From the NCBI GenBank assembly GCA_965116925.1, contig OZ220744.1, positions 1,952,001 through 2,016,000 of the forward strand: a DNA stretch of 64,000 nucleotides. Direction: 5' to 3'. Numbering within the stretch: the stretch's first letter is position 1; each line of letters begins with the position of its first letter. Made by a program: the position numbers and the translations under genes. Shown here in pieces: positions 1 to 64,000 of the stretch. The notes below the pieces were generated by a model. The model saw only the letters and a list, made by a program, of their open reading frames with translations. It searched no databases and was not told the origin of the DNA. This DNA comes from Candidatus Poribacteria bacterium. GTDB taxonomy: Bacteria; Poribacteria; WGA-4E; PCPOR2b.

Positions 1-133
1 CCTCCCAAGGTTGATCTGCTATGAGCACGGGGTCGGGATCCTGCACGGGTGGGTTCATACGCAGCTCGATGCCCTCCGAGCTTTGAAAGAAGCGTTTGTC
101 AATAAAGAGTTGCTTGTGGATTCCAATGTCCAT
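1..133 (-). CDS. 5' part of a hypothetical protein running off the window (N-terminus resembles beta-propeller glycoside-hydrolase-like proteins)
   Basis: Manual translation from ATG at 133: MDIGIHKQLFIDKRFFQSSEGIELRMNPPVQDPDPVLIADQPWE; open to the window edge; directly downstream of the aminotransferase. Confidence 0.6.
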   Translation of the reverse strand, partial: MDIGIHKQLFIDKRFFQSSEGIELRMNPPVQDPDPVLIADQPWE

Positions 134-144
134 GGAGGCTATCC

Positions 145-1434
145 TTACAGCTCTTTAGCCACAGCTGCAACGGCTGCAATGGTTTCGTCAATCACCGCGT
201 CATCGTGGACGGTGGAGAGGAACCAAGCACCACGTTCGAGCGCACGGACGCCGTGAGAAAGCAGATCGGTCGTGAAATTGACATAACGCGCTTTGTCTGC
301 CGCTAAGGAATCGCGATAGTTAGAGAAGGGTGAACTGGCACCCAAAGCGACATGGAAGATTTGAGGGAAACCTTGTACCTGCGCTTCGACATTGGCATCA
401 GCGAGGGCATCTTTTATGCCGGTCATCAGTTTCTTACCCTGTTTTTCGAGGAGGCTAGAGGTCCCCGGTTTGTTCAGTTCGCTTAGTGTTGCAACGACAG
501 CTGCCATAGCTGCCGGTAATGCGTTGTAACTGCCGCCGTGCAAGACACCGCCGGTTGCCATCTGATCCATCAGATCCGCGCGTCCAGCAAACGCTGATAC
601 TGGAAAACCGTTGGCGATCGCTTTGCCAAAGGTCGCTAGGTCAGGCGTAACGCCAAAATACTGTTGTGCGCCACCGGGCGCTAGCCGGAAACCGGTGATA
701 ATTTCATCGAAGATAAGAATGGTTTCTGTGTCAGTGCAGACTTTGCGTACCGCCTCCAGATAGCCTTTTACGGGCGCAATCGCGCTGGTATTGCACATCG
801 CTGGTTCCATAATGACCGCTGCCACATCACCCCGTCTCAAACGAGCCTCCAATATAGAGAGATTATTCCAAGGAAGTACTTCGGTGTGTTGACCGGCGGG
901 TAGATCCTGTCCGGCACTCGCAGGAATTGGCGTCGGCGAGGTGTCGGGCCCGAACTGATCCGGTGTAGGGGCGATGCTCCAAAGCACATTGTCGAGCCAA
1001 CCGTGATAGTGTCCCTCGAACTTAACAATGATCGAACGTCCCGTGGCAGCGCGAGCCACTCGCAGGGCAGCCTGAACGACCTCACTTCCCGCGCAGTTAA
1101 AGCGCACCATCTCCGCACAAGGAACAATTTCACAAAACAGGCGTGCTGCTTCAAACTCGATCTCGCTCTGACCAGCATATAGGATCCCGTATCTGAGCTG
1201 CTCTGTTACCGCTTTGAGCACCGGTTCGGGATTGTGTCCTAGGATCATGGGCCCCATCCCCAGATAGTAATCGATAAGTCTGTTGCCATCGACATCGTAC
1301 AGGTAGGGACCTTCTGCGCGTTCAAAAACAAGTGGCGTTGGGGAGATACCCATCCGAAAGTTGCTATTGACGCCTCCGGGTAGATGTTTTGCAAAATTAG
1401 CTAGACGCTTCTTAGATTGATCAAATCTTTTCAT
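145..1434 (-). CDS. Class III PLP-dependent aminotransferase (glutamate-1-semialdehyde aminomutase-like)
   Basis: Motifs PGGVNS, GPMILGH, KFEGHYHG, FDEIITGFR, DLATFGKAIANG; start placed at ATG 1434 after AAAGGA. Confidence 0.85.
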   Translation of the reverse strand: MKRFDQSKKRLANFAKHLPGGVNSNFRMGISPTPLVFERAEGPYLYDVDGNRLIDYYLGMGPMILGHNPEPVLKAVTEQLRYGILYAGQSEIEFEAARLFCEIVPCAEMVRFNCAGSEVVQAALRVARAATGRSIIVKFEGHYHGWLDNVLWSIAPTPDQFGPDTSPTPIPASAGQDLPAGQHTEVLPWNNLSILEARLRRGDVAAVIMEPAMCNTSAIAPVKGYLEAVRKVCTDTETILIFDEIITGFRLAPGGAQQYFGVTPDLATFGKAIANGFPVSAFAGRADLMDQMATGGVLHGGSYNALPAAMAAVVATLSELNKPGTSSLLEKQGKKLMTGIKDALADANVEAQVQGFPQIFHVALGASSPFSNYRDSLAADKARYVNFTTDLLSHGVRALERGAWFLSTVHDDAVIDETIAAVAAVAKEL

Positions 1435-1444
1435 AGTCAGTCCT

Positions 1445-2362
1445 TTAGCGGGTGAGGGCGTATGTGACAACATTCATCCCCTGCTCAAATGCCCACCGCC
1501 GCTGTTCCTCACCCCCCGGCTCGCACACCCTTCCTTCCCACGCGCAATTGAGATCACTTGGACAGAAGTAGACAGTGATCCGATCATCAATCATGATTGC
1601 TTCGTCGAAATCTCCATGAGGTGTGACTAATTTGTCGCCGCCGAGATATTCATCGTGGTCATAGATGGTATGATAGATTGGGTGGCTCATATCAAGTCGT
1701 TCAAACTTTTTATCTGGAAAAACCTGTTGCATCAGGCGATACACCGCAGGGCGCATCCGGTCGATGCGGATATCACAATCTTCGACGTGGAGGAAACCGC
1801 CGCGCTCCAAATATTCCCGTAATTTTCGGATATCCTCCTCTGAAAAACGGACGCCCAAGTGCCCTGTCATAAAAATAAAGGGATAGCTGCAGAGGCAATC
1901 GATGTCATCCTCTTCGATTGAGACGTATTGTGGATTCTCGTGGAGCTCAACATCAACGGAGGTGTATCTTGCTAGCATCTCTGTAAACTTTGTATCAGCG
2001 GGCCAACGGTAGTAGTTCACTGCGTTTGTGAACCAATCTCCGCCCGGATATTTGAGTCGGACAAAGACAAACTTCTCACCGATTGATTCTGGCGACGGGT
2101 GGTGATGTTCAATCCAGCCGAAATGATGGCCATAGTGTGCGTCGCGTGAGGCATCGTATGGGATGTATTCCCTAAAAGGAACCGCTTGACACCAACCGGC
2201 AAACTGATCCATGGCGAAGGCTGATGCTGCGATTCCTGTTGCACCCTTGAGAAACGCTCGACGCGACAAATGCGAAGGAGATGGGCGCAGTGGCTCTTGT
2301 CCTTGGAGATGGATCGGTTCGCCTGTGAATATAGCGCGATTTTTCTTATTGCTAGAGTCCAC
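1445..2362 (-). CDS. DUF4159-domain protein with twin-arginine (Tat) motif
   Basis: SRRAFLK followed by a hydrophobic stretch; YPFIFMTGH, LREYLERGGFL, HPIYH, SDLNCAWE, GMNVVTYALT. Confidence 0.75.
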   Translation of the reverse strand: MDSSNKKNRAIFTGEPIHLQGQEPLRPSPSHLSRRAFLKGATGIAASAFAMDQFAGWCQAVPFREYIPYDASRDAHYGHHFGWIEHHHPSPESIGEKFVFVRLKYPGGDWFTNAVNYYRWPADTKFTEMLARYTSVDVELHENPQYVSIEEDDIDCLCSYPFIFMTGHLGVRFSEEDIRKLREYLERGGFLHVEDCDIRIDRMRPAVYRLMQQVFPDKKFERLDMSHPIYHTIYDHDEYLGGDKLVTPHGDFDEAIMIDDRITVYFCPSDLNCAWEGRVCEPGGEEQRRWAFEQGMNVVTYALTR

Positions 2363-2396
2363 GGATATATCCTCCCAAGTTGAGACCGGTGCTATC

Positions 2397-3338
2397 TCAA
2401 CACCAGCGACCCTTGTCTACTATATTCCTTACTGGCTCGCTAGCGACGAATCGGCGAAGGTTTGCCGTTACGACTTCAATGCGGCGTTCTGCTGTATGGG
2501 GTCCCGATCCCGCAGTATGCGGCGTGATAATCACATTCTCCATACCCCAGAGCGGGTGGTCGGCGGGAAGTGGTTCGGTTTCAAACACATCAAGTCCTGC
2601 GCCGGCGATTTCACCCGCTTCTAGCGCAGCAGTCAAAGCAGCTAGATCTACGACAACCCCACGCGAGATATTGATGAGATACCCAGTTCTTTTCATCTGC
2701 TTGAATTGATCGGTATTAAGCAGTTTGAAGGTCTCTGGTGTATGAGGCACACAACTGACGACAAAATCGGCTTCCCCTAGGAGGTCGTCCAGCCGGTCGA
2801 TGCCCCATAACGCATCAACAAAATCATGCTTCTCAATCTCCACCGCATTGGTTGCTATGACACGCATCTCCGCTGCTGCGCCGCGTTTTGCCACCGCTGT
2901 CCCAATCCCCCCAAGCCCGATGACTCCAAGCGTTTTGTCCGCAAGATGGATGACCGGGACATCTTTTGCCCAGTTCCGTTCCAGCTGCCTTCTCAGAAAG
3001 ATATGAAAGCCACGCGCAAACATCAGGATGTATCCCATCACATGGTCTGCGATGTTGTCACTGTAGATACCCTGCATGTTGGACAGCGTAATATCACTTT
3101 CTGCCAGTGCCGGGAACATATAGTGTTCGAGTCCTGCCATCGGGGTCTGGATCCAGCACAGTTTTTTCGCCCGCGCTAACAGGTCCGGGGTGATTCGACC
3201 GTACATGGCATCAATTTTGGGGATGATTTCAAGGGCTTGATCTTCGCTTTCAACGTTCTGGATTTCAACTTCACTCGAAACGGATTGGATCGCTCGCAGC
3301 TCATCTTCACCAACTGCGGGATAAATTAGGAATTTCAT
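2397..3338 (-). CDS. D-isomer-specific 2-hydroxyacid dehydrogenase
   Basis: GLGGIG Rossmann motif, INISRG, AGLDVFETEPLP, ITPHTAG. Confidence 0.9.
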   Translation of the reverse strand: MKFLIYPAVGEDELRAIQSVSSEVEIQNVESEDQALEIIPKIDAMYGRITPDLLARAKKLCWIQTPMAGLEHYMFPALAESDITLSNMQGIYSDNIADHVMGYILMFARGFHIFLRRQLERNWAKDVPVIHLADKTLGVIGLGGIGTAVAKRGAAAEMRVIATNAVEIEKHDFVDALWGIDRLDDLLGEADFVVSCVPHTPETFKLLNTDQFKQMKRTGYLINISRGVVVDLAALTAALEAGEIAGAGLDVFETEPLPADHPLWGMENVIITPHTAGSGPHTAERRIEVVTANLRRFVASEPVRNIVDKGRWC

Positions 3339-3488
3339 CAAATATCACCATATCTATTGTCTTAAATTATGCGAGAATTTATGTTGATAGTACGCTTACA
3401 TAATAGTATAGCATTTCACCGCTACTCTGTAAAGGACAAGAGGGAATTTTCTCATTACTACTGCTTGGTCTGTGCTGTGATTTTTTGC

Positions 3489-3517
3489 TTGATCTTCGCT
3501 TTTCTTTCACTTATAAT
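3489..3517 (+). promoter_or_regulatory. Sigma70-type promoter for the GTPase gene
   Basis: TTGATC-17 nt-TATAAT. Confidence 0.55.
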
Positions 3518-3607
3518 CTTTTCTGATTATGAGGCATGAGCATACTTTCACAAACAGAAAAGCGTTAATATCAGAATCTGAAATTTTCGACACTTACGGA
3601 GACGATT

Positions 3608-4603
3608 ATGCCAGCAAATCTCCCTCCCGAATACTACAAACTCAAGCATGAACTTGAAGCGGCACGGACTGATGAAGAACGACTCCAGTTGTTGGAGGAG
3701 ATGACGCGAATCACGCCCAAGCATAAAGGCACAGAAAAGGTTCGCGCAGATCTCCGGTCTCGGATTGCAAAGTTGAGAAAATCCGCCGGGAAGAAGCAGT
3801 CGAAGAGAGGGCACAGCTATCATGTCCCCAAACAGGGCGCGGGTCAACTCGTACTAATTGGCACCCCTAATGTCGGTAAGTCGCAGATTATTGCTAGCTT
3901 TACGAAGGCGAAACCGGCTGTTTCTCCAACGCCGTATACGACCCAAGAGCCTAGCGTCGGGATGTTGGCTTATGAGAACATCCAATTCCAGTTGGTTGAC
4001 ACACCGCCAATCACACAGGACTTCGTACAGCCGTGGGTATTCGACCTTGTAAGAAACGCGGATCTCGTTCTACTCGTCGTTAGCCTTGCCAGTGATGAAA
4101 TCCTGGATCAGGTTGAAATCGTTAAATTGAGGTTGACCGAAGCCAAGATTCAAATTGCGGGAATTGAGAAACCGTTAGACGACGCGGAGGAAGAATTTAG
4201 CGCGAATTTCACGAAAACAGTCCTGCTTATTGCCAACCAAGCGGATGAAGCGGGGGCTGCGGATCGGTTAGAGATATTGCGCGAATTTTATTCTGAGGAT
4301 TTCCAGATCTACCCGCTTTCTGCTATCACCGGTGAAGGGCTTGATCAGTTGCAAGAAGTGGTGTATAAGCAGCTTGGGATCTTCCGCGTTTACACGAAAT
4401 CCCCAGCCAAGCCCATTGATTATGAAGATCCGATCGTGCTTCCGAATGGCAGCAAGGTTATTGAAGCGGCGATGGCACTGCACAAAGAGTTCGCTCAAGA
4501 TTTCAAGTCGGCACGAATTTGGGGTACTAACTGGTATGACGGACAGACTGTTAGCCGCGATGATGTGGTTTACGATGGGGATGTGCTGGAGTTTCATGTG
4601 TGA
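3608..4603 (+). CDS. DRG/Rbg-like OBG-family GTPase with C-terminal TGS domain
   Basis: MPANLPPEY N-terminus, PKHKGTEK, G1 GTPNVGKS, G2 PYTT, G3 DTPP, G4 variant NQAD, TGS-like end (HKEFAQDFKSARIWG...DGDVLEFH). Confidence 0.85.
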   Translation: MPANLPPEYYKLKHELEAARTDEERLQLLEEMTRITPKHKGTEKVRADLRSRIAKLRKSAGKKQSKRGHSYHVPKQGAGQLVLIGTPNVGKSQIIASFTKAKPAVSPTPYTTQEPSVGMLAYENIQFQLVDTPPITQDFVQPWVFDLVRNADLVLLVVSLASDEILDQVEIVKLRLTEAKIQIAGIEKPLDDAEEEFSANFTKTVLLIANQADEAGAADRLEILREFYSEDFQIYPLSAITGEGLDQLQEVVYKQLGIFRVYTKSPAKPIDYEDPIVLPNGSKVIEAAMALHKEFAQDFKSARIWGTNWYDGQTVSRDDVVYDGDVLEFHV

Positions 4604-4710
4604 TTGAGTCGAGAAAACTCACTTGCTTTACAAGCGTGAATAATTGATTAACATATAATAAGTATTTATGGTATAATACTTAGACTACTAACCTAGTAGG
4701 AGAAAACTTT

Positions 4711-5105
4711 GTGCAGTGGCCTGATTACTTTCCAGATGACTGCCCACCTCAAGACGCACAGCCAGCAACAGGTGATGTTTATCGTTTAGTCAAACAGAAT
4801 CCGCCAGAATCAAAGGATTTTATACCTCTCCGCGAAAAAAAAACTGGTGAAGATTTTGGTGAGAAAGAATGTCAAGCTTGTGGTCTTTCAGTTTTTAGAA
4901 ATGTTGAAGATGCTATACGAGTAAAGAACAGGCTCGTGGGATGGAAAAACGGCTTGTATCAAAAGGAACATTAAGTCCTCATCTTGGTAGAATCCAGAAT
5001 ACGCCTAGTAAAATGCTTGGAAAATCACATCATACTTGGTGGGCCCCAACTGAAGTGCAGCCTTGGAGTGTTTTCCGTGTTGTTCAAATTCCACAGGAGG
5101 GTTGA
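4711..5105 (+). pseudogene. Frameshifted small protein with ADP-ribosyltransferase-like motif order (possible toxin)
   Basis: Frame 1 gives FPDDCPP..VYRL..CGLSVF; the -1 frame from ~4932 continues ARGMEKRLVSKGTLSPHLGRIQNTPSKMLGKSHHTWWAP... to TGA 5103-5105, which overlaps the next ATG; RBS AGGAG precedes GTG 4711. Confidence 0.55.
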
Positions 5106-5785
5106 TGATGGGCTATCTTCCACAATCGACACACTTGGGTAAGCTTGAGTTAATCGAAGTATACGAGTTTTATGATCAGCCAATTCTTTTTTCTTGTAGA
5201 AATGCTTCGGATGCTATATTTATGGGGGTTTTTGCAGCTGAAGACGATAATTTTGAGACTTGGCTTTATGCTGGGGTATCTCCCCATCGTTTTAACCAAA
5301 TTCGTTCTGGAGCGATTGATCTGCACGATGCCTTTTCTGAAGTTGAAGACGGCATAATTTTTCAGATTAAAGTGCCTCATGATGGACAGATGCCAGTATC
5401 AATGCCTATCTCTGCAGCCCAAATTCCAGACGATATGTTGCCCTTACCCGGTGAATTCATAAATCTTGAGCCGACTTTGTCCGAATTGGACGAAGATTTA
5501 AAATGGAAATCCCTCCAAAAGCAGTTTAGAGATTTTTCAGAACCAGAACATGATGTTACTGGAACATTAATAGGAGTGTTTACCGATACTAGGACATTTG
5601 GAATTAAAGCGCAAGACGGTACTATATATAAGGGCAAAATAATGGATGAGGCCTTTGATGCTGCGAGTAATGCTACTATTAGTGATAGATATATTGCGAC
5701 TATCCGAGAAGTTACTTCCATTCAACCGGTAGCACAGGAAACGAAAACAGAATACCATTTAGTAGATTTACAGCCAACCCAATAA
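5105..5785 (+). CDS. DUF6575-like domain protein with beta-rich C-terminal domain
   Basis: YEFYDQPILFSC...WLYAGVSPHRFNQIRSGAIDLHDAF; start ATG 5105 (or 5108) after CAGGAGG. Confidence 0.6.
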   Translation: MMGYLPQSTHLGKLELIEVYEFYDQPILFSCRNASDAIFMGVFAAEDDNFETWLYAGVSPHRFNQIRSGAIDLHDAFSEVEDGIIFQIKVPHDGQMPVSMPISAAQIPDDMLPLPGEFINLEPTLSELDEDLKWKSLQKQFRDFSEPEHDVTGTLIGVFTDTRTFGIKAQDGTIYKGKIMDEAFDAASNATISDRYIATIREVTSIQPVAQETKTEYHLVDLQPTQ

Positions 5786-5834
5786 ATACACCTTACTCAA
5801 AACTCTGTTTTAGCATCTAACCTTATAACATATC

Positions 5835-6926
5835 TTGGATTTCAAAGAGATTACACTATTCCGTAAAAACCTGCTTGTGTGGTTTGAAGCCCACCGCCGG
5901 CAACTTCCTTGGCGCGAAACGGAGGATCCCTATCGTATCTGGGTTTCGGAGGTGATGCTCCAGCAAACGCAGGTCAAAAAAGTTCTAGAGTATTATCAGA
6001 AGTTTGTGAGCAGCTTTCCCGATGTGGAGGGTCTGGCGCGGGCTGAGCTGCAAGATCTGCTGAAAGCTTGGGAGGGATTGGGATACTATGCCAGGGCACG
6101 GAATCTCCACAAAGCCGCTCAAGTAGTCGTACAAGAGTTAGGGAGTGAGATACCTGCGGATTATGCTGTATTCCGCAAGCTACCCGGTGTAGGGGACTAC
6201 ATCGCCGCCGCGGTGCAAAGCATTGCGTTTAACCGTCCCTATGCCGTTGTGGATGGGAACGTTAAACGGGTCCTTGCACGACTGTTTCTAATTGAGACAC
6301 CTATTAATCAATCTGCTTCGACAAAGATTTTTCAGGAAAAGGCAGATCTATTGCTAGACCACACCGCGCCGGGGATTTTTAATCAGGCGATGATGGAATT
6401 GGGTGCAACCGTTTGTCGGCCGCAATCACCGACCTGTATCGTTTGTCCGGTGAATACGGTTTGTCGCGCATTTCAGACCGCTCGACAAGAAGAATTTCCG
6501 ATTCGACAGAAATCGAAACCCCTTCCGGAGTATCATATTGTCGCAGGGGTTATCCGCAAAGGAGATCAGATTTTAATCACCCAACGTAAACCGGAAGGGT
6601 TACTTGGCGGGTTGTGGGAGTTTCCCAGCGGAAAGATTCAGGTGAAAGAAACTGCTGAACAGGCATGTGTTCGTGCAATCCGAGAAGAGACAAACCTGCT
6701 CGTTGAACCAATCGAATATCTGACCCGCGTTAAACACGCCTATACGCACTTTAAGATTACAATGGACGTTTTTCATTGTCATTATCGATCCGGCGAAGTC
6801 CTCCTGAACGATGCGGTGGATTATCGCTGGATTACCGTTGATCAGATTGATCAATTTCCGTTTCCACGTTCCAACCACAAATTTATTCCCCTGTTGACAC
6901 AGGGGGTGGAGGAGATTAATGAGTAA
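5835..6926 (+). CDS. mutY: A/G-specific adenine glycosylase MutY
   Basis: WVSEVMLQQT, WEGLGYYARARNL, HhH LPGVGDY, VDGNVKRV, Fe-S motif C-x6-C-x2-C-x5-C, NUDIX-like C-terminus. Confidence 0.95.
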   Translation: MDFKEITLFRKNLLVWFEAHRRQLPWRETEDPYRIWVSEVMLQQTQVKKVLEYYQKFVSSFPDVEGLARAELQDLLKAWEGLGYYARARNLHKAAQVVVQELGSEIPADYAVFRKLPGVGDYIAAAVQSIAFNRPYAVVDGNVKRVLARLFLIETPINQSASTKIFQEKADLLLDHTAPGIFNQAMMELGATVCRPQSPTCIVCPVNTVCRAFQTARQEEFPIRQKSKPLPEYHIVAGVIRKGDQILITQRKPEGLLGGLWEFPSGKIQVKETAEQACVRAIREETNLLVEPIEYLTRVKHAYTHFKITMDVFHCHYRSGEVLLNDAVDYRWITVDQIDQFPFPRSNHKFIPLLTQGVEEINE

Positions 6927-8046
6927 CGATGGTCTGACAGTTTATCGAGATTTAGGTGTTAAGCCAGTTATCAATGCGATGGGTTTCATGACGGTATATG
7001 GCGGTTCCCGTCCGTCGCCGGGGGTTCAATCGGCGATGAATCATGCTAGCCGGTACTTCGCTGATATGGAGGATCTGCTGAAGAAAACGGGGAACATTAT
7101 CGCAGATCTGTTAGGAGGCGAAGCAGCACTGGTGACACCGGGCTGTGCCGCTGCGCTCGCACTGAGTTCAGCGACCTGCATGGCTGGAGACGATCCCGAC
7201 AAGATTCAACAGCTGCCGGATACAACCGGTATGAAAGACGAAATCATCATCCAAAAATCACAGCGATACCACTACGACCGATGTATAACCGTTTTTGGTG
7301 CCAAAATGATTGAGGCGGGCGATGAGCATACCACCGCGGAGCAGGTGGAAGCTACGATTAACGAGAAAACTGCCGCTATCCACTACGTCGCGCCCGGAGG
7401 TGGCGCAGGGGTTGTGTCGTTGGAAGAGATGATTAGCATTGCCCATTCCCACGGTATTCCGGTGATCGTTGACGCGGCGAGCCAAGTTTATCCGCTGGAT
7501 CAGATGCGTCGTTATCCGGAGGCAGGCGCAGATATGATTGGATATGGCGCGAAATACTTCGGGGCGTGTAATTCGACAGGGGTACTGTGCGGTCGGAAGG
7601 ATCTGGTAGATGCTGCTTTCGTACATAGTTTCATCGGCTATGAAACACAACTGTCTCGGTCCGTTGGCAGACCACTGAAACTTGATCGTCAGGAGATTGT
7701 CGCTGTCGTCGCTGCATTGCGCGAATGGTTTTCCATGGACCATGCCGCACGAATCGCCGAACACGGTTGGAAAGCGCGTGCCATTCAGGATGCACTTGAT
7801 GGTGTTCCTCATGTCACTTGTCAACCGGTGACGGATGAACGGACGTTGGGCAATGGGCTTGTGGTCAGTTTGGACGAGGGTGCGTTGGGTAAAACCGCTA
7901 GCGAGATAGCCGCTACCCTGCTTGATGGCGATCCAAGTATCGTTCTGCACGGAGGTAACGGTTCGCTGCACGTCGCCGTATCAAATCTGATCGACGATGA
8001 CCTACAGGTAGTCGCAGATCGGTTGAGAGAGGTCCTGGCAGCTTAG
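6919..8046 (+). CDS. SelA/DgaE-like PLP-dependent enzyme
   Basis: LGVKPVINAMG..T.YGGS, GCAAAL, VIVDAAS, GAKYFG, GRPLKLDRQEIV. Confidence 0.75.
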   Translation: MSNDGLTVYRDLGVKPVINAMGFMTVYGGSRPSPGVQSAMNHASRYFADMEDLLKKTGNIIADLLGGEAALVTPGCAAALALSSATCMAGDDPDKIQQLPDTTGMKDEIIIQKSQRYHYDRCITVFGAKMIEAGDEHTTAEQVEATINEKTAAIHYVAPGGGAGVVSLEEMISIAHSHGIPVIVDAASQVYPLDQMRRYPEAGADMIGYGAKYFGACNSTGVLCGRKDLVDAAFVHSFIGYETQLSRSVGRPLKLDRQEIVAVVAALREWFSMDHAARIAEHGWKARAIQDALDGVPHVTCQPVTDERTLGNGLVVSLDEGALGKTASEIAATLLDGDPSIVLHGGNGSLHVAVSNLIDDDLQVVADRLREVLAA

Positions 8047-8067
8047 GAAAAATCGGTCATTGTATCA

Positions 8068-8095
8068 GTAGGGAACAGCGATCGTTGTTCCCTAC
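8068..8095. repeat. GTAG-type REP palindrome
   Basis: GTAGGGAACAGCGATCGTTGTTCCCTAC; relatives at 14314, 32027, 38645, 54788. Confidence 0.75.
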
Positions 8096-8125
8096 ATAAT
8101 TTCCACCAATGCAAGGAGATTATTT

Positions 8126-9070
8126 ATGCCACTATGGGAACGCCAAGTCAACGAATGGCTTGCCGAGAAACCGCAACGCACGGCGGCGGCTGATTTTGAC
8201 GCGTTTTGGGACGAGACACAATCGCTGGCTCAATCCCAACCGCTGAATGCAGAGGTCGTCTCTGTAGAATATCCCTCAAAGAAGTTGTCCGCTTATCAGG
8301 TCTCGTTCGATGCCTTTGATCGAGGTCGTATTCAGGCATGGCTTCTCGTACCTACTAGCTCTACATCGGAGAAGCTACCCGCACTGATTCGTTGGCACGA
8401 CTACCTCGGTTTTCGCGGACGGATCTGCACACATCTGACATGGGCACTTCAGGGATTTGTGGTGCTCGTGCCAGATATTCGGGGACACGGGGATTCTTCC
8501 GACTTGACGCATTACTCGCGGGGCAATAACAAAGGGTATTTTGCCCAAGGCATTCTGGATCCGCACGAATACTATTTGCGCGGCTGCATCGCCGATGGAT
8601 TCCGAGCGGTTCAGTTTCTCAACGGTCGTGAGGAAGTTGATTCAGATCGAGTTGGGATCATTGGAGATGGGCTAGGCGGGTTTATCAGTTTATGGACAGC
8701 AGCATTTAATTCGCAGATCAACACGATTGCGCCGGTCGGACCGTATCCTTGCAACTGGGAGCGACACGTTATCAGCGCAAGCAGCATTGCTGCCGACGAA
8801 GTTAAGATTTACCTGACACGCTATCCTGAACAGGAAGAGACGGTCTGGAATACGTTGAACTACTTTGACCCGGTCAATATTGCCCACCGTGTCGAATGTC
8901 CTTCGTTCTTCCCGCTTGGTCTACAGGGAAATACCGCTCCGCCGCAGGACTCTGTGGGTATCTACAACCTGATTGAGGGTGAAAAGGAGTTAAAGGTACT
9001 GCCTTACGACGGGCACGGTGCAGGCATTGAAGAATTGATTTGCTGGATGCAAGAGCGATTAGAGCCGTAG
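8126..9070 (+). CDS. Acetylxylan esterase/cephalosporin-C deacetylase (CE7) homolog with degenerate active site
   Basis: DFDAFW, P.LIRWHDY, YFDPVNIA; nucleophile elbow is GDGLG rather than GxSQG. Confidence 0.75.
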   Translation: MPLWERQVNEWLAEKPQRTAAADFDAFWDETQSLAQSQPLNAEVVSVEYPSKKLSAYQVSFDAFDRGRIQAWLLVPTSSTSEKLPALIRWHDYLGFRGRICTHLTWALQGFVVLVPDIRGHGDSSDLTHYSRGNNKGYFAQGILDPHEYYLRGCIADGFRAVQFLNGREEVDSDRVGIIGDGLGGFISLWTAAFNSQINTIAPVGPYPCNWERHVISASSIAADEVKIYLTRYPEQEETVWNTLNYFDPVNIAHRVECPSFFPLGLQGNTAPPQDSVGIYNLIEGEKELKVLPYDGHGAGIEELICWMQERLEP

Positions 9071-9135
9071 CGCATTAGGGAGCAATAGACGTTATTACCG
9101 ACTTTCAGTTTGTACGATAACAGGAGACCTATAAG

Positions 9136-10098
9136 ATGTGGACATTTGATTTACCGTTAGAAGAGTTGGAAAATTACAAACCGCCCCGTACTGCGCAGCC
9201 GGACTTTGAGGAGTTTTGGGAACGCACAAAAGCGGAGAGTCTGGCGCAACCGTTGAATCCCGAACTGGTCCCTATTGACTATCCTGTAAAACGGGTTCAG
9301 GTGTTTTCTGCGACGTTTGATGGGTTTGCAGGTGAAAGTGACCAACCACCGCGGGCAGGCGGTTGGTTTTTCATCCCCGAAGACCCCGCCCCCCGCCCGG
9401 CATTGGTAATCTACCACGGTTATCACGGCTATCGCGATAGAATCTCGACCCATTTGCCTTGGGCGTTGATGGGGTTTGTGGTGTTAGCGATGGATGTGCG
9501 TGGACGGGGTGAGGCACCGGATTGGACTGAATATGAAGGAGGACATGGGCTTGGGTGGATGACGCGGGGTATCATGAACAAAGAGGAATACCTCTATCGC
9601 TTTGCCTATATGGATGGCGTGCGGGGTGTCGATTTTATCGCTGAACGCCCGGAGGTAGATCCTAATCGGATTGGTGTCCTCGGTGGTTCACAGGGCGGTG
9701 CGATGAGTCTTGCCGTTGCAGCCTTAAGTGACCGACCCGCTATTGCGATGCCGATGGTTCCGTTCTTATGCTACTATCCTGATGCTGTCAAGATGGCGCG
9801 AGAGAACCAATACGGCGAATTGAACAACTACTTCATTCGCTATCCTGAGCGGGAAGAGCAAGGGATGGAGACGTTGAGCTACGTTGACAATATGAACCTT
9901 GCACCGTGGATAACCTGTCCGACGCTGGTCTCCGTAGGTTTACGAGACACAACCTGTCCGCCCTCTACTGTTTATGCTACCTATAACCATCTCACCTGTG
10001 AGAAGGAGATTTTATATTACCCCTACGATATGCACAGCGGCGGCGGTGATGCACACAGGGAACGGGTAATTGAGTGGGCACACCGGTTGAATCCGTGA
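9136..10098 (+). CDS. Acetylxylan esterase (CE7/AXE1 family)
   Basis: PDFEEFW, YHGY, GGSQGG, VGLRDTTCPPS, C-terminal His. Confidence 0.9.
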   Translation: MWTFDLPLEELENYKPPRTAQPDFEEFWERTKAESLAQPLNPELVPIDYPVKRVQVFSATFDGFAGESDQPPRAGGWFFIPEDPAPRPALVIYHGYHGYRDRISTHLPWALMGFVVLAMDVRGRGEAPDWTEYEGGHGLGWMTRGIMNKEEYLYRFAYMDGVRGVDFIAERPEVDPNRIGVLGGSQGGAMSLAVAALSDRPAIAMPMVPFLCYYPDAVKMARENQYGELNNYFIRYPEREEQGMETLSYVDNMNLAPWITCPTLVSVGLRDTTCPPSTVYATYNHLTCEKEILYYPYDMHSGGGDAHRERVIEWAHRLNP

Positions 10099-10144
10099 GC
10101 TATTGCGGCAACGTGCTAGTAGTAAAGCAAATCTAAGAAATAAG

Positions 10145-10263
10145 CTAGTACTCAGTCATATAAGTTTTGCATATCAACAAGGGGGTCGGGTGACCCGACC
10201 CCTACGAAGTATTATGAGTCTCAATCCATATAGACAATCATAATTTGCCTGACTGTGTACTAG
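10145..10263. mobile_element. MITE-like element (CTAGTAC..GTACTAG ends) carrying an internal REP hairpin
   Basis: Terminal inverted repeats CTAGTACTCAGTCA / TGACTGTGTACTAG; internal GGGGTCGGGTGACCCGACCCCTAC. Confidence 0.65.
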
Positions 10264-10319
10264 GAAAACGGGAAAATGAGAGAGCAGGTTTCTCTTCTTT
10301 TCCCGTTTTTATTTTTCTG

Positions 10320-12242
10320 TCAGAACCATGTTGTATACAGAGGTTTTTGGAGAATAATGCTCAGTAAACCCCAATAAGTACCGACAATGAAATCTCCAAC
10401 TACCAGTCCCATGAAAAATGGGACAACCTTCCGATAAGCTGTCGCCCCGCCATGTTTTAAGATCAGCAGTTTTATCGCCCAGCAGACAAAGAGCGCGAAC
10501 CAGTAGACATCAATGGTGCCTGAACTGATGCCCAGAATATATCCTGCCGGGTGAAATGGGAACCATATAAATCGCATCCGCATCCATCCCATCACGATTG
10601 AGAAAATAGCCGAACCACCGATGATACCTGCACCTAGAGTATCGGGCTCCTTCGGATTCTGTAACCAACCGCTCAGGCTATTGCACGCTTGGGCACCTGC
10701 TGCTAACAACTCTCCGGCGGTTGAGGCACCGTACCGGTAAAGCATGACCGGAAATATCCAGAATGCCAATAGCACACCGAAAATTAGAGAGAGCATCATC
10801 GCCCAAGTAAGTCGGTGGGTATTGACACCGGTGCCTTCAGCGGACTTGAATGCTTCCAATTGATGGGGCATAGGATGGCTGCGATTTAACCGATTGAACC
10901 AATAAAATAGGGAAAACATGGTGAGATTTGGCGCGCCGATTTGGCGCGTTCCAAAGGCAGAAACGAGGACTACCTGTGGGTTCACGAGGACGATTGCGTG
11001 TAAAGGGGGACCCAATTCGGCTCGCATTCGCGTGAGTGCTGTAGCAATCATAAAGTAGAGTCCGAAAAATGTTGGCACAAGCCATAGAGACATCCCTAAA
11101 CTGTTGCAATAAAACATCAGGGTAATCATCCCGCCGATAAAGCAGAGGGTTGCCGTCCGATAACGCATCGGTTCGTTGGAATCATCAAGCGTTGATTTTA
11201 GATTGACGGTTTTCTTAAATACTTCCCAAAAATAGCGGCGCCCCATGTACAGCGTCATCACACATAGCCCGATCATGGCACCGGTGGCTTGTTCCCCAAA
11301 AAAGGGATAACGTGGGAAGGTATTCCACCCCATCATCGCGCCGACCAATCGCTCCATTTTGCGAAACAGGAAGAAGAACCAAGTAGAAAAGGTGAGATCT
11401 AAAGGTATCAGGAAAGAGAGTCCAATAAGAAATGGGTAGAACCGCATTGGCAACGCACCAATAGCATTCCACGGTTCTTCCGTGAAAAGGACGCCTAGAT
11501 TGTAGGTTGGCTCCTTGATCGGGAAATGGGGAATTTTCGGATATAGGAAGCTCACGCCGTTGACGAGGCTGATTACGCCCGCGACGCTGAAACCTATCCA
11601 CATAAGCCGGTTGCGAAAGAAACCGAAGGTGGGATTGGTCATTTCCAGCGGGATTTGAATAATCGGATAGGCGAGTCGTTCATGTTCGACCCACTGTTTG
11701 CGAAGGATAACGTTGAGACAGATGAGCATAAAGAAGAGGACAGAAATCAGGAATGACCATGCGATAGCAGGCCGAATCCAGAATCGGTAGAAACCCGTCG
11801 CCCAGAAGGCAGATTCGCCTTTGTAGAAATACTCGACAGCGGCAGGATCTCGGACGAGCAGCACATCCGGAAGGTATCTGTGAAAGAGATTTGCCCAGTC
11901 GTTTGCGGGTGTGGCGTAAAAATAGGCGTGGGGTATAACGCCCATCATACATACCATGTTATCGTGGGCGGTGACTGCTGTCGTTGCGGAGACGGTGGTG
12001 TAGATCATTAGCAGTTCCGCTTGTGAAAGGGGCTCCTTCGCCATGAACCTGCCACCGATTTTGTTGAGCAGAATCAGGAAAAATAGGAAGAAAATCGAAA
12101 GCTGCGGGAGGGACATGGATGTCCAATGGAGGGAGTGCCATATCATTTCCTCAAGTGCTACGAGGTAGAGGCACAGGGGCATCAACAGTAGACCGAACAG
12201 GATTGCTTTGACTGAGAGGCGGGAGGTTTCGACCTGTTTCAT
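10320..12242 (-). CDS. Large polytopic membrane protein (DUF6785/DUF6784-like), paralog 2
   Basis: Many transmembrane segments; LRKQWVEHERLAYPI, TRMRAELGPP, WFPFHPAGY, FFMGLVVGDF. Confidence 0.75.
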   Translation of the reverse strand: MKQVETSRLSVKAILFGLLLMPLCLYLVALEEMIWHSLHWTSMSLPQLSIFFLFFLILLNKIGGRFMAKEPLSQAELLMIYTTVSATTAVTAHDNMVCMMGVIPHAYFYATPANDWANLFHRYLPDVLLVRDPAAVEYFYKGESAFWATGFYRFWIRPAIAWSFLISVLFFMLICLNVILRKQWVEHERLAYPIIQIPLEMTNPTFGFFRNRLMWIGFSVAGVISLVNGVSFLYPKIPHFPIKEPTYNLGVLFTEEPWNAIGALPMRFYPFLIGLSFLIPLDLTFSTWFFFLFRKMERLVGAMMGWNTFPRYPFFGEQATGAMIGLCVMTLYMGRRYFWEVFKKTVNLKSTLDDSNEPMRYRTATLCFIGGMITLMFYCNSLGMSLWLVPTFFGLYFMIATALTRMRAELGPPLHAIVLVNPQVVLVSAFGTRQIGAPNLTMFSLFYWFNRLNRSHPMPHQLEAFKSAEGTGVNTHRLTWAMMLSLIFGVLLAFWIFPVMLYRYGASTAGELLAAGAQACNSLSGWLQNPKEPDTLGAGIIGGSAIFSIVMGWMRMRFIWFPFHPAGYILGISSGTIDVYWFALFVCWAIKLLILKHGGATAYRKVVPFFMGLVVGDFIVGTYWGLLSIILQKPLYTTWF

Positions 12243-12290
12243 TGTATTTGGTTCATGAGTTCATTGGTTAATTGGTATACACTTTCTCGG

Positions 12291-14240
12291 TCAGAACCAT
12301 GTTGTGTACAGGGGGGTTCCTAGGATGATACTCAGCAATCCCCAATAGGTGCCGACAATGAAATCTCCGACCACTAATCCCATGAAGAACGGCAGGATCT
12401 TCCGATAGGTTTTTACACCGCCGTGTCTGAGTACCAGCAGTTTTATCAGCCAACAGACGAAAAGCGCGAACCAGTAGACGTCGATTGTGCCGGAACTGAC
12501 GCCTAGAATATATCCACCCGGGTGGAAGGGGAACCATAGAAAGCGCATTCGCATCCATGACATCCACATGGAAAAGAGCAGTGACCCGCCAATGATACTG
12601 CCGCCGACCGGGTCCGGTGGGCGTGGGTACTGTAACCAGCCGCCGAGGCTATTGTATGCCTGCCAGCCTGCCCCTAGCAATTCTCCAGCGGTTGAGGCAC
12701 CGTATTGGTAGAGGACAACAGGAAAGATCCAGAATGAGACGAGAAGGCCGACAATCAAAGAGATCATCATTGCCCAGAAGAGGCGGCTGGTGCTAGCGTG
12801 GGTGCGTTCTGCCGACTTGAACGCTTCCAACTGATGCGGCATTGGGTGGCTGCGATTGTATCGGTTGAACCAAAAGAGTAGGGAAAACATGGTCAGGTTA
12901 GCTGTGCCGAGTCTCCGCGTCCCAAGTGCTGCGACTAGAATAACTTGCGGATTCACCAATCTGATTGGATGCAGGGGCGGCCCCAATTCCGCTCGCATTC
13001 GTGTCAGTGCGGTGGCGATCATGAAGTACAGCGCGAAGAACAGTGGGACAAGCCATTGAGACATCCCCAAGTGGCTGCAGAATATCATCAGCGCAATCAT
13101 GCCACCAATTAAGCAAAGCACTGCGGTTCGATAGCGCATCGGTTCATTTGAGTCGTCAAGCGTGGATTGGAGCCCAACTACTTTTCTGAAGACGTCTGCG
13201 AAGTGGCGGCGGCCGAGGTAGAGTGCTGTGAGGCAAAGCCCAATCATGGCACCCGTTGCTTGTTCACCAAAGAATGGATATTGTGGGATGGTGCTCCAGC
13301 CAACCATCGCTCCGACCAATCGCTCCAATTTGCGGAATAGAAAGAAGAACCAGGTCGAGAAGGTGAGATCTAAGGGAATTAGGAACGATAAACCAATTAG
13401 AAATGGATAAAATCGCAGCGGCAGCGTCCCGATGGCGTTCCACGGCTCCTCGTTGAAATAGACACCGAGATCGTAGTGTGGTTCTTTAATTGGTATGCGA
13501 GGAACGCTCGGATAGAGAAAGTTGAGACCGTTGAGCAGGCTTATCACACCAGCAACGGTGAATCCAATCCACATCATCCGGTTGCGGAAGAAGCCGGAGC
13601 GCAAATCGGTCATCTCCAGCGGGATTTGAATAATTGGATAGGCGAGCCGCTCGTTTTCAATCCACTGTTTCCGGAGGATGACATTAATACAGAGCAGCAT
13701 GAAAAACAGAACAGCAAGCAGAAAGGACCAACCGATGGCGGGCTTAATCCAGAATCGATAGTAGCCTGTCGCAAAGAAAGCGGATTCGCCTCTGTAGAAA
13801 TAGTTCACTGCATTGGGATCGCGGATAACGAGCAGGTCGGGGAGGTGTTTGTGGAAGAGTGCCGCCCACTCGTTTTCTGGGGTAGCGTAGAAAAAGGCGT
13901 GGGTAAGAACCCCCATCATGCAAACCATATTGTCGTGCGCGGTATATGCTGTGGTTGCAGAAAGGGTTGAATAAATCATCAACAATTCTGCTTGTGAGAA
14001 CGGGTCTCTTGACAACAACCGTCCGGCACCTTTGTTGAGGAGAATTAAGAAAAAGAGAAAAAAGATGGAGAGTTGCGGCAGGGACATTGATGTCCAGTGG
14101 AGGGAGTGCCATATCATCTCCTCAAGTGCCACCAGATACGCACACAGCGGCATCAGCAGCAATCCAAACAGAATTGATTTTATCGAAATACGAGAGGCGG
14201 GGGGCTGTTTAGCCTCGCCCTTTTCGTTTAGGTTCATCAC
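12291..14240 (-). CDS. Large polytopic membrane protein (DUF6785/DUF6784-like), paralog 1
   Basis: Collinear with 10320-12242 and shares long identical stretches. Confidence 0.75.
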   Translation of the reverse strand: MMNLNEKGEAKQPPASRISIKSILFGLLLMPLCAYLVALEEMIWHSLHWTSMSLPQLSIFFLFFLILLNKGAGRLLSRDPFSQAELLMIYSTLSATTAYTAHDNMVCMMGVLTHAFFYATPENEWAALFHKHLPDLLVIRDPNAVNYFYRGESAFFATGYYRFWIKPAIGWSFLLAVLFFMLLCINVILRKQWIENERLAYPIIQIPLEMTDLRSGFFRNRMMWIGFTVAGVISLLNGLNFLYPSVPRIPIKEPHYDLGVYFNEEPWNAIGTLPLRFYPFLIGLSFLIPLDLTFSTWFFFLFRKLERLVGAMVGWSTIPQYPFFGEQATGAMIGLCLTALYLGRRHFADVFRKVVGLQSTLDDSNEPMRYRTAVLCLIGGMIALMIFCSHLGMSQWLVPLFFALYFMIATALTRMRAELGPPLHPIRLVNPQVILVAALGTRRLGTANLTMFSLLFWFNRYNRSHPMPHQLEAFKSAERTHASTSRLFWAMMISLIVGLLVSFWIFPVVLYQYGASTAGELLGAGWQAYNSLGGWLQYPRPPDPVGGSIIGGSLLFSMWMSWMRMRFLWFPFHPGGYILGVSSGTIDVYWFALFVCWLIKLLVLRHGGVKTYRKILPFFMGLVVGDFIVGTYWGLLSIILGTPLYTTWF

Positions 14241-14353
14241 TTCCTTGTCGTCGTTTAGGGAGGTCGCATGTTAAATACAACTTGGGGTGAGTGGGTGTAA
14301 ATCGAGGGTTGATGTAGGGTTCAACGATCGTTGAATCCTAACAAAATTCTAAT

Positions 14354-14455
14354 TATAGTGAATTCAAAAAATAAAGAAACACTTGCGCCCCCCGGTAGGT
14401 GCGGTTTGTAACCGCACCGGTTTGGCGTGTCCCATTAATTCTAAAATCTACTATA
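14354..14455. mobile_element. MITE-like repeat, TATAGT..ACTATA family
   Basis: Ends TATAGTGAATTCAAAAAATAAA and ATTAATTCTAAAATCTACTATA; internal GTAGGTGCGGTTTGTAACCGCACC; inverted copy at 36651-36758. Confidence 0.65.
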
Positions 14456-14488
14456 GATCGGGTGAGTCCCTCATTGCACCTCAACGTG

Positions 14489-15589
14489 CTAGGGTCGTTT
14501 CAGTTTACCCCACACCGTCGTTAGCTTGTCTTGTGGAGAAACAGAAAGGGATCCAGGTGTATATTCATAAATTGATGGGAACGATTGTACCCCAGCTCTG
14601 CCGCCCGGCACATAAATTTTACCTCCTGCTACGGTGGCAGGAACCCCAGCTCTTCCTCGCGGCAGTGGAATAGCTTCATCAATAACCCATTCGTCGTTAG
14701 CTGGGTTGTAAACATCTACTCTTTTAAGGACCTCATCGTTGCCACCATCGCTAAATGCAGCAAGTCCGCCGATTGCGAAGATGCGACCACTCAAAGTTGT
14801 AATGCCAAAAAGAGCTCTGCTGACTGGCATCGGTTTCCTTGCTTCCCATTTATCTGTCGCTGGATCGTAGACTTCAACAATGTTTAGTACTCCTTCTTCA
14901 AAATCCCAACCGCCGATTGCGTAAATCTTGCCCTGAAACGCGGCGACTCCAAGCCCACCTCTTGGCGTCGGCATATCCCTTTTCCGATCAAATTTATCTT
15001 CTTTCGGATCGTACTCGAAAACAGTACCGTATACTTCTTTTTGCGCGCCTCTATCCCAGCCGCCGATCACATAGATCTTGTCACCGACCACAGCTGCAGA
15101 AGCTGCCGAAAGTGCTTGGGGTAACTTCGCTAGCTTCTTCCACGCCCCCCGCTCTCCCGCCTCCGGGTTGAACACTTCGACTGCATCAAGGACCTTTCCG
15201 CTACGGCTCTGTGCGCCTCCAAACGCATAAATCATGCCCTCAAACGTAACAGCCGCCAAGCGTGCCCTTGTTGTTGGCATATCCCTCTTTGGTGCCCATG
15301 TATCGGTCGCAGGGTCATACGCTTGGACGCGATCTAGCGTCATGTCACCGGGATTCGGAATGTGCGGTGCTCGGTTGACTTCGATTCCACCGATGAAGTA
15401 AACTTTGCCGCCGATGGTGGCAGCGGCCGCACAGCACCTTGATGACTCAGGCATGTTTTCTTTTCGTTCCCATTTGTCATCTGCAGCCAAACTACTAGTG
15501 GGTATGGCTAACAGACCAATCAGGATTAGGCCTGTGCACAGGCAAATAAACTGGGGTTTGATGTAAGATGTTAGGTTGTTGGTTGCCAT
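14489..15589 (-). CDS. Secreted Kelch-repeat protein with C-terminal TTxWG motif
   Basis: Six GG..Y/F.P...W Kelch repeats, signal peptide, ends SVSPQDKLTTVWGKLKRP. Confidence 0.85.
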   Translation of the reverse strand: MATNNLTSYIKPQFICLCTGLILIGLLAIPTSSLAADDKWERKENMPESSRCCAAAATIGGKVYFIGGIEVNRAPHIPNPGDMTLDRVQAYDPATDTWAPKRDMPTTRARLAAVTFEGMIYAFGGAQSRSGKVLDAVEVFNPEAGERGAWKKLAKLPQALSAASAAVVGDKIYVIGGWDRGAQKEVYGTVFEYDPKEDKFDRKRDMPTPRGGLGVAAFQGKIYAIGGWDFEEGVLNIVEVYDPATDKWEARKPMPVSRALFGITTLSGRIFAIGGLAAFSDGGNDEVLKRVDVYNPANDEWVIDEAIPLPRGRAGVPATVAGGKIYVPGGRAGVQSFPSIYEYTPGSLSVSPQDKLTTVWGKLKRP

Positions 15590-15694
15590 ATTTACTGTTC
15601 TCCTTTATCTTAGGGTTGATGCTGGGTTGGGCACAAATATATGTCTGGTGCCCTTCCTCGACCGTATCCATACTTATAGGGCAGAGGGAATCGG

Positions 15695-16861
15695 CTAATC
15701 TTTCGATAGCGCGCTGCGCTTGACAGCGCCAAGGGTTGTAAACCGCTTCTGGCGGGATTCTACAGAACGGAGCTCGTAGAATGGATTCCATCTTGGATGG
15801 GTATCGTTGCCATCAGGGTTGTTACTGAGATTCCTTAGCTCACCGCCATTGGCATCCATGGCATAAACCTCTCGCTTGCCATCTCGTTTGGACTCAAACA
15901 GGATTCTTTTGCCTTTGGGGGACCAGATGACTCCATTATCGCCCTTTGGATGGTTTGTAAGGTTGACCTTATTATTCCCATCGGGATCCATGCGGTAAAT
16001 TTCCCAGTTTCCGTCCCGCTGCGTCTCAAAGGCAATAATGCCTGTTGATGACCATTCGGCGCGTCTATCGGTTTTCTCGTGGTTGGTCAACCTTGTCAGA
16101 TTTTTTCCCTCAGTATCCATAACATAGATTTCGGAGTTGCCATCACGCTTCGACTGAAAGACAATCTGCATGCCATCAGGAGAGAAACGCGCCCACTCGT
16201 CTGGTGCAACATGGTTGGTGAGATTGACTTGTTTGTTGCCGGCCCCTCTTCCATCTGCGTTAGAAATAAAGATATCAAATTGAGATTTGTTATCAATCAA
16301 GTCACGGTTGCTCTCAAACACAATTTTTGTGCCGTCAGGGGACCATGCGCCTTTCTGGTCCTTGTTGACACCTTCACCTTCAGCATTTGTGATATTAACC
16401 AGATTTCCGGGCTTCATCCCTTTTTCCAAGGTCAAAAAGCCAACATCCCAACTGGCGCCTTTCGGCAGCCCTTGAGCATACACGAGGATGCGCAGGTCGC
16501 CTGCCGGTGCGAATTGGGGTTCATTCAATTTTATACCAATATCTTTTCCCGTTAAGTCCGCGTCTTTTGGCTTCGTTGGGTCTGTCAAATCTACGATACG
16601 CAGATCAAAGAGCTCTCCGCCTCGAGGATTTGCGCTGTAGACGACGTAATTACCATCGGGCGACCAGCTAAGGCTTAGGATTTTCGCCTTGAGATTTGTG
16701 ACTTTCTTAACCTCACCATTATCGTATGCCACGCAGACTTGGGTGCCATCACCCTGGTCACAGAGAAAGGCTGCCATTGGCACTTGTGCATGTGCGAGGG
16801 TGCCGCCCAAAGAGGCAAGAAGAACGCCTAAGCAGATTAAGGCCACACTTCTTCTCAGCAT
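15695..16861 (-). CDS. Secreted TolB-like (PD40 repeat) beta-propeller protein
   Basis: Signal peptide; repeated WSPDG..I.F.S.RDG..EIY. Confidence 0.85.
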   Translation of the reverse strand: MLRRSVALICLGVLLASLGGTLAHAQVPMAAFLCDQGDGTQVCVAYDNGEVKKVTNLKAKILSLSWSPDGNYVVYSANPRGGELFDLRIVDLTDPTKPKDADLTGKDIGIKLNEPQFAPAGDLRILVYAQGLPKGASWDVGFLTLEKGMKPGNLVNITNAEGEGVNKDQKGAWSPDGTKIVFESNRDLIDNKSQFDIFISNADGRGAGNKQVNLTNHVAPDEWARFSPDGMQIVFQSKRDGNSEIYVMDTEGKNLTRLTNHEKTDRRAEWSSTGIIAFETQRDGNWEIYRMDPDGNNKVNLTNHPKGDNGVIWSPKGKRILFESKRDGKREVYAMDANGGELRNLSNNPDGNDTHPRWNPFYELRSVESRQKRFTTLGAVKRSALSKD

Positions 16862-16878
16862 GATTCTCTCCTTTTCGG

Positions 16879-18054
16879 CTAATCTTTCGAGAGCGCGCTG
16901 CGCTTAACCGCTCCGAGAGTTGTAAACCGCTTCTGGTGAGGCTCGACAGAACGGAGTTCGTATTGTGGATTCCATCTTGGGTGGGTATCGTTGCCGCCGG
17001 GATTATTACTCAGATTTTTGAGACCGGCACCATCGGCGTCCATCAAATACACCTCTCGTTTCCCGTCTCGTTTGGACTCAAACAAGATTCTGCGGCCTTT
17101 GGGTGACCAGACAACTGCACTATCGCCCTTTGCATGGCTACTGAGGTTGACCTTATTATTGCCATCGGGATCCATTCGATAAATTTCCCAGTTTCCATCC
17201 CGCTGGGTTTCGAAGGCGATAATGTTAGTTGATGACCATTGCGCCCGTCTGTCGGTTTTTTCGTGGTTGGTCAATCTTGTCAGATTATTTCCATCAATAT
17301 CCACAACATAGATTTCATAATTACCATCTCGCTTCGACTGAAACACGATCTGCATACCATCAGGAGAGAAACGTGCCCATTCATCCGGTGCAACATGGTT
17401 GGTGAGATTGACCTGATTTTTACCAGCACCTCTGCCTTCGGCATCAGCAATAAAGATATCAAATTGGGATTTGTCATCAATCAAATCACGGTTGCTCTCA
17501 AACACAATTTTTGTGCCGTCGGGGGACCAGGAGCCTCCCTGATCCTTGTTAACGCCTTCCCCTTCTGCATTTGTGATATTAACCAAGTTTCCAGGTTTGA
17601 TTCCTTGATCTAAGGTTAAAAAGCCCACATCCCAACTTGCGCCTTGCGGCAATGTTTGAGCATACACCATGATGCGTGGATCGCCTTGCGGTGCAAATAC
17701 GGGTTCATTCAATTTCACACCTAGCTCTTTTCCCGTCAAGTCCTTATCTTTTGGATCTGTCGGGTCTGTCATATCTACGTAACGCAAATCGAAGTTTTCG
17801 CCACCTCGAATATTTGCGGCGTAGACGATGTACTTACCATCGGGCGACCAGTCGGGGGTTAGCGTTTTCACCTTATGATTTGTGACTTGCTTAATCTCAC
17901 CGTTGTCATATACTACATGCACCTCATCTTCACCAGAGCGGTCAGAGAGAAAAGATGCTAAAGGCACCTGTGCCCGTGTGGTGTTGACGCTCAAGGAGAC
18001 AAGAAGAACCACTAGAATGCCTCCCCATAATATTATAGAGTTTTTGCCAAACAT
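16879..18054 (-). CDS. Secreted TolB-like (PD40 repeat) beta-propeller protein
   Basis: Close paralog of 15695-16861 with identical tail FTTLGAVKRSALSKD. Confidence 0.85.
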   Translation of the reverse strand: MFGKNSIILWGGILVVLLVSLSVNTTRAQVPLASFLSDRSGEDEVHVVYDNGEIKQVTNHKVKTLTPDWSPDGKYIVYAANIRGGENFDLRYVDMTDPTDPKDKDLTGKELGVKLNEPVFAPQGDPRIMVYAQTLPQGASWDVGFLTLDQGIKPGNLVNITNAEGEGVNKDQGGSWSPDGTKIVFESNRDLIDDKSQFDIFIADAEGRGAGKNQVNLTNHVAPDEWARFSPDGMQIVFQSKRDGNYEIYVVDIDGNNLTRLTNHEKTDRRAQWSSTNIIAFETQRDGNWEIYRMDPDGNNKVNLSSHAKGDSAVVWSPKGRRILFESKRDGKREVYLMDADGAGLKNLSNNPGGNDTHPRWNPQYELRSVEPHQKRFTTLGAVKRSALSKD

Positions 18055-18095
18055 TGTTTTCTCCTTTCGATTAGATTGGAAGTTTAGGGTCTAGT

Positions 18096-18208
18096 GGAAG
18101 AAGATTAAGGAATGGAAGATTGGAGGGAAGGGATAGGTAAACAAGTTTTATGCCCTTCCATCCTTCCAATCTTTTCCCCTTCCATCCTTCCCGTCTTTCC
18201 CCCTTCCA
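18096..18208. repeat. Low-complexity purine/pyrimidine short-repeat tract forming an imperfect inverted repeat
   Basis: GGAATGGAAGATTGGAGGGAAGGG facing CCCTTCCATCCTTCCAATCTT..CCCTTCCATCCTTCC. Confidence 0.55.
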
Positions 18209-18225
18209 GAATCTCACAAGTCTTT

Positions 18226-19653
18226 TTATTTCATCACTACCATTCGTCGAGTTTCGGAAAAATCGTCAGCCAGAAGCTGATAGAAATACACGCCACTTGC
18301 CACGGACTGTCCTGCATCGTCTTTACCATCCCAATAGACAGCACGTTGTCGGCTCGTGTAAGCCCCCGCCCCTTGCCTTCCAACATTGATTGACCGGATT
18401 AACTCGCCCTTGACATTGTAGATCCGCACGGTGACAGAAGCATCTTCAGCGAGATAGTAGGGTATCCATGTTTCAGGATTGAAAGGGTTGGGGAAATTCT
18501 GCATCAAACTCGTGCGCTTGATATTTCCAAGGGTCGTAAAAAACTTCTGCTGCGGCTCAACTGCGCGGAGCTCAAACTGAGGATTCCATCTAGCATCGCT
18601 GTCATTGCCGGGATCGTTACTAAGATTCTTCAAACCAGTGCCATCTGCCAGCATCATGTATATCTCTCGCTTGCCGTCGCGTTTAGATTCAAATAAGATT
18701 CGCTTCCCTTTGGCGGACCAAATGGGTTTCTGGTCGCTTTTGGGGTCATTGGTTAAATTAACTTGATTGTTTCCATCGGGGTCAGATCGATAAATCTCAT
18801 AATTGCCATCGCGTTGGGTTTCAAAGATAATACCACCGGAGGACCACTCCGCGTTCCGGTCTGTCTTTTCATTTTCGGTGATCCGCGTCAGATTTTCCCC
18901 ATCAATGCCAACCGTATAGATTTCCCAGTTGCCGTCTCGTTTCGATTGAAACACGACCGATTTGCTATCAGGTGACCATCGTGCCCTTTGGTCCGGTGCC
19001 TCATGATCGGTGAGGTTTATCTGGTTTTTTCCGGCACCCCGTTTTTCTGCATCGGCGATAAAAATATCAAACTGGGCTCGCTCTTTAACTAGGTTGCGCT
19101 CGCTTTCAAAAACAATCTTGGTGCCGTCTGGAGACCAAGACCCTTCCAGATCCGCGTTCGCCGCTTCGCCATCTGCATTTGTAATGTTAACTAGGGCATC
19201 AAAATTGCCTCTTGCATCTAAAGTCAGGAATCCTATATCCCAGCCGTTGGCGTTTGGTAGCCCTGTCGAATAGACAAGAATCCGCGAATCGCCAGCGGGG
19301 GCCCATCGGGGTCCAGAAAGTTTTAATCCCGGCCCGTCGGGCGGACCTGTCAGATTTTTCTGTTTCGGATTTTGAGGGTCGGTGAGATCTATGACAAAGA
19401 TATCAAAGCTCTCGCCACCGCGCACATTGGCATCGAAAACGAGGTAATTGCCATCAGGCGACCATTCGGGGGTGAACACCTTGGCTTTGTTCTTTGTAAG
19501 TTGCTTAATCTCGCCGTTATCATACACCACGTGAATCTCATCGTCACCGGAGCGGTCGGAGATAAAGGATGCGATTGGCACTTGTGCGTATGCCGTACCG
19601 ATAAACAGAAGGACGAAGCTGCCCAATAGGGTGACAATATCTTTACGTGACAT
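18226..19653 (-). CDS. Secreted TolB-like propeller with C-terminal FlgD-Ig-like domain
   Basis: PD40 repeats plus LMQNFPNPFNPETWIPY...WDGKD..GQSVASGVYFY..RRMVVMK. Confidence 0.85.
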   Translation of the reverse strand: MSRKDIVTLLGSFVLLFIGTAYAQVPIASFISDRSGDDEIHVVYDNGEIKQLTKNKAKVFTPEWSPDGNYLVFDANVRGGESFDIFVIDLTDPQNPKQKNLTGPPDGPGLKLSGPRWAPAGDSRILVYSTGLPNANGWDIGFLTLDARGNFDALVNITNADGEAANADLEGSWSPDGTKIVFESERNLVKERAQFDIFIADAEKRGAGKNQINLTDHEAPDQRARWSPDSKSVVFQSKRDGNWEIYTVGIDGENLTRITENEKTDRNAEWSSGGIIFETQRDGNYEIYRSDPDGNNQVNLTNDPKSDQKPIWSAKGKRILFESKRDGKREIYMMLADGTGLKNLSNDPGNDSDARWNPQFELRAVEPQQKFFTTLGNIKRTSLMQNFPNPFNPETWIPYYLAEDASVTVRIYNVKGELIRSINVGRQGAGAYTSRQRAVYWDGKDDAGQSVASGVYFYQLLADDFSETRRMVVMK

Positions 19654-19671
19654 TGTTAGTTCGTTGTTCTC

Positions 19672-21099
19672 CTATTTCATCACTACCATTCGTCGAGTAT
19701 CGGAAAAGTCATCAGCCAAGAGTTGATAAAAATACACGCCACTTGCCACGGATTGTCCAGTGTCGTCCTTTCCATCCCAGTAGGCCGCACGTTGTCGGCT
19801 CGTGTAAGCCCCCGCCCCTTGCCTTCCAACATCGATTGACCGGATTAACTCGCCCTTGACATTGTAGATCCGCACGGCGACAGAAGCATCATCGGCGAGA
19901 TAGTAGGGTATCCACGTTTCGGGGTTAAAGGGATTTGGGAAATTCTGCATCAAACTGGTGCGCTTGATGTGTCCGAGAGTCGTGAAGGACTTGCTTTGTG
20001 GCTCAACCGAACGAAGTTCAAATTGAGGATTCCATCTGGCATCCGTATCGTTCTCAGGATGATTCGTGAGATTCTTCACGCCCGTGCCATCGGCTAGCAT
20101 GAAGTATATCTCTCGTTTTCCGTCCCGTTTGGATTCAAATAAAATTCGCCTCCCTTTAGGCGACCAGATAGGCTTCTGATCGCTCTTTTCATGGTTGGTG
20201 AGGTTGACTTGGTTATTTCCGTCGGGATCGGACTTATAAATCTCCCAATTACCATCACGTTGGCTTTCAAAGATGATACCGCCAAGAGACCATTCCGCGT
20301 TACGATCCGTCTTTTCATTTTCAGTGATGCGCGTCAGGTTTTCCCCATCAATGCCTACGGTGTAGATTTCCCAGTTGCCGTCCCGCTTCGATTCAAAAAT
20401 GATCGATTTGCTATCAGGTGACCAACGCGCCCGTCGATCTGCCGCCTCATGATCGCTAAGATTTACCTGGTTTTTCCCGATACTTCGTTTTTCAACGTCA
20501 GCGATGAAAATATCGAACTGGGCTCGCTCCAGAATTTTCTTGCGCTCACTCTCAAAAACAATCTTGGTTCCGTCAGGCGACCAAGAGGCTTCCAGATCCT
20601 GTCCGTCCGCTTCGCCATCTACGTTTGTGATGTTAATCAGCTCATCCACTTTACCTCTTGCATCTAAAGTCAGAAGGCCTATATCCCAACCGTTGGCGTT
20701 TGGTAAACCGGCCGCATAGACAATAAGCCGCGGCTCACCGGCAGGTGCCCATTGGGGCCCAGACAATTTCAGTCCCGGTCCGTCGGGCGGACCTGTCAGG
20801 TTTATCTGTTTCGGTTTGTCAGGATCGGTGAGATCTACGATAAAGATATCAAAGTTCTCTTCGCCGCGCACATTGGCATCGAAAGCGATGAATTTGCCGT
20901 CGGGCGACCACTCGGGGGTAAACACCTTGGATCTGTTCTTTGTAAGTTGCTGAATATCGCCGTTATCATACACAAGATAAACCTCATCGTCACCAGTGCG
21001 GTCAGAGATAAAAGATGCTAAAGGCACTTGTGCCTCCGCCAAACCGATGACCATGAGGACGAAGCTTCCCAATAAGGTGACAATCCCTTTGCGTAACAT
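19672..21099 (-). CDS. Secreted TolB-like propeller with C-terminal FlgD-Ig-like domain
   Basis: Paralog of 18226-19653; start placed at ATG 21099 after AAAGGAG. Confidence 0.85.
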   Translation of the reverse strand: MLRKGIVTLLGSFVLMVIGLAEAQVPLASFISDRTGDDEVYLVYDNGDIQQLTKNRSKVFTPEWSPDGKFIAFDANVRGEENFDIFIVDLTDPDKPKQINLTGPPDGPGLKLSGPQWAPAGEPRLIVYAAGLPNANGWDIGLLTLDARGKVDELINITNVDGEADGQDLEASWSPDGTKIVFESERKKILERAQFDIFIADVEKRSIGKNQVNLSDHEAADRRARWSPDSKSIIFESKRDGNWEIYTVGIDGENLTRITENEKTDRNAEWSLGGIIFESQRDGNWEIYKSDPDGNNQVNLTNHEKSDQKPIWSPKGRRILFESKRDGKREIYFMLADGTGVKNLTNHPENDTDARWNPQFELRSVEPQSKSFTTLGHIKRTSLMQNFPNPFNPETWIPYYLADDASVAVRIYNVKGELIRSIDVGRQGAGAYTSRQRAAYWDGKDDTGQSVASGVYFYQLLADDFSDTRRMVVMK

Positions 21100-21147
21100 T
21101 GTTAGGCTCCTTTCCAAGTGATCCTACCCCATCCTTTGCGACCTCTC

Positions 21148-23802
21148 CTATTTCAAAATGAGCATCTTCCGTGTTGCCGAAAAGTCAGGGGTATGCAAAC
21201 TGTAGAAGTACACCCCAGAGGCAACCTGCTCACCCATGTTGTTACGCCCATCCCAGTACGCCGCCGTGGCGCGCGTCATATAGAACCCTTGCGGCTTGAA
21301 ACCGAGGTCCAAGGTCCGTACGATACTACCCGCTGTGTCGTAAATACGGAGCATGACATCTGCCGATGTTTCAAGCTGATATGGAATCCATGTTTCAGGG
21401 TTGAACGGGTTGGGGAAGTTCTGCAACAACTGAGTTAGCTTCGGTTGACCGATACTATCAAGCCTGATAGACAGAACCGCGTTTGCCAGGTCCTCAGGGG
21501 TCACTTTATAATTGAAGGTGTCTGATTCAACATTTCCACTCGGCCCGATGACATGGACTTCAATCACATCTCCAACTTCAACAACGCTTCGCCGTGTTAA
21601 GTCGGCGTTCGCAGCCGCGAAGTAATCCTCTCGCACCGAGGTGGTTATCACACTGTTTGTTCTTTGGTTGCGGACGATTACTTGGTAGCCGTCAAACACT
21701 GGTCTACCTTCCAGGTGCCCGCTGACAACGAACGCCCACGCTTCTTGAATCGGCTCCAAGGATATGGCAGGGGCCGCTGCAGCGCGTTCCGTTTGATTTC
21801 TCCACTCTGATCCGACGAAGGCGACTTGGCGAGTTTCTGGAACATTGACGATATAGCCCTTTCCACCCTCAATTGCAAAACCGTCGTCCGGTGCACTTGG
21901 CGTCCAGCCAACGAATTGCTGGCTTGCCGTATCCAATGTGATGACAGTTGTAGCACCTGTCAGCGCGGCAAGTGACTTGGCGGTCATCGGCGTTGGGGGT
22001 GCCAGCGGCACAGAGATCATGTTTAAGCCTTTAGCCAACGTGACGTTGAAGACATTGCCAAAATAATCGCTCACTGCCTCGGTCGTAGGTCTTGCAATAA
22101 ACCCATGTACGCGTCCATCTGCTGATTGATAGTGTCCGACTACAGAGCCGTCCTGATTAATATTGTAGCCCTCCGTGAAGACGCTATCCGGATATGTCAG
22201 TTCCTGTAGCCCGTCTCGGAAGGTGCCGACATAAGTGCGCGGGATATCTCCCACCCGTTTGGAGCGACCAACGAGAGTCCCTACATCGTTGATACCGTGC
22301 AAGAACATGTATTCCAGAGTTGCTGCGCCCGGAAGGTCGATAGATATAAACCTGCCTGCAGGGGTCCGCGCGTAGGGGTGATATATCCCTTCAGCATCTA
22401 CGTAGCTGCCTACGAGACGGCCCGCACTGACGAAATCGGCGTATGTTTCCAATGCCTCGGGTGCCTCAATGATTGTCTCTCCTGTGAATCCCCGGCGAAT
22501 GCCATCGGCAGCTATATAATTACCCGTCAGAGCCCCCGTTGCGTCACTAATGCCCCATATCTCCGTTTGGTCGGAATCTGGAAAATCCCATTCCTGCAGT
22601 TCGCCATTTTTTAGGACGACCCCGCGGTGTAGATCGTTGCTATCTTCGTAGTAGCCAGCAGCATCCCCGTTATTGCCGAGTGCATAGAAATAAGTGTTCT
22701 TTGAACCGGGGAAATCGTAGGTCTTAAAAACACCATCAATGAGCGTAAAGGCGACGAACTTATCGCCATCAGCACTTCGCGTGTAGCCCGCGTAATCCTC
22801 ATAGTCGCTGCTCGCCGACAATGCTAGAAACTCTACACCGGGAACATCGATACTCTCAAAAGTAAAGTTGAGCGTAGTCGGTTTAACAGTCGGTATATCG
22901 TCGCCCGGTACAACAGGCTTGGCGACAAACCCGATTGTAAGTCCATCCGCCGATTCATAGTGCCCAACGATAGAACCGTCCTGATTAATATTCCAGCCCT
23001 CTGTGCTGACGCTGCCCGGAACCTTAAATTCCTCTAGCCCCTGCCGGAATGTGCCGACAAAGGTGCCCGGAACAGTATCCACTCGTTTGGCTCTGCCAAC
23101 GACAACCCCTGCATCGTTGATACCGTGCACAAAAAAGTATTCCAGTGTTTCTGCATTTGGAAGGTCGAGCGATACAAATCTGCCATCCGGAGTACGCACG
23201 TATGGATGAAATAGACCATCAGCATCTACGTAGCTGCCCACCATACCACCGCTCGCGTTCACAAAATGAGCGTGTGTCTCCCGTGCGCCTGGGAACTCGA
23301 TTATTTCGTCCCCTGAGAATCCGCGGAGTACGCCGGAAGCATCTATCCAATTGCCCGTCAATATTCCAGTCGCGTCACTGATACCGTATATGAACGTCTG
23401 AACGGCATCTGGAAAATCGTATTGCTGCAGTTCGCCATCTGCCATGATGACGCCATGGTACAGACCATCGGCATCTTGGTAGTGTCCGGCAGCTCGCCCA
23501 TCATTACCGAGTGCATAGAAATGGGTGTTCTGCGAGCCGGGGAAATCATAGGTCGTAAAAACGCCATCAATAAGCGTAAAGGCGACCTCTTTTTCGCCAT
23601 CAGGGCTCCGCGTGTAGCCCGCGTAATCGTCAAAGTCGCTACTCGCTGTCACCGCTAAGAACTCTACACCGGGAACACCAATACTCTCAAAAGTATAGTT
23701 GGAGCTGACTTGTGCAGCGATGTTGCTTAGGAAAAAGGTATTGAGACACAGGAACAACGTAGATACGTAAAACAGAAAACTGGTTTTAGTCTGATTGTAC
23801 AT
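21148..23802 (-). CDS. Secreted protein with two tandem ~275-aa repeat domains and FlgD-Ig-like C-terminal domain
   Basis: Duplicated TFESI.VPGVEFLA..ASSD..DYAGYTRS; HAF-like GIND..VG repeats; LLQNFPNPFNPETWIPY tail. Confidence 0.8.
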   Translation of the reverse strand: MYNQTKTSFLFYVSTLFLCLNTFFLSNIAAQVSSNYTFESIGVPGVEFLAVTASSDFDDYAGYTRSPDGEKEVAFTLIDGVFTTYDFPGSQNTHFYALGNDGRAAGHYQDADGLYHGVIMADGELQQYDFPDAVQTFIYGISDATGILTGNWIDASGVLRGFSGDEIIEFPGARETHAHFVNASGGMVGSYVDADGLFHPYVRTPDGRFVSLDLPNAETLEYFFVHGINDAGVVVGRAKRVDTVPGTFVGTFRQGLEEFKVPGSVSTEGWNINQDGSIVGHYESADGLTIGFVAKPVVPGDDIPTVKPTTLNFTFESIDVPGVEFLALSASSDYEDYAGYTRSADGDKFVAFTLIDGVFKTYDFPGSKNTYFYALGNNGDAAGYYEDSNDLHRGVVLKNGELQEWDFPDSDQTEIWGISDATGALTGNYIAADGIRRGFTGETIIEAPEALETYADFVSAGRLVGSYVDAEGIYHPYARTPAGRFISIDLPGAATLEYMFLHGINDVGTLVGRSKRVGDIPRTYVGTFRDGLQELTYPDSVFTEGYNINQDGSVVGHYQSADGRVHGFIARPTTEAVSDYFGNVFNVTLAKGLNMISVPLAPPTPMTAKSLAALTGATTVITLDTASQQFVGWTPSAPDDGFAIEGGKGYIVNVPETRQVAFVGSEWRNQTERAAAAPAISLEPIQEAWAFVVSGHLEGRPVFDGYQVIVRNQRTNSVITTSVREDYFAAANADLTRRSVVEVGDVIEVHVIGPSGNVESDTFNYKVTPEDLANAVLSIRLDSIGQPKLTQLLQNFPNPFNPETWIPYQLETSADVMLRIYDTAGSIVRTLDLGFKPQGFYMTRATAAYWDGRNNMGEQVASGVYFYSLHTPDFSATRKMLILK

Positions 23803-23914
23803 AAAGAAAACCTCTCTTGTGATGGAATATGTTGGGCCCTGTTAACCCATTTTCGGAAAATCCTATAGTTTAGATATAGTGTTCATGTGGATTCACCCAC
23901 AACAAAAACTTAAA

Positions 23915-24006
23915 GGCTCATGTTAAGAAAACGTGAAGAGAATCCGAGTTTTTTCTTCAAAACTTCGGATTCTTTTTGTATCTCGCATTTTCTTTTTACA
24001 TGAGCC
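23915..24006. mobile_element. MITE, GGCTCATG family
   Basis: TIR GGCTCATGT / ACATGAGCC enclosing the AGAATCCGAG..TCGGATTCT hairpin. Confidence 0.7.
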
Positions 24007-24020
24007 AATTTAGAAATACA

Positions 24021-25451
24021 CTACTTCATCACTACCATTCGTCGGGTTTCGGAAAAATCGTCAGCCAGAAGTTGGTAAAAATAGACCCCACTTGCCACAG
24101 ATTGACCCGTATCGTCTTTACCATCCCAGTAAGCTGCGCGCTGGCGGTTTGTGTAAGCCCCTGCTGCCTGTTTTCCAACATCAATGGACCGAATTAACTC
24201 GCCCTTGACGTTATAGATCCGCACAGTTACAGTAGCGGCTTCGGCAAGATAGTAGGGTATCCACGTTTCAGGGTTGAAGGGGTTGGGGAAATTCTGCATC
24301 AAACTCGTGCGTTTGATGTCTCCAAGGGTGGTGAAGTACTTGCTCTGGGGCTCAACCGAACGAAGTTCATACTGAGGGTTCCATCGGGCATCCCTGTCAT
24401 TGCCGGGATCGTTACTGAGGTTCTTCAGACCTGCGCCATCAGCAAAAACAAGGTATATCTCTCGCTTTCCATCCCGTCTGGACTCAAATAAGATTCGCCT
24501 CCCTTTGGTGGACCAGATAGGCTTCTGATCGCTTTTGGCGTCATTGCTGAGATTGATTTGGTTGTTCCCATCGGGGTCCGACCTATAAACCTCCCAATTG
24601 CCGTCGCGTTTGCTCTGAAACGCGATGCCGCCGGGGGACCAGTTCGCTTTTCGGTCATCCTGATCATTCTCAGTGATCCGTGTCAGGTTTTGCCCATCGA
24701 TGCCTACGGTATAAATTTCCCAGTTGCCGTCTCGCTTCGATTCAAACGCCACTGCGGTACCATCTGGTGACCAGGCTGGAAACAGATCCTCTGCTTCATG
24801 GTTGGTGAGGTTTATCTGATTTTTGCCGATAGTTCGTTTTTCAGCGTCCCCAATATAAATATCCATCTGGGCTCTCTCGTTGATTTTGTTGCGTTCGCTC
24901 TGAAAAGCGATCTTGGTCCCATCAGGAGACCATCTTCCTGCCTGATCTTGACCAACGCCCTCACCGTCCGCATTTGTAATATTAACTAAAGCACCCGCTT
25001 TGCCTCTTGCATCTAGCGTGAGGAGCCCTATATCCCAGTTGTCAGCGTTTGGAAATCCTGTGGAGTAGAGAAGAATCCGCGGCTCACCGGCAGGTGACCA
25101 GCGGGGTTCCGACAATTTTGTGCCCGGCCCATCGGGCGGCCCTGTCAGGTTGCTCTGTTTCGGCTTCGCAGGGTCGGTGAGATCTACGATAAAGATATCA
25201 AAACTCTCGCCACCGCGCACATTGGCATCGAAAACAATGAATTTACCATCCGGTGACCATTCGGGGGTGAACACCTTGGCTTTGTTCTTTGTGAGTTGCT
25301 TAATCTCGCCGTCGTCATACAACAGATGAACCTCATCGTCACCAGAGCGGTCCGAGATAAAAGATGCCATAGGCACCTGCGAGTATGCCGAACCGATAAG
25401 CAAGAGGGTAAAGAGTGCCAATACGGTGAAAATAATACCTTGACGTAACAT
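24021..25451 (-). CDS. Secreted TolB-like propeller with C-terminal FlgD-Ig-like domain
   Basis: Paralog of 18226-19653 and 19672-21099. Confidence 0.85.
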   Translation of the reverse strand: MLRQGIIFTVLALFTLLLIGSAYSQVPMASFISDRSGDDEVHLLYDDGEIKQLTKNKAKVFTPEWSPDGKFIVFDANVRGGESFDIFIVDLTDPAKPKQSNLTGPPDGPGTKLSEPRWSPAGEPRILLYSTGFPNADNWDIGLLTLDARGKAGALVNITNADGEGVGQDQAGRWSPDGTKIAFQSERNKINERAQMDIYIGDAEKRTIGKNQINLTNHEAEDLFPAWSPDGTAVAFESKRDGNWEIYTVGIDGQNLTRITENDQDDRKANWSPGGIAFQSKRDGNWEVYRSDPDGNNQINLSNDAKSDQKPIWSTKGRRILFESRRDGKREIYLVFADGAGLKNLSNDPGNDRDARWNPQYELRSVEPQSKYFTTLGDIKRTSLMQNFPNPFNPETWIPYYLAEAATVTVRIYNVKGELIRSIDVGKQAAGAYTNRQRAAYWDGKDDTGQSVASGVYFYQLLADDFSETRRMVVMK

Positions 25452-25583
25452 TGTTAGCTCCTTTCCAAAGATAGTAAACTCCTTTCAACAAAGATAAGAA
25501 TTTTGATGGAAAATGATGGTGAAAGTGTAATGGAGAGCAACAATCAACTTGAAACTCCATTACACCTCACCACACAAATGGTT

Positions 25584-26285
25584 CTACTGAGTAACCGCCG
25601 GTGTTCCGCCACTTTTTAGTATGCCCCAAGTGGTCGCAAGTTTCCCTTTGCTCTCAACAGAACGTGGATCTTTTCTGGGGAATTCGGTGGGCCAAGGATC
25701 ATCATCCGGTTGCTCATCTTGATCTTGGCTGAGCAGCAACTGGTCAAGGTTATGCGGCTGCTGTCTCGGACTTGAACGTACGATGTGGAGGCCACGTTCT
25801 TTTGCCTCCCACTCAACAACTGTCAGGGGCGGAACGCCTTGGCTGAGCCATTTGTAAATACCGGCATCGAAAACGTCACGCCAGTTGCCCAACCCACGAC
25901 CCATAAAGTCTGGATCAGCGGTGTGCTCTGTGGTGCCGATTTGGTCGTTAAACTGGAGCCAAAAGGCGTCAGTACCGGTATTTCCATCGCTTTTGCCTCT
26001 TGCCCAAATGTAATAGGTGCCTTCATCACACCAGAACTCAACTTGCCACCATGCTGTTGGGTCCGCAACCGGTGGATTCACCGCACCACCAATAAATTGG
26101 AATGCAAGGCCATTGGACGCATCGGCATCTCGTGCAAATGCAGTATTCTCTGGTGATGTCTCACCATAATCTCTGATAGTCTCTGCGCTGATAACAACCT
26201 CGGTTATTGCGGCAAAGCTGCTCGAAGCCATACCGATAACGCAAAGTGCCATAAGGGTGCAGATTAATAAACTTGGTGCTCTCAT
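25584..26285 (-). CDS. Secreted hypothetical protein (possibly carbohydrate-binding beta-sandwich) with C-terminal TTWG motif
   Basis: Signal peptide; GTYYIWARG..DAFWLQF; ends SVESKGKLATTWGILK. Confidence 0.7.
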   Translation of the reverse strand: MRAPSLLICTLMALCVIGMASSSFAAITEVVISAETIRDYGETSPENTAFARDADASNGLAFQFIGGAVNPPVADPTAWWQVEFWCDEGTYYIWARGKSDGNTGTDAFWLQFNDQIGTTEHTADPDFMGRGLGNWRDVFDAGIYKWLSQGVPPLTVVEWEAKERGLHIVRSSPRQQPHNLDQLLLSQDQDEQPDDDPWPTEFPRKDPRSVESKGKLATTWGILKSGGTPAVTQ

Positions 26286-26473
26286 TATTGAACAACCTCC
26301 TAAATAGGTTATTAAATATTTGGTGTATACAGATACAAACGAACTGTCTTCCCTGCAAATCTCCTCCTAGCTCACTCTATCAAGGTTGAACCCTGATGAA
26401 ATTGGGAGTTGAAGTAGTGATAGATGCAGGGATTACTAGCCCCTTTGTAATATCAATGTTACATTAACACTGA

Positions 26474-26502
26474 ATTTTAGCAAAAGTTACTAAATAATGC
26501 AA
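26474..26502 (-). promoter_or_regulatory. Sigma70-type promoter heading the secreted-protein array
   Basis: Minus strand TTGCAT-17 nt-TAAAAT with TG extended -10. Confidence 0.55.
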
Positions 26503-26776
26503 GCCCTAAAATGAATCAAACTTTCAGAATAGCTATGAAAACCTGCGTAAACAGCCTCGAATAATCATTAATTTGACTCTTTAATCCTATAGGGTTACGC
26601 TTACTTGGTTTCCTGCACAGATGCTTATACTGCTAATCCGGCAAGATCGAAAACGAAAATTCCTTGAGTTTGCCACTGTTTTTTGATACACTACACTTGA
26701 AACGAGTAGGAACGAATCTATCTGTTCGCCCTATCAGGCGATACACACAGATACACCACCACTTTGGGAGGTTTGA

Positions 26777-27376
26777 ATGTCAGAAGCGGTCAGTGACACG
26801 ACGGTTGAAAACTACAAAGGTCTCTTGCAACAGTATTGTCAGCAGCGAGCGTTAGGGGACTTAATCTATGAAACGGATCAACAGGGAACGTCCAATGAGC
26901 CGAGTTGGACGGTCACGGTTAAGTATGGAGAAACGACCTACACCACACCCGCGCCAATTCGTGGATCCAAGCGCTGGGCGGAAAAGATGGCAGCCAAGCA
27001 GGTCCTAGAACAGATAGAATCCCACCAAGAAGCATTTCTAGCGGGTAATTCTGTTGATGCAGCCGAGACACACGAACAAGCAAAGGAAGTGTCGCCTCCA
27101 GAACCCCTTTATGTGCCGACCGAGCTTGTTACCACGGTGCTTGGCATTGCTAACCATCGTTTGGCGGGACTGCAGCGCGGCACTCGTTACCGTGACTCGG
27201 CAGAATCCAAGCAAGGCAACCAAGCGTTTGCACAGCACCTAGCGGAGCTCACAATGCAGATTGTCCGTGAGGTTGCTAACGCTGCAGAGGCTTCCGGCGT
27301 GAAGTTTGGTGACAAATCGCAACCTGAATCTGATGAAGTTGGGAGTATATCAAAAGGAAGGATGAATAATGTCTGA
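26777..27376 (+). CDS. Stand-alone double-stranded-RNA-binding-motif protein
   Basis: [12 protein letters not shown]...WTVTVKYG...[15 protein letters not shown] resembles DSRM; no RNase III catalytic motif. Confidence 0.65.
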
Positions 27377-29435
27377 TAACCCGAAGCATACCAACCGACT
27401 CATTAATGAGACGAGCCCCTACCTTCTGCAACACGCCCACAATCCTGTGGATTGGTATCCGTGGGGCGAAGAAGCACTCGCACAAGCCGAACAGCTGGAC
27501 AAACCGATCCTATTGAGCATCGGCTACGCTGCCTGCCACTGGTGTCATGTCATGGAACATGAATCTTTCGAGAACGAACAGATTGCTGCAATCATGAATG
27601 AGTATTTCATTAATATTAAGGTGGATCGTGAAGAGCGGCCAGATTTGGACGAAATTTACATGAACGCTGTCCAAATGCTTACGGGACAAGGCGGTTGGCC
27701 CATGACCATGTTTCTGACACCGGATCTAAAACCGTTTTACGGCGGCACCTACTTCCCTCCCGATAACCGCTACGGTCGTCCGGGGTTTCCGCGTGTGCTA
27801 CTTGGCGTTGCAGAGGCGTACCGGGAGCGTCGTGATGCGGTGGGGGAACAAGCAGATCAGATTATTGGCAACCTGAATCAGTTGTCAGCAATGGAAGGGC
27901 ATGGACATCAGTTGACAGCGGACATGCTGGATCGGGCGTATCAAGATTATCTATCACGGTTCGATCATCATGAGGGTGGGTTTGGCAACGCGCCTAAATT
28001 TCCACCGAGCATGGGACTCTTGCTCCTGTTGCGGCATTGGCATCGCACAGGTAATGCCAACGCGCTTAATATGGTCGAAATGACATTGGAGAAGATGGCG
28101 CGGGGCGGGATGTATGACCAACTCGGAGGCGGATTTCATCGCTATTCGGTTGATGAGAGGTGGCTTGTTCCGCACTTTGAGAAGATGCTGTACGACAACG
28201 CGCTGTTAAGCGTCGCTTACTTGGAAGCATATCAGGCGACGGGAAAAGCCTTTTATCGCCAAATCGCCACGGAAACGCTAGACTACGTTTTGGCTGAGAT
28301 GTATGATACGGAAAATGGCGGCTTTTACTCAACACAGGATGCAGATAGTGAAGGGGTTGAGGGCAAATTTTTTGTTTGGATGCCAGACGAAGTGGAACAG
28401 CTCCTTGGGGAGGAGAAAGCCAAGATCTTCTGCGAGTATTATGATATTACCGAGATCGGCAATTTTGAACACACAAATATCCTCCATGTCCAGACGCCGG
28501 CAGAACTGTTTGCTAGAAAACTGAGCATAGATCTGGGTGAGCTAGAGGACATACTCGCCGAAGGAAGGCAGAAACTCTTTGAAGTCCGTGAGGGACGGAT
28601 TAAGCCCGGTCTGGACGATAAGATCCTCACAAGTTGGAACGGTTTGATGATTCGGAGCATGGCGATGGGCTATCAGGTCCTCGGCGACGCGCGTTATCGG
28701 GAAGCCGCAGAAAAATCTGTGAGGTTTGTATTATCGGAACTATCCCAAGATGACGGACTGTTGCTCCGTACACACCGTGCAGGCAAAAGCCACTTGAATG
28801 CATACCTTGAGGATTACTCTTACTTCGTCGCCGGCTTAATCAATCTTTATGAAGCTACCTTCGCGGTTGAGTGGCTGAAGGAGGCAGAACGGCTGAACCA
28901 AATCATGATCGAGCAGTTTTGGGACGAAGCAAACGGTAGTTTCTTCTTTACTAGCAAGAACCATGAAACCCTCATCGTCCGATCAAAGACAGGCTATGAT
29001 GGCGCAACCCCCGCCGGTGTGTCGATGGCTATCCATAATTTGCTGCGGCTCGATAAACTGCTCAATCGACCTGATTTCAGGCAGAGGGTGGAGACGACGC
29101 TTGATGTCTATTATCATCAGATTGAGCATTCGCCCAGCGGATCAGCACAGATGTTGTGTGAACTTGATTTTCTGCTATCCACTCCTAAAGAGATTGCGAT
29201 TGCCGGTCAACAGGAAAATGAGGATACGCAGACTGCGTTGGCAGCTGTTCATAGCCGCTATATTCCCAACAAGGTGCTCGCTTTGGCTAGTGACGGAGAA
29301 GATGTTGGCGATTTGATTCCACTTCTTGAAGGCAAGACGCAGGTTGATGGAAAGGCGACAATCTATGTGTGTGAGAGCTACACTTGCCAAGCCCCGACAA
29401 CGGATATAGACGAATTGGCGGAGCTGCTTCAGTAG
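27369..29435 (+). CDS. YyaL/SSP411-family thioredoxin-domain protein
   Basis: [49 protein letters not shown]. Confidence 0.92.
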
Positions 29436-29483
29436 AGGGATAGGCCTAGGTGCCCAATCTATAGATGACACGAGGAGCCGATT

Positions 29484-29975
29484 GTGAACGAAGATGAACT
29501 TGAACGGAGAGAACAAGCATTACTTTATTTGCTGGAGGGGGAAACGCACCAGATGCGTGGCGAGTTTGGACGCGCGATTGCGTTGTATATGAAGTCGATT
29601 GCCCTCTATCCTACGGCGAAAGCGCACACATGGCTTGGTTGGACATACAGCATGATGGGACGCTTCCAAGACTCGATTGATGAATGCCACAAAGCGATTC
29701 GTCTGGACGCCGATTTTGGTAATCCCTATAACGACATCGGTGCGTGTCTGATTCAGCTTGGCGAATACGATGCCGCTATCCCTTGGTTGGAGAAAGCGAT
29801 TGAAGCACCGGATTATGAGGCGCGGTGCCATCCTCACATGAATCTGGGGCGTGTCTGGGAGCATCGGTTGGAATGGGATAAAGCGATTGAAAGCTACAAA
29901 CGGGCTTTATATGAAAGCCCTGATTATGAACCCGCATTTGTCGCACTTAGAAAGTTACGGGCGAAGCTGAATTAG
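29484..29975 (+). CDS. Tetratricopeptide repeat protein
   Basis: AHTWLGWTYS, FGNPYNDIGA, PHMNLGRV TPR helices. Confidence 0.85.
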   Translation: MNEDELERREQALLYLLEGETHQMRGEFGRAIALYMKSIALYPTAKAHTWLGWTYSMMGRFQDSIDECHKAIRLDADFGNPYNDIGACLIQLGEYDAAIPWLEKAIEAPDYEARCHPHMNLGRVWEHRLEWDKAIESYKRALYESPDYEPAFVALRKLRAKLN

Positions 29976-30301
29976 GGCGTGTTGACGTTTGGCAGCACGT
30001 AGGTTGGGTTGAACGGGAAACCGTGAAACCCAACAATATCCCCTCGCCGTAGGTCAGGCATCTTGCCCGATTTACAAAGTCCCAGCGGGGCGACATACGT
30101 AAAGGTAGCAGGCATACTCCGTATGCCGTAACTAGCAGTATCCTGTAGGTTACACAATACATGAGCCAAAAGCAGATAGCCTTTTGTACCACGATCTGTT
30201 AGATTGTGATCGCAAACTAACAGATCGCGCTACTTATGGCAGATTGCCTGATGCTTACAGCGTTTGCCGAATCAGCAGCTTCAAGATGTCAACACGCCCT
30301 A
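29973..30301. mobile_element. MITE with perfect 14-bp TIRs, filled with REP fragments
   Basis: TAGGGCGTGTTGAC at 29973 and GTCAACACGCCCTA at 30288; no transposase inside. Confidence 0.7.
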
Positions 30302-30330
30302 GCAATTTAGGTTAAAACAAGGAGAAAACT

Positions 30331-31995
30331 ATGGCAATTTTGGAAGGTGGTCAGATTATTACAAAGGTCCTGAAGCAGGAGAATGTAGAATATCTCTTTA
30401 CACTCTGTGGTGGGACAATCGAATCAATTTACGAAGGGTGCCTAAACGACGGCATCAAGATCATCGACACACGCATAGATCCATCTGCGACGATGATGGC
30501 GGATGCGTATGCGCGGGTCACCGGCGGCGTCGGTGTCAGCGGGGTTACCCGCGGGCCGGGGCACGCTGCGATGATCTACGGGCTAGCGACAGCACACATG
30601 ATGGGCAGCCCACTCTACTCGATCAGTGGCAACAGCGATGCAGATCAGATCGACATGGGCGGTTCTCAGGAATACAATCAGACCGGGTTGGTCAAGCCGA
30701 TTACCAAGTGGACACGGTTAGTCGCGCAGACAGACCGGCTGCCGGAGTATGTCGGCACCGGATTCCGTAAGGCGTTGGGCGGACGTCCGGGCCCCGTCCA
30801 TCTGAACGTGCCTTATGATGTTTTGTACGACAAGATCGACGATGCAGAAATTGATTATCCTGCACCGGCAAACTCCCGTGCGAACGGCAGAGTCCACGGC
30901 GACCCGGAACAGATAGATCGCGCCTTGAAGTTGTTGGCGGGTGCAGAGAGCCCGGTCATTATCGCCGCGGGTGCGACCCACTGGCAGAACGCCGCAGGCG
31001 CACTCTTAGATTTTGTGGAGACAACAGGGATACCCTTTTTCTCAAGGGGCGGAGATGTCAACGCAATTACCCGTCCGCATCCGCTCTTTTTTGGGATGGC
31101 GAGCACCCGATTCGGCAACGCATCAAAGGAGCTGCGTAATGCCGATGTGGTACTTGCCTTGGGGGTTAAATTCGACACAAACATCAGCTACGGCAAACCG
31201 CCGCTCTTTCACGAGGAAGCTAAGTTTATCTGCGTCGATATCGATGCGGAGGAGATGGGCAAGAACCGCCCCTTTGATGTCGGTATCATCGGCGATCTAC
31301 AACCCGTCCTGAACGAGATGACAAACGGCGTTTCCCGACACGATTTTCACAAACCGACAGATTGGGTTGAACGGCTGAACCTCGTCCGTCAAGGTTTTCG
31401 GCAACGTCTCGCTGAAGCGGAGAACTCCGACGGCGTGCCCGTTCATCCGCTGCGTATCTGCAAGGAGGTTCGTGAACTCTTCGGGGATGATGCCACAATC
31501 TCTCTTGATGGTGGAGATGCTTCGCTCTTTTCACACATGGCACTTGATCACTACCATCCACCTTACTTACTGTTCACAGGGCCCATCGGTGGGATTGGGC
31601 AGGGAGTCCCCTTCGCATTGGCGGGTAAGGTGGCGAGACCGGATCATCCGAGCGTCTTAATTACCGGCGACGGCTCCTTCGGTTACGGTATCATCGAGTA
31701 TGATACCGCACTCAAGCATGACCTGCCGATTATTTCAGTCGTCTCAAGCGATGAGGCGTGGGGTATTGTGAGGCACCCACAGATCCAACGCTACGGTTTG
31801 GATCGTGCTGTCGCGACGGATCTCCGGGCGGTTAGTTATGAACGGGTTGCCGAAGCATTGGATTGTTACGGTGAACTTGTCACAAAACCTGATGAGATTG
31901 GTCCGGCACTGCAGCGCGCTGCCGACTCCGGCAGACCGGCGGTAATTAATGTCCCGACAATCTTTACGAGTGCAGCAGCGTACTGTCCACAATAG
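30331..31995 (+). CDS. Thiamine diphosphate-dependent enzyme (acetolactate synthase/2-hydroxyacyl-CoA lyase-like)
   Basis: FTLCGG, MADAYARVTG, TRGPG, GRPGPVHL, ITGDGSFG. Confidence 0.88.
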   Translation: MAILEGGQIITKVLKQENVEYLFTLCGGTIESIYEGCLNDGIKIIDTRIDPSATMMADAYARVTGGVGVSGVTRGPGHAAMIYGLATAHMMGSPLYSISGNSDADQIDMGGSQEYNQTGLVKPITKWTRLVAQTDRLPEYVGTGFRKALGGRPGPVHLNVPYDVLYDKIDDAEIDYPAPANSRANGRVHGDPEQIDRALKLLAGAESPVIIAAGATHWQNAAGALLDFVETTGIPFFSRGGDVNAITRPHPLFFGMASTRFGNASKELRNADVVLALGVKFDTNISYGKPPLFHEEAKFICVDIDAEEMGKNRPFDVGIIGDLQPVLNEMTNGVSRHDFHKPTDWVERLNLVRQGFRQRLAEAENSDGVPVHPLRICKEVRELFGDDATISLDGGDASLFSHMALDHYHPPYLLFTGPIGGIGQGVPFALAGKVARPDHPSVLITGDGSFGYGIIEYDTALKHDLPIISVVSSDEAWGIVRHPQIQRYGLDRAVATDLRAVSYERVAEALDCYGELVTKPDEIGPALQRAADSGRPAVINVPTIFTSAAAYCPQ

Positions 31996-32002
31996 GCTCT
32001 TA

Positions 32003-32259
32003 TCTCATTAGGAGTTACGCACTTCAGTAGGGAACGCAGATCTGCGTTCTCTACGGACTCCTTATGGAGCCTCTGCTGTAGTTGCCCGATTCATCGGGCG
32101 TTGGAGATAGTGTCTTGCGGCGATAAATCGCCGAACTACAGGTATCTGAGTGTTCAACTGCGTAAGTCCTACTCATGTGAAAAAAAGTACAAAGTACGAA
32201 GAGAAACCGAGTTTTTTCGGCAAAACTCGGTTTCTGTTGCACTATTCCTTAGCATGACC
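32003..32259. mobile_element. Nested MITEs: TAGGAGTTACGCA element (32009-32171) inserted in a GGCTCATG-family element
   Basis: Inner TIR TAGGAGTTACGCA/TGCGTAAGTCCTA flanked by CTCAT repeats; the outer element is flanked by direct repeats ATAGGCTCTTA (31992-32002, 32260-32270). Confidence 0.75.
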
Positions 32260-32267
32260 ATAGGCTC

Positions 32268-33119
32268 TTAATGCGCTTGCCAAGATGTCCGCTTTAGGGG
32301 ATCATGCACGCTAATTGTCAGCGAAGGACCAAACCCCTCAATCTCCAGACGCAGATTATCACCATCTTGGATCGGTGCCAAGGCATAGTGATGGGTTCCT
32401 GTGTTTACGACATTGCCGGGTTCAAGCGTTATAACCTTGGTAACCTCTTCTAACACCTCTGGTATAAAACGCGCCATAGAGTCAGAGGAGAAGTCGTGCC
32501 GAAGATCGTCATTAACCCAGAGCTTAATGCCGAGGTCGTTTGGATCGGAGACCTCGTCTGCAGTGACAAGTGCCGGTCCCATCGGAGCGAAGGTATGCCA
32601 GCTTTTTCCGAGGAAGAAACCGCCGGGAAGACCACGGGCAGACACATCGATAAACTGCGTATAACCGAAAACATGATCCATCGCTTCAGCTTGGGAGAGG
32701 TGGCTCGCTGTTTTACCGATGACTACACCGAGTTCAGGCTCGAAGTGGAAAACAGTCGCATTTGTGTCGGGGAGTTGAACCGTATCGCCCTTTCCGACGA
32801 TGCCTGTCGGAGATTTGAGAAAGGCGTTAAAGTCCCCTCGCTCGGGGGCAGCAGGTTCTATATAATTGCCGGCAAGACAGACCAATTGATTCGGTCTAGG
32901 CAGCGGAGCTCTGAGACGAACACTATCGAGCCCTGTCCCGGCATTTCCTTCGGCAGCCTGCGCGATCTGGGGTTGTAGGTTGTCCCAATCTTTGATAAGT
33001 GTTTCGATAAGCTCTTGGGGACTGTGATAGGAAATACCTTCCAATGCCGAAGCGACATCAACGATCTGATCGCCGTCAATTACGCCCAGTTGAAAATCAT
33101 TGAAAAATGCAAGTTTCAT
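32268..33119 (-). CDS. Fumarylacetoacetate hydrolase family protein
   Basis: CLAGNY, FLKSP, HFEPELGVVIG, DVSAR, GKSWHTFAPMGP. Confidence 0.9.
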   Translation of the reverse strand: MKLAFFNDFQLGVIDGDQIVDVASALEGISYHSPQELIETLIKDWDNLQPQIAQAAEGNAGTGLDSVRLRAPLPRPNQLVCLAGNYIEPAAPERGDFNAFLKSPTGIVGKGDTVQLPDTNATVFHFEPELGVVIGKTASHLSQAEAMDHVFGYTQFIDVSARGLPGGFFLGKSWHTFAPMGPALVTADEVSDPNDLGIKLWVNDDLRHDFSSDSMARFIPEVLEEVTKVITLEPGNVVNTGTHHYALAPIQDGDNLRLEIEGFGPSLTISVHDPLKRTSWQAH

Positions 33120-33201
33120 CGAAATCTTCGCTGTGGAACCCCCGTCCCCGATAAATCGGGACTAAAAAGCTTTTAAGGCGGGGAGAAAACAGCGCTCCTT
33201 T

Positions 33202-34209
33202 TTAGATATAGTTAAAGTTTAATCGTGTGAGGACTTTGAAACTCTCACGTTTCGCAGACTGAGTGAGACGTTTGCCCTCCAACGAGTATAGAGAATAACC
33301 TTTTTTCTCCATATATCCACTAACACGAGTCAAACCGTATTTTACATGCTTGACCAACGTGTTCTTGGCTATGCCATTGCACATTGTACCCCCGTAGCGT
33401 GGGCGTCTGCCACCCTGCTGTGGGTTCTGTCTGTGCAATTGCCGCCGTGCAATGGGTATCGGACTGATATAAAACACACCAGTATTGTCCACTTGGTCTG
33501 TATCGCTTCCGATGACATGGTATGCCAAACACCATGAATCTACACAATGGGCGTTGAAGTCGTTCGACATCTTGTTGCCAGACTTCTTGAGTCCGAGCGA
33601 ATCACGAATTGCTTTTGTTTCAAAGCCTTTGAGTGTGGACAATATCCAGCGTTTCTGGATTTCAGCGTAGAACCATTGCTTCCCCACCTCAAGGAGGCTA
33701 AAAGACTCGTTCCAGTGACGGGCACCCTTCTGTGTCTGCGCCTTGATATCCTCAACACAGACATGCGTTATCGGAAACATCGTGGACAGGTAGTTGAGGA
33801 TTCGGAGTTTCCAATCCCACCGTGTCCGTGTGCCGGCCGGTATCCGTTGTTTATTCGCCATGCGGTTGGTGCGGTGCTTCCGATTCGGACACTTCCGTGA
33901 CCGTCTACTCCGCCTCAATTGACGACGGGTTTCAACTTTTTGGCTAACCTTATTATGAGCGTCGGTTTGTACATTCAGATATGTCGATTTCTCTGACTTG
34001 ACAGTGAACCCTTCTTTCTTACTACCGGGGTCAATCCCAATCGCTATATCTTGTGTCTGGGTTCCAGAGGGTTCCACATTCAACCGCACGCAGAATACGC
34101 CATTCCGAAAAAACGGTGTGGCTTTACCGGACTTCACCCACTTCCTTGCCCTTGCGGGTGTGGTCGGCATTAGTGGGTTACGCTTTTTGTCAACGACAGG
34201 AACAAACAT
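33202..34209 (-). CDS. isrB: IsrB RNA-guided nickase (PLMP/RRXRR + split RuvC, no HNH)
   Basis: NPLMPTTPARAR (PLMP), RuvC-I GIDPG, Arg-rich bridge helix RRQLRRSRRSRK, RuvC-II VED, RuvC-III HCVD, RRQLH; 335 aa with no HNH/CxxC insert. Confidence 0.88.
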   Translation of the reverse strand: MFVPVVDKKRNPLMPTTPARARKWVKSGKATPFFRNGVFCVRLNVEPSGTQTQDIAIGIDPGSKKEGFTVKSEKSTYLNVQTDAHNKVSQKVETRRQLRRSRRSRKCPNRKHRTNRMANKQRIPAGTRTRWDWKLRILNYLSTMFPITHVCVEDIKAQTQKGARHWNESFSLLEVGKQWFYAEIQKRWILSTLKGFETKAIRDSLGLKKSGNKMSNDFNAHCVDSWCLAYHVIGSDTDQVDNTGVFYISPIPIARRQLHRQNPQQGGRRPRYGGTMCNGIAKNTLVKHVKYGLTRVSGYMEKKGYSLYSLEGKRLTQSAKRESFKVLTRLNFNYI

Positions 34210-34221
34210 TGTAAATCACTC

Positions 34222-34410
34222 CTGCGGGTGTATGTATTACCCCATCGACATCACGGCATCAGAGTGGATTCAGGCTTGGGGAGCACCCGAACCATCAGTT
34301 AGGCTGCCACGCCTTAGACCCGCGATATAATCGTCTAGTCAACGGTTTAACTTGCAAGTGCCCGTTGGCACGGGATTGCAAGCCTCGCCCTTCAGGACGG
34401 GGTTATTGAC
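34222..34410 (-). ncRNA. omegaRNA (HEARO-like) scaffold; guide expected from flank 34411 to ~34430; 3' boundary approximate
   Basis: Minus strand GTCAA...TTGAC closing stem, nested CTTGCAA/TTGCAAG and CCCGT/ACGGG stems, then GGGTGCTCCCCAAGCCTG and GTCGATGGG motifs, directly upstream of isrB. Confidence 0.75.
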
Positions 34411-34463
34411 CTGATATTTTTCCTTTCGATCTTTGATGATAATAGAATTAAAGGTTCAAGGGG

Positions 34464-35246
34464 CTACTGAGCCCGTGCACACCGAAAACCGTAGTTGCCA
34501 TACGTGTTCGAGGGTAAAGCCCAGTTGCGAAGGGCAACGCGCATCAGTCTCGGACCATAGTTCCACGAGCCACCGCGCAACACGCGAGCTGTTGTCGCAC
34601 TTGTAAAAGAATCTGTAATACTGGTTATAGTGCCGCCCGCAATTGGGTTGGCACGGGGGGAACGCACGTAGAAATCCTCTTGATATTCGTCTAAGCACCA
34701 TTCCCACACATTGCCCGCCATGTCATACAGACCGTACCCGTTAGGCGGATACTTACTCACGGGTGTCGTATTACCAACATTTCTCCCGTAGTTCGCCTTA
34801 CCGCTATCAACGCCCCCCTCCCACGGATACACTTCACCCGACAAACCACCCCGCGCCGTATACTCCCACTCTGCCTCCGTTGGCAGTCGCTTCCCTGCCC
34901 ACTGGGCACAAGCCATCGCTGCATACCAACTCACGTACATAACCGGGTGGTTCGCTTTCCCGCTGGGATAGTTATTCCCATTCCAGTGTCTCAAGTACCC
35001 TCCATCGTAGAACCGTCTATCAATACGATCTTTTTGCCACTGCGGGTTGGCATCAACGAACTCCTTATATTGTGCATTGGTCACCTCATATTTGTCCATA
35101 TAGAACCCATCAATATAGACCGTGTGCAGCAACTGTTCATCGTTATCTCCCTCTAGATCGTTGCTCCCCATCTGAAATTCACCGTCGGGGATCAGCACCA
35201 TCCCTTCAGGAGGCAGCTCTTTGGTCTCCGGTAAATTGGCTTTCAC
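34464..35246 (-). CDS. FGE-sulfatase (SUMF1/EgtB-like) domain protein
   Basis: FQMGS, KYEVTNAQY, RLPTEAEWEY, NGYGLYDMAGNVWEW, RGGSW, GFRC. Confidence 0.88.
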   Translation of the reverse strand: MKANLPETKELPPEGMVLIPDGEFQMGSNDLEGDNDEQLLHTVYIDGFYMDKYEVTNAQYKEFVDANPQWQKDRIDRRFYDGGYLRHWNGNNYPSGKANHPVMYVSWYAAMACAQWAGKRLPTEAEWEYTARGGLSGEVYPWEGGVDSGKANYGRNVGNTTPVSKYPPNGYGLYDMAGNVWEWCLDEYQEDFYVRSPRANPIAGGTITSITDSFTSATTARVLRGGSWNYGPRLMRVALRNWALPSNTYGNYGFRCARAQ

Positions 35247-35298
35247 AAAGAAAATTCCTCAACTAAAAATTTTTAGCCGAACTACAAACTACCCGATG

Positions 35299-36414
35299 CT
35301 ACATACAGAACATTTCAATCATCTGTCCATACACACCGACAGCTTCTGAAAGTTGTGCGATGTCGATCCATTCTCCGACGGTATGGGCTTGGACGATATC
35401 GCCGGGACCGAGAATAACGAGTTGCAAATGATGCTTGAAAGCGTGTGCATCTGTGCCGAATGGTACTGTCCCAGCTTTCGTCGTACCGGTAGCTTTCAGC
35501 CCCGCTTGGACAATCTCCGCATCGGGCGAGACGTAGAACGGTGTGCCCTTTTGCGAGGTGGCTTCAAGATCGTACTTCTCGGCGATTTCCGTTATCATTG
35601 CGATCACATCGTCGCTACGGTCATTTGGCATCGGTCTAAAACTGAGCGTACAGGTTGTTTTCGCTGCGGCGACGTTGGGTCGGCAGCCACCGTCATCAAG
35701 CACCATATTGAATCCATTTGTCGGTGGGTTGAACTCTTTATTCATGAAAGACTCGTCCGTTTTGAACAGTTTTGCCAATTCCGCCATCTCGGCGAGGAAA
35801 GGTGCAATTAGGAAGTTTGCCGAAACCCCTTTGTCTGTGCTTGTATGTGCCGCTCTGCCTTTCGCTGTTACGAAAACCCGTCCGCCGCCCTTGTGTGCGT
35901 AGACAGGGGTCAACCGTGTTGGCTCGGCGATGACACCATGTTTAGGGCGTTCCGCTTTGAAGAATTCCGATTCTTCTGCAACTTGGCGCGCGCCCCTGCC
36001 GCTAATCTCTTCGTCCGCCGTCACGACAATAAAGAGTGGTTTCTTCAAATCGGCGGCATTGACATTTGCGCCCGCAGCAATTGTCGCAGCTAGCGGCCCT
36101 TTCATATCGCAGCTGCCGCGACCAAAAAGACGGCCATCTTGAATCACTGGGTCGAATGGGTCCCACTCTCCCTCCAAGCCGGGAACGGTATCGGAGTGGG
36201 AAAAGAGTCCGAAACCATTGGAACCCTTTCCCTTCTTACCTACCAGACTCACCTTTTGCTCACCATTGTCATCGACGTATTCTAGACGCTCCACCTCAAA
36301 CTCACAGTCCTTTAGCGTATCTTCAAGGAGATCCGAGACCTCCTTATTGCTCCGTTGGCTGACGGAGTTAATCGCTACAATATCCCTAGTCAGTTGAACG
36401 ACATCAAGTCCCAT
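35299..36414 (-). CDS. M20 metallopeptidase, ArgE/DapE-like deacylase
   Basis: HSDTVP, GRGSCDMKG, DEE, AEPT, GTDA, GPGDIVQAHT; start placed at ATG 36414. Confidence 0.85.
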   Translation of the reverse strand: MGLDVVQLTRDIVAINSVSQRSNKEVSDLLEDTLKDCEFEVERLEYVDDNGEQKVSLVGKKGKGSNGFGLFSHSDTVPGLEGEWDPFDPVIQDGRLFGRGSCDMKGPLAATIAAGANVNAADLKKPLFIVVTADEEISGRGARQVAEESEFFKAERPKHGVIAEPTRLTPVYAHKGGGRVFVTAKGRAAHTSTDKGVSANFLIAPFLAEMAELAKLFKTDESFMNKEFNPPTNGFNMVLDDGGCRPNVAAAKTTCTLSFRPMPNDRSDDVIAMITEIAEKYDLEATSQKGTPFYVSPDAEIVQAGLKATGTTKAGTVPFGTDAHAFKHHLQLVILGPGDIVQAHTVGEWIDIAQLSEAVGVYGQMIEMFCM

Positions 36415-36650
36415 CAAAAATGAACTCCTATACAAAATTTGACTCATTCTAAAAAATAAACGATCACTTGTCGTGTAGTCAGAACGAGTAACATGCTTTG
36501 CGAAATTTACTTTTTGAGAATAGATACGGCGATCCCAATAGGTTGCAAAGGTTGGATTAGATTCTCATCGCCCCGCACTTTCTCAAAACCGTGTTATGCT
36601 ACCATATATTTAACAAGGGATCTATAAAAAAACAGTCTCTTAGGGCTATT

Positions 36651-36758
36651 TATAGTGGACATTAGAATTAATGAGACACTCCAAATCGGCGCAGTTGAAA
36701 ACAGCGCCTACCAAATATGGAGAGCGAAGGTGTTCATTTATTTTTTGAATTCACTATA
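36651..36758. mobile_element. MITE-like repeat, TATAGT..ACTATA family (inverted relative to 14354)
   Basis: TATAGTGGACATTAGAATTAAT ... TTTATTTTTTGAATTCACTATA. Confidence 0.65.
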
Positions 36759-37106
36759 GTTTTCCATTTTTTGAGCGATTTCGGGGTGACACGAATCCGC
36801 AGGCGGCGCAGCCGGCCTCCCCACCGTTTGTAGTAGCGCGTTCATTGCGCGTTCTTCCGCCAACTGTCGATAGCATCTTTTATCCGTGTAATCCATTAAT
36901 CCGTGATTCAGACAATAATATGGGAGAATTAAATGACCCTAATAGTCTCTTGATTTTCGTTGACTTTTCATTAAAATACAGGTAAAATGGCTGATGTCGC
37001 ATATCCCCGGACTTGGCTTGTTTACAGAATTTCTTTGGGGATAGGACAATTTTCGGGACCATAACGCACTGTTTGCTAACAACATGACCGCAGGAGGGAA
37101 AGAATA

Positions 37107-37715
37107 ATGAAATGGAAGTTTAGAACTTACCTAATCTGTGTGCTATTTGTCGTGGGTTTCATTGCTTGCGGCGGAGATTCGGAGGATGATGCAGATAAGC
37201 AGCCCGCAAAGCCCGCAACATCGAGCGGTAGCGGTGAAGTTATACAAATTACAGTTGATTTTGCAGCTGAGGAGGAAGCACTGCGAGAAGTTTTCACCCT
37301 ACACGCCGAAGCCATCGGAACGAAGGATCCCGACGAGTTTATGCCGTATTGGTTGAAAAGCGAAAGCGAAGATGTGTTTGTCGCTTGGGATTTTTGGGCA
37401 GGCGCTTTTGAGAAACACCTCGGCTGGCAAGCGATCAAAAAGGGGTGGGAAGGTATTTTTCGCCTGCGCAGCGGCACCATGTCCGTTGAATTTGAAAGCA
37501 TTGCAATCGATAAAATCGCCAAGAACGCCACGTTATACGGCCGCTATCAATGGGCGGTCAGCGGCGGGTTCATCGCATCCATGGTAAAGAAGGACCGCGA
37601 AGACGGGTGGAAAATTCAGCAAGTTGATTACACTAATAAAAAGTTTGGAAACCAAGTTGATGAACTTGAGGATCCTGCGTATGTCAATCCTCCACCCGAA
37701 GATGAACAGGAGTGA
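37107..37715 (+). CDS. Lipoprotein with probable NTF2/SnoaL-like fold, paralog 1
   Basis: Lipobox FIA-C; GWQAIKKGWEGIF; C-terminal DGWKI. Confidence 0.7.
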   Translation: MKWKFRTYLICVLFVVGFIACGGDSEDDADKQPAKPATSSGSGEVIQITVDFAAEEEALREVFTLHAEAIGTKDPDEFMPYWLKSESEDVFVAWDFWAGAFEKHLGWQAIKKGWEGIFRLRSGTMSVEFESIAIDKIAKNATLYGRYQWAVSGGFIASMVKKDREDGWKIQQVDYTNKKFGNQVDELEDPAYVNPPPEDEQE

Positions 37716-37756
37716 ACAAGGGTTACATTACCTATGGAAGGACAGTCTGCTAACAA

Positions 37757-37983
37757 GGCTCATGTAAAAAGCAAAGTCCAAAGAAACCGAGTTTTTTCTT
37801 GAAAACTCGTAGGAGTTACGCACTTGAGTTTGTAGTAGCGCAATTCATTGCGCGTTCTTCCCTCCCCCTGCTTGTGAGGGGATAGAGGGGGGACGGGCGA
37901 TAAATCGCCGAACTACAAGGCTTTGACCATTCAACTGCGTAAGTCCTAAACTCGTTTTTTTTTGCACTAAATCTTAACATGAG
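37757..37983. mobile_element. Nested MITEs: GGCTCATG element containing a TAGGAGTTACGCA element (37810-37948)
   Basis: Outer direct repeat TGCTAACAA (37748-37756, 37984-37992); inner direct repeat AACTCG. Confidence 0.75.
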
Positions 37984-38016
37984 TGCTAACAACATGACCG
38001 CAGGAAGGAGAAAACA

Positions 38017-38625
38017 ATGACACGGAACTTTAGAACTTACTTAACCTGTGCGCTATTTATCGTGGGTTTCATTGCTTGCGGCGGGGATTCTGAAGATGAC
38101 GCAGATAGGCAGCCCACACAGCCGTCCACCCAGCCCTCGACATCGGGCGGTGGTGAAGCGATACAGATTACGGTTGATTATCCAGCTGAAGAAGCCGCAA
38201 TCAGCGAAGTCCTTACCTTGCATGGCGAAGCCATCGAAACGGAAGACTCGAATGCATTTATGGCTCACTGGTTGCGAAGTGAAAGCCAAGATGTCTTTGT
38301 CACTTGGGTCTTTTGGGCAGGAAAGTTGGAGACACACCGCGGTTGGCAAGAGATCAAGAAGGGGTGGGAAGGTATTTTTAATATACGCCGCGGCAAAATG
38401 ACCGTCGAAATTGAAAGGGTCGCAATCAATAAAACCGGGAGAAAAGCGAGTGTGCGCGGCAGCTATCGATGGGCGGTCAACGGTAGGCTAATCGCATTAA
38501 TGGTAAAAGACCGCGAAGAGGGGTGGAAAATTAAACAGATGGATTTCACGGGCGAAAAGTTTGGTAAACAGGTTGAAGAACTCGAAAATCCCGCCTATGT
38601 GAATCCTCCGCCCGAAGATGAATAG
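38017..38625 (+). CDS. Lipoprotein with probable NTF2/SnoaL-like fold, paralog 2
   Basis: Collinear with 37107-37715, including upstream TGCTAACAACATGACCGCAGGA. Confidence 0.7.
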   Translation: MTRNFRTYLTCALFIVGFIACGGDSEDDADRQPTQPSTQPSTSGGGEAIQITVDYPAEEAAISEVLTLHGEAIETEDSNAFMAHWLRSESQDVFVTWVFWAGKLETHRGWQEIKKGWEGIFNIRRGKMTVEIERVAINKTGRKASVRGSYRWAVNGRLIALMVKDREEGWKIKQMDFTGEKFGKQVEELENPAYVNPPPEDE

Positions 38626-38804
38626 AAGTACGTCCCAACTGCGTTAGGGAACAACGATCGTTGTTCCCTACGGGCTCCTTGATAGTGCGTCTACTGTAGT
38701 TACCCGCTTATCCCGATAAATCGGTACAGACGGGATTAAGAAGCGGGTAACTTTATCGAACATAAAACGTAGACTACGCTCAGATCCAGTGCTGTGTTAG
38801 GCGA

Positions 38805-39395
38805 TCAGCCGATAATGAGATGAAATCCGATGCCAGCGATACCCGCGCCTGCATACCGCAGCAACTGTCCCCCATCCTTGATTCTTTCCGTGATAATCCC
38901 AATGAAAACACCCGCAACATGAATGCCGGCGGTTCCCAGCACAAATCCGCAGGCGTAAAACAGGGGCTTAGACAAAGACGGCATCTCAGTTCCATGTGCA
39001 TGACCATGAAATATGGCGAAGAACCCCACAAACACCATCGCTAGTAATGATGAAAGTTTTTTTTCTAAGGCAATTGCAACGCCCAAAGCCAACACAGACA
39101 AAGCTATCCCCACTTCAACTGAAAATAGGGGTATGCCGTTTATTCCAAGAATTCCACCGACGAGCATAACAAGCACAAAAGTCAATGGCACTCTCCATAT
39201 AGCTTGTCCTCCCATTTGCGCGCTCAGAATCCCTACACCTAACATTGCTAGAAGATGATCAAATCCAAGCACCGGATGCGTCAGTCCTGCCATGAACCCT
39301 CCACCGGCCCCTTCATGTGCGTAAGACATACTCGGCAAAAACAATACAGCTCCCAGTATCAACAGAACGACTTTGCTCATAAGCTTTGCCCTCAT
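38805..39395 (-). CDS. HupE/UreJ family nickel/cobalt permease
   Basis: AHEG, HPVLGFDHLLAM, FHGHAHGTE, TAGIH. Confidence 0.9.
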   Translation of the reverse strand: MRAKLMSKVVLLILGAVLFLPSMSYAHEGAGGGFMAGLTHPVLGFDHLLAMLGVGILSAQMGGQAIWRVPLTFVLVMLVGGILGINGIPLFSVEVGIALSVLALGVAIALEKKLSSLLAMVFVGFFAIFHGHAHGTEMPSLSKPLFYACGFVLGTAGIHVAGVFIGIITERIKDGGQLLRYAGAGIAGIGFHLIIG

Positions 39396-39621
39396 AATTA
39401 CTACATTGATGTAATCGTTGGTACAGGTTTCCTAACCTGTACGTAATAGGGATACCTGATTACAATCCTCATGTCTATTCGTGAACGATTCTAACTATTA
39501 TATCGCCAGTGAGTGAAATGGTCAAATTTTTTGTCAATTCCGTCCCATTGTTCCGACGTTTAGGGAACAGTTACTTTGTCCTTATCTCTATACGCTCGTG
39601 TTTCTAATGTGGCACTTATTG

Positions 39622-40503
39622 CTACTGGGTGGGTGTAAGTGCGGGGAGGGAATCCGGTGTAATTTCATCACCTTCGCAGAGCACGACCGCCCTTGATATT
39701 ACGCCGTACAATTCTCGGACGTTTTCTGGCCAATCATATTTGCAAAGCAGATCCATAACTGCATCAGATACCTTGGGCGGTTTCTTGCCGTCTAATTCTG
39801 CCTGCTGCTCAACAAAATGCTGTACTAGCGCAGGAAGATCCTCAAGCCGTTCTCGGAGCGGTGGAGATTGTACCACACAGATACTCAGACGATAATATAG
39901 ATCTGATCTAAACTTCTTCTGATCAACAAACCGCTTGAGGTCGCCATGGGTTGTGCCGATAATACGAACATTGGCATAAATCGGTTTTGTCCCGCCGACA
40001 CGATTAAAATAACCGTTTACCAGAAAATCGTGCAACCGATTTTGGGTTTCGAGCGGAAGTGCATCAATCTCATCAAGGCATACCGTGCCGTCATTCGCTA
40101 TTTCGAGCATCCCTTTTTTCTGATTAACCGCTCCTGTGAAAGCCCCTTGCTCGTGGCCAAATATTTCACTATTGATAAGCAGCGTACGCGTGGAGGGCAT
40201 GTGAAAAGGGACAAAGGGACCGCTTGCATACTTGCTATTATAGTGGATTATTCGGGCGATAAGTTCTTTTCCCGTTCCCGTTTCTCCTTGGATTAGGACG
40301 GGCGATTGTGTTCCAGCAATCTTATGTAGGTTGGTGCGAAACTGTTGCGTCCACTTGCTTGTGCCGACTAACTCAACTTTGGGAATTGATGGCTCTGTTG
40401 ACCGCTGTGGTGTTTCCATCGCGCTCAAAAGCTCTTCAGCTTCATCAACAGTGATTCTGTGATCGTGAAGCAGAGTAAGTACCTTCCGTTGTGCTGCATA
40501 CAT
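39622..40503 (-). CDS. Sigma54-activator AAA+ ATPase with short N-terminal SHOCT-like helix and no C-terminal HTH
   Basis: GETGTGKE, GAFTGA, LDEI, FRSDLYYRL, PPLRER, WPENVREL; the protein ends ~25 aa later. Confidence 0.85.
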   Translation of the reverse strand: MYAAQRKVLTLLHDHRITVDEAEELLSAMETPQRSTEPSIPKVELVGTSKWTQQFRTNLHKIAGTQSPVLIQGETGTGKELIARIIHYNSKYASGPFVPFHMPSTRTLLINSEIFGHEQGAFTGAVNQKKGMLEIANDGTVCLDEIDALPLETQNRLHDFLVNGYFNRVGGTKPIYANVRIIGTTHGDLKRFVDQKKFRSDLYYRLSICVVQSPPLRERLEDLPALVQHFVEQQAELDGKKPPKVSDAVMDLLCKYDWPENVRELYGVISRAVVLCEGDEITPDSLPALTPTQ

Positions 40504-40545
40504 GATTGTACCTCCTAATTTTTTTCAGATATTATTTCCTCAATC

Positions 40546-40929
40546 CTATTCGGATGTATGAAATGAGTCGCTCAGTGTTTGCATGGCTGCGATGCCTTCC
40601 TGTGGAGACATCTCGCCATGCTCGATTGCCTCAAGGATTTCAAGCTGTTCCTGCCGCTTAGCGTGAGGGGCGTACCCCAGCGCGTCAATGACCTCATCCA
40701 GCTTTTTTCGCACCGTTGGGTATGAGATTCCCAATTCTTTTTCCACCTCCTTGATGTTCCCCCTCGCAACGAGGAACGCTTCAACGAATTGCTGCTGATC
40801 TGATGGCAGCAGGCCAAGTTTGGAGATTGGGAAACGCCCTTCCATCCCCATTTCGCAGGAAGTGCATTTCAGTTTGACAGGTTCGAGTCGTCCGTCGCAG
40901 ATCGGACAGTTGCTGATTGGTTTCCGCAT
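40546..40929 (-). CDS. DUF2089 family protein (Zn ribbon + HTH + C-terminal SHOCT-like helix)
   Basis: CPIC..C.SC, RGNIKEVEKELGISYPTVRKKLD; start placed at ATG 40929. Confidence 0.85.
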   Translation of the reverse strand: MRKPISNCPICDGRLEPVKLKCTSCEMGMEGRFPISKLGLLPSDQQQFVEAFLVARGNIKEVEKELGISYPTVRKKLDEVIDALGYAPHAKRQEQLEILEAIEHGEMSPQEGIAAMQTLSDSFHTSE

Positions 40930-40973
40930 AAAAACTCCTCTTAGCAAAAAGGATTTAGATGTTACTATCGTAT

Positions 40974-41002
40974 AGTATAATCGAGAAAACAGTAAATGTC
41001 AA
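40974..41002 (-). promoter_or_regulatory. Near-consensus sigma70 promoter of the DUF2089 operon
   Basis: Minus strand TTGACA-17 nt-TATACT. Confidence 0.7.
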
Positions 41003-41244
41003 TTAAAATAATTGATTATATTGATTTAATAGGGCAAAATTATCAATTATTATAATTTTATATATTGATGACTAATAAGGTCGTTTCTAACTATCTGAAA
41101 CCGGTTTGATCTACCTCGCACTAGTTTGGAATCGTTGCTGAATTGACTTGATTACATATTTCTATTTTGTTTTTAAGAAGGGTGTATTATAATTACCGTT
41201 ATATTACCCTTGACTTCTCACTTTATAGAACGGAGGAGAGACCT

Positions 41245-42177
41245 ATGAAAATTGGAATTGGTGCTTCAGCGGACCCCCGAGCAACTGTTGAACGTTGCAA
41301 ACAACTCGGCGTGGAGCGCGTTTTTATCAGTTGTGCGTCCCTGCCCGGATATGCGGAGAATGGATATCCGACTCCGGCCAGTCTGCGGGAATTCAAGGGA
41401 CGATTAGAGGATAATGGTGTAGAGGTGCCAAGTGCCACCTATTGGTTTGCGACGTGGCCCCCGCAACCTTGGCGTGACGGCTCGACGAATCCAGATATAT
41501 TGCTGAATCGTGACCGGCGTTGCACTGATGCTATGTTGCGGATGATCGAGCTTCTGGGAGAAGTTGGTATCACATCGGTATTGCACTACGTTGATATCGG
41601 CAAACCGCTGAATCTCACACAGGAAGCGGATTGCTGGGAGGGACTGATTGACATCTATCGTGAACTGATACCGGTGGCAGAGGCGAATGGCGTTGGCATC
41701 GGAAATCACAGTCTCCACCGGCTCTTGCCTGATGGCGTTCGTGAACGAGCGGTTGCGGAAGGCGTAAGGATTGAAGATTATGGAAGTTATATGACGGAGG
41801 GTTGGGGTGGACCCTTCCTTGTTGGCACGTGGAAAGAGTTGCGGCGATTGGTGAATGCGGTTCCAAGTCCGTCGAATGGTGTGACGTTGTGTACTGGTAT
41901 GGACATCCCCGGCGGGGATGTGCCGGCACTAGTAGCCGAGTTTGCAGGTAAGATCCATTTTTGCCAGCTGCGAGACCACTCTGATCGATGGCCCACCGGA
42001 CGGGAGGGACCCCTTGGCGAAGGACGGGTGAATCTTCCTGCTGTAATTTCCGCCTTGCGAGATGCCAATTATCAAGGCATTCTGAATCCAGAACATCTGG
42101 GGCAGCCGAGATATCCTGGTGAAAATTTGGAAGCAAAGGCGGTTGCCTATATCCAATCCATATTAACTGAGCTTTGA
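41245..42177 (+). CDS. Xylose-isomerase-like TIM-barrel protein (sugar phosphate isomerase/UxuA-like)
   Basis: VPSPSNGVTLCTG, KIHFCQLRD, GEGRVNL, PEH; start at ATG 41245 after GGAGGAG. Confidence 0.75.
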   Translation: MKIGIGASADPRATVERCKQLGVERVFISCASLPGYAENGYPTPASLREFKGRLEDNGVEVPSATYWFATWPPQPWRDGSTNPDILLNRDRRCTDAMLRMIELLGEVGITSVLHYVDIGKPLNLTQEADCWEGLIDIYRELIPVAEANGVGIGNHSLHRLLPDGVRERAVAEGVRIEDYGSYMTEGWGGPFLVGTWKELRRLVNAVPSPSNGVTLCTGMDIPGGDVPALVAEFAGKIHFCQLRDHSDRWPTGREGPLGEGRVNLPAVISALRDANYQGILNPEHLGQPRYPGENLEAKAVAYIQSILTEL

Positions 42178-42212
42178 GGAATTAGATGACCAATAATTGA
42201 GGGGGCAATAGT

Positions 42213-43025
42213 ATGCAGACACGGAAACTGGCAACGCTTCAAGTGCCGCCTATCGGAATGGGCACCTGGAAAACGTTTGATGTCCGCTCAGACGCGGAGA
42301 TCGCTATTCGTAAGAAGATTATCGCAGCCTGCCTCTCAGAGGGTGTTGCCTTGCTCGACTCGTCGCCGATGTATGGCGAAAGTGAAAGAGTGGTTGGCGT
42401 AACGACCGAGGGCAAGCGAGAACAGTTTCAGCTTGCGACGAAGGTTTGGTGTACGGGGTTGTCACAGGGTAAAGCTGAGATTACCCGATCCTTTGAACGG
42501 TTTCGGACCGATTATATTGATGTCTTTCAGATCCACAATCTCTTGGATTGGCAAACCCACCTGTCAACGCTAGAACGGTTGAAGGCGGAAGGGAAAATCG
42601 GTCTTATCGGCATCACACACTATATGACCGCATCTTATCCTGAGATGATCCGAATCATGAAGGGGGGACGGATCAGTACGATTCAAATCCCCTACAACGT
42701 ATTGGAACGAACATGCGAACAGGAAATTTTGCCGCTTGCCGAGGAACTCGGTATCGGCGTGATTGTGATGCAGCCGCTCGGCGTGGGGAGATTGGTGACG
42801 GGACTCAGAAGGGAACCGGATCTCGCGCCACTTCGAGCGCATGGGATAGAGACATGGGCACAGGCATTATTGGCGTGGATCCTCGCGGATATGCGGATAA
42901 GCGTCGTGATTCCGGCGACATCAAAACCAGAACGGATTCGAGAGAATGCTGTAGTGGGTGGGCTGCCCCCACTGCCACAGGAGTTACGGATGTATATTGA
43001 GCAGGAAACGCAACGATGCCTCTGA
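42213..43025 (+). CDS. Aldo/keto reductase
   Basis: IGMGTW, DSSPMYGESE, ATKVW, QIPYN, IPATS. Confidence 0.9.
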   Translation: MQTRKLATLQVPPIGMGTWKTFDVRSDAEIAIRKKIIAACLSEGVALLDSSPMYGESERVVGVTTEGKREQFQLATKVWCTGLSQGKAEITRSFERFRTDYIDVFQIHNLLDWQTHLSTLERLKAEGKIGLIGITHYMTASYPEMIRIMKGGRISTIQIPYNVLERTCEQEILPLAEELGIGVIVMQPLGVGRLVTGLRREPDLAPLRAHGIETWAQALLAWILADMRISVVIPATSKPERIRENAVVGGLPPLPQELRMYIEQETQRCL

Positions 43026-43074
43026 CCGATTTTTTTCTAAGCTATAGCTTGACTTTGCATGAAAGGAGTTTTAT

Positions 43075-43953
43075 ATGCTGACTCAAGAGCAGGTCGATTT
43101 CTATCAAACCAACGGTTATATCGTCGTTGAAAACGTAATTTCAACGGAAGATCTCGTGGAGCTGCGCAGGATTACTGATGAATTTGTCCATAAATCCCGC
43201 GAGGTGACTGAACATACCGATGTTTTTGACCTTGAGCCCGGGCACACGCCAAAGGTGCCTCAGTTGCGGCGTCTCAAAAATCCGGTAGTCCTGCACCCAA
43301 TTTACGACAAGATGCTTCGCCACAACTACATTCTCAACAGCGTTGCCCAACTGATTGGACCGAATATTCGTTATGACACCTCCAAACTTAACATGAAATC
43401 CGCTGGGTTCGGTAGTCCCGTTGAATGGCATCAGGATTTTGCGTTCGCGACGCCAGTAACCAACGATGATATGCTGTCGGTCGGTTTAGCGATTGACGAT
43501 ATGACGCAGGAAAACGGCTGCCTACTGTTTATCCCAGGTTCGCATAAAGGCCCAATTTACGACCATTACCAGAACGATGTTTTTGTTGGTGGAATTACTG
43601 ACCCCAATTTCAGACCGGATAACGCCGTTCCTATTGAGGTAAAGGCTGGCGGTATCACGATCCATCACACCCGTACCCTGCACGCCTCTGCACCTAACTC
43701 TAGTGGACAATCCCGCCGTTTGTTTCTGCTCCAATACTCCGCAGCTGACACACTGCCTAAACGACCCATTACTGACTGGAAGGCCTTAGACGCTGCCATG
43801 CTACGTGGTGAACAGGTCCGCGAACCCCGCTATACCGATACTCCGCCTGTTCCTCGTCCCGACAATCCCCGGTCTGGGGGGCGTGGTGGGTCCATCTACG
43901 AAATACAGACACTCTTGGCGAAGAAGCGAGTGTCCGAAGGTGTACCCAAGTAG
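43075..43953 (+). CDS. Phytanoyl-CoA dioxygenase family protein
   Basis: WHQD, ENGCL..IPGSH, LHAS.PN.S...RR. Confidence 0.9.
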   Translation: MLTQEQVDFYQTNGYIVVENVISTEDLVELRRITDEFVHKSREVTEHTDVFDLEPGHTPKVPQLRRLKNPVVLHPIYDKMLRHNYILNSVAQLIGPNIRYDTSKLNMKSAGFGSPVEWHQDFAFATPVTNDDMLSVGLAIDDMTQENGCLLFIPGSHKGPIYDHYQNDVFVGGITDPNFRPDNAVPIEVKAGGITIHHTRTLHASAPNSSGQSRRLFLLQYSAADTLPKRPITDWKALDAAMLRGEQVREPRYTDTPPVPRPDNPRSGGRGGSIYEIQTLLAKKRVSEGVPK

Positions 43954-44186
43954 GAAGGTGAATTGAGAGGGGTGAAAAACTACTGGGAATTTGGGGAACA
44001 TAGACAGGCAAGAGAAAATGTGTCCTGTATTTTTCTTGACACTTCAAGAGCGGATTTGCTATTATTCCCACACATCCTCCATCATAACATTTGGAGCGGG
44101 TAAATGAGGGTAGGCTCCTGATTCCATCGGTGGTCTGTCGCACAATGTTTAGGGATTTGTATCAATGCAAGGGAGGTATCACGTCG

Positions 44187-44888
44187 ATGAAATCCAATTA
44201 TTTCTTCTTGATAGTTCTCGTGCTGGCTCCCGTTTTGGTGTGGAACGCAACTAGTTTCGCTGGTACATGGCGCGACGACTTTGAAGACAGAATTACTAGG
44301 GAATGGAAAATCTACAATTTAGACCGTCAGGTTGAAAATTGGTGGATCAATCGGGGTGAAGCAGCCGGACGAATCTTTAAGCGTGGATTTATCAGTCTAT
44401 GGTTGACGGGAGAGTTGGACTGGGAGAACTACTCGGTTTCATGTCGAGCCAAATTGGTCAAAGAGCGTAGCGATCCAGCACGTGTCGGGCTCTCGTTACA
44501 CGACAGAGGTGATGAGCACACCCGTTATCTATTTTTTATCGACTTCTTTTCTAGCACCGTGTTGATCACTAGGGCGGAACCAAATCAATGGTTTACGCGG
44601 GAGTTTCCTTTTGTCTCGGACATTGATACATGGTATAAACTCAGGGCAACCGTCGGTGAGGGTCAACTTGAATTTCAGGTCAATGATCAGGTTTTTACGG
44701 CGGAAGATCAGTTTCCTCTCAAACCCGGTCAAGCAGGGTTGGTAGTCGGTAATGCAGAGGCCCGCTTTGATGATGTCGCAATTACAGGAGTAAATATCAA
44801 GAACGGTGGGCCAGGGCGTCAACAACTCCCCGTGGACACGCAGGGATCACTTACGACAACGTGGGGACGAATCAAACAAGACAGGTGA
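44187..44888 (+). CDS. Secreted lectin-fold (DUF1080-like) protein with C-terminal TTTWG motif
   Basis: Signal peptide, WRDDFED, WENYSV, GQAGL..FDDV; ends VDTQGSLTTTWGRIK; start at ATG 44187. Confidence 0.7.
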   Translation: MKSNYFFLIVLVLAPVLVWNATSFAGTWRDDFEDRITREWKIYNLDRQVENWWINRGEAAGRIFKRGFISLWLTGELDWENYSVSCRAKLVKERSDPARVGLSLHDRGDEHTRYLFFIDFFSSTVLITRAEPNQWFTREFPFVSDIDTWYKLRATVGEGQLEFQVNDQVFTAEDQFPLKPGQAGLVVGNAEARFDDVAITGVNIKNGGPGRQQLPVDTQGSLTTTWGRIKQDR

Positions 44889-45025
44889 ACGTAGGTGTCA
44901 TCTTTGGTTCGTTTGACGATCTTCGTCTGAATTGGTGGCTGAAGGAACGGGTATCAGATTGTACTTGCACCCACTGAGGGATTGTGCTACAATGAGACAG
45001 ATCTTTTAATGAAGGAGGCTACTGT

Positions 45026-45478
45026 TTGAGAAACATTGATAATCAACCATCTGGTTTTACATCTACACAACTCCTCATTGTGATTGTTATTATCGGGATT
45101 GTGGTTGCTGTTGTGCTAGCATCAGGCTTATTGGGGCAGGCAGGAAAAGCGGATCAGGCCCAAGCAGCGGAAGAGATTGAAACTATCGGCATTGCACTGG
45201 ATACCTACGCGAAAGATAATGGGGATTATCCCTCGACTGAACAAGGACTGGCAGCACTGTGGGAGAAACCTGAGCAGCCGCCAGTTCCTGTCAATTGGTT
45301 GGGTCCATATTTGAAGGTTCCTATCACAAAGGATCCGTGGGGAAACACTTACATCTACATCCGTCCCGGTGTCCATGACCGATACGGTTACGATCTGATC
45401 TCTTTCGGCAGCGATGGACGCGAGGGGGGTGCCGGCGACGCAGAGGATATCGTTAGTTGGATTCGTCCGGATGAGTAA
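45026..45478 (+). CDS. gspG: Type II secretion major pseudopilin GspG-like protein
   Basis: G|FTSTQLLIVIVIIG, ALDTY..DNG.YPSTEQGLAAL, W.GPYL, DPWG..Y.Y..PG, GSDG..GG. Confidence 0.8.
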   Translation: MRNIDNQPSGFTSTQLLIVIVIIGIVVAVVLASGLLGQAGKADQAQAAEEIETIGIALDTYAKDNGDYPSTEQGLAALWEKPEQPPVPVNWLGPYLKVPITKDPWGNTYIYIRPGVHDRYGYDLISFGSDGREGGAGDAEDIVSWIRPDE

Positions 45479-45519
45479 AGTGTAGAGTGGAAAATCTAAG
45501 GTGCGCTGTTAATTCATGA

Positions 45520-46233
45520 CTAACGGGCAGTGGAAATCGCGACCCTCAGATCTAAGGCACCGGTATAAAGCGCTCGACCGACGATAGCACCGTGAACCGC
45601 TATTGCTTTGAGGGCTTGGACATCTTGAATTGATGTGACCCCACCGGAGGCGATGACGTTTACCGAAACGGCGGCAGCGATGGCTGCCGTAGTTTCCAAG
45701 TTGGGTCCTTGGAGCATCCCATCGCTTTTGATGTCTGTATAGATAATGGTTTGAACCCCACAATCTTCCATCTCTTGAGCAAATGCGAGGGCGGATTTTT
45801 CAGAGACATCAAGCCAGCCTTCTGTGGCAACCATCCCATCTTTTGCATCGATACCGACAGCGATTCGAGATCCGTACTTTTTGCAGGCGGCTTCGACCAA
45901 CGGCGGATCTTTGAGGGCAGCCGTACCCAGAATTGCTCTTGTCACACCGAGTGCTAGTACGTCATCTAGCCTTTCCATTGTCCGAATGCCTCCCCCCAGT
46001 TGGACGGGAATCTGAAGCATTTCGACAATTTCCTTGACGATTTGGAGATTATCGGATACTGCACTAAACGCACCGTCAAGGTCTACAAGGTGAAGGTATT
46101 CGGCACCGCTTTCTTGCCACTGTTGGGCCATTTCCGCAGGTTGGTCTGAGAAGATTGTTTCCTCCCTTGCTCGTCCCTGCACTAGATTTACACATTTTCC
46201 ATTTCGGAGATCAATTGCTGGCAAAATTAACAC
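45520..46233 (-). CDS. hisA: ProFAR isomerase HisA
   Basis: PAIDL..G.CV.L.QG, LHLVDLDGA, GGGIR, YTDI..DGMLQGPN, IASGGV. Confidence 0.95.
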   Translation of the reverse strand: MLILPAIDLRNGKCVNLVQGRAREETIFSDQPAEMAQQWQESGAEYLHLVDLDGAFSAVSDNLQIVKEIVEMLQIPVQLGGGIRTMERLDDVLALGVTRAILGTAALKDPPLVEAACKKYGSRIAVGIDAKDGMVATEGWLDVSEKSALAFAQEMEDCGVQTIIYTDIKSDGMLQGPNLETTAAIAAAVSVNVIASGGVTSIQDVQALKAIAVHGAIVGRALYTGALDLRVAISTAR

Positions 46234-46255
46234 GATTGTTAGAACTCCCTGTCTC

Positions 46256-46442
46256 GCCCCCTGGTAGGTGCGGTTTTATGAAGTTTAAGTATTTAAATCG
46301 GTAATCCCGGTTTTCCTCGAAACATATGGTAGGCGCGGTTTGCAACCGCGCCGGCGTCGATAACAAATTACCGAATTATTTTTTTAATTTTCATTCAACC
46401 GCACCGGTTTGGAGCGTCTCATTAATTCTAAAATCCACTATA
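46256..46442. mobile_element. Partial TATAGT-family repeat with a second inverted-repeat element (46278-46394) inserted in its hairpin loop
   Basis: GTAGGTGCGGTT and AACCGCACC arms are split by ATGAA..TCGGTAAT / ATTACCGA..TTCAT, which itself contains GTAGGCGCGGTTTGCAACCGCGCC. Confidence 0.6.
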
Positions 46443-46495
46443 GTTAGTATTAATTGTACGGATTTGAATGATTCGATTAAAGAAAGGAATCGCAG

Positions 46496-47224
46496 ATGCG
46501 TCCAGTTATTGGCATCACTTGCAGCTTAACAGCAAGCCCTATCGGCGACTCCATATACGCCCTGGAACGCAACATCGTCGCGTGCGACTATGCTCGTGCG
46601 ATTGAATACGTTGGTGGCACCCCGTTCCTCGTGCCACACGTTGAAGATATGGAGCGCATCGACCGATACTTGGGAGTGCTTGACGGGCTCGTTCTCTCTG
46701 GCGGTGGTGACATTGATCCATTACTGTTTGGTCAGGAGCCTCATCAAAACATGGGCAGCGTTGACCGCGTGCGCGATGAGATGGAACTGCAGCTTACTCA
46801 AAAAGCATTAGACCAGGACCTACCGATTCTCGCAATTTGCCGCGGGATTCAGATGCTGAATGTTGCGGCCGGTGGTACGATTTACCAAGATATTACCGCT
46901 GAGATGCCGCAGCCAACTCTGTGTCATTCGCAAAGTGGTGCCGGTTGGTACGCTTCCCATACAATTGATATTCTGTCCGATAGCCGTCTGTTTCAGATTT
47001 TCGGCAGTCCAACTACCCGCGTCAATTCCTTCCACCACCAAGCAGTGCGGGATGTCCCCGAAGGTTTCATTGTAACCGCCAAAGCGAAGGATAACGTCAT
47101 CGAAGCCATTGAAAGCCCAACCCACCGATTTGCGCTTGGCGTGCAGTGCCACCCTGAGATGATGTGGGAACGCCATCCGGAAGCCCTGAATCTGTTCACG
47201 GCGTTTCTGAAAGCGTGCCAATGA
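46496..47224 (+). CDS. Gamma-glutamyl-gamma-aminobutyrate hydrolase family (peptidase C26, PuuD-like)
   Basis: SGGGDIDP, AICRGIQMLNVA.GGT, VNSFHHQAV, VQCHPE. Confidence 0.9.
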   Translation: MRPVIGITCSLTASPIGDSIYALERNIVACDYARAIEYVGGTPFLVPHVEDMERIDRYLGVLDGLVLSGGGDIDPLLFGQEPHQNMGSVDRVRDEMELQLTQKALDQDLPILAICRGIQMLNVAAGGTIYQDITAEMPQPTLCHSQSGAGWYASHTIDILSDSRLFQIFGSPTTRVNSFHHQAVRDVPEGFIVTAKAKDNVIEAIESPTHRFALGVQCHPEMMWERHPEALNLFTAFLKACQ

Positions 47225-47239
47225 CCGAACGGATTCCTA

Positions 47240-48025
47240 CTACGCCCAGATCTTACTTTCACGCCCTTCCACCCGATGATCATACAGTAGCTTTGTCTCC
47301 TCTGGGAACGTATCAAACACGTCCGCCGGGATCGGTGCTGTATTGACGCCAAAGAATTCCAGATTGAGCCACCACGGTGCGTAGCGCGCCACCACTGCGG
47401 TTCGGGGCTTTTCGCTGGGGCTGGCTGCGTTTGAGTGCCAGATACGGCTGTCCATTATCAGGACGCTGCCTGCTTCACCGGTTGCTTGCAATTCGCCCGG
47501 AATTGGCGCGAACTCATCGATCCCGTCATTTTCGCCCCTCGGATTTTTTTGGCTGACGTGGGTGCCGGGCACTACCCATGTACCGCCATTGCTGGTTGTG
47601 AACGGAGTGAGCATCCACAAGGTTGTGATGCCGATCACCGCTTTGGGAAAAGGTTGGCTGACGTGCCACGGTTGTTTGAGGTCGTGTGGGAAGTCCGAGT
47701 GGTAGGCGCGGTTCAACTCGTAGTGTGGCGGACGAATCTTGTACTCGGTCTGGGAGATTCGCACTTGTGGTCCTAACATTGCTTTAACGACGTTCAGAAA
47801 ACGTTTGTTCGACAGATGAGGTGCCAGCGACGGGAAAAAGGCGATGACGTTTTTTGACCATCGATCATGTTCTTCGCTGAATTTTTTATACGATGGCTCA
47901 GATGTCTCTACCTCTTCACGTACGGCATCCACTTCATCTGCGGGGATGATGCCATCCATTACGCACCAACCCTCTTGTTCCAATTGCGTGACATACTTAT
48001 CGGTTGCCCGATCTAATCTCTCCAT
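47240..48025 (-). CDS. Phytanoyl-CoA dioxygenase family protein
   Basis: YHSD, NGGTWVVPGTH, DSRIWH; start placed at ATG 48025. Confidence 0.85.
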   Translation of the reverse strand: MERLDRATDKYVTQLEQEGWCVMDGIIPADEVDAVREEVETSEPSYKKFSEEHDRWSKNVIAFFPSLAPHLSNKRFLNVVKAMLGPQVRISQTEYKIRPPHYELNRAYHSDFPHDLKQPWHVSQPFPKAVIGITTLWMLTPFTTSNGGTWVVPGTHVSQKNPRGENDGIDEFAPIPGELQATGEAGSVLIMDSRIWHSNAASPSEKPRTAVVARYAPWWLNLEFFGVNTAPIPADVFDTFPEETKLLYDHRVEGRESKIWA

Positions 48026-48072
48026 AACATGCACACTCCTTCTTGCAAATTGGTCGGAAAACTTTCTTGTTT

Positions 48073-48163
48073 CGCTTATGTTAAAATTTAGTGCAAAGAA
48101 ACCGAGTTTTTTCTTGAAAACTCGGTTTCTCTTCGTGCTTTGCACTTTCTTTTTTCATGAGCC
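48073..48163. mobile_element. MITE, GGCTCATG family
   Basis: CGCTTATG..CATGAGCC ends, AAGAAACCGAG hairpin, direct repeat TCTTGTTT on both sides. Confidence 0.7.
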
Positions 48164-48226
48164 TCTTGTTTACACGTTTCGACCTGTTTTTCGGTCAGCA
48201 TTTTTCCCTCGCTTGCGAAATAGTGG

Positions 48227-49249
48227 CTATGCTGCGAGTGCTTCCATCTGCTGGGTATACTTGCCGTAACGCGCAGCACTATTGCACTTCGCTCTATGGT
48301 AAAAGACTTTCTGCGCTCTGGAAGGATTAGCAGGGTTTTCACCCCATGCTTCGAGCGTCGGTCCCTGCAGTGCCCGCCCGTAGGAAAAGCTAAGTTCCCA
48401 GGGACAGTTGCCGATGGCGTTCATGGCGTTAAGATGGTCTGTTGCTAGTTTAGCACTTTGACCGCCGGAGAGGAAGACTATTCCGGGCACCGCTGCAGGT
48501 ATAGCGCGTCGGAAACAACGCACGGTCGCCTCGGCTACCTCTTGGACGCCTGCTTGCACCGGGCAGTCTGTCCCCGAAAGCACCATGTTCGGCTTGAGCA
48601 GGGTTCCCTCAAGGACCACACGATGTGCATGGAGTTCAAAATATACCCGTTTCAGTGTTGCTTCTGTAATCTCCTCACAGCGCTGAATAGTGTGTGTCCC
48701 CTCCATTAGGATCTCTGGTTCGACGATGGGGACAAGTCCAACCTCTTGGCATATAGCTGCATAACGTGCCAACGCGTGTGCATTGGCATCAATGGCAAAT
48801 TGGGTGGGAAGACCTTCGCTGACGTTGATGGGGGCCCGCCACTTGCCGAATCTCGCGCCTAGCTCCCTGTATTCGGTGAGGCGTTCACGGAGTCCGTCAA
48901 GCCCCTCTGTCACCGTTTCGCCGGGGAAGCCAGCGAGATCTTTGGGACCGGTGTCGGCTTTGATACCGGGTATGATTCCCTTGTTCACGAGCAGTTCTGG
49001 AAAAGGCGTACTGTTCTGAGCCGCCTGACGGAGCGTCTCTTCAAACAGGATGACTCCACTGATAAATTCTTCCGCGCCGGGTGTAGTGAACAACATCTCA
49101 CGGTAGGCACGACGATTTTCCTCAGTGCACTCAACATTGATACTATCGAAGCGTCTTTTGATGGTAGCATCCCCCTCGTCCGCGGCGAGAATCCCCTTTC
49201 CTGCTGGAACGAGGGCTTGGGCGGTAGATTCAAGTTCGTGTGTTTTCAT
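48227..49249 (-). CDS. Class I fructose-bisphosphate aldolase
   Basis: GKGILAADE, GVILFEETL, KWRA, LVPIVEPE, LLKPNMV, FLSGGQS, FSYGRALQ; start at ATG 49249. Confidence 0.93.
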   Translation of the reverse strand: MKTHELESTAQALVPAGKGILAADEGDATIKRRFDSINVECTEENRRAYREMLFTTPGAEEFISGVILFEETLRQAAQNSTPFPELLVNKGIIPGIKADTGPKDLAGFPGETVTEGLDGLRERLTEYRELGARFGKWRAPINVSEGLPTQFAIDANAHALARYAAICQEVGLVPIVEPEILMEGTHTIQRCEEITEATLKRVYFELHAHRVVLEGTLLKPNMVLSGTDCPVQAGVQEVAEATVRCFRRAIPAAVPGIVFLSGGQSAKLATDHLNAMNAIGNCPWELSFSYGRALQGPTLEAWGENPANPSRAQKVFYHRAKCNSAARYGKYTQQMEALAA

Positions 49250-49298
49250 AGATTGTAGACTCCTTTCAATGATATGAGATATGCAGATGGATTCATGG

Positions 49299-50336
49299 TT
49301 AATATTCTCGTTCAATAAGAAAATGAACCAGTTGTAGAAAGATATGCTTGGCTTGGGTTTCTGGTAAATCGGAAAATGTCTGGTCAAACTGAGTATATGC
49401 CTGCTGTGCCAGTGTTTTAGCACGTTGCTGGGCGTACTGGATTGATTTATATCGCTCCATTAGTGCTAATACCTCTTGAATTTCGTCCTGACCTTTGTCC
49501 TCACGTCGCTGCCCCATAATTTCAGTGACACGGTTAGCTTCCGTCTGCGAGCAGGTGTTCAGCAGATGGATGAGGATAAGGGTGCGCTTCCCTTCGCTGA
49601 TGTCTCCCCCAATCTCCTTACCATATAGTCTCTCTTCACCGATAAGGTTGAGGACATCATCCTGAATCTGGAAGGCAACCCCAAGATTTTTACCCATATC
49701 AATGAATAGATCCAACCGGTTTTTGGACACCCCTGCGATGCGCGCACCGATGCGACAGGGGGTGATGCAGGTGTAGGAAGCGGTCTTTTTGATACACATC
49801 GTCCAGTAATCCGCTTCCGTCAGATCCCAGCGATTATTTTCAACCCAGCTCAACTCAATATGTTGTCCCTCAACGATGCTATTGCTGAGTTGTGCAAATT
49901 CCGACGCTATCTCAAATGCGAGTTCATATCCGAGCAGATCTGCGTTTCGGTTCAGCATCTCCCACATCTTACAGTGGAGCCCGTCACCCACGTTAATGGC
50001 AATCGGAATCCCATGTTTCTGATGGAGGCACGGCTCGCCGCGACGCAGATCTGACCCATCTTCAATATCATCATGGATCAGTGCCCAGTTTTGCAAGAGT
50101 TCAAGCGCAGCAGCAGCATTGATAGCCTTCTGCGGGTCTCCACCGAACGCCTCGCAAATCAGGAGGCAAATTGCTGGACGTAACCCTTTGCCGGCTCGAA
50201 GTGGGTAATCCAGCATCATTTGGTAGAACTGATGCACTTCAGGGTGATCGTGCTTGCTGGGCAGAAAGTCAAAGATATGTGCATCAATTTGCTTTTTGGT
50301 CTCTTTGAGAAATTCGAGAGGCTGGGCTTTTGACAT
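49299..50336 (-). CDS. Polyprenyl diphosphate synthase (GGPP synthase-like)
   Basis: GK.LRP, LIHDDIEDGSDLRRG, GQHIEL, KTA, FQIQDD, DISEGK. Confidence 0.9.
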   Translation of the reverse strand: MSKAQPLEFLKETKKQIDAHIFDFLPSKHDHPEVHQFYQMMLDYPLRAGKGLRPAICLLICEAFGGDPQKAINAAAALELLQNWALIHDDIEDGSDLRRGEPCLHQKHGIPIAINVGDGLHCKMWEMLNRNADLLGYELAFEIASEFAQLSNSIVEGQHIELSWVENNRWDLTEADYWTMCIKKTASYTCITPCRIGARIAGVSKNRLDLFIDMGKNLGVAFQIQDDVLNLIGEERLYGKEIGGDISEGKRTLILIHLLNTCSQTEANRVTEIMGQRREDKGQDEIQEVLALMERYKSIQYAQQRAKTLAQQAYTQFDQTFSDLPETQAKHIFLQLVHFLIEREY

Positions 50337-50657
50337 ATGAGTTATTGCCTTCTCAAAAACGGTTTGATATAATGTTGCATAGGGAGGAAATCTTGTGCGT
50401 GAAATCGCTTTGATGTCGCTACCTGAAATTATAACCTATATCTCCTCAGTTTTTCAATGTATGAATCCTATTCTCATAAGAAATTATGGTGACAGTTTTA
50501 GGCAGGAATGGTATACTATTTTTTGTGCACAGTTAATCTGTGCATCCTACACTACCGTCCCCTAAGTTGCGCTTTAACTACAACTTGGAAATTTTTCTAT
50601 TTGTGTTGGAGTAGATGACAGGCTGGATCAGTTAATGGAAACGGAGGGAAAGCTCGA

Positions 50658-50882
50658 ATGCGATCGTTCAAGATTATTGTTGAAAAGCATACGGAGGGTT
50701 ATGTCGCCTATCCGCTTGGTTTGAAGGGGGTCGTGGTCGGTGAAGGTGATACCTATCAGCAAGCGATAGCTGATGTAACCTCTGCGATCGAATTTCACAT
50801 TGAAACATTCGGTGCTGAAGTACTTGAGAGTGAGGAACCTGTCTTAGACGTATTTATAGCAGAAACAGGAGTTGCTGTCTAA
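50658..50882 (+). CDS. HicB-like antitoxin (short form)
   Basis: IIVEKH.EGYVAYP.GLKGVVVGEGDTY..A...SAIEFHIE. Confidence 0.75.
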   Translation: MRSFKIIVEKHTEGYVAYPLGLKGVVVGEGDTYQQAIADVTSAIEFHIETFGAEVLESEEPVLDVFIAETGVAV

Positions 50883-50947
50883 TGCGGCGCTTTCCAGTTG
50901 ATGTTCCCAAGTCCCAAGCGATTAAAACGTCAGAAAAGTTAGGGTAG
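50882..50947 (+). pseudogene. Truncated HicA-like toxin remnant
   Basis: ATG overlaps the antitoxin TAA; MRRFPVDVPKSQAIKTSEKLG then TAG. Confidence 0.5.
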
Positions 50948-50997
50948 TTTGACTTACTATTGTATCTTTCATTAGGAATAGTTTTAGGAGAAGAATA

Positions 50998-52044
50998 ATG
51001 CCGAATGTAGCACCCGAACGGTTGCGTAAAATTGCGGCGGACATTTTTGAAGCAGCAAATGTCCCCGCCGAAGACGCACAGATCATTAGCGAAATCCTTG
51101 TAGATGCCAATCTTGCAGGGCACGACTCACACGGAGTGATTCGCATTCCGCAATATATGGGTTTCATAGAAGCCGGGCAGATTGACCCTCGTGCCACGAT
51201 GGAGATCGAGCGTGAATCTCCGTCACATGCCTTGATTAACGGCAACTGGGGGTTTGGTCACGTCATCGCGCAACGGTCGATGTCGCTAGCGATCCGCAAG
51301 GCGCAAGCGAGTACCGTCAGTGCGGTTAGCATCTACGACTGTAATCACATCGGCAGGATCGGCAGCTATGCCATGATGGCAGCAAAAGCGGGTTTGATCG
51401 GAATAGTAATGGTGAACGCGGGAGGGGCCGCGCTCTACGTCGCACCGTTTGGCGGCAGCGACGGACGACTTGCGACCAACCCCATTGCGATTGCTTCCCC
51501 GACGCGGGGCGATGAGCCTATTGTGCTGGACATCACAAGCAGTGTGGTGGCGCAAGGGAAGATTCGCGTTGCGTTAAATCGCGAGGATAGCGTTCCGCTC
51601 GGCTGGTTGATTAACGGTAAAGGTGAACCGACCACAGATCCACGCGACCTCAATGGTCCACCGCCCGGTGCATTACTGCCACTTGGAGGCATTGCAGGAC
51701 ACAAGGGGTTCGCACTTGGCTTGATGATTGATGTGCTGGGAGGAGCACTATCGGGTGCTGGTTGTAGCGGTTCCGGCACAACAACAGTCCAAAACGGCGT
51801 GCTGATGATAGCAATTAACATCGCACAATTTACGCCGATGGAGGATTTCTACGGACGTGTTGATGCGCTTGTCGAGCATGTAAAAGCGTCGCCGCCGGCT
51901 CCCGGTTTCGATGAGATTCTCGTCCCCGGCGAAATTGAGTCGCGTCAAACGAAACAGCGTTCAAGCGAGGGAATTCCTGTTGACGACGAAACATGGCGAC
52001 AAATCCAAGAGACAGCGGCGGCGGTCGGGGTTTCGGAGCTTTAG
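50998..52044 (+). CDS. Ldh2 family oxidoreductase (malate/L-lactate/ureidoglycolate dehydrogenase type 2)
   Basis: GHDSHGV.R, HIGRIG.Y, TNPIAIA, GHKGFAL, VPGE. Confidence 0.9.
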   Translation: MPNVAPERLRKIAADIFEAANVPAEDAQIISEILVDANLAGHDSHGVIRIPQYMGFIEAGQIDPRATMEIERESPSHALINGNWGFGHVIAQRSMSLAIRKAQASTVSAVSIYDCNHIGRIGSYAMMAAKAGLIGIVMVNAGGAALYVAPFGGSDGRLATNPIAIASPTRGDEPIVLDITSSVVAQGKIRVALNREDSVPLGWLINGKGEPTTDPRDLNGPPPGALLPLGGIAGHKGFALGLMIDVLGGALSGAGCSGSGTTTVQNGVLMIAINIAQFTPMEDFYGRVDALVEHVKASPPAPGFDEILVPGEIESRQTKQRSSEGIPVDDETWRQIQETAAAVGVSEL

Positions 52045-52076
52045 AGGGCATCTTGAAAGTTAAGTAGAGGGGTATC

Positions 52077-54755
52077 ATGGCGAGAAAATCGAAACTTTCC
52101 CCTTTGATGGAACAGTACAGGCAATCAAAAAAACAGTATCCTGATTCGATTCTGCTCTGTCGTGTCGGAGACTTCTACGAAGCGTTCTACGAGGACGCTG
52201 AACTGATTGCTCGCGTTCTGGAAATTGCGTTGACATCGAGAGATAAGGACAGCGTGGGAGGCGCGATCCCGATGGCGGGTGTCCCGCATCACGCGCTGGA
52301 TTCATATCTTTACAAGTTGGTAAATTCGGGCTATAAAGTCGCAATTTTGGAGCAGGTCGAGGACGCAAAAAAAGCGAGGGAAGAGAATCGGCTTGTCAAA
52401 CGTAATCTTGTCCGTATTGTGACCGCCGGGACTGTTACAGATCCAAAGATTCTGGATGGGAAAACAAATAACTATCTGATCAGCATTTATCTCCTAAAAG
52501 ACAGTTACGGCTTGGCAGCTGTAGATCTTTCGACCGGAGAATTTACGGTAACGGAGCTAGAAAACTTAGCAAAACTCTGGTCAGAAATTCATCGGCTCGC
52601 CCCGAAAGAATGCCTGTTTTCCGAGGATTTCGATGACCCGGAAATAGTAGCGCAGATTGAAACGGACCTGAAAGCGGTTGTAAACTATCTCCCGGATTGG
52701 CGTTTCTCGTTTGATACGGCACGGTCTGAACTGCTCCAGCATTTTAACACACTTTCCTTAGATGGCTTTGGGTGCGAACATCTGCCCGCTGCGATCTGTG
52801 CGGCGGGAGCGTTGGTCTATTACCTCTACGAAACCCAGAAACAGGAGGTAAAACATATTGTTTCTCTCCACACCTACACCATTTCAGACTTTATGCTTCT
52901 GGAAGCGGATACGCAGCGGAATTTGGAGTTGACAACCTCGATCCGCGACGGTTCGTCGAAAGGAACGCTGCTAGAAGTGATGGACGAAACTGTGACACCG
53001 ATGGGAGCGCGAAAACTCCGTCAGTGTATCCTGCAACCGCTGCTGCAGCCAGCAGAGATTAACTCACGTTTGGACGCTGTTGATGAGTTGAAAAATCGCA
53101 TTGGGTTACAGGAGGAGTTACGGGAGCGGCTGACTAAAGTGTACGACATGGAGCGACTGATTTCTCGCATCAGTCTGGGTTCGGCGAATGCCCGAGATCT
53201 CATCGCGCTGAAAGACTCCCTGCGCCTGCTGCCGGATATCAAGGCACAGCTCAACGACTGTGAATCCTCGCTATTGCAGACCTTGAATGAAAACCTTGAC
53301 CCACTGACAGAATTAGCGGATTTAATTGAAGTCTCCATCCACCCCGACCCACCGGCGACGATCCGTGAAGGCAGATTAATCAACGATGGCTACAACGAAC
53401 AGTTAGATGAGTTGCGTGAAATCACCAGCGAGGGAAAAAACTGGATCGCGGAACTTCAACAGAAAGAGCGTGATCGAGTAAACATCCCTTCACTGAAGAT
53501 CGGATTCAATCAGGTCTTTGGATATTACATCGAGGTTACCAAGCCGAACCTACACCTTGTCCCAGAATATTATATCCGTAAACAGACATTGACCAATGCC
53601 GAGCGGTTCATTACGCCGGAACTCAAAGAGCGAGAATCACAGATTCTGAACGCACAGGATCAGATTCAGACCCTCGAATATGATATCTTCTGTGAGATGC
53701 GTGCCCAAGTTGCGGCTGAAACTGAAGGGATACAGAAAGCCGCTGCCGTAGTTGCCATGATTGATGTCGCCGCCGGGCTTGCTTATATCGCCTCTAAATA
53801 CGATTACGCCAAGCCGATTATTGATGAAAGTGATGAGCTCATTGTCAAGAACGGGCGGCACCCCGTTGTGGAACGCCTTTTTACGAGGGAAGGGTTTGTT
53901 CCTAATGACACAGGATTGAACTGCCGGGACCAGCAGATGCACATTATCACCGGTCCGAATATGAGTGGCAAAAGTACATTTCTCCGTCAGACGGCACTCA
54001 TCACCTTGATGGCGCAGATGGGCAGCTTTGTTCCTGCGTCCGCAGCGAAGGTCGGCATTGTAGACCGGATTTTCACCCGCGTCGGTGCCTCTGATAACCT
54101 TGTGATGGGACAGAGTACCTTCCTCGTGGAGATGAACGAAACGGCAAATATCCTGAACAACGCAACGCGCAAGAGCCTGATTATCCTTGACGAGATCGGG
54201 CGCGGCACGAGTACATTTGATGGACTGAGCATTGCGTGGGCGGTTGCGGAGTATATCTTGGATGAAAAGCGGATCGGTGCGAAAACACTGTTTGCGACCC
54301 ACTATCATGAATTAATCGAACTCGCCGGCAAATATAAGAACGTGAAAAACTACAATGTCGCTGTCCATGAAGATGGCGAAACGGTAACTTTCTTACGAAA
54401 GGTTGTGGAAGGCGGCACGGACCAGAGCTACGGTATCCACGTTGCACGTCTTGCCGGGTTGCCACAGGCAGTCATTGAGCGGGCAAACCAGATCCTTGAG
54501 GTCCTCGAACAGCACAATCTAAGTATCGAAGGCGAGGAATCGGATCAGTCTTCACCAAAATCGGTTCCGAAAGCCCCACGCCCTCGCCGCCGAATGTCGA
54601 AATCTACCTTCCAAGGAGATTCACTCCAACTCGCTCTGTTTACGCCGAAGACGCATCCCATTGTTGAGGAGCTTCGGAATACTGAACTGAATCAGATGAC
54701 TCCGATGGATGCGTTGAATTTAATCTATCATCTGAAGGCAAAAGCAGAGGAATGA
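52077..54755 (+). CDS. mutS: DNA mismatch repair protein MutS
   Basis: GDFYEAF, PMAGVP, TGPNMSGKST, STFLVEM, LDEIGRGTST, FATHYHEL, SYGIHVA. Confidence 0.97.
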   Translation: MARKSKLSPLMEQYRQSKKQYPDSILLCRVGDFYEAFYEDAELIARVLEIALTSRDKDSVGGAIPMAGVPHHALDSYLYKLVNSGYKVAILEQVEDAKKAREENRLVKRNLVRIVTAGTVTDPKILDGKTNNYLISIYLLKDSYGLAAVDLSTGEFTVTELENLAKLWSEIHRLAPKECLFSEDFDDPEIVAQIETDLKAVVNYLPDWRFSFDTARSELLQHFNTLSLDGFGCEHLPAAICAAGALVYYLYETQKQEVKHIVSLHTYTISDFMLLEADTQRNLELTTSIRDGSSKGTLLEVMDETVTPMGARKLRQCILQPLLQPAEINSRLDAVDELKNRIGLQEELRERLTKVYDMERLISRISLGSANARDLIALKDSLRLLPDIKAQLNDCESSLLQTLNENLDPLTELADLIEVSIHPDPPATIREGRLINDGYNEQLDELREITSEGKNWIAELQQKERDRVNIPSLKIGFNQVFGYYIEVTKPNLHLVPEYYIRKQTLTNAERFITPELKERESQILNAQDQIQTLEYDIFCEMRAQVAAETEGIQKAAAVVAMIDVAAGLAYIASKYDYAKPIIDESDELIVKNGRHPVVERLFTREGFVPNDTGLNCRDQQMHIITGPNMSGKSTFLRQTALITLMAQMGSFVPASAAKVGIVDRIFTRVGASDNLVMGQSTFLVEMNETANILNNATRKSLIILDEIGRGTSTFDGLSIAWAVAEYILDEKRIGAKTLFATHYHELIELAGKYKNVKNYNVAVHEDGETVTFLRKVVEGGTDQSYGIHVARLAGLPQAVIERANQILEVLEQHNLSIEGEESDQSSPKSVPKAPRPRRRMSKSTFQGDSLQLALFTPKTHPIVEELRNTELNQMTPMDALNLIYHLKAKAEE

Positions 54756-54769
54756 GGCTTTAATCCTAA

Positions 54770-54933
54770 TAGGAGTTACGCACTTCAGTAGTGAACAACG
54801 ATCGTTGTTCACTACGGGATACTTGATGGGGCGCTTGCTGTAGTTGCCTGATTCATCAGGCATTGGAAATTATGTCCTACGGCGATGAATCGCCGAACTA
54901 CGGAGCTTGGGATATTCAACTGGGTAACTCCTA
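54770..54933. mobile_element. MITE, TAGGAGTTACGCA family
   Basis: TIR TAGGAGTTAC / GTAACTCCTA, direct repeat CCTAA on both sides, body collinear with 32009-32171. Confidence 0.75.
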
Positions 54934-55115
54934 CCTAATTGATTATAAATCTTTGGTGTTAGTCGGTGAGGTCCTCGTTTCCACATCGTCCACATCAGTA
55001 CATTAACTGTTTTCACGTTTTACGCATCACGTTTCACGCTCAGAGTTTGACTGGAGAGCGTATCACGAGTTGCAAATTAGTACTATTGGTTATTTTGGTT
55101 ATTAAGGAGCCAACT

Positions 55116-56123
55116 ATGTCTAAAATTCGATTGGGAATTATCGGTTGTGGAGGCAATTCGTCGGGTCATGCCCGCCGTATGAATGAAAATCCCGATGTTC
55201 AGATTGTCAGCACCTGTGATGTGAACACTGACATCGCTAATAGTTATATCGATCGTAACCTACCAGAGTTGGATCCGCGTCCAGCTGCCTACGATAATAT
55301 CCCAACAATGCTCGCCGAAACAACACCCGATGCGGTGGTGATTTCTACGCCGCACACCCTCCACTTTGAACACAGTATGCACGCCCTCAATGCGGGTTGT
55401 CATGTATTGGTAGAAAAGCCGATGGTGACAGCAGCGCAGGACGCATATACCCTAGCTGAGAAGGTCAAAGAGACGGGTAAGGTATTTACCATTGGCTATA
55501 ATACCCCTTGTTCATCGAACTTTTACTACGTGCGTGAATCCATCCGCAATCAGACATTCGGTAAGCTGGAATTGGTAACAGGCTACATCACGCAGAACTG
55601 GCTTCGCGCAACGAAGGGGGCGTGGCGACAGGTTCCTGAGTTGTCTGGCGGTGGGCAAGCGTATGACAGTGGGGCGCATCTGTTCAACAGCCTATGCTGG
55701 TCTGTTGAATCTAATGTTGCTGAGGTTCATTCCTTCATTGATAATTGCGGCGCGGCGGTTGATATCAACAGCTCAACCAACATTCGGTTTGAGAACGGGG
55801 TTTTCGCGAGTATTGTCGTCAGCGGCAACTGCCCAAGTCCCGGGGGCACTCACATGGCGTTGATTTTTGATAACGGTCGAATCGAAGTTGACGGTTGGGG
55901 CGGCGGCTGGATTCGGGTCTATGAAGGTGGAGAACAGCTTGATCCACCGCCAATTACTGATGAGATGGCCGCGGGTTCACCGGACGACAATTTCATTGAT
56001 GCCATTCTGGGGCGCGCTGAACCACGCACCAGCCCGATGAACGGGATTATCCAATCGGAGTTGATGGACGCTATCTACGAATCGGGACGCACCGGTCTGC
56101 CCGCTAAACCTGTACGGAGATAA
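55116..56123 (+). CDS. Gfo/Idh/MocA family oxidoreductase
   Basis: IGCGG, TPHTLH, VEKPM, GGGQAYDSGAH; start at ATG 55116. Confidence 0.88.
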   Translation: MSKIRLGIIGCGGNSSGHARRMNENPDVQIVSTCDVNTDIANSYIDRNLPELDPRPAAYDNIPTMLAETTPDAVVISTPHTLHFEHSMHALNAGCHVLVEKPMVTAAQDAYTLAEKVKETGKVFTIGYNTPCSSNFYYVRESIRNQTFGKLELVTGYITQNWLRATKGAWRQVPELSGGGQAYDSGAHLFNSLCWSVESNVAEVHSFIDNCGAAVDINSSTNIRFENGVFASIVVSGNCPSPGGTHMALIFDNGRIEVDGWGGGWIRVYEGGEQLDPPPITDEMAAGSPDDNFIDAILGRAEPRTSPMNGIIQSELMDAIYESGRTGLPAKPVRR

Positions 56124-56165
56124 TATACCGACTGCGTTTCACGTTTTGAGGAACGGAGGACAGCT

Positions 56166-57239
56166 ATGCAAACATATCGTGCGGCGGTTATCGGCTGTAG
56201 CCGAATGGGTGCCTTTATCGACAACGAAAAGGTCGGACATCTTGCGTCTGAGGTGGCAAACTACCTAGCGCATAATTTTCCGGTATCACATGCTGCCAGT
56301 TTTTTTGCGGAGGAGCGGACAGACCTCATCGCTTGCTCCGATCTCCGTACCGAAGTGATGGCGGAATTCGGAAAGCGATACAACGTCCCGGCTGAACGGC
56401 AGTATACCGATTATCGGGAGATGCTTGAAAAAGAGCAGCCCGACATCGTTAGCGTTGCGACGCAGCCAGAACACCGTGCGGAGGTCGTTATCTACGCTGC
56501 GGAGCACGGTGTCAAAGCCATCTACGCGGAAAAAGCGATGGCGGCATCGATGGACGAAGCGGCTGCGATGGTGGAGGCGGTCGAGCGCAACGGCGTCGCG
56601 TTTAATCTGGGCACCAACCGTCGTTGGGACACCGGCTTCGACAAGATGAAAGAGATCATTGATAGCGGTGAGTTGGGTGCGCTTCGGACGTTGATTATTT
56701 ACGGCAATGGATCGCTTTTCAACACCGCTAGCCATAACTTCGATCTCATCCTGCGGCTCAACAGCGATGCCCCCGCATCTTGGGTTTCGGCACATCTTCC
56801 AGAGGGAGATTCAATCATTGATGGGAATATCGTCCGAGAAGATCCAAGCGGACAGGGGATGATCCAGTTCTCAAACGGCGTGACAGCACACGCGCTGCTC
56901 GCGCAGCTGGGCTGGGAGGCAATCTGCGATAAGGGAAGCATCAGTAGTCATAGAGATGGTGCGATGTGGCAAATCCGCCGTCACAACCGGCTTGAATCCT
57001 TCCCTAGATATGAACGCACCAGCAGCGGTGCCAATATCGTCAAAGACCTGGTTCATGCGTTGGATACGGGTGAACCGACACGCGGCGGGGTTCGTGTCGC
57101 CCACGCAAGCACGGAGTTGATTTTTGCGTTCATGGAATCCCATTTGCGGAATGGTGAACGTATCGAACTCCCGTTGAAGGGAAGCAAGCTGCGCTTACAG
57201 CGTGACCGTGCGCCAAGACAGCCGAGATTTCAGCCGTAA
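56166..57239 (+). CDS. Gfo/Idh/MocA family oxidoreductase
   Basis: [24 protein letters not shown]. Confidence 0.85.
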
Positions 57240-57267
57240 TAAACAACTGTTGCAAAGAGGAGACGCT

Positions 57268-57621
57268 ATGGCAGAAGAAACGATTTTTAGCAAAATTATC
57301 CGGAAAGAGATTCCCGCCGACATCGTGTATCAAGATGATTTGGTCACCGCTTTTCGGGACATCAAACCTCAGACGCCCACACATATCTTAATTATTCCGA
57401 ACAAATTGATCCCCACTTCTGACGACGTGACGCCTGAAGATGAGCCGGCTTTGGGGCGAATGTTCACAGTGGCGGCAAAGATTGCTAGAGAAGAAGGGAT
57501 TGCTGAAGATGGTTACCGTTTAATTATCAATTGCCGGGAGCATGGTCTGCAGGAAATTTATCATCTGCACATGCACCTCGTCGGTGGCCGTCAGTTGGGG
57601 CGAATGCTGTCGAGACAGTGA
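57268..57621 (+). CDS. hinT: Histidine triad nucleotide-binding protein
   Basis: [30 protein letters not shown]. Confidence 0.92.
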
Positions 57622-57630
57622 CGCTCGGTT

Positions 57631-58854
57631 TCACGCCCGGAGGTCGAAGATAGTTTTCACCGCACCGGACCTCCCGGTGGACATCGCAGCTTGGATAGCT
57701 CGGCGATACTCTTTGAGTGAAAACCGTTCGCCGATTAGCGGAAGTAGCCTATCTCTCATCTGCTCTAACAATCTAATTCCGAGTGTAAAGGTCCGAATCT
57801 CCTCACCTGCGTAGCTTTCCACCCCATAGGTATATGCGCCGCTGACCTGCAATTCCTTATACCAAACCGATGTCCAGTCGATATTTTTCGGGATGGCGGG
57901 CATCCCCACAAGCATAACGCGCCCTTGGGCTCGTGTAAAGCGGAGGGCATCGTCAATCGTTGTAGCGGATGCAACACAATCAAACGTCACATCAACGCCG
58001 CCGAGTAGGACAGGTTTACCGAGTTCCGGCTGATAGCTTTCCGCCCCTGTTAAGCCACAGAAATTTGCATAGAGCGACTTGTCGGAGGAGAGGATTTCAT
58101 CTGCGCCGAGTTCGCGTGCGAGTTGACGTTGATGTGGGTATTTGGCGACAATTAAGATGCGGTTCTGTTTCCCAATTGCCCGGATTGCCGCAACGGTGAG
58201 TAGCCCGACCGTCCCCGCACCGATGACTAAGACTTCGTCTGTGTCTTTGAGGTTCGCTTTCAAAACGCCGTGCAAGGCACAGGCAAACGGTTCCAGAAGC
58301 ACAGCAATTTCATCGGAAAGCGAGTCCGGTACGCGATGGATCTGGTTTTTATGGGCTAGGAAGTAAGGACTCCAGCCCCCGCCGGTGTCATGGCAGTATC
58401 CTGTCTGAATGCCTGCGGAGATATTCCCTTGCGTGATATTCTCGCAGTTCGCAAAATGCCCTTGCTGACACTGATGGCAGACAGGTTCAATGCCGCGGAT
58501 TTCGCACGACAACACAGGTTCAATCACAACACGGTCTCCAGTCGCATATCCCTCAACCCGCTCCCCTATCTCCGCAAGTTCTCCCACGACCTCATGGCCA
58601 AGCACGAATGGACATGAAGTGAAGGGCGAGAAATAGGGACTGCCCTTTGCCATGATAGTGGCAAGATCTGAGCCGCATATCCCGCTCAACCGTGTCTTGA
58701 TCTTTACCCAATCCGGAGTCAGCAGTTGTGGCTCGTCAATCTCAGCCAGACGGATACATGAAGCACCGGAAGTATAAAGCCAGTTCCAACGTTTCCCTAA
58801 GAGACGCACCATGAGGTAGCGTGGCACGCTTTTAATATATTGGATAGCTTGCAT
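57631..58854 (-). CDS. Zinc-dependent medium-chain alcohol dehydrogenase
   Basis: GICGSD, GHE, C-x7-CxxC-x7-C, EP.ACALH, GAGTVG. Confidence 0.88.
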   Translation of the reverse strand: MQAIQYIKSVPRYLMVRLLGKRWNWLYTSGASCIRLAEIDEPQLLTPDWVKIKTRLSGICGSDLATIMAKGSPYFSPFTSCPFVLGHEVVGELAEIGERVEGYATGDRVVIEPVLSCEIRGIEPVCHQCQQGHFANCENITQGNISAGIQTGYCHDTGGGWSPYFLAHKNQIHRVPDSLSDEIAVLLEPFACALHGVLKANLKDTDEVLVIGAGTVGLLTVAAIRAIGKQNRILIVAKYPHQRQLARELGADEILSSDKSLYANFCGLTGAESYQPELGKPVLLGGVDVTFDCVASATTIDDALRFTRAQGRVMLVGMPAIPKNIDWTSVWYKELQVSGAYTYGVESYAGEEIRTFTLGIRLLEQMRDRLLPLIGERFSLKEYRRAIQAAMSTGRSGAVKTIFDLRA

Positions 58855-58889
58855 GGTTTTGTAAAATGGTTGCGGGCGACTATAAAGTG

Positions 58890-59864
58890 CTATTCAAACG
58901 CTACGCCCAACTTGACGCTCTTTTCGGGATAGAGATCCATCTCTTCGTAAGCTTGGGGCGATTCGTCAAACGGCACCACCGGGGAAACAATCTCCTCACA
59001 ATCAAACCGTCCTTCAGAAAGCCACTGCCAGCAGTGATCTGTGATGCGTCCGAAATCCCATCGTGGATGGTCGCGATTGGGATCACTACACGCACGCGCA
59101 AAGATTAGATTCGGAATATCGAAATGTGCGACAGCACCGAGGTCAAGTCCGCCCTTACACTCCTTCATCCAGCCGACGACCGCGACATTACCGCTATACG
59201 CTAACCCACGGATTGCACCGTCCAACGCTTGGTAGTTCGCACTTGTCTCAATTGCGACATCGATTCCCAGTCCGCCTGTCGCTTGCTTCAGTTCCTCCCC
59301 GACATCCACAGCGGTTGGATCGAGCGAAAGGTCTATCCCGATATTTTCAACGACTGCACGTCGCTTGGCGATCGGGTCCACGGCAGCGACAAAGGACGCG
59401 CCAGCCATCTTTGCCATCTGCACGGTCATTTGGCCAATGGCACCAAGTCCAAAGACTGCAACCCTATCTCCCAATCGCACCTGACCATCCCGAATGCCGG
59501 CGAGAGCAAAATGTGCCGGATCATAACAGACCGCTTCTTTCCACGTCATCCGATCGCTCATGCGTAAAGCGCGTGCGGCGTCCCAGGTATGTGTCTCTCG
59601 GAGGTTGCCATATCCGGCGACCCGATCACCAATCGAAAATCCCTCGACACCTTCACCGATTTCGCTAACCCGACCCACGCACATATTTCCCAGACCCATC
59701 GGAAATGACGCACCACGAAATCCGTGATACCCCGTCAACTCCGTGCCCCGTTTGGGCGCGCCAAAGTCCACTTTGATGCGGATATTTCCTGCTGGCACAG
59801 GTCCCTCTTCGTAATCTTGTAGAATAGGCTGCTGCACTGCGATTGCGACTAATTCTTTTGGCAT
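58890..59864 (-). CDS. MDR-superfamily oxidoreductase
   Basis: GTEL, P..LG...VG.V, FGLGAIG, DVAIETS. Confidence 0.8.
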   Translation of the reverse strand: MPKELVAIAVQQPILQDYEEGPVPAGNIRIKVDFGAPKRGTELTGYHGFRGASFPMGLGNMCVGRVSEIGEGVEGFSIGDRVAGYGNLRETHTWDAARALRMSDRMTWKEAVCYDPAHFALAGIRDGQVRLGDRVAVFGLGAIGQMTVQMAKMAGASFVAAVDPIAKRRAVVENIGIDLSLDPTAVDVGEELKQATGGLGIDVAIETSANYQALDGAIRGLAYSGNVAVVGWMKECKGGLDLGAVAHFDIPNLIFARACSDPNRDHPRWDFGRITDHCWQWLSEGRFDCEEIVSPVVPFDESPQAYEEMDLYPEKSVKLGVAFE

Positions 59865-60030
59865 TTTGCTTTCCTTTGCTTTGATTTAATTCCGATCGCC
59901 CTGCTAGGGCTGTATTAGTTCATTGATTACGGCATACGGAGTATGCCTACTACTATTAATTTGGGTTATTGTAACATTGGAGGCAAATTAAATACCAGCG
60001 AATTGTGCAGCGGAGATTCGGATTTCTCTG

Positions 60031-60059
60031 TTGACGCTTTGCCGAAAATCTGCTACAAT
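60031..60059 (+). promoter_or_regulatory. Sigma70-type promoter
   Basis: TTGACG-17 nt-TACAAT with TG extended -10. Confidence 0.6.
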
Positions 60060-60129
60060 CACGAATGTGAACAGTAGACATCTTATGCTAATCTGTTCGC
60101 GCTATTCGATCTCACAGACAGGAGAAACC

Positions 60130-60867
60130 ATGATAACCACGCCAGACATTGAACGCCCTCCCAAACAACTTATTGAAACCCTCTCCTCTATCAGCAGCGC
60201 TACCGCTGCCGGTGAGCTTTGTCGCCTCGGTATCCGTGACCCTCAAATCTTGGGGCCCGTTCCTCGCACCCCCGGCAAGGTAGTTGTTGGTCCAGCACTC
60301 ACCCTGCAATTTATGCCCAAACGCGAAGACATCTACGCTGTCGATGAATATAACGATCCCGAAAAACAGCTGCACCGCCACGCGCTCTATCACACCCAAC
60401 CCGGCGATATCATCGTTGTTGATGCGAGGGGCGATATGAGCAGCGGCGTTTTCGGGGAGATGATGTTGACCTTCTTTAAGGGGCGTGGTGGCATCGGTGC
60501 AATCGTAGATGGTTGTATCCGGGACTTTCCATACGCACAGACTCTGGGGTTGGGATTGTGGCTGAAGGGGACAACCCCCAATTTCCATACGCAAACGAAC
60601 ATCTATCCCTACGCGGTCAACGTTCCGGTTGCGTGCGGGGACACCTTGATTATGCCGGGGGATATCATTGTGGCTGATGATGACGGTGCCGTTGTGGTTC
60701 CGATTAAGCTAGCGCCGGAGTTGTGTGAAAAAGCCACCGCCCACTCTGAATGGGAGGATTTCAGTCGCATGAAGCTTGCGGAAGGTGGTCATTTGCGTAA
60801 ATACTATCCCCTCAACGATGAGGCGCGGGCAGAGTACGAAGAGTGGCGCGAAGCCCAAGAAAAATAA
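60130..60867 (+). CDS. RraA/HMG aldolase family protein
   Basis: GPALTL, GDIIVVDA.G, FGEMM, DGCIRD, PGDIIVADDDG.VVVP; start at ATG 60130. Confidence 0.88.
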   Translation: MITTPDIERPPKQLIETLSSISSATAAGELCRLGIRDPQILGPVPRTPGKVVVGPALTLQFMPKREDIYAVDEYNDPEKQLHRHALYHTQPGDIIVVDARGDMSSGVFGEMMLTFFKGRGGIGAIVDGCIRDFPYAQTLGLGLWLKGTTPNFHTQTNIYPYAVNVPVACGDTLIMPGDIIVADDDGAVVVPIKLAPELCEKATAHSEWEDFSRMKLAEGGHLRKYYPLNDEARAEYEEWREAQEK

Positions 60868-60894
60868 ACCGTCAAAGGACCTTTTATAAGGAGA

Positions 60895-61026
60895 CGCTTG
60901 TGTTAAGATTTAGTGCAAAGAAACCGAATGTTCGTAGGGGTTGGGTCACCCAACCCTTACGGTGGGCGGAGAGACCCCGCCCCTACGATTTCGCTTCGCG
61001 TTTTGCACTTTCTTTTTATATGAGCC
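60895..61026. mobile_element. MITE, GGCTCATG family, containing GTAG REP hairpins
   Basis: Direct repeat ATAAGGAGA at 60886-60894 and 61027-61035. Confidence 0.7.
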
Positions 61027-61041
61027 ATAAGGAGAAAATCA

Positions 61042-62664
61042 ATGTCAGATACAAGTAAGATAGGTTGGAACGCTGTCAGCAAGACGGGTGCCGTTGCTGC
61101 AGGTGGTGCTGGTGCTGTTGATGCCGGGATTCAGATCTTGGAAGCAGGCGGTAATGCAGCGGATGCAGCCGCGGGAACGATTCTCGCGCTGAATGTCACA
61201 GACCATATTGCCTGCTCTATCGGCGGTGAGGTGCCAGTGCTTATTTTTGATGCAGAAAAGGGGGAGGTCAAGTCACTTTCAGGTCAGGGACGTGCGCCGC
61301 TTTCACAAGAAGCCATCGATTGGTATATGAAAAACGGCATCCCAGCTGGTGATATGAAGATGGCACCTGTCCCCTCGGTTGTTGATCTGTGCATCACGAT
61401 GCTCCAACAGTATGGAACAAAGTCGTTTGAGGAAATCGTGGCACCGACACTTGCGCTTCTAGACGCTGGCGACGAGGATTGGCATCCCAATCTTGCGGTC
61501 ACGTTACGCCGGATGGTTGAGGAGGAACAGATCACGGACGGAGATCGCAAGACGAAGCTGCAAGCGGCAACCGACCGATTTTATGGACGAAACAAGTATC
61601 GCAACGACATTGCGGAGGAGTTGGAAGCCTTTTATATCAAGAAAGGCGGATTCCTTCGTAGGGAGGATCTTGCCGCCCATACCACGCTAATCGAGGAGCC
61701 CGTGAAGGTGGACTACCGAGGGTATACGGTGTATAAGTGTGGAACATGGACGCAGGGACCTTATCTCTGTCAGGCGTTGCGTCTGCTCGAAGGCTTTGAT
61801 TTGAATGGCATGGGACACTTCTCGGCAGATTATGTCCACGTAGTTACGGAAGCGATCAAGTTAGCGATGGCGGATCGCGACGAATACTACGGCGATCCGG
61901 TCTTTGTGGAGGTCCCGATGGACGGGTTGCTATCCGATGCCTACACTGAGATTCGTCGTCCGTTGATCGATATGCAAAAGGCATCGCTGGAAGCCCGTCC
62001 GGGCGATATAGAAAACATGAAGCCGCTGAAGGAAGGAGGCGCGTTTAGGCCAGGGGTTGGTGGCACGACCACCTGTGTCGTTGCTGATCGCTGGGGTAAT
62101 GTAGTTTCTGCCACGCCTTCTGCCAATGTCTACCGTGAAGAAGGTATGGGTGGATCAACGGGGGTCAGCTTTGGAAACCGCTTGAGAAGTCTCAACACGG
62201 TTCCGGGACACCCAAACTGTATCCAACCCGGAAAACGTCCCCGCATCACACTGACACCCACGCTTGTGCTGAAAGATGGTAGTCCAATTTTGGCGATTAG
62301 CGTCGCTGGCGGCGACTTGCAGGATCAAGCAACCCTGAATCTACTCCTTGATTTTATCGAGTTTGATATGCAACCAGAGGATGCTGTTATTGCGCCACGC
62401 TTCGCTACAGCACATCACGAAGATTCGTTCGATCCAAATCCAAACCGTGAAGAGGCATTCATTCGAGCAGGTGCCTTGACTGTCAGTGATACGGTGGATT
62501 TGAGCGTTCAGCAAGAGTTGATGCGGCGTGGACATCAGCTTGAAGCGCGGTCGGGTGCAATCGCGACGCCTGTAATGCTCTCTATTGACCAAGATAGCGG
62601 CACACTCTATGCTGCCGGCGATCCTGCTGCGAACCGTCATGCGGCTGGGTTAGACGATGAATGA
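61042..62664 (+). CDS. Gamma-glutamyltransferase family protein
   Basis: GGNAADAA, LAMADR..YYGDP, GTTTCVVADRWGN, PGKRPRITLTP, GGDLQDQ. Confidence 0.88.
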   Translation: MSDTSKIGWNAVSKTGAVAAGGAGAVDAGIQILEAGGNAADAAAGTILALNVTDHIACSIGGEVPVLIFDAEKGEVKSLSGQGRAPLSQEAIDWYMKNGIPAGDMKMAPVPSVVDLCITMLQQYGTKSFEEIVAPTLALLDAGDEDWHPNLAVTLRRMVEEEQITDGDRKTKLQAATDRFYGRNKYRNDIAEELEAFYIKKGGFLRREDLAAHTTLIEEPVKVDYRGYTVYKCGTWTQGPYLCQALRLLEGFDLNGMGHFSADYVHVVTEAIKLAMADRDEYYGDPVFVEVPMDGLLSDAYTEIRRPLIDMQKASLEARPGDIENMKPLKEGGAFRPGVGGTTTCVVADRWGNVVSATPSANVYREEGMGGSTGVSFGNRLRSLNTVPGHPNCIQPGKRPRITLTPTLVLKDGSPILAISVAGGDLQDQATLNLLLDFIEFDMQPEDAVIAPRFATAHHEDSFDPNPNREEAFIRAGALTVSDTVDLSVQQELMRRGHQLEARSGAIATPVMLSIDQDSGTLYAAGDPAANRHAAGLDDE

Positions 62665-62676
62665 GAGGAAATCGAA

Positions 62677-63660
62677 ATGGCTGAACGACTGACTGTCCTG
62701 TTTTTGCCTCACCCGCTCGGGCCCTCCATGCTTAAACCGGCGAAGGAGGATGTAGTGGCTGCGATCGGGGACCACCACGATTTGCGTATTTTGGATTATG
62801 ACCAACCCATCGCCCCGCAGTTTGATGGAGTTGATGTGGTCATTGATCACGGCGGTTCAGCGGGCACACGAGAGATGGCTGATGCAGCAGCGGGAACGGT
62901 GCGTCTCTGGCAGATTCTTGGAACCGGCTTTGACCACTTTGATTTGGAGTACTGGCACTCGAAGAACCTAGCTGTGGCGAACTGTCCGGGGATTTTCAGT
63001 GCTGTGGCGTTGGCAGAATGTGCGATGATGTTCATCCTCATGCTTGCCCGACAATATCCTGTCACTCAAACCAATCTGAAGCAGGGAGACCTATACAGAC
63101 CGGTAGGAATGGAGCTTGATGGACTGAAGTTAGGGATTATCGGCTTTGGTGCTAGTGGGATAGAACTGGCGCGTCGAGCTGCGCCCTTTGGCTTAAAAAT
63201 GTCTGCGATTGATATCCGCGATGTAGGGTCGGCTGAAGTGGACGAATTCGGCTTGGAATTTGTCGGAAAACCGGAGGATTTGGACGCAGTCATCGCCACG
63301 TCCGATTTTCTATCGCTACATCTACATCTCAACGATGAGACACGCCATATCATTGATGCACGTCGCTTGGGTTTGATGAAATCAACGGCGTTTCTGATCA
63401 ATGTTGCACGGGGAGCATTGGTGGATGAAGCAGCCCTAATCAAAGCACTGGAGTCTGAGCAAATCGGTGGTGCTGGGTTGGATGTGTTCGGGCAGGAGCC
63501 GCCCGATCTCGATTCGGTCATCTTCAGCCTGCCAAACGTGATTGCGACGCCACATATTTCAGGGGGCACGGATGGCACTTCGCGGAAACGGGCGGGGGCG
63601 GCGGCGGGGAATGTTGACAGGATAGCAGCGGGATTAGAGCCGTTGTACCTCATATCTTGA
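62677..63660 (+). CDS. D-isomer-specific 2-hydroxyacid dehydrogenase
   Basis: GFGASG, INVARG, GAGLDVF..EP, TPHISG. Confidence 0.88.
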   Translation: MAERLTVLFLPHPLGPSMLKPAKEDVVAAIGDHHDLRILDYDQPIAPQFDGVDVVIDHGGSAGTREMADAAAGTVRLWQILGTGFDHFDLEYWHSKNLAVANCPGIFSAVALAECAMMFILMLARQYPVTQTNLKQGDLYRPVGMELDGLKLGIIGFGASGIELARRAAPFGLKMSAIDIRDVGSAEVDEFGLEFVGKPEDLDAVIATSDFLSLHLHLNDETRHIIDARRLGLMKSTAFLINVARGALVDEAALIKALESEQIGGAGLDVFGQEPPDLDSVIFSLPNVIATPHISGGTDGTSRKRAGAAAGNVDRIAAGLEPLYLIS

Positions 63661-63766
63661 GAAAATTCCTCCATGCGTAATGCGTGCAGGTAAAGAAACC
63701 GAGCTTTTTCGGAAAAACTCGGTTTCTTCCGAGGCACCCCGACGACATGAACCACAAAAGGTTTGA

Positions 63767-64000
63767 ATGTTTACGAGGAACCCAGAAAATCGTATCCTGA
63801 ACAAGCGAATTCTCAGCCTCGCTATCCCCAACATTATCAGCAATTTGTCGGTGCCGATGCTGAGTGCCGTTGACACCGCGCTGATGGGGCGGTTAGAAAA
63901 TGAGCAGTATCTCGGTGCCATCGCCATCGGCGGTATCATCTTCGGGTTCGTGTACTGGGGATTTAGTTTCCTGCGGATGGGTGTCACCGGACTGACAGCA
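63767..64000 (+). CDS. MATE family efflux transporter (DinF-like), 5' part
   Basis: Manual translation: ILSLAIPNIISNLSVPMLSAVDTALMGRL...YWGFSFLRMG.TGLTA; open to the window edge. Confidence 0.85.
   Translation, partial: MFTRNPENRILNKRILSLAIPNIISNLSVPMLSAVDTALMGRLENEQYLGAIAIGGIIFGFVYWGFSFLRMGVTGLTA

Follow-up and report, generated by a model that had tools for sequence, protein, structure and literature searches.

IsrB proteins and the transposons that carry related nucleases have been described in several organisms. DtIsrB of Desulfovirgula thermocuniculi (PDB 8DMB) has a PLMP-RuvC/BH-TI layout with no HNH domain, a 5' guide, and a 262-nt omegaRNA scaffold of group B1 with the isrB Shine-Dalgarno (SD) sequence in its terminal hairpin; within the TAM, residues R323 and Q326 recognize the G and the A, and both TTGA and ATGA targets are cut (Hirano et al. 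2022, PMC9581776). ISC1-1_MA of Microcystis aeruginosa is a non-autonomous transposon with a RuvC-only IscB1 (= IsrB) as cargo and with 5'-GT and CG-3' termini; it is inserted between N and ATGA without duplication and, together with its IS605B partner, shares its ends with antisense TnpB elements (Kapitonov et al. 2016, PMC4810608). The ATGA target of ISC1 elements was therefore described in 2016, and the main text of that paper draws no link with start codons or SD sequences. In the ISGst5 IscB element of Geobacillus stearothermophilus, the TAM is the transposon-adjacent motif (TTCAT there), the guide is taken from outside the right end and requires host transcription, insertions show a co-orientation bias with the upstream gene, and the nuclease, which has an HNH domain and makes double-strand breaks, cleaves the donor joint; the element has a demonstrated cognate TnpA (Meers et al., bioRxiv 10.1101/2023.03.14.532601). 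Split ribosome-binding sites are known from phage T4 genes 25 and 38, in which a stem-loop shortens the SD-AUG distance from 27 to 11 and from 22 to 5 nt (PMC3014915).

The locus described here resembles each of these in part. Its IsrB has the domain layout of DtIsrB, with 31% identity over 316 structurally aligned residues, a predicted 5' guide and the isrB SD likewise in the terminal hairpin of the scaffold, but is somewhat shorter (335 aa against about 350 aa), has a group-A-like scaffold of about 200 nt, i.e. about 60 nt shorter, and is only predicted to nick. The element shares with ISC1-1_MA the kind of cargo, the lack of autonomy, the termini, the insertion site without duplication and the ends held in common with antisense TnpB elements, and differs in having a host of a different phylum. 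In common with ISGst5 are an adjacent motif that is also the predicted TAM and a predicted guide drawn from outside the right end, which would depend on host transcription; unlike the IscB there, IsrB can only nick, and no cognate TnpA was found in the genome. As in the T4 genes, an SD and an AUG lie far apart with a stem-loop between them, which leaves 9 nt once folded; unlike in T4, where the cases were tested experimentally, the distance is much longer (75 nt here, 51 nt in the usual form), the structure is a transposon end and the function is predicted. A literature search covering mainly the listings of open-access papers found none on IsrB in Poribacteria and none suggesting that such elements insert at start codons or bring an SD with them; the 2009 HEARO and 2021 OMEGA papers, outside its scope, may already note the start-codon link.

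The element and its ends

The features found in the window (the whole stretch of 64,000 nucleotides that was analysed) are listed in Table 1. We are highly confident that 33120..34410 is an intact non-autonomous IS200/IS605 transposon of the ISC1/IsrB kind. Forty relatives were searched via the orthologue of the flanking fumarylacetoacetate-hydrolase (FAH)-family gene, and all 19 genomes of the same genus, with FAH-gene orthologues 89–96% identical, have an empty site with no duplication; in congener L086, for example, it reads ...GAAAGGAAAAATATCAG joined directly to ATGAAACTT. These empty sites fix both junctions, and the boundaries were also set by the copies in the same genome, which comprise two further full copies (93–94% identical) and one internally deleted copy, all with unrelated flanks. 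The insertion is thus precise and lies beside a fixed 4-nt motif without duplication, as in ISC1.

Table 1. Features of the IsrB element and its surroundings (positions within the window)
Feature	Position	Strand	Remarks
FAH-family gene of the host	32268..33119	(-)	283 aa, intact; PF01557, 150.5 bits
ATGA	33116..33119	(-)	Target of the transposase (read as TCAT on the + strand); putative TAM of IsrB; ATG of the host gene
Whole element	33120..34410	(-)	Non-autonomous IS200/IS605 (ISC1/IsrB); 1,291 bp; termini 5'-GT...CG-3'; no target-site duplication
Left-end hairpin (isrB strand)	33129..33194	(-)	6-bp outer stem CGCTGT/ACAGCG, internal loop, inner stem
Left-end DNA guide	33136..33139	(+)	GAAC in this copy; would pair with TCAT
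Candidate replacement SD	33195..33201	(-)	AAAGGAG; non-coding; lies between the isrB stop and the outer stem and adjoins both
isrB	33202..34209	(-)	335 aa; PLMP, RuvC-I D60, bridge helix (R99), RuvC-II E153, RuvC-III H221/D224, N262, TI domain R314/Q317; no HNH
omegaRNA scaffold	34210..34410	(-)	About 200 nt; group-A-like topology; HEARO match below threshold; covariation
Right end of the transposon	34379..34410	(+)	CAAG as DNA guide, imperfect hairpin, TGAC as cleavage motif at the terminus; partly the same sequence as the omegaRNA 5' stem
Predicted 20-nt guide (host flank)	34411..34430	(-)	Contains the original SD of the FAH gene, AAAGGA, at 34426-34421
FGE-sulfatase-domain gene	34464..35246	(-)	Upstream, co-oriented; PF03781

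Under the naming convention for IS200/IS605 elements, the end that carries the omegaRNA is called right and the one next to ATGA left (Meers et al., bioRxiv 10.1101/2023.03.14.532601). The hairpin that follows the isrB ORF, which the earlier note had taken for a right-end hairpin, is real (z -2.47 on the + strand) and covaries, and under this convention belongs to the left end. Both ends follow the DNA-guide pairing scheme of IS608 (PMC3201880, PMC5934647). As expected for ISC1 and IS200/IS605 elements, each carries a subterminal hairpin and a DNA guide matching its cleavage motif. The IS608-type pairing includes a fourth base pair. At the left end, the DNA guide is GAAA, which pairs with TCAT, in 10 of the 15 close copies, and GAAC in the copy at 33120-34410; GAAG accompanies GTGA in 5 of 7 ends.

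The three full copies end with GCGAAGATTTCG followed directly by ATGA, and the same four bases adjoin the element end in all 15 close copies, the fifth base being variable. This count of 15 is the unbiased one, as the tally across the wider set of ends presupposed ATG, GTG or ATA patterns. Since the same ends, next to ATGA or GTGA, also occur on antisense TnpB and gene-less elements (15 such ends in the same genome), ATGA is first of all the transposase target TCAT.

Insertion before start codons

The ATG within ATGA is the start of the intact FAH-family gene, and the element sits between this codon and the original SD of the gene (duplex energy -4.9 kcal/mol). A Y1 transposase acting in trans would have inserted it 3' of TCAT, the position in which it is found just before the FAH-gene ATG. 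On the opposite strand TCAT reads as a start codon followed by A, and copies accumulate at gene starts for this reason: 10 of the 15 close copies are so placed, compared with 7.1% of 5,000 random ATGA sites (drawn from 55,589), where placement required an upstream SD duplex of -4 kcal/mol or better and a downstream open frame of at least 80 codons. An eleventh close copy precedes a 68-aa ThiS. Pfam matches were obtained for 36 of the 48 downstream ORFs (at least 60 aa) of the wider set, several of them, such as ThiS, RimK, BatA and aconitase, beginning at the first residues; isocitrate/isopropylmalate dehydrogenase is among the other families. Copies found at gene starts may acquire transcription from the host and leave coding sequence undamaged.

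A candidate bridged SD in the left end

On the isrB strand, AAAGGAG is followed by the hairpin with its 6-bp stem, by 9 nt and by the ATG; that is, an SD, a conserved stem and a start codon at working distance are arranged as in a split ribosome-binding site of the T4 gene 25 type. The outer-stem pairs have probabilities of 0.54–1.0. The hairpin of this copy also contains a 24-nt insertion (33169-33146) carrying a palindrome found in 77 copies genome-wide.

The arrangement was tested in 89 ends, namely those of 71 of the 79 fetched loci (8 with uncalled or mis-called ends were dropped), the 3 isrB copies of the same genome and its 15 TnpB or gene-less ends. An SD was present in the 9 nt before the stem in 76 of the 89, compared with 1 of 89 control windows further up. 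The stem itself is made of 27 different arm pairs in these ends, while the spacer is 7–9 nt in 86 of them; in 47 aligned ends the outer stem covaries at 5 of 6 pairs, and 98.9% of cells pair. We tentatively propose that the element end supplies a hairpin-bridged SD for continued translation of the host gene: the left-end hairpin would bridge this SD to the ATG and restore downstream translation, a function that, as judged from the pattern of these ends, we consider somewhat less than even in probability.

A competing explanation, which we rate at even chances, is that AGGAG is not a working SD. The motif could be a by-product, whether of the codons that specify the IsrB C-terminus (Tyr-Arg-Ser or Trp-Arg), of shared ancestry, of alternative pairing with the CTCC of the hairpin arm or of a DNA-level role in transposition, and the enrichment at start codons would then reflect only survival of the least harmful insertions. 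A further set, of non-Poribacteria ends, came from 151 isrB loci on contigs of metagenomes and viruses, retrieved via an alignment of distant homologues, with noisy parsing and several mis-called rows. Forty-nine of these loci had no called end; the others gave 90 distinct ends, 64 of them with a stem. An SD was present in 49 of the 64 stemmed ends, against 7 in the control window, and in 50 of the 64, by the same noisy parsing, the motif was scored inside the isrB frame, often as Trp-Arg codons (TGG AGG), which favours a coding by-product; of the 14 non-coding ends in this set, only 9 had it. On the other hand, the motif persists where it is non-coding in that it follows the stop codon in the close family, and it is present in full as AAAGGAGGT before the stem in the distant elements L233 and L248. 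It also stays at the foot of the stem while the stem itself varies, as described above.

A control for the target was provided by Poribacteria ends of the same architecture that target either TTAT (giving ATAA, which cannot serve as a start codon) or TCAT, with 30 loci drawn for each target. The TTAT-targeting sister ends mostly lack an SD before the stem, which was found in 5 of 30 ATAA ends compared with 19 of 24 distinct ATGA ends (3 of the 24 from the same genome as the present copy). When only non-coding ends were counted, many of the ATGA ones being on TnpB or gene-less elements, the figures were 17 of 22 for the ATGA type and 5 of 29 for the ATAA type. The Fisher p value for the ATGA-ATAA contrast, 6e-6, overstates the difference, since the ends are homologous and the counts not independent. 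AGGAG is also complementary to the conserved CTCC of ATGA-type arms, as a role in pairing would have it. However, none of the 30 ATAA ends has a complement to its own loop at the SD position, and a general role in alternative pairing is thereby weakened.

Two further points favour the by-product explanation. The bridged structure is 42 nt long (66 nt here), compared with SD-AUG spacings of 22 and 27 nt in T4; because the 51–75 nt between SD and AUG are much longer than these precedents, the function of the bridged SD is uncertain. In addition, 5 of the 15 close copies lie outside the start-codon criterion. The pattern is also not universal, as three cyanobacterial plasmid ends (L105, L107 and L108), read by eye, have no AGGAG before the stem; some distant elements have a direct SD after the hairpin (14 of the 64 parsed ends and, separately, L105 and L106).

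Other ways of reaching the host start codon were considered and set aside. A direct SD is absent from the last 18 nt of the close-family end (-0.5 kcal/mol in 15 of 15 close copies), and a relay ORF that would stop at the TGA within ATGA was set aside because its frame, inspected by eye, offers no start codon from the SD up to ATGA. A strand test comparing G-U with A-C pairs in the outer stem had too few cells (6 against 1), and the stretches picked out when viral contigs were scanned twice for the hairpin pattern (55 and 33) were mostly chance matches and were not counted.

Taking the bridged SD together with the placement of the copies, we put forward, again with less than even confidence, the broader idea that TCAT-targeting IS200/IS605 elements, whether they carry IsrB, TnpB or no gene, may be adapted to start codons. 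Their left end would act as the transposase hairpin when DNA and, when RNA, as a 42–66-nt fold-out that puts a built-in SD 7–9 nt from the host ATG, the host leader being captured both as guide and as a source of transcript. Such a portable, structure-bridged ribosome-binding site would be a form of harm avoidance without splicing. Should the bridged SD prove functional, it would bear on why such elements persist: it would account for the way in which RNA-guided IS200/IS605 elements sit before housekeeping genes without silencing them and gain outside transcription for their guides, and it would stretch the known size limit for structures between an SD and a start codon. The main interest of the locus lies in this testable idea of a transposon end supplying a structure-bridged ribosome-binding site.

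Guide, ATGA and omegaRNA scaffold

The scaffold begins with GTCAATAACCCC at 34410 (first bases GTCAA) and runs for 201 nt up to the isrB ATG, with the SD of isrB at 34223-34219 inside its terminal hairpin. The four copies in the genome differ right up to GTCAA; because of this divergence and of the congener empty sites, G34411 is assigned to the flank as the last base of the guide. The 5' end of the guide was assumed at 20 nt. The earlier note had placed the guide in the flank 5' of the scaffold and had put this final G in brackets; the copies and the empty sites in 19 of 19 congeners support this position and show the G to belong to the guide. The predicted guide matches the empty site at 20 of 20 positions in 7 of the 19 congeners and at no fewer than 16 of 20 in all of them. 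Host transcription from the flank would yield an omegaRNA whose first ~20 nt correspond to the flank.

From the retained R314 and Q317 we infer that ATGA is also the TAM of this IsrB. As a motif adjoining the element, ATGA agrees with what had been claimed (15 of 15 close copies), although it lies at the left rather than the right end and is primarily the transposase target. For the further claim that the system targets its own empty site, no substrate was seen in its genome: the 21-nt guide sequence matches there only once, contigs of three sequencing runs contain no joint that bypasses the element, and no close TnpA was found. Among off-targets in the same genome, the best NTGA-adjacent sites were 11-nt seed or 15/20 matches, and no second target was found. 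The native pair of guide and adjacent motif, verified by empty alleles, is ready for a nicking test.

A structured region of about 190 nt had been proposed upstream of isrB; structure is supported, at a length of 201 nt. Single-sequence folding of the scaffold was no better than that of shuffles (z -1.17), and the evidence for structure comes from covariation in 21 scaffolds. These remained after thinning by similarity the 55 scaffolds, out of 79 loci, whose 5' end had been called. Two-sided changes were found at 27 of 53 pairs, a number reached in 0 of 500 shuffles, and 92.7% of cells pair, compared with 29–44% in slid controls; the structure tested was written partly from the consensus of the same 21-scaffold alignment. 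Two pseudoknots were recognized, as expected of a structured RNA upstream of an IsrB gene: the first (SL2 loop with the next stem-loop) has one covarying pair (GC in 14 scaffolds, AU in 7), and the second (CCCC loop with a downstream GGGG) is conserved with zero two-sided changes. A covariance-model scan, suggested earlier as a check, gave a match to Rfam HEARO (RF02033) over the full model (positions 1-211 of 211; 25 bits, E 0.017) that does not reach the gathering score of 83. The scaffold is akin to HEARO in outline and is not a member by the curated Rfam threshold. Its predicted layout resembles group A of Hirano et al., as given in the figure legend (PMC9581776).

Transposase and activity at the locus

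TnpA adjoins the same end architecture in other Poribacteria (L428, L434, L439 and L446). In the genome studied here, five Y1-transposase hits were found, none of them beside such ends and none more than 30% identical to the TnpA of the relatives. Since it lacks a cognate TnpA, the copy at 33120-34410 is probably stationary in its own genome. The FGE-sulfatase-domain gene is a possible source of read-through transcription for the guide; no terminator-like site was seen on the - strand between it and the element. A scan for promoters and terminators gave counts at the level of shuffles, and no promoter was assigned to the guide.

It could therefore be argued that this is a genuine IsrB transposon in a dormant copy, with the guide unprocessed or untranscribed, no TnpA to excise it, an IsrB without a target, and mere persistence. 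We regard dormancy as a serious possibility falling just short of an even chance, and one compatible with the identity of the element given above. It accords with the missing cognate TnpA, with the GAAC guide and the 24-nt insertion in the left hairpin, and with the lack of promoter-like sites near the flank above shuffle level. Among the contigs of three sequencing runs (X2, X3 and X5, out of 24 runs listed), no joint skipping the element was seen; contigs of X2 and X3 bridge the filled flank-scaffold junction, and the left junction is likewise filled in both runs, with no empty form among the contigs. In RNA run X5, the contig depth was 502 on the scaffold bin 34219-34319, 33–117 on the ORF and 0 on the guide flank (34421-34622); these depths are totals over copies and strains that do not establish expression of this copy, and RNA ends are not visible in contigs. 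Contigs also drop rare alleles. One RNA contig spans the junction of element and host gene with only 26 nt on one side and, under a 31-nt rule, was not counted. Against dormancy, the ORF is intact with a dN/dS near 0.15, although this value reflects the lineage and not the single copy. Moreover, five close copies with an equally long hairpin (L004, L006, L008, L010 and L011) sit at unrelated sites, and the long-hairpin variant must consequently have moved.

The IsrB protein

The 335-aa ORF contains everything the earlier note had read in it: a PLMP motif (residues 12-15, aligned with P17/P20 of DtIsrB), the three RuvC acidic motifs GIDPG (D60), VED (E153) and HCVD (H221/D224), an Arg-rich helix and no HNH. 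In a Pfam scan, residues 3-161 matched RRXRR (PF14239) with 127.7 bits (cut-off 25), and no HNH family was detected. DtIsrB (8DMB) was the best PDB match by sequence (E 4e-39) and also by fold (Z 28.4, rmsd 2.8 A, 316 aligned residues), with IscB structures ranking behind (Z 18.6–24.6). The fold search used a predicted structure with a pLDDT of 91.8, modelled from a 70-sequence alignment; a first model from a shallow alignment (pLDDT 54.4) was discarded as poor. The protein belongs to IsrB, as the earlier note had it: PLMP, split RuvC, bridge helix, absence of HNH and TI domain, i.e. all features that can be checked from the sequence or the model, are present. That it is instead a degenerate IscB with recent HNH loss, or an inactive RRXRR remnant, is very improbable: the weak match to the NCBIfam IscB model (NF040563; 102.6 bits, below the cut-off of 175) and the second rank of IscB structures would fit, but the alignment with DtIsrB is colinear across 316 residues and leaves no room for an HNH domain, and the family is uniform in size (about 335–345 aa), with invariant catalytic residues and under purifying selection.

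Residues D60, E153, H221 and D224 are retained in 69, 70, 67 and 69 of 70 diverse homologues, respectively, and are invariant in 22 close homologues; R314 is present in 60 and Q317 in 34 of the 70. The dN/dS against 13 close copies is 0.14–0.21. Besides the catalytic residues, the protein shares with DtIsrB R104, N265 and the TAM readers R323 and Q326 (PMC9581776), which in a profile alignment (chain numbering minus 150, anchored on Pro17/Pro20) correspond to R99, N262, R314 and Q317, the last two falling near the end of the alignment. In contrast, F119 and R124 of the DtIsrB REC linker align to T114 and N119 and are not retained.

As an enzyme, the protein joins thousands of other compact IsrB proteins; its scaffold is somewhat short (~200 nt). 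It is not a rare orthologue, with 299 related stretches in GTDB genomes, from which 79 loci were retained, all titled Poribacteria, and 3,486 proteins at E<=1e-10.

Elements sharing the isrB ends

In the window's own genome (G000), about 10 TnpB elements and a number of gene-less elements (~400–430 bp) have both ends, and likewise the ATGA/GTGA target, in common with the isrB elements (15 ends). The TnpB genes are antisense relative to the isrB orientation, and one TnpB copy is missing its far end. The two other full isrB copies, like the window's, each lie ahead of a long open frame, the N-terminus of the 179-aa frame presumably resembling MsrA by its motif. In a deleted isrB copy, also without a left end, scaffold position 86 is joined to ORF position 681.

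Coordinates of features in G000 (contig C1) and the window
Location	Feature
C1, near 350 kb	TnpB copy, far end missing
C1, 3780494–3781916	TnpB/gene-less element, example
C1, 4081315–4082732	TnpB/gene-less element, example
C1, 4161431–4161828	TnpB/gene-less element, example
C1, 3901240	full isrB copy (171-aa frame)
C1, 5282412	full isrB copy (179-aa frame)
C1, 5806544	gene-less element, palindromic loop
C1, 5923410–5924017	deleted isrB copy
C1, 5953607–5956939	locus L083, Y1-family gene
Window, 33146–33169	insertion in left hairpin
Window, 34464–35246	FGE-sulfatase-domain gene
Window, 37107–37715	202-aa paralogue
Window, 38017–38625	202-aa paralogue

Target motif, pre-stem AGGAG and left hairpin

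Where ATAA or ATAG comes after an IsrB copy (loci L021, L058, L070 and L079), the pre-stem AGGAG, the candidate replacement Shine-Dalgarno directly before the outer stem of the left-end hairpin, is missing; look-alike ends followed by ATGG (L055 and L073) retain it. The left DNA guides of the ATAA/ATAG copies, which would pair with the transposase target, are mostly altered to match it, and the IsrBs of these copies may have different TAMs. Dozens of ATGA-type ends (88 pattern matches) are present in another Poribacteria genome, G061, and form a good set for gauging start-codon preference within a single expansion.

The left hairpin of the window's isrB element contains a 24-nt insertion bearing the palindrome CCCGATTTATCGGG, which occurs 77 times in G000 versus 0.05 expected. 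The insertion looks like a REP-like repeat carried along in the transposon end. Five further close copies have an equally long left hairpin. In the copy with the 179-aa frame, the internal loop of the left hairpin has become a perfect palindrome, as it has in loci L056 and L063 and in one gene-less element.

Neighbouring genes

Among the congeners compared (loci including L088), G000 and the genome G014 are the only ones in which the FGE-sulfatase-domain gene directly upstream of the insertion site shows up within the 110 nt that precede the FAH gene. Since many other congeners instead have a TATAAT-like motif ~100 nt upstream, the promoter serving the insertion site may have changed. The window also contains a tandem pair of 202-aa paralogues with lipoprotein-like N-termini. 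Elsewhere in G000, a Y1-family gene is flanked by two genes with cas-like sequence motifs, which we take to resemble cas1 and cas4.
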